The position numbers and the translations under genes are program-made. The notes under the pieces were generated by a model. It did not search any database. It worked only from the letters and a program-made list of their open reading frames with translations, and was not told the DNA's origin. Positions 1 through 64,000 of a DNA stretch of 64,000 nt are shown one piece after another. The stretch comes from Oculina patagonica (lineage: Eukaryota): NCBI RefSeq assembly GCF_052425735.1, contig NC_135768.1:16244001-16308000 (forward strand), in the 5' to 3' direction. Position 1 is the stretch's first letter; each line of letters begins with the position of its first letter.

Positions 1-3000
1 TAGCTCAATGAAATCAAAGAATGAAACAGCCACGTGGTGCCACTGTTTTTCTTGAAGCTGATCAGATGTCGTCTCGGTATAAGCTATGCCCAAATGCCAA
101 TTTTTAAACCTCAGTTTATTATTGCCATTAACGCCGAACCAAAATCGGCCGTCAGGGGATCCGCCATTATCGCTGCCGAGTATTGGTTTCTGGTATGGGT
201 TGGATGGCAGCACTTTTATCCAACAAGCAATGGTAAATGCCATGCCAAGATTGATGTGCGGTGCTTCCAAATAGGCTTCTGTTTGATCCAGATAAACAGC
301 TTTATGGTCCGTAAGGCGACCCTCCACAAAGGTCGCACTGTACTTAGGGCTAAAGTAGAAATGGTACAAAGTAGAGAAATAATCAGCGTCGAAGACATCA
401 GAACGAAGTAGTCTCGTCTGCTTATTCAATTTTTTTCGCAATTTTCATCATTTCAAAAGTATCGAGATCAAGAAAAAATTACAAAACCACCGGATGGCGT
501 TAAATTTATCATACGTACAACTTTGCACTGGTGCAATTTCACTGACGGGCATACGAATGTTTTTGGCACTAGAAAACAAATCCTCGCTTTTTTCCATACT
601 TGGTGTGTAAGAAGTTGTATTAGGAGGCTTTATAACGCTAAAGGTCAGACATAAACGAAAGCGGAAAAGTTGCGTGTCACAAATTCATAGAGCTTATTAA
701 CAAGGCAGCAAAACGTTAAATAAATTAATTGGCACCCAAAGTTTAAACATGTCTCCGTCACCACGATCGAGTGAACATCATCACTAAGCAAGACGATGGT
801 GCTAGTGGTAGTTATGATAACATAATCTTCAGATCGGAGTCGAGTGTAAGAGTACTACTTTCGAATTTCAATCCAGTTACGTTCCCGGACTCTCACTCCT
901 CCCTGTTGCTGACCAGTTAAAAAATATAATTGGTGCGAGATTAGTGTTAAATGTAATTAAGACAATCAGTAAGCACAAGGTGCCCGTACTCAACTCGTTC
1001 TCCGATTTGAATGTCCCTAATGGCGGTGCCGACGACGACGGTGATGGTGAGGATTACAGTGAGAATGAGGATAAGGGCCAAAATGAGAATAATCAGGAGG
1101 ATGATGATGAAAAGGAGGAGGAGGATGAAAAAGGGGAAGATAATGAGGAAGAGGAGGGAGGAAGGGGAGAATGAGGACGAGGATGAGTATGAGGATGAGG
1201 AGGACGTCAGTGAGGATTATGATAAAGATGACCATGAGGATAAACTGAGGTGATGATTGGGAGGAGGTGTGAGGATATAATAAAAATTTATCCAAGATTT
1301 GGGAGAGGGGGATGAGGATCTGGATGGGAATGAAAATAAGAATAAGAATGAGTATTACGATTAGATGAGATGAGGAGTGATTAGGATAAGGATAAGAATA
1401 TAGAGGAGGATAAGGGTGGCGAGGCCGACGATGATGAGAAGGAGGAAAAGGACAAGGAGGATAAGGAGGATGGTATGGAGGTAGACAACGAAGATAAAGA
1501 TGATCACAGGTACGGAAATGATCACTATAGTCAATGTAAAAACAAAAGCTTATAAAAGAAAACTAACCTCAGTTCTTGATCCTCTCCATCAAGCTTCCAG
1601 TGCTTCACTTGATCTGTTATATCAACCTCTGAAAAATAAACCTGTGTGTTAGACGTTTTACACAACGCTGACGAAGCAGACAAAAATCTCGCTGAACTTC
1701 TCGTTAAAATACTTCTCTCCTTATGTATATTGCCCGAATAATCTGCTACGTTTTATAATTCAATCAGATCGAAAATAACATTTTTGATTTTGAAAGCAAA
1801 AATAATAACCTTAATGCAGCCCCTTTCAGTTATGCTAATGTTTCTTGCCGAGGGAAAAAAGGTTTGCGATGCTTTTTTTTCAAAATTATGATGTGTTTGT
1901 AAGTTGCTTAGTTCGGTCAGGGGATCATGAAATTCTACTAATATTTAATTTTCGTCAATTGGGAAATACGTCAATTGGGAAAGATTTGTAGAGTAAGCCC
2001 TTCAGAGAGGGTCCATTCCCAGCCTATTTTTTGTCTAAATCCCATTCCCAGTAGTAAAATTCCCAGTGTATGGAAAACCGGGCTAAGCATAATAATATAT
2101 TTGTTGTTTTGATTGTCCTAAATGTAGTTCACTCACTGAACTCTCCCTTCGATGACAGGCGTCGTTGAGCGAGTCAGAAATATTGACCTGCATGCGCATT
2201 CTCAGAAATCTGTCAGCCCCACCCCCCTCCCCCCAAGGGGGAAGCTGGAGAAACCAAACCATAATCGACAGCACCTTTGGAAACGCACGCACAGATGTTA
2301 AATTCAAAAATTTAGTACTTGTGGTTTAATACCTATTCATTACGGCTTTAGACAAAGGTTAAGGCAATTTTTCTTGCAGATGTCGCGCTATTAAATTTGT
2401 TGCGTAGTTGAATTTTTCATTTTAGCGAACTATTTTTATACCCTAGCGCACACGTTGCAGTAAGAAACGCCACACGTCTCTGTGGTTTTTCATTGGTTTG
2501 TTTTAAGCATGCACATGCAAGTTATCCTAGACTGTCCCTTCTCGCACCTGGTTCGCAGAAGGAAATAGTTCTGGAAATCATGTTCTGCTCAAAATCATGT
2601 TCTCTAGTTATATTATCACCAATGCTGTTGAGAACATCACTTTTCATTTTTCGTTTGTCTTGTAGAGAATGATAGAAATTTTCAGTAGCTTTAACTAAAG
2701 CTATCAAGTTTTTATCCCTTACTTACCACTACCCTGCAAAACTTACTATCACTTCTTTTAAATATTCCATTTGTGCCCATGCTCAGTCATAGCAGTTCCG
2801 CTAGTAACTTAATCACTTACACGAAAATTGATCGACACTGATGGACACTCGTCAGTGTAGTGGTTCGGTTAAGAGTTAATTTTCAGCGTTTTAACTATTT
2901 CCGGATAAAAAAAGAGGTAAAAAATTGGAGTCCATTCCCATTTTTTGTTTCCGAATCCCAGTCCCAGTTACCTAAATCCCACAGTGAAAAAATAGGACCA

Positions 3001-5326
3001 GTAAGGAACCCAGTCAAGGCAAATCCAGTTCCCATTTTCCCCTCAGGACCCCCAGAGGAAATATGATGACGGATGCAAACCGAAGGTTTTAAAGAGTATT
3101 GAGAAGATTGTTTAATATGTAGTTATTGATAAAATGAAAAAATACTACTTATGGAGGGTAAAAGGCAGTAATATGATCTAGTTAATCGAAATTTGTTGAA
3201 TTAAATTGCCGTATTACCACCAGTGTTGAAGTTGCGGAAGTAGAAGAGGGAGAGGTAGAAAGTAAGCGCAACAAACAAAATGCAATCAACAATGATGCGA
3301 GACAAGTTGAAAGAAAATGTTGCCCGTATCACTGGGCCTTAATATTTTACGAAACAGAGACACTATACAGATTTATCAGTGCCGTCATAACCATGGAAAA
3401 TTCAACTTTAAATAATGGTTTGCCAAGGTATAAAACATCCAAGAAGTCCAGTTGTATCAATAAACGAGAAAAAAACCAAGATGGTGTGAGTGCGAAAGAT
3501 TGATATAAATTCTAATTGGCATATTTCAAAATTTAGGTTACATTTTTCAAGTTGTGTTAACTGTAACATGGTAAAGTCTGTGTTCGAGCCAAATGGCCCA
3601 TCAGGCCGGAGCTAAACACAGTTTTAGTAGCATGAAACAACTAAGAGTATTTCTACCACCCCCCGGATTGAATGCTAGTACAACACAGCGTTACCCCAGC
3701 AGTGGATTCGCTGGTACCTATTTATAAACCAGGGTGGAGAGAGGCACTGTGAGAGTTAAGTGTCTTGCCCAAGAACACAACGCAGTGACCCCAGCCAGGG
3801 CTCGAAACCGGACCGCTCGATCCGGAGTCAATCGCACTAACCATTAAGCCACTATCTGTAATATGGCTTCTTAAAAGTTCGAAGCTGAAAAGAAAAGCTG
3901 CGTATTGGAATAATTCAATCTTACCGGTAAAGGGGCAAGTTTCTCCTTCAAACACAGTTATACCATGAGCTCCCTGCTTGAACTGTGGCCATGAAACAAG
4001 TTCCCCGCGTTCCACTCCACACTTCGAAGAAAGGACTGCCAGTTGGGGATGCTCTAAAACCATCGGCCATGCATTTCCATGGCCTAACCTGCCTGAGAAA
4101 AGCCGATAAGATGATCCAATTCCCAGCGTAAAGATTCCCGTAGATGATAACGAATTTCCGCTTTGGAAACCAGTTCCATATAGAAGCAACCGTCCGTCAT
4201 AGTAAACCATATAGGCGCCATCTTCTTTTTCCCAGGTCACACAGAGACCATGCCAAGTGTTACCCTGAACTCCTGGCAGTGAGACTAATTGCCTGGTTAT
4301 AAAAAAACGTCATTACAACAATGATAAATTGAGAAATTGAAAAAACACTCCGCAAGGAGACGAAATTAATCATATCTTGCCGTTGCCTTGTCAACGCGAT
4401 TGGTAAAAAAAGGTAACGTGGCAGCTACTCGACAGCTATCTTGCCATAATCCCCAGTCCTTGTACAATAATGTCTGCGAGCTCCGCGCGCGTGTTATTTT
4501 TTCAAACCGAATAAATATTTTCATGGGAGCCGTGTTTGCGTTTCTCATCAGCTAGAGAGCAATGGGTATAATTGAGGAAGTACCAGTTGACTTTTGGCTC
4601 AAAAGTTGTAATGAATAAGATTTTTAATAAATAAAACGTTTTCTATATATCGCTCTCTTGTTCATCTTTGTCCGTTACCATTTAATAGTAGGAATTATTA
4701 TTAATATAGCTCACTGACTATGAGTTTATACCTCTGATTAAGTTCATAGCACGTATGTATTTCCTCGCCCTTCCTCGCCATTATAAGATACAAGGTCTGA
4801 TAGTAAAGCAATGAAGTTTTATTTTCTTAATCGAATAATAAAATTGAAGACAAAACCCAATCAACCAAAAAAAAAACAAACAACAATGAGATTAAGGGTA
4901 GATTTCCAATGACGCGTAATTTTTTACGTGCGTTTACTTTCGTGAAAAAAATTAGAGACAGAGTATGAACGACTTGCGTAAACGTGTACGCAGATCGTTC
5001 ATACACTGTCTCTAAATTTTTTCACGCACGTAAACGCACGTAAAAAATTACACGTCACTGGAAATTCACCTTAAGTTTAGTTTAAGTAAATCCTAACCTG
5101 TCTTCGCTCAAAAGCGAAAAATAAAAAATTCCACTTGGGCTTAGAGATAAGGCAATAAGAACATTTGACGACAAGTCTGTATAACGTAAAAATCCAAGTT
5201 GCGAAGTATCAGCGGTCTTTAACCATAAGCATATGGTGAAAGCTTCAATGTCCGTGTCGCCGTTAATGTTTACACTTGAATACTGCCCCTGCTGTTTGGT
5301 AGGAAATTCTAAATAAAAGTCATGAT
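1..5326 (-). CDS. Partial gene: pentraxin domain followed by LamG-like (concanavalin A-fold) domain; 5' exons unresolved, 3' end runs off the window
   Basis: Exons 5326-5098 (DHDFYLEFP...AFTICLWLKT), 4292-3925 (WHGLCVTWEKEDGAYMVYYDG, pentraxin-like), 1628-1568 (EVDITDQVKHWKLDGEDQEL) and 349-1 (AVYLDQ...AFTIACWIK...QWHHVAVSF). GT-AG sites with compatible phases 1-2-1-2. Confidence 0.75.
1030..1505. repeat. Purine-rich (GAT/GAG/GAA) low-complexity tract in an intron
   Basis: Degenerate GAN-triplet runs between exons 1628-1568 and 349-1 of the minus-strand gene. Confidence 0.7.
3570..3855 (-). mobile_element. tRNA-derived SINE; related partial copies near 5545-5700, 24800-25070 and 62915-62990
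   Basis: Pol III A/B-box-like head on the minus strand (TGGCTTAATGG...GGTTTCGAGCCC). The body gtgtcttgcccaagaacacaac recurs in the window. Confidence 0.6.
4896..5070. mobile_element. Palindromic MITE, probably PIF/Harbinger-type; second copy 61654-61827
   Basis: Inverted termini ggtagatttccaatgacg / cgtcactggaaattcacc with TAA/TTA flanks. The same sequence recurs at about 61.7 kb. Confidence 0.6.
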
Positions 5327-6717
5327 CTGCAACATAAGCAAATTTAAGAGGAAAAGGTGTTAGCCCTACAGGAATATCTTTAAGAATATAAGAAATGTGC
5401 ATATAGTCCCGATAAAAAAACAGACATTAATATTGTGCGGCATTAACAGTCCCTTTTTTTCTAAGTTCGTCAAGCAAGAAGCAAGAAGAACTAAGGGCAA
5501 AAAGGGGCTGCTCGTAGTTTTATAGTATGATGATACGAAGAGCATTGATTCCGTTAGCATGAAGCGCTAGGAGTATTGATGCTTCCCATGGAATGGGATG
5601 CTAGTCCATGTGCTAACAATTTGCCAGTACCTATTTATACTCTTTGGTGACTGAAGAGAGGCACTGTTAGTGTCAAGTGTTTTGCCCAAGAACAGAACAA
5701 GAGGACACACTGTTCTAGCTGCACTTAAACTCTGATTAGGCCCTCCCTCTTGCTATTACTATACAGAAGTCACTGATAAAATCTTCTAAGTTGTCCTAAT
5801 CGATACTGATACTTTGTGCATTTTTAATCGAAGGATACTCAAGAAACCACCACGTTGTTTTCCATTTCTAGAAATTAAAAAAAAGGAAACACAACTAACA
5901 AAATCCATGTGGAGAACAGTCGAACCTCTTAAATTCGGAGACCGAAGGGACAGGGAGAGAGTGTCGTTATTATGGAGGGGTTTGTATTACAGAGAGAGTT
6001 TATCGTCACTTTCGGACCAGGTGAACTGTCTGCAATAGGGTGTCCTATGGGTTCACTCAAGATCTTCCTCGTCGCCTTGGTTTAAACCTCTGTTTAACCA
6101 TTGCTAAATATTATATTTATACTGCGTCACGAAGAGAAGAAGAGTATATCTGGGAAGCTTTTTTTGCTATACTTAAAAGCTACCTTGAAATTGAAAAACA
6201 TAAATCAAAATCACAAATACGCCTTTGAGCCTCTTTTTGTTTGTTTGTCTTGTTTATTTTTTCGCTTCTATTTCCTTCTATTTTTTTGTTATTCACTTAT
6301 TTCTGGCCTTCCTTTTGTTATGTAGCATTGTTTAAGTAACGTAGCCTTATTGTGTACATAGTAGTAGCGTCACCGTGTAATTGTTGCTGTAAACTGTTAA
6401 AATATAAGTTTCGTAAATATTGTAAGCATAGTTAGTGATAGTTAGTGATAATACCTTATATAAATGTATTAGTACGTTTGTGTTGTAAATAAAAAAGGGT
6501 GTCCGTATTATAGAGATGTCTGTAAGGAGAGGTTCGATTGTATTTTGTATAAAAGGTACATCACTAATGGCGCACCTTGAACAAAAATAAGCCTAAAATT
6601 TTTGAAGTTGGTCGTTCGTTATCCATTTCAATCCTCCTCATTCTCAACCATTCTTGCTCCTTTTTGTGACCTCTTTGGTGTAAGGCAATGTTGTCCGTCG
6701 CATTGCAAAAATATATT

Positions 6718-7077
6718 AGGGAGCTTTAACGATAACGACGGCGACGCCGAGGACAACGCCCGGTGCAAGATGAATTCATAATTTTCTCGAGAATTTCACG
6801 ATTATCCAGATGTATTCAGTGTATCTATTGGTTTAGGAACAAGCTGCAGCTGAATATGTTAAGAAAGCGTTCATCCTAAATTAGAAATACGAACATTAGG
6901 CCGTCGTCGTTCACGCTCTTTAAAATACGCATAATTTGGTCCTTTGACGTTGTTGTTTTGCAGCCAAAAAATGTACCAGGATTTAAAACGCACGTGCAGA
7001 GCTATTATTCTGCTCATTAACTCTTCTTTCGGTGACGTTCTCGTTCACGTTGCCGTCGTGGTTTGCTAAAGCTCCCT
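6718..7077. mobile_element. MITE with short TIRs
   Basis: Inverted termini agggagcttta / taaagctccct. Confidence 0.55.
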
Positions 7078-8114
7078 AATAATCTGATAACCACCCTTCG
7101 AAATTAGCAGCAGTAAAATCAGTTGTAAGCAAACTGATAAGTTTACGGCAGCGGGCTTAAATATATTTTAGCTCGCAAAATACGCCACAATGCCCAATGA
7201 AATGATTATAATAGATGTTTTAACTACCTGAAGGTAGTGATAGGAAAGGCTGCTTACTTTCAAAGTAACGGGGATCGTTATTATATTAAGAACTTTACGG
7301 TGTAGCCAATCCTTTGTAACCTGCACTTTGTTTTCTGACTATTCTCTATTCTATTAGTAAAATCCTAGCCGTCTTCTTTGCAAATTTTTAAATTTGACTT
7401 TCTGTGCTATCGTTGGCAATAATCGCAAATAGCCAAAGCTTCCATGTACGTTTTTATACTTAAGAAAAGTGGTATCTTGCTTCACTTAATTTGGAAACAA
7501 TTTCATAAAAAAAATACATTTTTGTGTTTCTTAGAACAAGAAAAATGTTTACGTTTAATATTCCTTCATAGAAAAGTAGAACTTGTAGTCAAAAGCGCTA
7601 AAGAGAAAAAAGACAGACAAAAAAGGCATGTTCAGGTAAAATTTATAATTAAAATGCAGCACTTTGAAGTTACTACAAACAAGCATACCAGTATTTTCAT
7701 GCAAAAATGTTCAAATAGTTTACACAAGTCTTCTTAATTGATTTCATTTATACAACAATCACTCTTGTGTTTCTGAAAACTAGATGCCATCAACAACCTG
7801 GATCAGGTTTTTGTAATTTTCTCTTTAACAAATTGCGTAATTAGGAAGCATGGCGTCCCACTGACAGTGAACAAAAGCTATCTGAAAACACGTCAATCCT
7901 GTTTAATTAAAGACTTCCGACAATAACCGCAAGGGCTTCTATTTGCTTAACAGCTTTCTTTGCTTAGCTTTTTTGACTTGCAGTAATTTTGCATTTATAG
8001 AAATTTGCATTTAAAAATTTCAAAGGGTAGAATCATTTTTGACAACCGATGTTGAACATCATGTGTGAGCTCCCCATGTACGATCAAGAATTTACAAAAT
8101 TAAATCGGATAAAG

Positions 8115-8525
8115 TAAACCTAAATATAAATAAAATGGAAGAGTTTGTTGGTGATATTGAGGATTTTTTGCAATTTATATATGGGAGAAGTAGGTTTATT
8201 ATTGGAAATGAGAATTAAAACTGTCGCGAGTAAACATAATATTCAAGTAAAGATAGCGGGAGTGAGTTGACTATTCGAACACTTCAGTATATAAAACGTC
8301 TTTTGGAAATTTACAAAGTTGAGTCGGTTAAAATAAATGTAAATATAAATAAAATAGGAGGGGGGTTGTTAGTATTATCGAGGATTTTTTGCAACTAATA
8401 TGCAGGAAATGGGGTTTACTATTGGAAATGAGAAGTGCAACCACTGCGAATAATCAAAATATTCGAGTGAAGACTGAAAAAAGTTGACTATTCGAACACT
8501 TCTGTATATATAACGTCTTTTAAAC
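8115..8525. repeat. Diverged tandem duplication of about 220 bp
   Basis: aaatataaataaaat...gaggattttttgcaa...ttggaaatgagaa...gttgactattcgaacactt...aacgtctttt occurs twice in series. Confidence 0.6.
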
Positions 8526-11500
8526 ATTTCATCTTATTGTCATTTCAATATTGGCAACCCGTGATGTGTTTACTTAACTCCTAAACGGCTTATTACCCTG
8601 TCAATAATTCATTACACGAATAGTATCAATTAACATAAGCACTCATGTTACTGAGGTTTCTTTCAAGAGTTGTGTAGTTTCTGACAATTTGAACTTCCTC
8701 TATAAATGTAACGACACGCACCATGGTCATTTACTTAGAAAAATAGCCTAGCTTTTTTTTTCATTTTAATTAAACTTCTTGGTTCTGGAAAATCTTTCTT
8801 TTTCCCCCATTCAATTTTTCTAGTTGTATATGTGGATGTAAAAAAAATGCGCGAACTATATTTTTATTTTTGGAATTAGAATCTTTAAGATACATCGAAA
8901 AATATTTCACATAAATTTGAATGTTTAAGTTTGTTGGAATAGCTAGAAGCATTCTGAGTTGTTTAAAGTCTTCCATAAATGTTCCCACAGGCTTTGACTC
9001 GGCTTGCAGTTTTTTTTTTACAAATTAGCGACGAAGTGCAAACTGCGCCTTAACCTACAACTCAAGGTTGCCATAAACACACTCGTTAGAAAAACCACGG
9101 GTTGTTTTAAGAAACAGAGATACAATTAGTTAGGTACATGTAAACAACAAGCAATTGAAAACAGAAACTTATAAATATTAGTGTTGAGGCAGTCTCGAGT
9201 ATTGCCAGTGGAGGGCTAAAACGTGCCGACAACCAAATAAATCGAATGTTTAACTGACGAATTTTTGTCTGTACCGCCACATTCACAATGACAACTGACA
9301 AACGAGCAGAACTTTTTTTTTCTAAAAGTAAAACATTGATCAAACGTTTACTGATAGCGGGCATTTGTAATGACCTCCCCTGAGTCCAAGTTTCTTTTTA
9401 AGATATTGCTGTTAGGGCGGAACATTTTGACTTAAGTCTAAGCCCCTCATAATATTTAAAGGAAACTTGACCTCCCTTTAACGTTTCATCTTTTTTTCTA
9501 CATGACTACAAAACAATACCTGAGCACAATGATTCCTGGGCCAGTGACTGCTTTGAAATAATGGCAATTATGACCTAAATGTGATAGGAAAATATAAGAG
9601 AACACCCTGAACATTTTAGAAGATATATCACAAATTAAGCGATCAAAAGAGAAAGAAGAAAAAAAATAATTATTTCGACTTACCGTAATGACCTCGATGG
9701 AAATCACTAAACTTCCCAAAATGTTCATGTTGATATTGCGGTCAGCAAAATAATTCCCCTGGCGAGTTTGGCTAACTGTAAAATGTTAAATCACGGGTTC
9801 ACATAATAGTTTCATCGTGAGATAAATTCAACTAGACCATAATCACAACAAAACGGTTGCTTGATAGTTCGACGAAATCTTTGGGGCTGATTCTGCGAGA
9901 AATAACAATATCACTTGGGCGATTTTTAACGGCACCTGCTCGGTAAAAGGCGAGAGTCAATTCATTATTCATGAATGAAGTAATAAGCGGCGTCGCAGTG
10001 AGATAGTAGCATGTTTGTTTATAACGGAATGGAATCGACTGTGATTGGTTAATACAGCGGACAAACTATTAAGAATGGCTGACGGTTTGCGTGTTTTATG
10101 TAAAGTCAATTATTAAAAGCGCAAACAATTTGTTTTCATAGCAATGCCACAAAATGAAAATTAGACACTTGCATATGAATAGGAAAGCGACTAAATCCAG
10201 CGACACATTTTATTTCGGAGAGAGCTTGACAATTAAAAAATTCGTACTAGAAATTGAAAGTAGTTTATTTTTCACTCTGTAAAATGCCTTCAGAAATGTA
10301 TTTTAGAGCGGAAATGACGTTATTTAATCGACAAAAAGAACATAAACAAAGCATGATTGAACGAAACATTTATTGGGAAAGTCGTGTTTTAATTTGAAAT
10401 AATAATGAAGAATGGGTAAAATTATTCAAGAACAGTTAAATAGAAAATATCGTTTAGTGGCTAGTGACTTATAACTAATACAGATTGTGCAAAAGTGAAT
10501 AAATTTGAGACTTTTATTTCAATTCAAATGGATCTTAATGCATGAAATAGATTATCAATGGTAATATTGTTTGTTTTCGGGGAAATATTACTCTTATGTA
10601 AAAACAAAAATGCTTATTTTAAATAATAAAAGACTTCGCGATGTTAAAGGGAGGCGCAAGGCAATCATAGATCAGTCTGTAACACCTAAAACACTAGCTG
10701 AAAGATCATGCACCAAAATTAATAATTTGACAGTATTTGAATAAAAATCCGCAGCAATTGAATGGCTGGTTGGAGAGCCATGTCATTTACTTCCTTTGCA
10801 TGAAAGACAGACTATTAAGTTTTGTTGTTCACCAATTTCTGAACTCTTACACAAAACGTTCCTCTTTCTATTTTTACAAATATAACAGAAGCAGTGACAT
10901 GAAAGTTAAGCTCATATGAAGCCATGGCGAATCTCAGTGGGTTGTGGGTTGCATAACATATTATTTAAATAACTAATTTCAGACTCCAAGAGTCAATAAA
11001 AGTGCTACTAGGCTAGGTTAAAAAGGTAACGAGATATATAATAAAAAGCGTAACCGTTCTAAAGCTATTGAGCAGTACTTTCACGTGGTACTGTTCATTA
11101 TGCTGTACAAGGTGGTTCTATCTTCATATAATTATTTCTATTTATTTTGGCAAAATTAAAATGGTTGTTGTTGTTGTTTTTGTTTCACCGCTGAAGGAAA
11201 AAACACTTCAATAATAAAGGTGTGATTTTTTCTTTATGCAGGGGCAACGTGTTGGTAAGCCCCGTGTCGTTGTCATCACCTCATCGTTTGAATTTTGACG
11301 CATGATCCTTTATATCTTTTCTAAGAATTACACTTGACTAAAATTAAATAGAATAAATATAACTTTCGAGTTTTAAACTTTGAAATATAGGTTATGGGGG
11401 GGGGAGAATTCATGTTTATCTTTGTACGATCGATTCAACAACATTGAGTCAAGCACTCCCGTTGTACGGTATGTTATACCGTGCAGTGTTTTTTGATGAA

Positions 11501-12188
11501 AAGGGTCACACTGTGATACACGTTGCTGTAAGATTAAAGACTCAGATGAATGGTGCAACATTGCACGGGGTCACGGAGTTGCAGCAATGTATCAATTCCA
11601 CCAGGTTGCAGAAGTTGAATCGTTTTCTGCTAAGTATTAGCTATTTCTCGATATTTCCTGCTTTCTGAAAGCCAAATCCTAACCCGATCACCACAATAAG
11701 AATCTTTTTAAACCTTTCTTCTCAAAGAGCAAAAGTCATACTTCATCCCGTTGAGGGGCATAACGTTGCAAAGTGTGTTCAGGCTCAAAACTCCATAAAC
11801 CTCTTCCGTAAAAATGCTAACGTTCCAATATTGTCCATATACCAAGCGTTTCACGCTTACATTCCGGAATATGTACTACACTTGCAAATTGGTGCGGCCC
11901 TTTTGCTACTGGGACAGACTCGTCTATGAACTAGCCACTACAAACTAAAGGGCAACTGAACTGATGTACATGACGTATTGTTTGCATATCCCGACCGGCG
12001 TAGGACTGGCGCGGCCCCATGTCGTGACATCCGATTGCTGCCCGCGTCCCAACTACTGTCAAAGCGGGAACACCTGCAAAAAAATACGTTAACGATTTGT
12101 TTCCAATGTCCTTAAAAAGGACATTTATAACCAAACTCCTGAAAGGAGACTTTATAACTAAAAGATTAGAACGAGGAATAGTTTTTTT

Positions 12189-12460
12189 AGGAGCAAGGAC
12201 GGCGCAGTGGTGAGAGCGATCGCCTCCCACTAATGTGACCCGGTTTCGATTCCCGGACCCGACGTCATATGTGGGTTGAGTTTGTTGTTTAGTTGATTCT
12301 CGCCTTTGCTTCGAGGGTGTTTTCTCCAAGTTTTCTGGCTTTCTTCCATCCTGAAAAACCAACATTTGCAAATTCCAGTTCAACCTGGATCGAGGACTCG
12401 CATGGAAACCAGCTAAAGCTGATGTTACATCCTCCCTTAAATATAGTAATTTATTCATTT
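12189..12460 (+). mobile_element. tRNA-derived SINE
   Basis: Head GGCGCAGTGG (A box) ... GGTTTCGATTCCC (B box), followed by body and AT-rich tail. Confidence 0.65.
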
Positions 12461-12781
12461 TTTTATTAGTTATTATCTAGCGGAACAATACAATCAGTTC
12501 CTGACCATCACATAAACTACAATTTATCTTCAAGTTCGAGGTTGTTCTGAAACTCTTTTCGTTTTTTATTTGCTCGTGATCCAGCGTTCTTCCCTTGCCC
12601 CTCTTGTGCACTTCATCTTTTCAATTTGTAACTTCTCATTCTTTATAATTCACGTAGGTCCAGGAAAACATTAAGGCCGCATTTACTTATTTACTATAAC
12701 CTTCTTATGGTGCTCTACATGATGTAAATTAGCTTAGCTTGTACTTCGTAAAGTAAACGTTCTGTCCCTTCACTCACCTGA

Positions 12782-15700
12782 CTATTTTTTATCGTAATTC
12801 AGTGTATTGTTGTCGCCCACCATAAAGTTAACATTCATAGTCCCCCCTGGAGAGCTGACGGTGACAGATGAACCTGAAATTAAAGCAGGAAAATATATAA
12901 AATGAAAAAAGAGTGTCGTAAAACCACAAACCAAAGCAATAACAGTAGCCTATAACAAGAACGGCAAGCAACAAAATGAACCAATGAGAAATCGAAGCAA
13001 ATACACGTGACGGGCGCTAAGCGCGGGAAAACGCATGTGACCAAGTTGCTATTAGTTTCAATTTACATCTGATTGGTTTAGTAGGTGGCGTGAATTTTTA
13101 AATCAAGAGATAGTTATAAAAAATCCGTTGTTTATTTAATATAAACGCTTTCGCGTTTTAAGGGGTATTCCGAGCGACTCGCTCGCTTTAGAAGAGGGAA
13201 AGGAGAGGACCCTGGGGACGAGTTTGTGCTTCGTACACCTTAGTTATACTTGGTATAGAGGTAGCAAAGCGTGAGACATGTACATGTGAGCTGAGGCTGA
13301 AAATCAGTAATAAAGAAGCGCAGTTATAGGTGTGCTGACAGCCTTAATAACCCATTTCCTGACAGTGGACGAGTACAGTAAGTGATGATTGTACTCCCTT
13401 TGTTTTAAAAAACTAAGACGTTCAAATGATCATGGAAATAAGCGTTTGGAATGTTTATTTTTGGTGTTTGGTGTTTGGTGCGTTCCCCCGCCTGCAATTT
13501 GTTCACTCTTGGGCACTCTAAACACAAGACGGCTCTCTTACAACGATACATTAGTACATTAGCTAGAACTTAGTCTTATACTTAGTACATTGAAGTAAAA
13601 ATGCGTGTAAATTTAACAGCAAAACTATTTTGTGGAGCAAAGGAAACTTAGAGTAGAGTTCTATGCAAGTGAAAATTCAAACATACCTGAACTAGCTGAG
13701 ACATTAACGATTGGAACAACATCAGAGCTTGCATCTCCATCTTTTGAGTCACTTAACAGATAAGAGACAACTTCATCACGATTATTTTTCTCTGCAACTT
13801 GAATGGGTGTTTCATCTCCCTTGAGAAAGATGTAAAAAATCACGAACAGTTTACAATACAAGATGGTGAAGTAATGAAATTATTTATATATGGGGCCTGC
13901 AGTGAAACGAACGATGGAGATTGCGGTCTTTTTGGGCCCATGAAGCGACGTTTAGTTATCTGTATCTTGAAAACAAGAGAGGTGTATTGGCCTGAAACTT
14001 CGTATAAAGGGAACTTCTGTTTATATAAAAAATATGTGAATAAAACAGCTCTGTCAGTTATCATAAAGCGGCCTTCACACGACAAACTGAATTTGGCAAA
14101 CTCATGTTGGCAAACTCAAGCTGGTGTGTGTGAACGACACAACAACAGTTGGCAAACTGTTGGTGAGAATAGAGACAAGTTCTATTTTGTCGCCAACAGT
14201 TGGCCAACTTGTTTGGCGTTGCTGCGTCGTTCACACACACCAACTCGAGTTTGCCAACACGAGTTGGCCAATAGTTTGTCGTGTGAAGGCCGCTTAAGGG
14301 TTAGGAATTTTGATATGGCTTTAGGGGTACGAAAACTTTTCGGAACCTTCGAGAAACGGGCCCCCCAGCTCTCAGAGGCAACATGGCTCTGTTGGCACAG
14401 TTATTATTCAAATCCCGTTGGAGCATCTCAATGTTTTTCAGGCTTCTTTTAAGGAGATCTCATTCTCTTTCGTCCAATTGCAAGCGGTATACGACCAAAC
14501 AGTAGGAAAGAAAGGATAGTCCGGCGGCTTAGCTCGAAATTTTAGTTGAATTGTGCACTTTTTGATACAAGCATGAAACTTTGCACAATGAAACTGGTCA
14601 CCAACAGAAATTTTTTCAGATATAGTGCCAAGCCCGAAAAACACCGGTTTCCATGGAAACCTTAATCTATTAACCCTATTCAGACCGGGCTTTTTTGGAT
14701 CTTTTCAGACCTCCGTAACTTACAGAATATTTAAGCAATCACAATGAAACCTAGGGAATATATAGTATGTCCAAACACCTATCTTTTGGTATACGTCACG
14801 TGGGAATATGACGTCACATTACGTGACAATTACATCATAATGACAAAACAGCCGCCATCTTGGATCCGCCATCTTGGATTTCGAATTTTTTCCAAAACGT
14901 CATAAAACCGCGCAAAATTACTGCAAAGTACTCAAAATCAATAAAACTGTGCTTAAAAACCGTAAAAGGATGAAAATAATTGCATTAAAATTATTTTTCA
15001 TTAATAGAAACACGAAAATTACAAAATTGGAAAAACATGCCTGTCAAAATGCCGTTGCCATGGTGACGTCAAGTTCCTCACACAACAACTTATCCTACCA
15101 AATCATTTCCAGATAAATTTTAGATAAATTTGCAAAGTTTGGTAGCGTTTGGTTGAATCTTGAAAAAGTTATAAGCGTTCAAAGTCAGCGCGGGCACTTT
15201 CCGCCCCTCCCGGTCTGGATAGGGTTAAAATCAATGAAATTTCGTGAAATATTTGTTTGTCCTGGTTTATAGACAAATACTATTATGCCAGGTAGTGATA
15301 CCAAGTCGCACGTACAAAATTTAGAATGAAATGCTGTAATTTAGACTGTTCACAGCCCTATATTTTCCTATTTTTCTTCTGTTAGCGAACGGTTCACCGA
15401 TCGCGAGAGACCTGGACGCTAGCGCAAAACGAAAGACGCGAGGGAGCAGAGGGCGGGGAACGAAAAATCTTTTCCCATGCAATAATTTCCTATTAAATTA
15501 TTGGTATCAAACAGATGGTAAAAAATAACAATTGTAAGCCTAATTAAAAGCATTCATATCTGTATTTATGAATAAAAATCAACAATAAAAGGTTTATAAA
15601 AGTACAGGAAGAAATTCTTCGTGGGGAAGGGGCAGGGGGGGGGCTCTCGGCTGAAAATTTAATTGCTGTTTACTAGCTGAAAATAGGGAATTGGCGTTGG

Positions 15701-18700
15701 CACTATATCAATAATTGATTAGTATGCGAATGCTTGTAATCCTGCAAAGTTTGGTGCTTGTATCAAAAATCGCACAATTCAGGAGCTAAGCCGCCGGACT
15801 AGAACGTTGTAACAACGTATAACAATAATAATGAAATCAGTTTTAGATCCCAAAGAGAGTGCATGAACGGCTGCTACGCTAAAACGGTTGTGATATTGAT
15901 TCGGAGGAACTGATCATAGAGGAAACTGATTTGAGTGAATCACTTGTGCACGGGACCGTGCGCTTACCTCGCTGCACATTCTCGGACTCAGCACTTAAGA
16001 AACAACGACCCCGAATTAGCCGGCCCTATCTATATACCCTTGAAGGGAGCCGCTGTTAGAGTATTGTCTAATATTTTGTTCAAAGATGGAACACGAGAAT
16101 ATAAACCTCCCTGAACCAATCAAAACAATGAGTGTACTAGCCTTAAATCATGTATAAATGACAAGGAACTCTTACTAGACTTTTGTACATTATGCTTTTG
16201 TTTCCCCACTAAAATGCTCCACCTTAATGCTCCGTTTTCACCACTAAAATGCTCGGTCTCCCCCAAAAAAGTCACTAAAATGCTCGGATAATGCTCATTA
16301 TACAAACGTTTTTTTTAAAATAAATTTCAAAGTTTTTAACATGGTGTGAACTGTTAACACTTATATAAACGTACAAGTGTTGCAAGTAACAACAACAACG
16401 TATCAACAAGTTCATAAATATGGCCAAAAAAAACATAATCCTCAAAATCATCTACGAGGCTATGTACAGAAAGTAGTTGACTATCTCCATGCAGAAAGTT
16501 ATTTGTTGTTGAATTTAGAGTTTTAGTCTTCATTTTCTCTAAAAAAAGTAATTTCTTTTTTTATTTTCTCCGAAAAAAATTAATTTTCCGGGAAAATGCC
16601 ACTAAAATGCTCGAATAATGCTCAATGCTTTTGCCTCACTAAAATGCTCGATAAAATGCTAGCATAATGTACAAAAGCCTAACTCTTACCCGGCTTGGTT
16701 TGTTGGGGTCAGCTGGGCTGTAAGGATTATTTAATAATTTCTTCACAGCCTGCAAATTGCCTTTCTCAGCTGCCAAATGCAGTGGCGTTAAATCAAACTG
16801 AAAAGTCAAACAAGTAAATTTTTTAATACAAAAACGTCACTTTATCTAAAAGTTAGCAAAGGGAAATGAGCAGTAGAATAACGTGATTAATCATGTTTTT
16901 GAAAGAAGTATAGTTAAGGGAGTGTTGAAGGATGAAGAATAGGGAGAAAGATTAAGCACAAAGAGAAAAATTGGCAGAGTTGAAAAAAAAGGCAAAGATG
17001 CTGGATGCTATGAACAACAGAAGGGTATAATCATTAAAATCATTAACATATCACTGGTGACAAGCATGACAGTAGAACACAATCGAGTATAGTGGAGAAT
17101 GTCTGGAGAATGTCTGTTATTTTATTTGCTTAATCGAATCTACATGGAATCGTGATGTGAACATCCGCAATCGTTTTTGTTTCTTCACTGCTTGTTTGCC
17201 GTCCAAACACGTAAAATTTAACTTCGTGTAAGTGATAGTGGAGGCGTGACATCAAAACAAAAATGCCCTCAAGAATCAAACAAACAGAACGGGATTTACT
17301 TATGCGAGTGTGTGTAATTGCACATAAAAATATTCGCTCACGTTTTGTCTAGAGCACACAACAACACAACCAAGGGAGACAGGGAAAACCTGCAAAAAGC
17401 GTTATTGTTTTGACGTCACGGGTCGACTAGTCCGAAGTTCCCACTTTGTGCGTTTTTTGGCCCAATCAGAAGTGGAATTTAACACTTTTGGACGGCTAAA
17501 ACGCGTTGCAGAAAAAACGATTTGGATTTTATTGCGGTGCTCATATCAGGATCCCACGTTGTTTCAAGCAAGCAAATAAACAAATATTTGTACATGTCAT
17601 CAACCTTCTTTTCTTAAATTCCATACAGATTTGTTACTCACAGTTATTAAAGCTTTTAAGATGATCATTTGAAGAGTGAATTATTCAGTTATTTTAATAT
17701 TTTAATTTAATATTTAAGTAAAAAAGCAAAAAAACATACACGGTCCCCCAAATTTGCTTGGGCTCCATACTTTAACAGCATTTCAATCAATTCTTCATCA
17801 CCATTTTTGTCACTCACTACGAAATGGAGGGGCGTTCTATCCGTCTAGATGGAAGCAAAAATCAATCATGTCATTCTCATTTCCGTCAATAAGCCTGGTT
17901 ATAATTATGCATCAGTCAATTGAAACCCCGGCCCCCCGACCCCCGGGACTTACCGGGGAATTTAACATTTACCAAGTGTTAAAACCCGGCTTATTTCCCC
18001 AACCTAGGGGCCTAGACGTCTGTTAAAAACCCCGCATAGCGGGGGCATCCGAATCGACTTTCAGGAAAAAAAACGGACAAAAATCTTGATTTCGTGGCCG
18101 AAGTTGAAATATCTATTTCTTTAATTTATTGTCTATGTATAGTTACGAGGTCGGAAAGAAACCTGATGTAGTTTGTTTCCGCCAAAAACTTATAAAAAAA
18201 ATTGTTTTTCGTGGTCAGAGACACAAAGTTGTCAAATTTAAAACCCATAATTAGCCATTATGAACACGCCTGCCGGAAGACCCATAATATCGGGGTGTGA
18301 TTGCCCTACAGAACGTATTTCAGCTTTTGTTGACCATCTACTTAAGCCGATAGCACAGCGACAAGCTTCGTGCGACAGACTTTTATAACTTCATTGAGAA
18401 GATTACAGTGTCATGCCCAAACAGCCTAAAAAAAGCTTTCCTTTTCTCTTTAACACTGTATGCGAAGCATACGGAGAATTTCATCAAGGAAACCCTCCCG
18501 TACAGGGCATTTGCCATAGAAGAGGCAAGATCTTGCTAGGGGGAACTGGGGGCATGCCCTTCAGAAAATTTTGAAATCTAGAAGCCCTGAAACTCTTTCT
18601 TCAAGATTTTTCTTAAGGTATTTCTTGAGAGAAATAAATCTTTTTTAACTTGGGATCATTTCCCCAACAAAAAAATTTGTTATTAAAATTGGGTTAAAAT

Positions 18701-21126
18701 CTAGACGAGGTAAGTGCCTCGTCTTGCCTCTGGCTAGCTACGGCCCTGCCGTACTCGGTAAGAGAGTTGCTCAGTGTGATCTTTCAAGAAAGCTCGTTCC
18801 AATTCAATGGAAAAGATTATCTTTAAGCACATCAAACAGCCATGGGCACGACAATCGCCGCAGTTTCCGCTGTCATCTTCACGGCCAAAATAGAAAACGA
18901 AATACTCAGACAAGTAGCAATAAGCCTATCCTTTGGAAACGATTTATTGACGACGGACACAAGAAGTGACAAAATAGAAGAATTTCTTCTAAAGGTGAAC
19001 AGCTTTCACCCTATGATATGATTCACGGCTGAAATCTCAGAAACAGAAACTACTTTCTTGGAGACGATAGTGTACAAAGATGGCAGATTTCAAGTACAAT
19101 GAGTCTATTTTTATCGTGTGAACATATTAAATACAAACCCAGGCGTCGCGAAAGGCTTTAAATATCAAGGAAGAAGCGTGGAGACTTTTCAGAAGGGATT
19201 CCTCAGAACGAACATTTTGAGAAAAACATTTAGTCCTTTATGTTAAATCCCGGCTGCCGTCCCCGCTTTAAGTGATCGCGTGCTGTTAAATCACCGCTCC
19301 ATGGCCCCGGTCTACTGACATTTTGTTAAAACCACCGCCCACCGGGGCCAACGCGCCGTTAAAAGTGCGTTAAATCCCGGCTTTGGACGCGTTAATCCCC
19401 GCTAAGTCCCGGGGGTCGGGGGGGCCGGGGTTTCAATTGACTAATGCATTACCCACCTTCCACAATGAAACAAGAAGGCGTCAAGTAGTGAAGGCACAGG
19501 AATTTCCACTGTATTTTATTTCAGCACTGTGTACGTTATTGTACCGGTAAGATAGTCATACGCCGTTTAAATTACTGACACTAGACGACTGTCACACTAG
19601 ACTGCAAATCAGCTGTAAAATTATGTACTGTACGTAGTTTCAGCAACGTAAGTGAGTCAGTTCAAACAGATACCAAGCATAAAGTGGATAACATTTATAG
19701 TAAGTATTCGAGTGTAGAGGCCTTCATCCAAATATCACTGAAATATATCATATATCATATATATCATATATACAAACGTCTAGTCGTTTCTCAGAAAAAG
19801 CTTTTCTGAGAAGCGGCTAGAAGTTTGTACCTACACGTTTGAACAAAATAAACAACTCTCTTCACGAAAAATTAACATGAAAGCAAAAAATAATAATAAA
19901 ATAACTTAAATAAGGTTTCTCTGAGAGCTGAAAATATAAAGTCATGTAAATTAAGACAATGGAAAAACGCTTTGAATTTATTCAAGTTCTACGCTAGTTT
20001 GCAAACTGCTATATCGTTTATATATGAAATAATGTAATCCAGTAACATGGCCAACAGACGACCATTTTTGCAAATAAAACATTCAGAGCCTTAAAACAGC
20101 CCTTCAGGTGTTAAGTTTTAAAACTGCAAATATTTCAGATTTAAACGTCTAGGAAAATTATTGACATCGGCGGATTTCTACTTACCGGCCGTGGTCTACT
20201 TCCTTCTTGTCACGCAACGCTGAGCATCAAGCGCGTGACAGTTACAAAAATAGTATTATTGTCTTGAAATATTTATTTTTACTTCAAAAGAATAAAGTTT
20301 CTACCAAGACGTTAAGATATTTATACGTAAATGGCCCTCCGATTGAGACTTGTTATACTTCCGGAATAAACGGAAGTAACTAACAACCGAAAGTGAGATA
20401 TTGAAAGTAGGGAATTTTCCCGGAAACTGAAAAGATTGTTCTATAAATATAAACATTGCTTGAAGACTGTGGTGGGAAGAAACCAAACGCGTTCACGAAG
20501 AAAATTGAATAAAATGCTAGTAAGGTGTTATACTTGAGCAGACTTATGTAAATTCATGGCCCCGTATTCTGTAGCTAAGCTGGTGACTCGCTTCCAAAGG
20601 TAAACACGAGTCGACACGAGCTCTACCAAGAATAAACAATTGCTCATATCAACTACAACTTCGGGTATAGTATTTCCGCAATTAATACAATCTGACGATC
20701 CAGGTTTTCTTATAACAAGAGTTGGAAATAAAAGAGAAAGCAATATTATATTCGACATTTATATAAAAGTGAACGAGAAAATCTCTTAAGCAGTCATGTG
20801 TAAACTCAAGCCCCGGGACTCAAGCGCCGTTTACGTTTCAAATTCACCAAATTTAAAATACAGCTTTCGATGTATTTGTGAGGTAAATCAAATGGTTCTT
20901 AAACCAGAATAGATCTATGTTCTTATTATAGCTAAAGCAGTTTTAAATGCAGATATATAGAGTTTTTTAAGCTCACCTTTCCATTGCCTGGTTCTCGAAA
21001 ATTTGCAGGCGCTCCATACGCGAGAAGTAGCAGTATTCGTTTGTTGTCGACCGGATCGCATTTTAAAGCTTGCCAAAACTCTCTTCCTTTACGCCTTGTA
21101 TCTTCATCTTCCTCACAGCTGGCCAT
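12782..21126 (-). CDS. Small ankyrin-repeat protein (160 aa) with a C-terminal RHIM-like motif
   Basis: Exons 21126-20977 (MASCEEDED...LLAYGAPANFREPGNGK), 16797-16690 (FDLTPLHLAAEKGNLQAVKKLL, canonical ankyrin), 13819-13687 (GDETPIQVAEKNNRDEVVSYLL) and 12873-12782 (GSSVTVSSPGGTMNVNFMVGDNNTLNYDKK*). Total 483 nt, phases 0-0-1. A further spliced 3' exon probably starts at 12073. Confidence 0.8.
14067..14294. mobile_element. PIF/Harbinger-type palindromic MITE
   Basis: TIR agcggccttcacacgacaaact at both ends, TAA target duplication. Confidence 0.7.
14517..15801. mobile_element. Non-autonomous TIR element hosting a piggyBac-like MITE
   Basis: TIR tagtccggcggcttagctc / gagctaagccgccggacta. Confidence 0.65.
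14674..15224. mobile_element. piggyBac-like MITE
   Basis: TTAA-ccctattcagaccggg ... cccggtctggataggg-TTAA. Confidence 0.75.
16176..16681. mobile_element. hAT-like MITE with an 8-bp TSD
   Basis: TIR tag(a/g)cttttgtacattatgc; TSD actcttac at 16168-16175 and 16682-16689; subterminal actaaaatgctc repeats. Confidence 0.8.
17908..19448. mobile_element. PIF/Harbinger-type non-autonomous element containing nested insertions
   Basis: Long GC-rich TIR tgcat(c/t)agtcaattgaaaccccggcccccc; TTA on both sides. Confidence 0.7.
18270..19235 (+). pseudogene. Decayed Penelope-like reverse transcriptase fragments
   Basis: Broken frames give GRPIISGCDCPTERISAFVDHLLKPI, TAMGT, KPILWKRFIDD and FTAEISETETTFL, typical of Penelope-type RT. 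Interrupted by a CAGGG...CCCTG MITE at 18503-18748. Confidence 0.7.
20357..20433. promoter_or_regulatory. Candidate immune enhancer: clustered ETS, IRF, kappaB and GAS motifs
   Basis: ACTTCCGG 20357, ACGGAAGT 20370, AACCGAAAGTG 20385, GGGAATTTTCC 20410, TTCCCGGAA 20417, GGAAACTGAAAG 20422. Motif matches only. Confidence 0.4.
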
Positions 21127-22754
21127 TGCAGAAAGCTGGGGGAACTGAAGGACGAAAACTCGCAGAGGAAAGCAGCATTAAGTCAGAGTATACTATGTAA
21201 ACACGTGTTACCGAGAAATGAAGAAATGTTTCCAGGAGACTGGATCGACAAACAATAGGTCACGTGAATGTAAAACATGTAACGCAATCGCCGTTTGGCA
21301 GCCGGAAGTCACTCAAACGCAAATGAAAAAGGCCGTTTCTCAAAGCAGTGGTTAACTAAAAATAGTAAAGATCAGTTCCTAACCCCATAAGGATATAAGG
21401 TTATTGCATTTTTCTGTCAGCAGCATTACGCGCTGTTTTGGAAAAAGACTTAGAAAATTTCACTTTAATAAAATCTACAGGAAGAATATCGATCAGAGAA
21501 GCTATTTACAGTTTGCAACACAAAGTATAACGTCGGCAGAATAAGGAATTTCCGAGCAGCGTTTAATAGCAGAATAAGAAGGAACAATCGGAAAATAACT
21601 GAGATTAAAACCAGAAAATAAAAAAAAAACAGATAGCGATAAAAAAAAATGAAAAATAAATCTAAAAATTAATGATAGAACAGAAACAACATACAATTTG
21701 CAGTGCACTGTAGTTTTTCCAGTGCAATCCGCGGCAAAAAAATAATTGCGGTATTTCGTTGTTTAGTGATGCCTAGAGCAGACCAATTTTATGACCAGAA
21801 ACTATCCGCCAAGACCATAGATACGGGAGTAACGGACATTTTCAAAGAAAATCTAGCAAAATTGCCGGTAGAGGGAAGACCTGGGCAACTGGAAGTTATA
21901 AATAAGAAAATTGCAAATATCAGAACATCGCGCAATACTTTGAAATAAAAATAAATTCATGATTTAATGAGGTAAATTTTCAGAGCTTTCACCGGGACGT
22001 CGTATAACAAATCACACCGTGTACTTATTTATTTGCATTAAGTCATATTGTAATCATTAATACAAATATAGTAAAGCGCCACGCTTGTGTTAATTAAGTT
22101 AAATGAAATTTGAGGTGCAGTAAGTTAAAAAGAATACGGTAAAAAAAGTTTTTGGCCTTTATATAACGGATCACTTAAAGCGGATTTTAAATTATCGATT
22201 GCATGCATGTTTATACCAAAACAAACACCGAGAACAGATTTGTAACCAAAACTGAACAAAATACCATTGAATGCTTTTCTATAAACAATCCGTTGTTATA
22301 ATTTTATATGTTCACCTTTAGTACAAATCGCAGGTTGCTAGCGCGCTTAACAAAGGTCTGTACATGAATAATTAACGATTTCAAGGAAGTAATATTACTG
22401 TAAGCTTAAAGCAATTAACTAACAACAATGCATTTCGTGATGAACCCGCTGGCAGTCCCGTGGTGTTGTAAGAATTAACTTGTTATAATTAGCGCTCCTC
22501 ATTTCACACGAGCCTTCCTGTTTGTAATTTAAACTCGGAATAAAGAAGAATTTTTTTTATAGTATGCTATTTCTTGGGGGTCTTCTTTTTATTATTTAAT
22601 TTCTATTATACCATGTGAACGACACCATATGTGAAGGAGTGTAAGTATGAGTTATATAACATTAGAGCTAACATAAAACCGGCATCCATAACGGTAAGTC
22701 TGAAACGGTCGCGGAAAAAAGGACCTAGATGTTACCTCGCATTATAGGACGAAC

Positions 22755-22933
22755 ATGGTAAGCCCTTCATTCAGAAAACTTAAAGTCTTTTATCTCAAAA
22801 AAATATTCTGATCATTTCTCTTACAGTAATATAGATACCCTCAACTGAAATTTGTTATCTTAATTCGTTCTCTCTTTGTAGATTTTCCTCACTTTGGTTG
22901 CATTAAACAGTTTCGTATGTGTCGTGATAAGAG
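22755..22933 (+). CDS. Gene A start codon and signal peptide exons
   Basis: ATG|gtaag, then IFLTLVALNSFVCVVIRG. Gene B has the same split-start arrangement. Confidence 0.65.
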
Positions 22934-25900
22934 GTAAGTTAAAAAGAATGCTTTGTCAGTATTTTTTTTTTTAAAAATATATACTTTAGAACGAGTAGGA
23001 AATGGGAGTCTTTCCTTTTCAATCCTTTTTGCAGTTTTTTATTTTGACGGCCGTACTTGCAAACAATAACTTTAACATTATTACACGAAATTTTTTTCGC
23101 GACGTCGAGAAAAAAGTTAATGAAATAGATGTTAAACAAACGCTCCAAAATCTTACGTTAATACTAAGATATCATAATGAGACTCCTATTAATCTAGCTT
23201 TTACATTTGGCTCACCAAAACAAAGGGTTGATATGCACCCTGAAAAATTTCTACGATTCCTAAAATTTAATTACATACGAAACAGAACCTAAAACGATCG
23301 AAAAGCACTATACCAAAGAAGTGAGTGCTTTTATGTAAAAAACCCAAAATAAATGCAGAATCTCCCCTAAATTTCCTGTTTTGGTCGTCTTCGAGGGGTT
23401 GCTTGCAGCGTTGTAATTCTTGCCATCATCTTCCCTGGTAAAAGGTTTTGTGGCAGAAAAATGAAGGGAATGGTAAGTTTATGTGCTTTGAGCTGGGGAT
23501 CTCACTTTGAACGTGACTTAACATTAAGACGCAATTGAAATTCTTATATAAAGTATTTCCTCGATGGAACGAGCTAGATGTATATCACTATAGGAAACTT
23601 TTTGCCCCTTTTTGGTTAATGAACAAATCTGTAGAAGGAAAGCTCAAAATATCATGTTAATTTCCTAAGGTGGAAATGGATCAGGGAGGTAATACTTAAC
23701 CAGTTTACAAACCGAGGATTACAAATGGAGGAGGAGGAGGAGGAGGAGGAGGGGAATGTAATACATTGAAATCCCAAAGAAGCCCTTGTTTTTCTTATTT
23801 TCAGACTTTCTCTCATTGCTTGCTGATTTTATCCCTTATTGATGGCATTAATTTTACCATGTATATTTTTAATATCAAAGAAATCGATACGCGTCTCGGA
23901 CAATTTCTGTAAATTTCTGCATGATTACTGGTGACCACTAAAATAATCCTAAATTGTACTCGGACCTTATAGTAATACCACATATAATTTTTGACATAGG
24001 TGTTTGGGCAGCGAACGACCCAGTCGCTGTATATCCACTTGGGAAAACACCAAAGGATGCAAGCCTGTGTAACAACACAGAGGCAGAAATGTTTCGCCGC
24101 GGGGATAAAACGTCTCGCTGGCCAGCAAATCTATTCCAACCAACGGGGGGAAGGACCATTCGAATAACAAATAACCACGGAAACTGGAAGGTAAAGTCCA
24201 TGTCTATCTTGGTTAAGATCAAACCTCTGCAAGCTGGGAGCCAGACAATTGTTCAATTTTCTGCACAAGGAAGGTTAAATCTCTTACTCTCATTACAAGA
24301 GAACTTCTTAACTTTCTCTATGTACTCAAAAAGGGACGGCGAGCCACTAAGTGCAAAGTTGATGTTGAATTCGAATGGAGGACAGTCCTTCACAGGGAAG
24401 TGGTACTCGGTTGGCGTTACCTACAATCACGTAACGGGCAATGTCACGCTCTATTCCGACAAAGGTGGATTCTACAAAGGTTTTCTGGGTATTTTGGAAA
24501 TAGAAGAGCCGGAATATGTCTATTTGGGCAATAACATGGAAACAGTGACAGGAGGCTCACCTCAACAACATTCATCAGGTTTCTATTTGGGCAAAATGGA
24601 GTGTTTCATGGTGTACCGAAGGAGTCTTCGCTTTTCTGAAATACAGCAAGCTATTAATTTATGCGAAAACCTACCCCAAGATATTGGCGAAGAAGATGAT
24701 CACAGTGATAAAGAAGGGGGTGGTAAGTTAAGTTACCTAATTGCGTATCTTTATGTCGAGTAGAAACTGGTTCTTATGCAACAGGTTTCGGCGCCAAACC
24801 GGATTCTTAAGAATGGGGAGGCTAGGAGTGTTGCTAGTCTCCCCTGGATGGGATACTAGTCCATCGCAGGGTTACACCAGTAATCTGTCAGGTTACCCCA
24901 ACAATTCGTCGGTACCCATTTATGCTCCAGGGGTGGGTGAGACACTGTGAGAGTAAAAGTGTCTTGCCCAAGAACACAACACAACACTAAGAACACAACA
25001 CTAAAACACAACAGTAACTCCGGGCAGGGCTCCAACCGGACCATTTGATCCAGAGTCCTGCACACAAGGCGTACATAGGCTTTTGGGTGAAGAGGAGAAG
25101 GGTGAATAAATAAGTTTCGTAATGCATGGGATCTTTGGTGCTGGATACCGTATCAGTTGAGAGCTTAACTATCGTGTTCTGTACCTCCAGTTTTGTGAAT
25201 GGGATTCCAGTCTATCGCGCTTTTAAGTGTTAAAACCTTCTGGGTTTTTTGCAGCTTGCCTTAAAAATTTTCATTGATGTTCCTGCGTCAAGAAGTTTAC
25301 TCTTAAGTTAAGTGACTTGCAAAAGACCACAACACAATGACTCGGCCAGCTCGATACCACTGCATTTACCATCAGGTTACTTCGTCTTCCAACAGTTGTT
25401 AACTTGCCGTTTCTAAATTTTACAGATACGTCGAATGGTGGCAGTCCTTTTATTTGCCCGCTTAAATCCAAGGACGATGATATTAACATCACAAGCTCAA
25501 ATGCAAGAACGACGGACTTTCTATCCACGCTAGTAACATCAAGGTATACTTTGACAAAGGACGTCACAATGAGCAGTTTCACTGTTTCTACATCAGGCAC
25601 AGTGAGTACGATTACAGATGATTTTTACTTCGATACAGTTACATTCACCAAGAACTTCACGAGCACGGAAGTGGTGACTATATCTAGCAGTCCTGCCTCA
25701 TCAAATGGATTTTACCTTAGTAAAACCACTCCTTTACTTCAACAAAACACAATGACGACTGCGAAGATGCATTCAGGCACAAGCTCCGTCATGAGCTACG
25801 TTACAACCTCAAACATAGAGATCGAAAGAACGACGGACTCTCCATCTACGAGCAGTCCAGCAACATCAAATAAATTTTACCTTAGTGCAATCACGCCGTC

Positions 25901-28900
25901 AATTCAACAAAATTCGACTGCGAAGAAGTATTCAGCGTCGGAGAAAATTCAGCCTACGAGATCATTTCAGCAAAGCTTGTCTAGTCACGGCAATTACTCC
26001 AAAGGTAACTGAAAAAATGCTATCGAATTGTTGTAGTTCAATTTGCTATTGTACCTGTCAAATGTCGTGTCACCTGTTCAGCATTTACGTATCTCCTATA
26101 CGAAACAAGTACAAAACAAGGAAAAATCTGTACGTAGTGACATCAAAGTTATTGAACATGTTGTTAAGTTGATGATCTAAACATTTTGACAGGCATGTTT
26201 CTCCAAAACTTAAACTTTTCGTTGTTTTATCGAAAAGTTTAACTTTGTTGCACAAAATTTCACATTTTAGATCTAGATTAATTTTAACAATTTTGAACAG
26301 CTTTGATTACTTTAGAGCCACTTTTGAAAAACGAATCAAAAGATTCAAGAAGGTGGAAAAAGATGGCGGGTGCTCGAAAATTATGACGTTATAGTGGTAA
26401 CAGATATTTACGGTTTTACAGATATAAAAACTTACTCCGCGTGATCCCGTGAGACATCACTCTTCGTTCTTTGCTCTTTTTGTTTACCTAGGTACTTCTT
26501 CATTCATGCAACGCGATAAACACTTTGCAAGCCCCTGAAGCTGGCATGCAGGCTCTAAGCAGAACATGCTAATGTATTTGTTTTTTTAGGTAACGTAAGT
26601 AATTACTCGTGGAGCGATTGGAGTTTGTGGTCTGCTTGTGATAAACCTTGCGGCGGCGGTCTTCGCGTGAGAACACGTGACTGCCTTGATAATTCAAGCA
26701 GAAAGAATGACGAAGAGTGCGATGGCATAAACAATGACGTAACAAACTGCAATATGCATTCGTGTCAAGGTATGATACGTGAGTGAAATATGTGGACCTT
26801 CCGGTCTTTCCATCATATTTATATCGAACTATTTAATTAAATCAGCAAAAATATTACCCGAACTAAGTCACTCGGTAATCACTCTAATGTTAAAGAGTTA
26901 ATTCATCAGTTGTCTTATATGAAGGGCTCCGAGTAGCTATAGGGGCTGGCTAGTGTCTTTGTGTTGGGGTGTAATTGGACAATTTAAAAACATTTTTCTG
27001 ACACAGTCCTTCTTTCCACCGAGTTGTATAAATGATCTCAGTGACAAGAAAATTGTTGGTAGAAAACCCGACAAAGCTTTAGAACATATTTTGCTTTTCA
27101 CTTGCTACCCATCTTCCGGGAGTGGTAATACTCTTAGTCAGAAGTAAAGTAAACTGGATTTTATCAAGCACTGATGAAGCATTCGACATAAAAAGACTTA
27201 AACTTATATCACATTATTTGACAATCAACTTTGTAGCTGTGCCCTTGACTGTGGGAGCAAGGCTAACACAAGAATTCTGGAATGACTCACTGCTCAACAA
27301 GAACAGCATTATGTTCAAAACTTTGGAATCTAAGATAAAAACCAACGTAAGTTTGATAAATTTTATAGCGGAGCTCCCAGCGGCCCGAAGGGCCGCAGAG
27401 CAGAGCACCATACACATAGAAAATTAACAGACCCATGCTTTTGGTTTTTCATGGTCATCATGGCTAGCGGCATGGCTCACGGGCGCGTGCGACGAAGTTG
27501 CCCCAACATGGCGGCCATACTCCAGAAATCGGTTTAAGGTTATGGTTAATGCCAGCTTACATCTTGGACATCCATGTCATGGTCAATCACATGACCATAT
27601 CGCGGGCTCACATATAGAACTTATCGAGGTCGAATGTTTTTTTTTAAGTTTGCCGCTGACCAAATAATGGTTTACATTGGATCGCGGGCTCAAGTGCTAT
27701 ATTTTTCTGTTATTGGTCAGTAAATTGGGAGCTCCGCTTTAAGGCTTGGCTAAATCTATTTATACAGTAAGCTTTAAGCTGGTGTAAGCGGTTGTCAATA
27801 TATAAACCTGCCAAGGTTGTATTCGTTTTAACAGGACGGCTATGTAACCTTGTTGAAATTTTTCACTGAGTCATTTATAGAGATGGAGATCGGTTATTTT
27901 TAGAGCTGGCAGTGTCAGCTGGTGCAATTTTGCATTGTTATAGTAGAAATGGGAAACCAAGCCCGTGGATAATGCAATGATCAATTTAATTTTAAATTTT
28001 TGACCAGACATGTGTAAAACTGAATCTAGATGACACAGGGAGCAGAGGAATTCGATTAGAATTGATCACTAAAATACGTCTTATCTCTTTGAAATGCACT
28101 CTTGCGTATATTTTATCCGTAATCAGCCCATTATGCGACCCAAAATGCACTCATTTGCGACGTTCTAATGCTTCGAATCTCAACAAAACCCGTACGATCG
28201 TTATGTTGAGATTCGAAGCATTAGAATGTCGCAAATGAGTGCATTTTGGGTCGCATAATGGGCTGATTACGGATAAAAGAGTATACGCAAGAGTGCATTT
28301 CAAAGAGGTGAGACGTATTTTAGTGATCAATTCTAACCGAACTCCTCTGCTCCCTGTGTAGATGATTGGAAAGCCCTTTGGCAAACTGTAACTATTATTA
28401 TTACGTATGAACGAGCAAGAGCTTTGGGTGGGAGGGAGGGAACAGAAAATCTTCGTGACGAAATGTCACACTACTGCTGTTTATCTCGTGTGAGAGCAAA
28501 AGACAGCGGTCAAATTTAGCAAGCACGTATCAAGATGCCAAAGTTAGCTCTGATTGGACGATTTTCAGGATTGTCACGTGAGACCATCCAAGGACAATGG
28601 TTGGATAATTTATCAAAGCTCATAGCTCTAAATAGAAACAAGAGTTGTTGATTAACTGAAATTTATTTCATGTGTTTAATAAAATGACGTTGCCATGGCA
28701 AGGTCAAATATCATGGGCACATGGTTGACATATCAAAATGTCCGCAAGGGATGAATAAACAGCTACTGAAAGTTTTAGCAATGTAGAGTAAATTCCATTT
28801 TTAAAATTTCGAAAAACCTTATGGGGTTGGCCCCCGTCGAGGGTTAAGAGATAAAAAAGTTCGATTTTAAGAAATGGCAGTGTCAGCTGACGAAATTTTT

Positions 28901-31900
28901 TCATTGTATAGTAGAAATAGGAAACTAAGTACGTGAATTGTTCTTTTTCATATGGTATTAAAGTTGAGCAAACTTGCCCTTTTGTAGATTGAAAAACTGT
29001 ATGCTGGCAATTCGACACTGGTAAATGTAATTCTGAATCACTGCAAGTAAGTATCCCTTTCTTGGTTTGCATCCAGCTTTATTAATAATCAGTTTAAATT
29101 ATTAACATATAATGTTAATTGAAATCAGGTATTGAAAATTGTTGTATACTTTTTTTATTCTTGTCTTACAGAAAAGGAAGTGTCATTGTTAATTTTACAG
29201 TGACATTTGAAGCAGTGAACTCTGATGAGATACTTAACTTCATGGAAAATACTGAAAAGGACGGAAGTTTAGCTGACTTGCAGTTGGCAGTTACCTCTGT
29301 CTCCCTTTCCGCCGTGGGAAGTAAGTATTTTCAGCTACAAGTTTACTTTAACACAGTGCTACTCTGGACTACGATAACGAACATACTCATTGCTATAAGT
29401 TCCTTATCATCGTATATCTAATATTTCGTCAAAACATGACGTGCCACAAAAAAAGGAATGTCGCTTCTTGTTGCACTCATTAATACTTTTATGTTGGTAT
29501 AAGCCAGGTGGAATGTAAGAAATGCCAGAGCTATCTACGTCGAAAGGTTATATTTTTCATTTTCATTTTATTAATTTATTCCATTCTTATATATAATTAT
29601 TAAGTACAGAGCAAAACAAATAGAAGAAAAGAAATGGAAAAGGACAAAATATAGATAGCTAATTTGATGCCCTTGATTTAAATTACAAAGGAGAGGAAGA
29701 AGTATGAATTAGTTAGTACTGAGCAAAATAAAAATGGTAAAGTGCTTTTAAAGGTTATAAGGGCCTATAGCGTTTATTTTAGGCCTAAGATCCTAAAGCT
29801 ATCTGAGATGCATCTGCCTTGGCACATGCCCATTACTTAGCCGCGAGTAGATTCGTTTTTGAACGAAACTAGAGCCAGAATACCAAATGCTTATTGTGAA
29901 ATAACATGAACAAAAATCAAAAACTCACAAATGTGATAGTTACAGGCCAAGAGTCAAAGACAGACACTTCTAGAATATGAACTTATTCTAATAATTGTAT
30001 TTCACCACAGTCCCAAATCAGACTCCCAGTATCACCAAGATTTACCTGACGAGTGTCAACAGTTTCAAAGTGTTCTGGACATCAGTCAGTGATGGGCCAA
30101 TCGATGGGTATCGGGTCGTTCACCGTCCCGTCACGGGAGGAGGGGAATGGAGTACCACTGCTGTTGACGCACAGACTACGTCACTGCATCAGGGAAACTT
30201 GTTGGAGGGAATAGTGTACAGGGTTAGAGTTATGGCGTTCAACAGCAGTGGTAATGGAATTCCAGGAGAGGCAAAAGAAATTAGGATGGAAGAAGGAGGT
30301 GGGTAAACTGGGTAAACTGGTCCGTTTATAGGAATAGCGTCTACGGACTAACAAGTTAGAAGCTACTTATAAAGCACAATAACGACAACACATCTGCTTC
30401 TACTTTTTGAATGACCACAAACTAGCGTTTTACCCACAGACCTTTAAGAACCATCTTGTACAGCATAACAAACAATACACAGGATACAACATAAAAGTAT
30501 GCTCAATATCTTGCATTTGATCATTTAAATGGTGATACACTAGGTTTTAATCCACAGGATCGAAGGTAAGAAGCTGTGCACCATATAAGCTGAGTAACAC
30601 ATGGCAGAACTGCTCGGTAGCCCTTATTTGAATGGTCAGACATAAATTAAAGTTTTATCGTCACCTTCAAAAGTTAAACTAGGGCTGCAATATACCCAAC
30701 AATGCTGTGAGTCTCAGTAATTATCTATATACGGTTAGATTCTGGATGTGCAATGTTGGATACGTCGAACACGAGACTGAATAATCAGAGTTTGGCTATT
30801 TTGTTTCTAGTGCCTGAGGTAGCGCCGTTCGTAAAGGTGTCAGATATGACAGACACCTCCTCCATATCAATTTCATGGACAGCCATACCAGAAGAATACG
30901 CAACGGGCAAGCTCCTTGGTTACCGCGTCATGTACACACCAGTAAAAGTAGCCGACAAACAACTAAAGGAGGGCGCAGGGTTAGTTACTATTGCCGTGGA
31001 TCATCCAGGAAATTTACATGCAAGTCTTACTGGATTGGAAAGCTACACTTCTTATAGCATTCAGGTGGCTGGTTTTACCGCTAAGGGAGATGGAATACCA
31101 TCCACTCACGTCATTGGAGGTAATGGTAAAACGCAAAATTGAGAAATGCCTGCAAATATATATTTACACTTTTTCCATTTTCTCTTGGAGTCCGGCAATC
31201 TTGCTGAGACGGTCGGTCTATTGGGTGATTCTTTATCTATTTCCCCTCTTATTGATGATCTTAAATTTCCAACAAGGCGAGAGGGTGTGCTTTTGGCCAA
31301 TTCAAGGAGGTATATAATGAAGATGAATTGTTCAACATGACACGAGCGTAGGGCAAAGAAAAAATCTGAGTCTCCGACGAGAATCGAACCCATGGCCTCC
31401 CAGATGCTGGTTGGGCGCTCTAACCAACTGAGCTACGAGAGACTCGTGGTGAGCTGAGCCATTCACTAGGTTAATCAATCGATTGATTATGTTTGGTTAT
31501 CTTCTTCCAACTTTGCAGTTTGAATGGGTTTGGCAGGGAATACCTGGAATTTTTTACTGAGAGAAAGGGGGTTATTATCTTACAGATCGCATATAAAATG
31601 GAATGGACCATATTGTTTGTGTGTTCTATTGGGAACCAACCATCATCTGATCATTGCCAAAAAATTTTCTTGTTTTTGTCTTCAACAGAAACCTGTCCCT
31701 GTCCCAAAGTCCTTTATACCAACTGGGCAGAGCTTCCTCCATACGTCACAAAACCTGCGGCAAATGATCAGCCACCACAAGGAATTCTTGGAACTATTGT
31801 AGAGGACATGCTATTAACGTCCTGCGGTATCTGCACAAAAGGTCACGGACGGACAACTTTGAGTTTCGAAAACAACGGAAAAGGAGGCACTCCTTACAAA

Positions 31901-34900
31901 AGAACCATAAACGCTGTTCGCGAGGATGTTGACCATCGAACCCAAGTTAGCTTTCCTGTTATAGGTGCAATGGATGACGACAAATTTCAAAAGGAATATG
32001 TCTTCGTTCCTGTAGTCGAATCTCCTGGAATCGTCTTTATAAGTGGGACAAGTAAGACAAGTGCCTTATCTGCAATTGTGCAATACCTCCCGTTGTGCAT
32101 GTTTTGTTTAGTTATGGCTTATGCGGCTGGTGTCATCATTTGGGCTCTGGTAAGTAATTTGCTATTTGGATTCACATTTGTTATCATGTATGTATCCAAC
32201 ATTTTCGTTTTGTGATATTTTATAGTTAGTGCATTTTTCTCACGCATCACTGAAACTGCCGATTCACCTAAATATAGGTCATAACAATTTGTGGTTTTCA
32301 TGAAACCAAATTGCTTTTTTGTGTTTACTTGAAAAGAAATAAGCTGTGTCGAGATTTAACGGCTAGAATCGTGTAGACATTTCCTTTTCTAAAGTACAAC
32401 AAGCCATGTAGCTGCATGGTGCATGCTGTTTCCATAACAAAAAGAGTAGTATTTGGTGCTCCCCTTGACGGGCTAATTACAACCAGTTTGTCCCTATACA
32501 CTTGAATGGAGAAAGGCTTGGAGGACGACCTGGTGCCTAAAGTGATTTGGTTACTTGATGATCAAGATAGCAAAATGTCTTGCTCAAGAGTACAGCATAA
32601 GGTCAATGGCCCAGCTCGAGGTCTGACCATCTGGATGTCAAGTCAAATGGACTCATCAAAAGACATCCCACTTTGCATACCCCTACAGAAACGGATCCAG
32701 AGGTGGGTCCTAAGGGGCCCGCTTCACCCGTGAAAAATGAGAAAAATTACGGGAAAATTTTTAAGTCAGTTAGGACCAGATCAGTCCAGGTACCCACCTT
32801 TTGATTCTGGGCTCCCAATCTGTTCGCAAGTACGGACACGCTACTGCTAAACGCAAGTTTACGGCTGTTCCAAGGATTCCTATAGAATGCGACCCTGACA
32901 GTTTACATTGTCTACTCTTAAAGCCTATATCTTAACATTTGCTATGTTTATTTGAATTTCTGTCTTATATAGGATTCGGATGGTTTCCCAAAGTCGTTCT
33001 CTAAAGGAGCTGGCGAAGGATTTTGGTTCTCGTTCATTTCCATGACTACTGTTGGGTATGGCATTAATTTATCATTTCTTTGTGGAACAATCGCCTGTGT
33101 CAGTAGAAGAAGTTAGAATGTAAGGTTTTATGCATGAAAGGTAGCCTGCGAGCAGGCTTGGCGAGGGCGAGCAGCATGCGCGAGTGGCGAGCGTAGGATA
33201 AGGCGGGGAGTGGCGCCAATAAAGTGACTCGCGGCTTCGCCGCTCCCGTGTAGCTCTCGTGCGTGCCCCAAGGTGAGCCTGCTCGCAGGCTACATGAAAT
33301 GGGGACTGTCATCTCCGTTAGGATTTATAACAGCCATGATCTTGTTTAGCTGGAAAACATACCAAGATAACAGGAGACTCGACACTTTACTGAACAGAGC
33401 TCAACTAATGACAGGAATTCATTAGAAAGTGAACGTAGTTATAGTGCTGTTTCGCGTTATGTTTACCTATTGATAAAATGTGTTAACCGAAGGTCTATTA
33501 CTTGCTGAATCCAAACGAGGAGTTGTTTATCGACTGGAAAAATTGAATGACAAATTGATTAAGACAACAATGCTTTTAAACAGCAAATATCGAATCATAT
33601 ATTCCACTAGTTACCCATTACGAATCTATACCCCCTAGGTACGGAGACAAAGTTCCTGTAGGAGTCTGTTCAAGGTTATTTACGGTTGCGTGGACCATAG
33701 CTGGCCTAGTAATGGCGTCTATACTTGTTGGAGTCATGGCTTCTTCTTTGACATTCAGAACTTTAGACAATGATATAATTTTATATGGAACAAAGGTACA
33801 CCAGTTATTCTTGAGAAAATAAAATTTTCATTTCCACCTGCTTTCAGTGTTACGTGTTGCATATTTTTACGTCCATCTTCGACATCCACTTTCGACGTGA
33901 TGTTTGAAATGAGCCAATCAAAACTGATGCATACCGGTGTAGGTCAGCAAATGAGCCCACAAGTTCAGAAGGCATGCTAGTGGATGTGATTGGCGGATTT
34001 CGATCCGTCTTGTTTGTTTAGTACGTCGAAAGTCGCTATGCACGTATCACTGAAAGGGGGTGTAGCTCTTCGTAACTAAGAGTATTGGTTCTTTCCCCCC
34101 TTGATGGTATGCTTGTCCATAAAAGGTGAAAACCCAGACGTTTGACCTAAAAATGGGCAGTACCAGTCTACACACTTTAGTGAAGAGAGGTACTGTGCAG
34201 TTAGTCGTGTACAAGTTCTAGTTAGCTGTAATTCTACTCGAGTGCTTGAAGCAGTTGCTATTGTTTTGGGGGCTATGGATATTGTTCCTGTTGTTTGTTC
34301 TATTGTTCTTTCGAAGGGTAGCAAGCCACAGGCGACCAGCCCGCAAGGTCCACTTTAATGGCTCGCTTTCCTTCGAGAAAACAACAGAGCAAACAACAGG
34401 AACAATATCCCTAGCCTTAAACGCAATAGTAGCTGCTACACTGTAGGACGACTAGCCTGAACTACAAGCTTATGGGAGCTGCTACACTAGCACTGTGACC
34501 TTTTTTTAACCTACAATACAACACGAGAATGTTGGGTTCGAAATTCTGACCTCCTCAGCCCATCCACCGCATTAGCCATGTGGCGCACGCACCTACTCAT
34601 CTACCTATATCACTGACAGAAATTATTTTAATTTTTTATCTAAAGGTGACGGCTCTAACAGACTCACCTGCTCACAAACTGGGAGTTAGGAGGAACGCTC
34701 TAGTCAGTGAGTACTGTGGATATGCTTTACTCTTACAAAGACTTAAGCATTTTCATAACTTTACCACTTCTTTACCTGTGTTTTTTCTGTGTGTGTTTCT
34801 CTGAATTAAAAAAAGCTAAGTTGCGGCTTGTCAGGAATGGTTAAAACTTTGTTGAAAAATAAAGAACAAAAAAACGTGAAAGTCCTAACAGGAACATTAG

Positions 34901-37418
34901 CTTCCATTTATCCTTGATAATTGCTTTCATTTGTAAGTATAGTCACGTTTTAAATTCTTGTGTATTTCTTTTAATTTTGTCAACTTCTTCTGTCAGTGCC
35001 ACAAGACACTTTATACGAAGCCTATGAAACTCTCGAGCGAGGTGAAGTCAAAGGACTTCTGCTTGATGCCTACGTTGCCGGAAGTCAAATGAAAGGCCTG
35101 CCTCAGCAACTGCGAGTCAAAGAAGTCATTAAGTTGTCCAAAGGAATTGGTGTTGTCCTATCAGGAGATGCTATCAGACTACAGAGCCGAGTTCGCGATT
35201 ATATCAGAAAGAATGCTGCACTGATAACTAAGATGATCCAAAACAGCACAACTCCATTAGAGGTAGATTTGTTTGTAAAAATTACTACTATGTTGTACGC
35301 TTGTCAATCAATCAATCAATCAATCAATAAACCAATCAATCTACTCGATCGATCAATTGAACGNNNNNNNNNNNNNNNNNNNNNNNNNNNNNNNNNNNNN
35401 NNNNNNNNNNNNNNNNNNNNNNNNNNNNNNNNNNNNNNNNNNNNNNNNNNNNNNNNNNNNNNNNNNNNNNNNNNNNNNNNNNNNNNNNNNNNNNNNNNNN
35501 NNTGGCAGGCTTTCAGACAGTCAGTCTGTGTAAGCAAGTAAGTCAGTTAGTTGTTCCGTCGGTCGGTCGGTCAGGCAGGCAGAACCTAAGATATTCATAT
35601 ATTAACAGTACTTAAGATATTTATATATTAATGTATTTATCTTCTTGTAAAATATTAAAAGAAAGAAAACTTTTACTCTTACGACCATTGAATTTTTACA
35701 TTCATACACTTGACTACTGCTATGACACATCTACGCAATAAAAAAACATAGGGGCTACAGTTTTTTCTGAACACGTAAATGGAAGAGAAATCTAGGAGAG
35801 AATCAGAGAATATTTTTCACAGGAAGTCTCTTCAGTATAAGAGTATCTTCACAAAATGTAGGTGATCATCATTTATGGACCATTTAAGATTTCTTATTTT
35901 CTTTCCAACGGCTTATAGGAGTTAACAAATGACGTCTGTATAAGGTCACTGTGTGCCATTTGTGAAAAACAAAACAAGGAATCACTTTCTCATTTTTTCC
36001 TAGCAACCAGAAAAGAGTGAAGCCGAGGAACAGGCAACAGAGTTGTTTTCTATCAATTCTTCATTATTTCACCAAACACTTTTGGTGCTAGCGAAAGCAC
36101 TGGGAGGCGCTGTATTTTGTGGACTTGTTTGGGAGCTCTTGCGCATAGGACTTGAACGAAGGAAAAAGACCTGGCATCCAGGTAAATTTGTTAGATCGTC
36201 AATCGCGTGTCGTAAAACCAAAGCCAAAGTTATCGCTCTGGCCTATCACAATAATCGCAGAAAATCCATTGAGCCAAACTTGAGGCAAAAACAGTCTCTT
36301 CTCTCTTTTAGCGGACATCTCGCGGCGTGTTTGTGTCCTTGGAGGTGTGGGTTTTTGGGGGGTGTTTTTTTACATGTAGCTGACGTGACGCGCGGGAAAA
36401 CGCGTGCGAGCGGATTACGATTGGTTTTGGTTTTACTTCTGATTGGTTGGAAAGTGGCGCGGCTTTTTAAACATTCACTAAGCATAGTGATGTAAAACCA
36501 AAGCAAACGCAAATTATTTTCGACACTCATGTGAAAATTGATCTAGTTTTGTGTTGTACTTTTACAAACTTTTTACCTTTGTCTTATCAAGTTGATAAAT
36601 TTCGGTGTTTCGATTCGTAAACACCACGAGGGTCGGAAAAATTATCCAATAAATTTAAACTTATTTACTTTACCTGCAAACATTCTACCAATCTAAAGGT
36701 AGTTACTCAAACCTGTAATGGTAACCTTAATTTGGGGAGCGGAAATCTGACCGCTTTATAAAACTTGACCGTTTAATACAGGTCTCTGGTGTAGTGGAAC
36801 TACAATCTTGGACAAAACTGTTGAAACACTTTTAAGCCACTAATTTAGCTAACAGAGTTCAGTTTTGCAACCCCCCCCTCCCCCCATTTCAATGTTGTTA
36901 ATGCTGTAGTGTTTTCAAAACAAAGCCACAAACCCCAAGAAACGGCAACATTGAGTAGTGGGGGGGGGGGGGGAGAGGGGGTAAAATATTTTTACCCGCT
37001 TGCAGGTCAGGTCATCTGTGAAAAATGCGTGAAGTACGTTTTTATCAACTAGTTTTGTACAAGATTGTAGTGCAGAGAAAATATCATTCAACTAGGCTCT
37101 GATGTGGATTTTGTATCATCAGATCAGTAGCGGGGCATCTGCTGACGTAGTGCTAAATTCTCAAACCCAACAGTAAACGAAAGGTTTAAAAGATGTGTTA
37201 ACATTTTTTTTATTTTTAACATTTATTTAGGACACCAACCGAAAGGGGATGCCAGCCCAAAGACGATACGAAAAGAGTTGCAAGAACCTGTTCAACATTT
37301 TTATGACAATTTCCGACAAGTTTACGTGCACTTAAGACATAAATATAGCAAAGAGCTACAGCAATTTGGTCAACAACGACCGCTTGTGAAGAAGACTCGA
37401 AAAGTTGCTTGGACATGA
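22755..37418 (+). CDS. Gene A: GluR0/AvGluR1-like ligand-gated channel with K+ filter (TTVGYGD) fused to a LamG-mucin-TSP1-SEA-FN3x2 ectodomain, 1281 aa
   Basis: Exons 22755-22757, 22882-22933, 24000-24722, 25426-26004, 26590-26769, 27237-27346, 28988-29046, 29172-29320, 30011-30298, 30811-31119, 31689-32149, 32973-33055, 33639-33795, 34646-34706, 34997-35262, 36004-36181, 37231-37418. All GT-AG with compatible phases; sum 3846 nt. AATAAA at 37603. Exon structure mirrored by gene B. Confidence 0.88.
24000..24722 (+). CDS. Gene A LamG-like domain exon
   Basis: PVAVYPL...SMSILVKIKP...GKWYSVGVTYNHVTGNVTLY...YLGKMECFMVYRRSL; phase 1-1. Confidence 0.85.
25426..26004 (+). CDS. Gene A Ser/Thr-rich mucin-like stalk exon
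   Basis: S/T-rich ORF with an internal duplication (SSPASSNGFYLS / SSPATSNKFYLS); phase 1-1. Confidence 0.8.
26590..26769 (+). CDS. Gene A thrombospondin type-1 repeat exon
   Basis: WSDWSLWSACDKPCGGGLRVRTRDC...C...CNMHSC. Confidence 0.9.
27237..29320 (+). CDS. Gene A SEA domain (three exons)
   Basis: FWNDSLLNKNSIMFKTLESKI | IEKLYAGNSTLVNVILNHCK | KGSVIVNFTVTF. Confidence 0.8.
28034..28358. mobile_element. Fully palindromic MITE with a 7-bp TSD (P-element-like)
   Basis: CA...TG ends, two long near-perfect inverted arms, TSD tagatga at 28027-28033 and 28359-28365. Confidence 0.75.
30011..31119 (+). CDS. Gene A fibronectin type III domains (two exons)
   Basis: SFKVFW...IDGYRV...LLEGIVYRVRVMAFNSSGNG and SISISW...GKLLGYRV...LTGLESYTSYSIQVAGFTAKGDG. 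Confidence 0.9.
31320..31472 (-). mobile_element. tRNA-derived repeat, same family as 48740-49100
   Basis: Reverse complement contains gtagctcagttggttagagcgccc...gggttcgattc. Confidence 0.6.
31689..32149 (+). CDS. Gene A solute-binding lobe S1 plus first transmembrane helix
   Basis: LPPYV...GILGTIVEDML...YVFVPVVESPGIVFI, then hydrophobic LPLCMFCLVMAYAAGVIIWAL. Confidence 0.8.
32973..33795 (+). CDS. Gene A K+ channel pore (pore helix, filter, inner helix), two exons
   Basis: FPKSFSKGAGEGFWFSFISMTTVG|YGDKVPVGVCSRLFTVAWTIAGLVMASILVGVMASSLT. Confidence 0.93.
34250..34440. repeat. Imperfect inverted repeat, probably an old MITE
   Basis: ggatattgttcctgttgtttg ... caaacaacaggaacaatatcc arms. Confidence 0.55.
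34646..35262 (+). CDS. Gene A solute-binding lobe S2 (two exons)
   Basis: VTALTDSPAH...YEAYETLERGEVKGLLLDAYV...KGIGVVL resembles the second lobe of type-2 periplasmic binding proteins and iGluR S2. Confidence 0.75.
36004..37418 (+). CDS. Gene A last transmembrane helix (M4-like) and cytosolic tail
   Basis: TLLVLAKALGGAVFCGLVWELL followed by basic RRKK; last exon ends KTRKVAWT*. Confidence 0.75.
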
Positions 37419-62857: not shown

Positions 62858-64000
62858 GTAAGCTATATGTATTTTATGTTGGTTGTGTGGTGGAATTATG
62901 ACAGTCATGTAGCGCACGGTACAGGTTCGAGCCCTGGCCGGGCGTCATTTTGCTGTGTTCTTGGGCAAGACACTTTATTTTCACAGTTCCAATCTTTTCT
63001 CAATAGTATAAACGTGTACCAGCGATTTTCATTTTCGTTGATTTTTCCGCGTTCCGGTGGAAGAATTTTGGTCGCCCCACCCTCCTCCCCTGGTGCCGGT
63101 TGACAGTGCTGATGTATATACCCTTGATGCCACAGTAGTCGCGGACTCCTCCTATAACTTAAACTACCGTGATTTGGTTATAGGGTATGCAGTGACGATA
63201 AATTACTATATTTTCCCTAACTATGATGGTAAGTAATATACAAAAAGAGATTTTTTCCATGAAGGTGCGCACATTTTTAAAAAGAAACTAAAATTTCGCA
63301 TAACGATCACCTTCAAACTGATGCGTCTGCCTGTAGTGGCTGAATATCAAGCCCACTTTGTTGGCATTAAAAACAGTTCAAAAGAATATTTATTTTTTCC
63401 AAGACCTCTTGAGGGGAGGGAGGACGTAACAGATAGAGGGAGGAGAGGGGTGGTATTTTAAAACCATGCACCAGTGTGGCCGGCGAACAACTTAAAAAGG
63501 GTTACGTTATTTTGTTTCCTGTTCATGATATACCATCTAAGGAGGGTGGAGGCTTAAGGTCATTGCCCTGAGAAAGAACTCAACATACTAGATTCTCAAC
63601 CAAAATTTGCCCACTTGTACTTGTTGATAACCTCAAGGGAACTTGAATTTTGAAATGAAAAAGTGGGGTCCCCATATTGTATATACCACATAATTCCTTT
63701 ATAATTCCCTGGCAAAGTACACATTTCCAGTGATTATTCATTTTTCAAACATTGATCTGTTTTCGTTTTACAGAAAGAAATTAATCGCTAAACTCAAAAT
63801 ATGAGAAAAAATCAATACGTCACCATAAACGCGTTTACGAGAAAGAGGCGATTTATTTTTCTCCCAGACTAAGCCGCATAGAAAAAAGCCGCCACTTTGT
63901 TTGTGTACGCGCGCTAGTTACGCGAAAAAATTCTGCGCAGTAAGGATGCGCAATGCAATGCAGGGCAATGACCTTAATAGAGAGATAGGCCAGGGCTGGA

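Follow-up and report, generated by a model that had tools for sequence, protein, structure and literature searches.

The window, a 64,000-nucleotide stretch of the Oculina patagonica genome, contains a gene on its + strand (22755-37418) whose product, a multi-pass membrane protein of about 1290 residues, joins an ectodomain of adhesion modules to an ion channel module that is, by sequence, closest to bacterial GluR0-type channels. From the N-terminus, the protein comprises a signal peptide, a LamG domain, a Ser/Thr-rich stalk, a thrombospondin type 1 repeat (TSP1), a SEA domain with the motif GSVIV, two fibronectin type III (fn3) domains, S1, M1, a pore with the K+ signature TTVGYGD, M3, S2, M4 and a helical tail. 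It belongs to a large and apparently undescribed family, all of whose members identified to date are cnidarian.

A 17-exon gene encodes adhesion modules and a channel in one frame

We read the splice borders across the locus and obtained 17 exons, all on the + strand, separated by canonical GT-AG introns and forming a single open reading frame that ends at the stop codon 37416-37418. This agrees with a first-pass annotation made from the DNA sequence alone, which had proposed 17 in-frame exons and a product of 1281 residues. That length is reproduced with the exon-4 acceptor at 25426; the acceptor at 25396 is also in frame and yields 1291 residues. Hydropathy analysis of the spliced protein identified the signal peptide and three further hydrophobic segments, M1, M3 and M4.

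Exons 1 to 8 were placed by splice logic and homology. The putative start, exon 1 (22755-22757), consists of an ATG alone, followed directly by the donor GTAAGC, and its phase matches that of exon 2 (22882-22933). The latter is a putative exon with AG/GT borders that would encode the hydrophobic signal peptide (residues 2-20; hydropathy peak 2.18); full-length homologues likewise begin with signal-like peptides. Upstream of a tandem paralog that also lies within the window, no ATG-only and signal exon pair resembling exons 1 and 2 is present, and we therefore treat both exons as putative. A start at 23002, in a signal-like open reading frame, was rejected, because none of its in-frame donors has the phase that the LamG exon requires.

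Exon 3 (24000-24722; phase 1-1) encodes the LamG, or concanavalin-like, domain, which matches Pfam Laminin_G_3 with E 3.8e-6 and 27.6 bits, exactly at the cut-off, and aligns with the LamG domain of Stylophora P0167 (tblastn E 2.5e-13). It is followed by the mucin-like stalk in exon 4 (25396 or 25426 to 26004; phase 1-1; 204 residues, 37% Ser+Thr) and by TSP1 in exon 5 (26590-26769; phase 1-1; Pfam TSP_1 E 3.8e-11, 43.4 bits). The SEA domain is split over three exons. Its first part, exon 6 (27237-27346; donor GTAAGT), aligns by tblastn with residues 394-429 of P0006, within the Pfam SEA match of that protein; we took 27237 as the acceptor, 27138 being in frame too. A phase-0 splice from 27346 to 29172 leads to an immediate stop, which is solved by exon 7 (28988-29046), a 59-nt mini exon found via the N-terminus of P0167 and the sole AG..GT solution with the right phases. 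Exon 8 (29172-29320) encodes the last part with the autoproteolysis-type motif GSVIV, and aligns by tblastn with the SEA regions of P0006 and P0167. The two fn3 domains are encoded by exon 9 (30011-30298; Pfam fn3 E 1.1e-8) and exon 10 (30811-31119; E 1.6e-10), both phase 1-1, the second of which is covered by spliced contigs.

Overall, the N-terminal region spans 827 residues, and its ectodomain of about 810 residues is shown to consist of LamG, mucin-like stalk, TSP1, SEA and two fn3 domains assembled from phase-1 shuffling exons. Pfam was scored exon by exon rather than on the whole spliced protein; single exons matched Laminin_G_3, TSP_1 and, twice, fn3, and the separate SEA exons gave no match. 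All three SEA exons nevertheless align with the Pfam SEA regions of P0006, P0007 and P0167, and GSVIV is a candidate cleavage site. Pfam found no ANF_receptor-type domain, the LIVBP-type amino-terminal domain, in the window protein or in 13 homologues. The domain order given by the first-pass annotation, with some 800 residues of adhesion modules in place of an LIVBP-type domain, is thus upheld. Of the domain matches that it had expected, Laminin_G_3, TSP_1, fn3 and Ion_trans_2 were obtained with Pfam on single exons, and SEA and S1/S2 drew no Pfam match.

The channel module begins in exon 11 (31689-32149), which encodes M1 and the S1 half of the ligand-binding domain with four conserved Cys; it aligns with bacterial GluR0-type S1 in hhalign and is covered by spliced contigs. 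Exon 12 (32973-33055) carries the pre-pore segment and the pore helix through TTVG, and exon 13 (33639-33795) carries the filter residues YGD and the M3 inner helix; both match Pfam Ion_trans_2 (24.3 and 24.0 bits, respectively, against a cut-off of 22.5). S2 starts in the 61-nt exon 14 (34646-34706), which matches P0167 residues 493-519, and its main part, including an invariant Asp, lies in exon 15 (34997-35262), 73% identical to P0167. Intron 15 (35263-36003) contains a non-coding assembly gap (35364-35502) that begins 101 nt downstream of donor 35262; across the 35262/36004 junction, the protein runs colinear with its Stylophora ortholog, and zero residues are missing. Exon 16 (36004-36181) encodes the S2-M4 linker and M4, with 53% identity to P0167 residues 611-696, a hydropathy peak and an AF2 helix at 370-406. 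Finally, exon 17 (37231-37418) encodes a cytoplasmic helical tail and the stop codon; it aligns with P0167 residues 670-716 (tblastn) and conserves the tail motif of the family. In Pfam, the S1, S2, M4 and tail exons gave no match.

Ectodomain and channel are spliced into one transcript

The ectodomain and the channel module are parts of one transcript and one gene. In contig X16 record 1, positions 30809-31117 are joined directly to 31687-31822; an fn3 exon and the S1 exon are therefore carried by the same transcript. The contigs also show the joints 32149/32973, 33055/33639, 33795/34646, 34706/34997 and 35262/36004, the last of these, across the gap-containing intron, in spliced contigs of four RNA-type runs. 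A single contig, X8 record 21, runs from S1 to past M4, extending 157 nt beyond 36182. The 31119/31689 and 33055/33639 junctions, which the first-pass annotation had singled out for checking, are both canonical and both seen spliced in RNA-type contigs.

In these contigs, introns are removed at GT..AG borders, and depth is zero over intron sequence that is unique (non-repeat). Their identity to the window is 91-97%, which marks them as coming from relatives or divergent alleles, and the runs are presumed to be RNA: a 4.6-kb query against RNA-labelled runs listed no match, and the runs used came from an unrestricted search. Very high contig depth in introns was rejected as a sign of gene expression, its source being a tRNA-Ala sequence and dispersed repeats.

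A scenario in which neighbouring adhesion and channel genes were mistakenly read as one, the channel starting at an in-frame ATG in intron 10, is very improbable and largely refuted: such an ATG and a short hydrophobic stretch do lie upstream of the S1 exon (open frame 31487-32212), and P0167, a RefSeq model from Stylophora, is an erroneous tail-to-head fusion of two tandem genes, but against it stand the fn3-S1 join, the matching phase-1 introns, the canonical acceptor at which the S1 exon begins, and independent models from Nematostella, Exaiptasia, Acropora, Oculina, Hydra and Hydractinia with fn3 or other modules directly before S1.

The channel module combines a predicted iGluR-like fold with a K+ channel signature

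For the fold prediction, the Stylophora ortholog stood in for the window protein, and profiles were built from this ortholog and other homologues. The AF2 model of the ortholog's channel module, which is 64% identical, has a pLDDT of 84.9. In Foldseek, it aligned over about 450 columns with the LBD-TMD of GluA2, GluA3, GluK2 and GluN structures (E 3e-13 to 1e-11), at sequence identities of 12-17%. Splicing, hydropathy and the ortholog model agree on the order S1, M1, re-entrant pore loop, M3, S2 and M4. An hhalign comparison over S1 and S2, together with the S2 profile, identifies S1/S2 as a type-II periplasmic-binding-protein clamshell; a profile of S1 alone found no PDB match even at E<=10. 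A binding-protein domain split by a K+ pore and followed by M4, as first proposed for this locus, is supported by the AF2 model, Foldseek (E ~1e-13) and hhalign (probability 99.95%), and the proposed inverted orientation of the pore follows from the topology.

The TTVGYGD signature is intact across exons 12 and 13, in line with the initial reading of the pore, and is conserved in the family: among 28 members, conservation of G-Y-G reaches at least 90%, and every member has the Asp that comes next. A pore profile matched KvAP, Shaker and KcsA at E ~1e-12, and Ion_trans_2 scores reach 42-52 bits in homologues. M3 contains a Gly 19 residues after the filter Asp, which we take to be the position of the KcsA hinge. 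The iGluR motif SYTANLAAF, reported missing by the first-pass annotation, is indeed absent: M3 of the window protein reads ...AGLVMASILVGVMASSLT, and the family consensus also lacks the motif. For Pfam Lig_chan (PF00060), exon 13 alone scored 14.8 bits against a cut-off of 30.8, and homologues scored 18-38 bits, two of them above the cut-off (P0007, 34.3; P0164, 38.4). From the signature alone, we infer K+ selectivity; a GYG filter does not guarantee it, and tetramer formation is generic for pores of this kind.

The module is related to GluR0 and departs from it in architecture and pocket

Aligned with 15 bacterial SBP_bac_3 + Lig_chan + Ion_trans_2 proteins, the family gave an hhalign E of 6.9e-38 over 290 columns covering S1, pore and S2. 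In a profile search, bacterial GluR0-type proteins came next after cnidarians (E 4e-34 to 8e-19), and plain K+ channels scored ~1e-9. The best PDB match of the S2 profile was the GluR0 ligand-binding core Slr1257 (1IIT; E 4.5e-4); amino-acid-binding proteins also matched, and no eukaryotic iGluR core was found in the PDB even at E<=10.

GluR0 (Slr1257, Synechocystis) and the bacterial GluR0-type proteins, of about 350 residues, show the same binding-protein domain split by an inverted TXVGYG pore, and the bacterial proteins have a pre-pore N..F motif and the S2 Asp in common with the coral family. GluR0-type channels are minimal, however, with only two transmembrane helices. GluR0 lacks M4, a cytoplasmic helix and a large N-terminal ectodomain, all three of which the coral protein possesses, and the 17-exon structure of the coral gene and the four extra conserved Cys of cnidarian S1 further distinguish the two.

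The rotifer channel AvGluR1 is gated by amino acids. Reportedly the subject of a study by Lomash et al. in 2013, it includes an LIVBP-type N-terminal domain; its ligand-binding core, for which a solved structure is reported, was absent among the S2 profile matches at E<=10. Like GluR0, which is K+-selective, AvGluR1 carries the TXVGYG signature, and it has been described as a bacterial-iGluR-like, K+-preferring animal iGluR-type subunit with M4 (PMC12332018, PMC12226733). Its standard eukaryotic iGluR architecture (PMC12332018) sets it apart from the coral protein.

Canonical iGluRs (AMPA, kainate, delta, NMDA, epsilon and lambda) and insect IRs share the LBD-TMD fold and the order S1-M1-P-M3-S2-M4 with the coral family in Foldseek. 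The Lig_chan similarity of canonical iGluRs to the coral family is weak, exceeding the cut-off in some homologues, and they have a Q/R/N pore loop, SYTANLAAF and an LIVBP-type domain, whereas the coral protein has a K+ filter and neither of the latter two. Insect IRs resemble the coral family in being greatly expanded and in having partly lost the canonical binding triad.

Within the S1/S2 pocket, the carboxylate-binding Arg is invariant in the bacterial GluR0-type set (n=15) and not conserved in the cnidarian family, where the equivalent column reads Q9 D7 V3 plus others, with Asp in the window gene. The S2 Asp is invariant in 29/29 family members, and the pocket loop varies among paralogs. 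Because the GluR0 Arg is replaced and the pocket loop is variable, with the S2 Asp nonetheless invariant, a plain alpha-amino acid is an improbable ligand; given the same two features, the clamshell could also be ligand-free. Since it is the glutamate-binding Arg of GluR0 that is not conserved, a glutamate-receptor identity should not be assumed.

A cnidarian family with varied ectodomains

The O. patagonica genome contains at least 37 paralogous S1 exons. A search with the S1 exon returned 292 homologues at E<=1e-3, and family members with a range of different ectodomains come from corals, anemones and hydrozoans, amounting to hundreds of database entries. These are either unnamed or called "PTPRQ", "sidekick" or "contactin", misleading names that automatic annotation has transferred on the strength of the ectodomain. 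The coral family has fn3 arrays, TSP1, SEA with a G-S-V-V-V-type motif, LamG, Ig and CUB domains in common with transmembrane mucins, adhesion receptors and receptor phosphatases, including proteins of these names; all of the latter lack the channel module. Some family members have little or no ectodomain (P0196, P0184 and P0192; 479-556 residues).

We found no paper in the open-access literature on any iGluR-type channel of cnidarians that has a K+ filter or an fn3/SEA ectodomain, and two broad iGluR phylogenies do not mention one. The novelty claimed for the architecture at the outset stands to that extent; the protein is no singleton, as it belongs to a family with many different ectodomains.

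Discussion

We consider it reasonably probable that the protein is a GluR0-type K+ channel opened by a ligand of S1/S2, with the ectodomain as an accessory. Four subunits would assemble around a K+-selective pore, with the filter inserted from the cytoplasmic face in the manner of GluR0 and iGluRs. Binding of an extracellular ligand would close the S1/S2 clamshell and pull M3 open, and the resulting K+ efflux would hyperpolarise the cell. The variable ectodomain would most likely place, anchor or tune the channel, or present or capture a cue, rather than act as the gate, and the family would then have expanded as inhibitory channels for chemoreception or recognition.

The first-pass annotation had instead suggested gating by contact with cells, matrix or microbes, or by shear. 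The ectodomain would then be the gate: binding of a cell, the matrix or a microbe by LamG, TSP1 or fn3, or tension through the stalk and a cleavable SEA domain, would pull on S1 and open the K+ pore. The last fn3 domain does abut S1 without a linker, GSVIV is a cleavage-type motif like those of mucins and receptors that are mechanically labile, the Arg that canonically binds the ligand has been lost, and adhesion-module ectodomains occur family-wide. Yet this speculative proposal draws on the kinds of domain present, and we regard it as unlikely. The existence of members with little or no ectodomain suggests that the channel module is gated on its own; the ectodomain is free to vary among paralogs while the channel module is conserved, and the invariant S2 Asp and conserved clamshell favour a small-molecule site.

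It is similarly doubtful that the protein is not a gated receptor at all, forming instead a constitutively open leak K+ pore localised by its ectodomain, or a non-conducting adhesion or scaffold protein. Such a role would accommodate the variable pocket residues and lost Arg, the adhesion-protein names of members in databases, and the frequent presence of non-functional members in large, fast-duplicating families. On the other hand, the reading frame is intact and spliced transcripts occur in four runs, and anthozoan and hydrozoan members alike conserve the K+ signature, hinge Gly, pre-pore motif and S2 Asp, which argues for selection on both conduction and the clamshell.

It has long been proposed that animal iGluRs originated when a K+ pore and a binding protein were fused, a model with very few examples, namely GluR0 and AvGluR1. 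To these the coral gene adds an entire family from animals in which the K+ signature is retained, bacterial GluR0 is the nearest relative in sequence, M4 is present, and adhesion modules occupy the place of the LIVBP-type domain of iGluRs. The family may show how animal glutamate receptors arose, and it makes the order in which M4 and the N-terminal domain were gained and K+ selectivity was lost testable. The family further exposes a systematic error of annotation, since RefSeq lists members under the names PTPRQ, sidekick or contactin.

More tentatively, these proteins may be cnidarian-specific recognition receptor-channels, whose shuffled ectodomains and diversifying pockets couple cues (cells, matrix, microbes, symbionts or dissolved chemicals) to a hyperpolarising K+ conductance, and at the same time a living iGluR intermediate, GluR0-type with M4 added, lacking LIVBP and retaining K+ selectivity. 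Should these channels prove to conduct K+, cnidarians, the sister group of Bilateria, would have a new class of receptor for fast inhibition or sensing, which could bear on how corals sense microbes, symbionts, neighbours and settlement cues.

A single gene encodes an ectodomain fused to a channel module

The plus-strand gene at 22755-37418 (gene A) was modeled from canonical splice sites, frame compatibility and homology; recognizable coding pieces occur in open segments of all three frames. Genome searches used the 529-Mb Oculina patagonica assembly, in which the window lies on contig C11; its closest protein matches come from stony corals. All 17 exons show AG/GT borders and join into one open reading frame with a stop codon at 37416-37418. 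Two equally good acceptors are available for exon 4: 25426 reproduces the 1281-aa product described in the first-pass annotation, and 25396 yields 1291 aa. Two short plus-strand exons were located through homologues: a 59-nt SEA exon (28988-29046), via the N-terminus of the Stylophora homologue P0167, and a 61-nt exon that starts S2 (34646-34706). Exons 1-8 are predicted from splice sites, frame and homology; exon 1 probably contributes the ATG alone, and exon 2 a putative signal peptide.

An assembly gap (N run, 35364-35502) falls inside intron 15 (35263-36003), 101 nt 3' of the donor at 35262. The Stylophora ortholog, which shares 64% identity with gene A across the 464 aa of the channel module, is colinear with it at the exon 15/16 junction and has no extra residues there, and contigs of four sequencing runs join 35262 straight to 36004 at GT..AG. 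From these two independent lines, we conclude that no coding sequence is lost in the gap.

The contigs of these four runs, from three studies, were aligned to 30700-36300. That the runs are RNA is a guess, supported by three features: contig coverage lies on exons, depth falls to zero over unique (non-repeat) intron sequence, and the introns are skipped at precisely the GT..AG sites of the gene model. Observed joints are 32149/32973, 33055/33639, 33795/34646, 34706/34997 and 35262/36004, the second being one that the first-pass annotation had singled out for checking. It had also proposed that ectodomain and channel belong to one gene, and the fn3-S1 junction on which it placed that claim is spanned by a 472-nt contig (run X16, record 1), in which the second fn3 exon (30809-31117) is continuous with the S1 exon (31687-31822). 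A single 1340-nt contig (run X8, record 21) carries S1, M1, pore, M3, S2 and M4, and continues past M4 to reach the tail. Identity between the contigs and the window is 91-97%, whereas the best paralog of gene A in the Oculina genome reaches only 55% protein identity, so the contigs represent close relatives or divergent alleles rather than a paralog. Extracellular modules (fn3, Ig/CUB and others) also stand immediately before S1 in independent gene models from Nematostella, Exaiptasia, Acropora, Oculina, Montipora, Hydra and Hydractinia.

Within intron 10, 31493-31688 adjoins the S1 acceptor and holds an ATG in frame with the S1 exon that precedes a short hydrophobic stretch. This ATG could in principle start a channel-only isoform; the contigs of the four runs include none that support such a start, and short family members are known from other species. 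The same intron carries a minus-strand tRNA-Ala (AGC) at 31368-31443, called by ARAGORN and by the Rfam tRNA model (35.3 bits), over which contig depth in these RNA-type runs reaches tens of thousands; this sequence may be a genuine tRNA gene, or it may form the head of a SINE derived from a tRNA. Contig depth is also very high at 33879-34065, 34253-34439 and 36123-36300, in introns 13 and 16. A genome-wide search with 33879-34065 returned 899 first-look candidates, and the 41 matches scored are 79-90% identical, identifying it as a dispersed repeat, so its depth does not reflect expression of gene A. Contig joints on the opposite strand at 34250-34459 suggest an inverted repeat.

The channel module has an iGluR-type fold and GluR0-type sequence

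Both pore exons match Ion_trans_2 in Pfam (24.3 and 24.0 bits; cut-off 22.5), and we aligned the channel module of 28 family members. In the predicted model of the Stylophora ortholog module (mean pLDDT 84.9), a pair of alpha/beta lobes accompanies M1, the pore helix, M3 and M4, and the C-terminus forms a long helix. Foldseek comparison of this model with the PDB superposes about 450 columns on the ligand-binding and transmembrane domains of GluA1-4, GluK2, GluD2 and GluN1/2B (E 3e-13 to 1e-11, probability 1.00), at just 12-17% identity. These matches therefore establish the iGluR-type domain order and the binding-protein fold of S1 and S2 around the pore, as had been read from the sequence.

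The sequence affinities of the module differ from its fold affinities. The pore part of the family profile matches KvAP, Shaker, Kv4 and KcsA (E ~1e-12). For an S2-only profile, the best PDB match is the ligand-binding core of GluR0 (Slr1257; 1IIT, 1II5; E 4.5e-4), followed by bacterial amino-acid-binding proteins and a Nostoc GluR0 homologue, with no eukaryotic iGluR core among the PDB matches even at E<=10. A search of 5.8 billion proteins ranks cnidarian sequences first, then bacterial proteins (E 4e-34 to 8e-19), then plain K+ channels (~1e-9). The bacterial proteins are 305-385 aa long (one of 740 aa) and combine SBP_bac_3, Lig_chan-Glu_bd, Lig_chan and Ion_trans_2, and profile-profile alignment against 15 of them spans 290 columns from S1 to S2 (probability 99.95%, E 6.9e-38). 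Because of the S2 match to GluR0, the rank of the bacterial proteins and the profile-profile result, the label "GluR0-like", originally given on resemblance, is now warranted by test.

The K+ filter is conserved and the binding pocket diverges

The K+ filter TTVGYGD is intact, as first noted, with G-Y-G conserved in at least 90% of the family alignment and the next Asp invariant. A Gly lies 19 residues C-terminal of the filter Asp, which corresponds to the position of the KcsA hinge glycine. The SYTANLAAF gate motif is absent from the gene A protein, in agreement with the first-pass annotation. Because the protein has a putative N-terminal signal peptide and S1 is presumably extracellular, the topology is predicted to be inverted as in GluR0 and iGluRs, with the pore loop entering from the cytoplasm and the tail lying within it. 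Intron 12 interrupts the filter; if it is retained (33055/33056), the read-through frame spells TTVGYG and reaches a stop after 17 further codons, so the GYG is independent of this splice and the rest of the pore depends on it.

In S1 of the 15 bacterial proteins, one Thr and one Arg are invariant, and the Arg is the residue that binds the carboxylate in GluR0 and iGluRs. The equivalent column (hhalign) is unconserved in the cnidarian family (Q9, D7, V3, N2, others; R once) and holds Asp in the gene A protein, and the ten residues around it vary strongly among paralogs. An S2 Asp is invariant (29/29 sequences) and aligns to the Asp in the equivalent motif of GluR0, the position of the acidic residue that binds the amino group. 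We read these sequences as pointing to selection on the clamshell and to a ligand that is probably not a standard alpha-amino acid; as with insect IRs, different paralogs may have different ligands.

Four conserved Cys (CxC...CxxC) mark the start of the cnidarian S1 (exon 11) and are absent from the bacterial set, and the long cytoplasmic helix that follows M4 (exon 17; ~50 residues in the AF2 model) contains a conserved motif. These features could serve as disulfide staples and as an assembly or regulatory helix, respectively.

The ectodomain is modular and variable

Pfam run on single exons of gene A bears out the LamG, TSP1 and two fn3 domains first proposed: Laminin_G_3 scores 27.6 bits, precisely equal to its cut-off, TSP_1 43.4 bits, and fn3 35.6 and 41.5 bits on two exons. 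SEA is split over three exons, which separately give no Pfam match; they align with the Pfam-SEA regions of the Nematostella protein P0006 (XP_048580690), the family homologue P0007 and P0167, and their GSVIV coincides with the G-S-V-V-V cleavage motif. The stalk (204 aa) is 37% Ser+Thr, and the N-terminal 827 aa, comprising signal peptide and ectodomain, contain 15 N-glycosylation sequons.

Introns at all ectodomain module boundaries and at the fn3/S1 boundary are phase 1, the classic exon-shuffling pattern, which accounts for the differing ectodomains of paralogs and orthologs. Across the family, these comprise arrays of 2-11 fn3 domains, TSP1, SEA, LamG, pentraxin, EGF, CUB+Ig, PAN and F5/8-C.

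Beyond the demonstrated architecture, fold, GluR0-type homology, intact K+ signature and family expansion, we propose a mechanism in which four subunits would form a K+-selective channel, an extracellular ligand would close the clamshell and thereby open M3, and K+ efflux would hyperpolarize the cell. The ectodomain may localize, anchor or tune the channel, or capture a cue. We favor gating by the module on its own, because some family members (479-556 aa) are almost without ectodomain. Contact or force gating driven by the ectodomain would be compatible with the SEA motif, with fn3 running directly into S1 and with the loss of the Arg, but we rank it lower since the short members argue for a self-sufficient module.

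The family is expanded in cnidarians

Queried with the S1-M1 exon, phmmer identified 292 proteins at E<=1e-3 among 1.8 billion representatives, and every match looked up is cnidarian. In the Oculina genome the S1 exon has at least 37 matches, most of which lie in tandem clusters on contigs C10, C11, C13 and C14. A tandem paralog occupies the plus strand of the window from ~43051 to past its end at 64000, with two LamG domains (43135-43806, 45235-45873), TSP1 (49442-49588), SEA (50188-50295, 53538-53684), two fn3 domains (59195-59476, 60581-60889) and S1 (62396-62854; 55% identity to gene A); assembly gaps interrupt it at 50489-51015, 51395-51528 and 55767-55904. Stylophora has the corresponding tandem pair, and the RefSeq model P0167 (LOC111339520) wrongly fuses the 3' part of its first gene to the 5' part of the second. 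Annotation problems affect the RefSeq models P0167, P0006, P0032, P0068, P0029, P0164 and P0170. Database names are "uncharacterized" or derive from the ectodomain (PTPRQ, sidekick-1/2, contactin-3-like, serine-rich adhesin), and the members named PTPRQ, sidekick-1/2 and contactin-3-like after their fn3 arrays each hold a K+-channel pore.

The ESM Atlas clusters nearest the module carry the label Cnidaria and contain 54-154 members apiece. AlphaFold DB clusters list cnidarian entries, then A0A7I8VUK0, then algal and protist iGluR-like proteins. A0A7I8VUK0 (DgyrCDS8581, 669 aa), judging by its entry name from the annelid Dimorphilus, matches S1-pore-S2 (E 5e-19, 21% identity across its residues 336-666) and seemingly ends without M4. 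This entry, likewise N-terminally extended, may represent a relative of the GluR0-like type in Bilateria.

Relation to known receptors

GluR0 is a bacterial, K+-selective receptor with two transmembrane segments and a TXVGYG signature, and AvGluR1, of otherwise standard architecture, is the one animal iGluR described with that signature (PMC12332018, PMC3483616, PMC12226733). Unlike GluR0, the gene A protein has M4 and an ectodomain and has lost the GluR0-type Arg; unlike canonical iGluRs, it has a K+ filter and lacks SYTANLAAF and an LIVBP-type domain. It thus misses several defining features of both, and clearly belongs to the wider iGluR/GluR0 superfamily rather than being categorically new. 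Broad metazoan iGluR phylogenies make no mention of a cnidarian K+-filter group, and the open-access literature yielded no description of the family, consistent with the novelty first claimed for it; subscription journals could hold one. Abundant in animals of this group, the family may stand as an intermediate between GluR0 and iGluRs, and its members could form a new class of receptor-channel with an inhibitory or sensory role.
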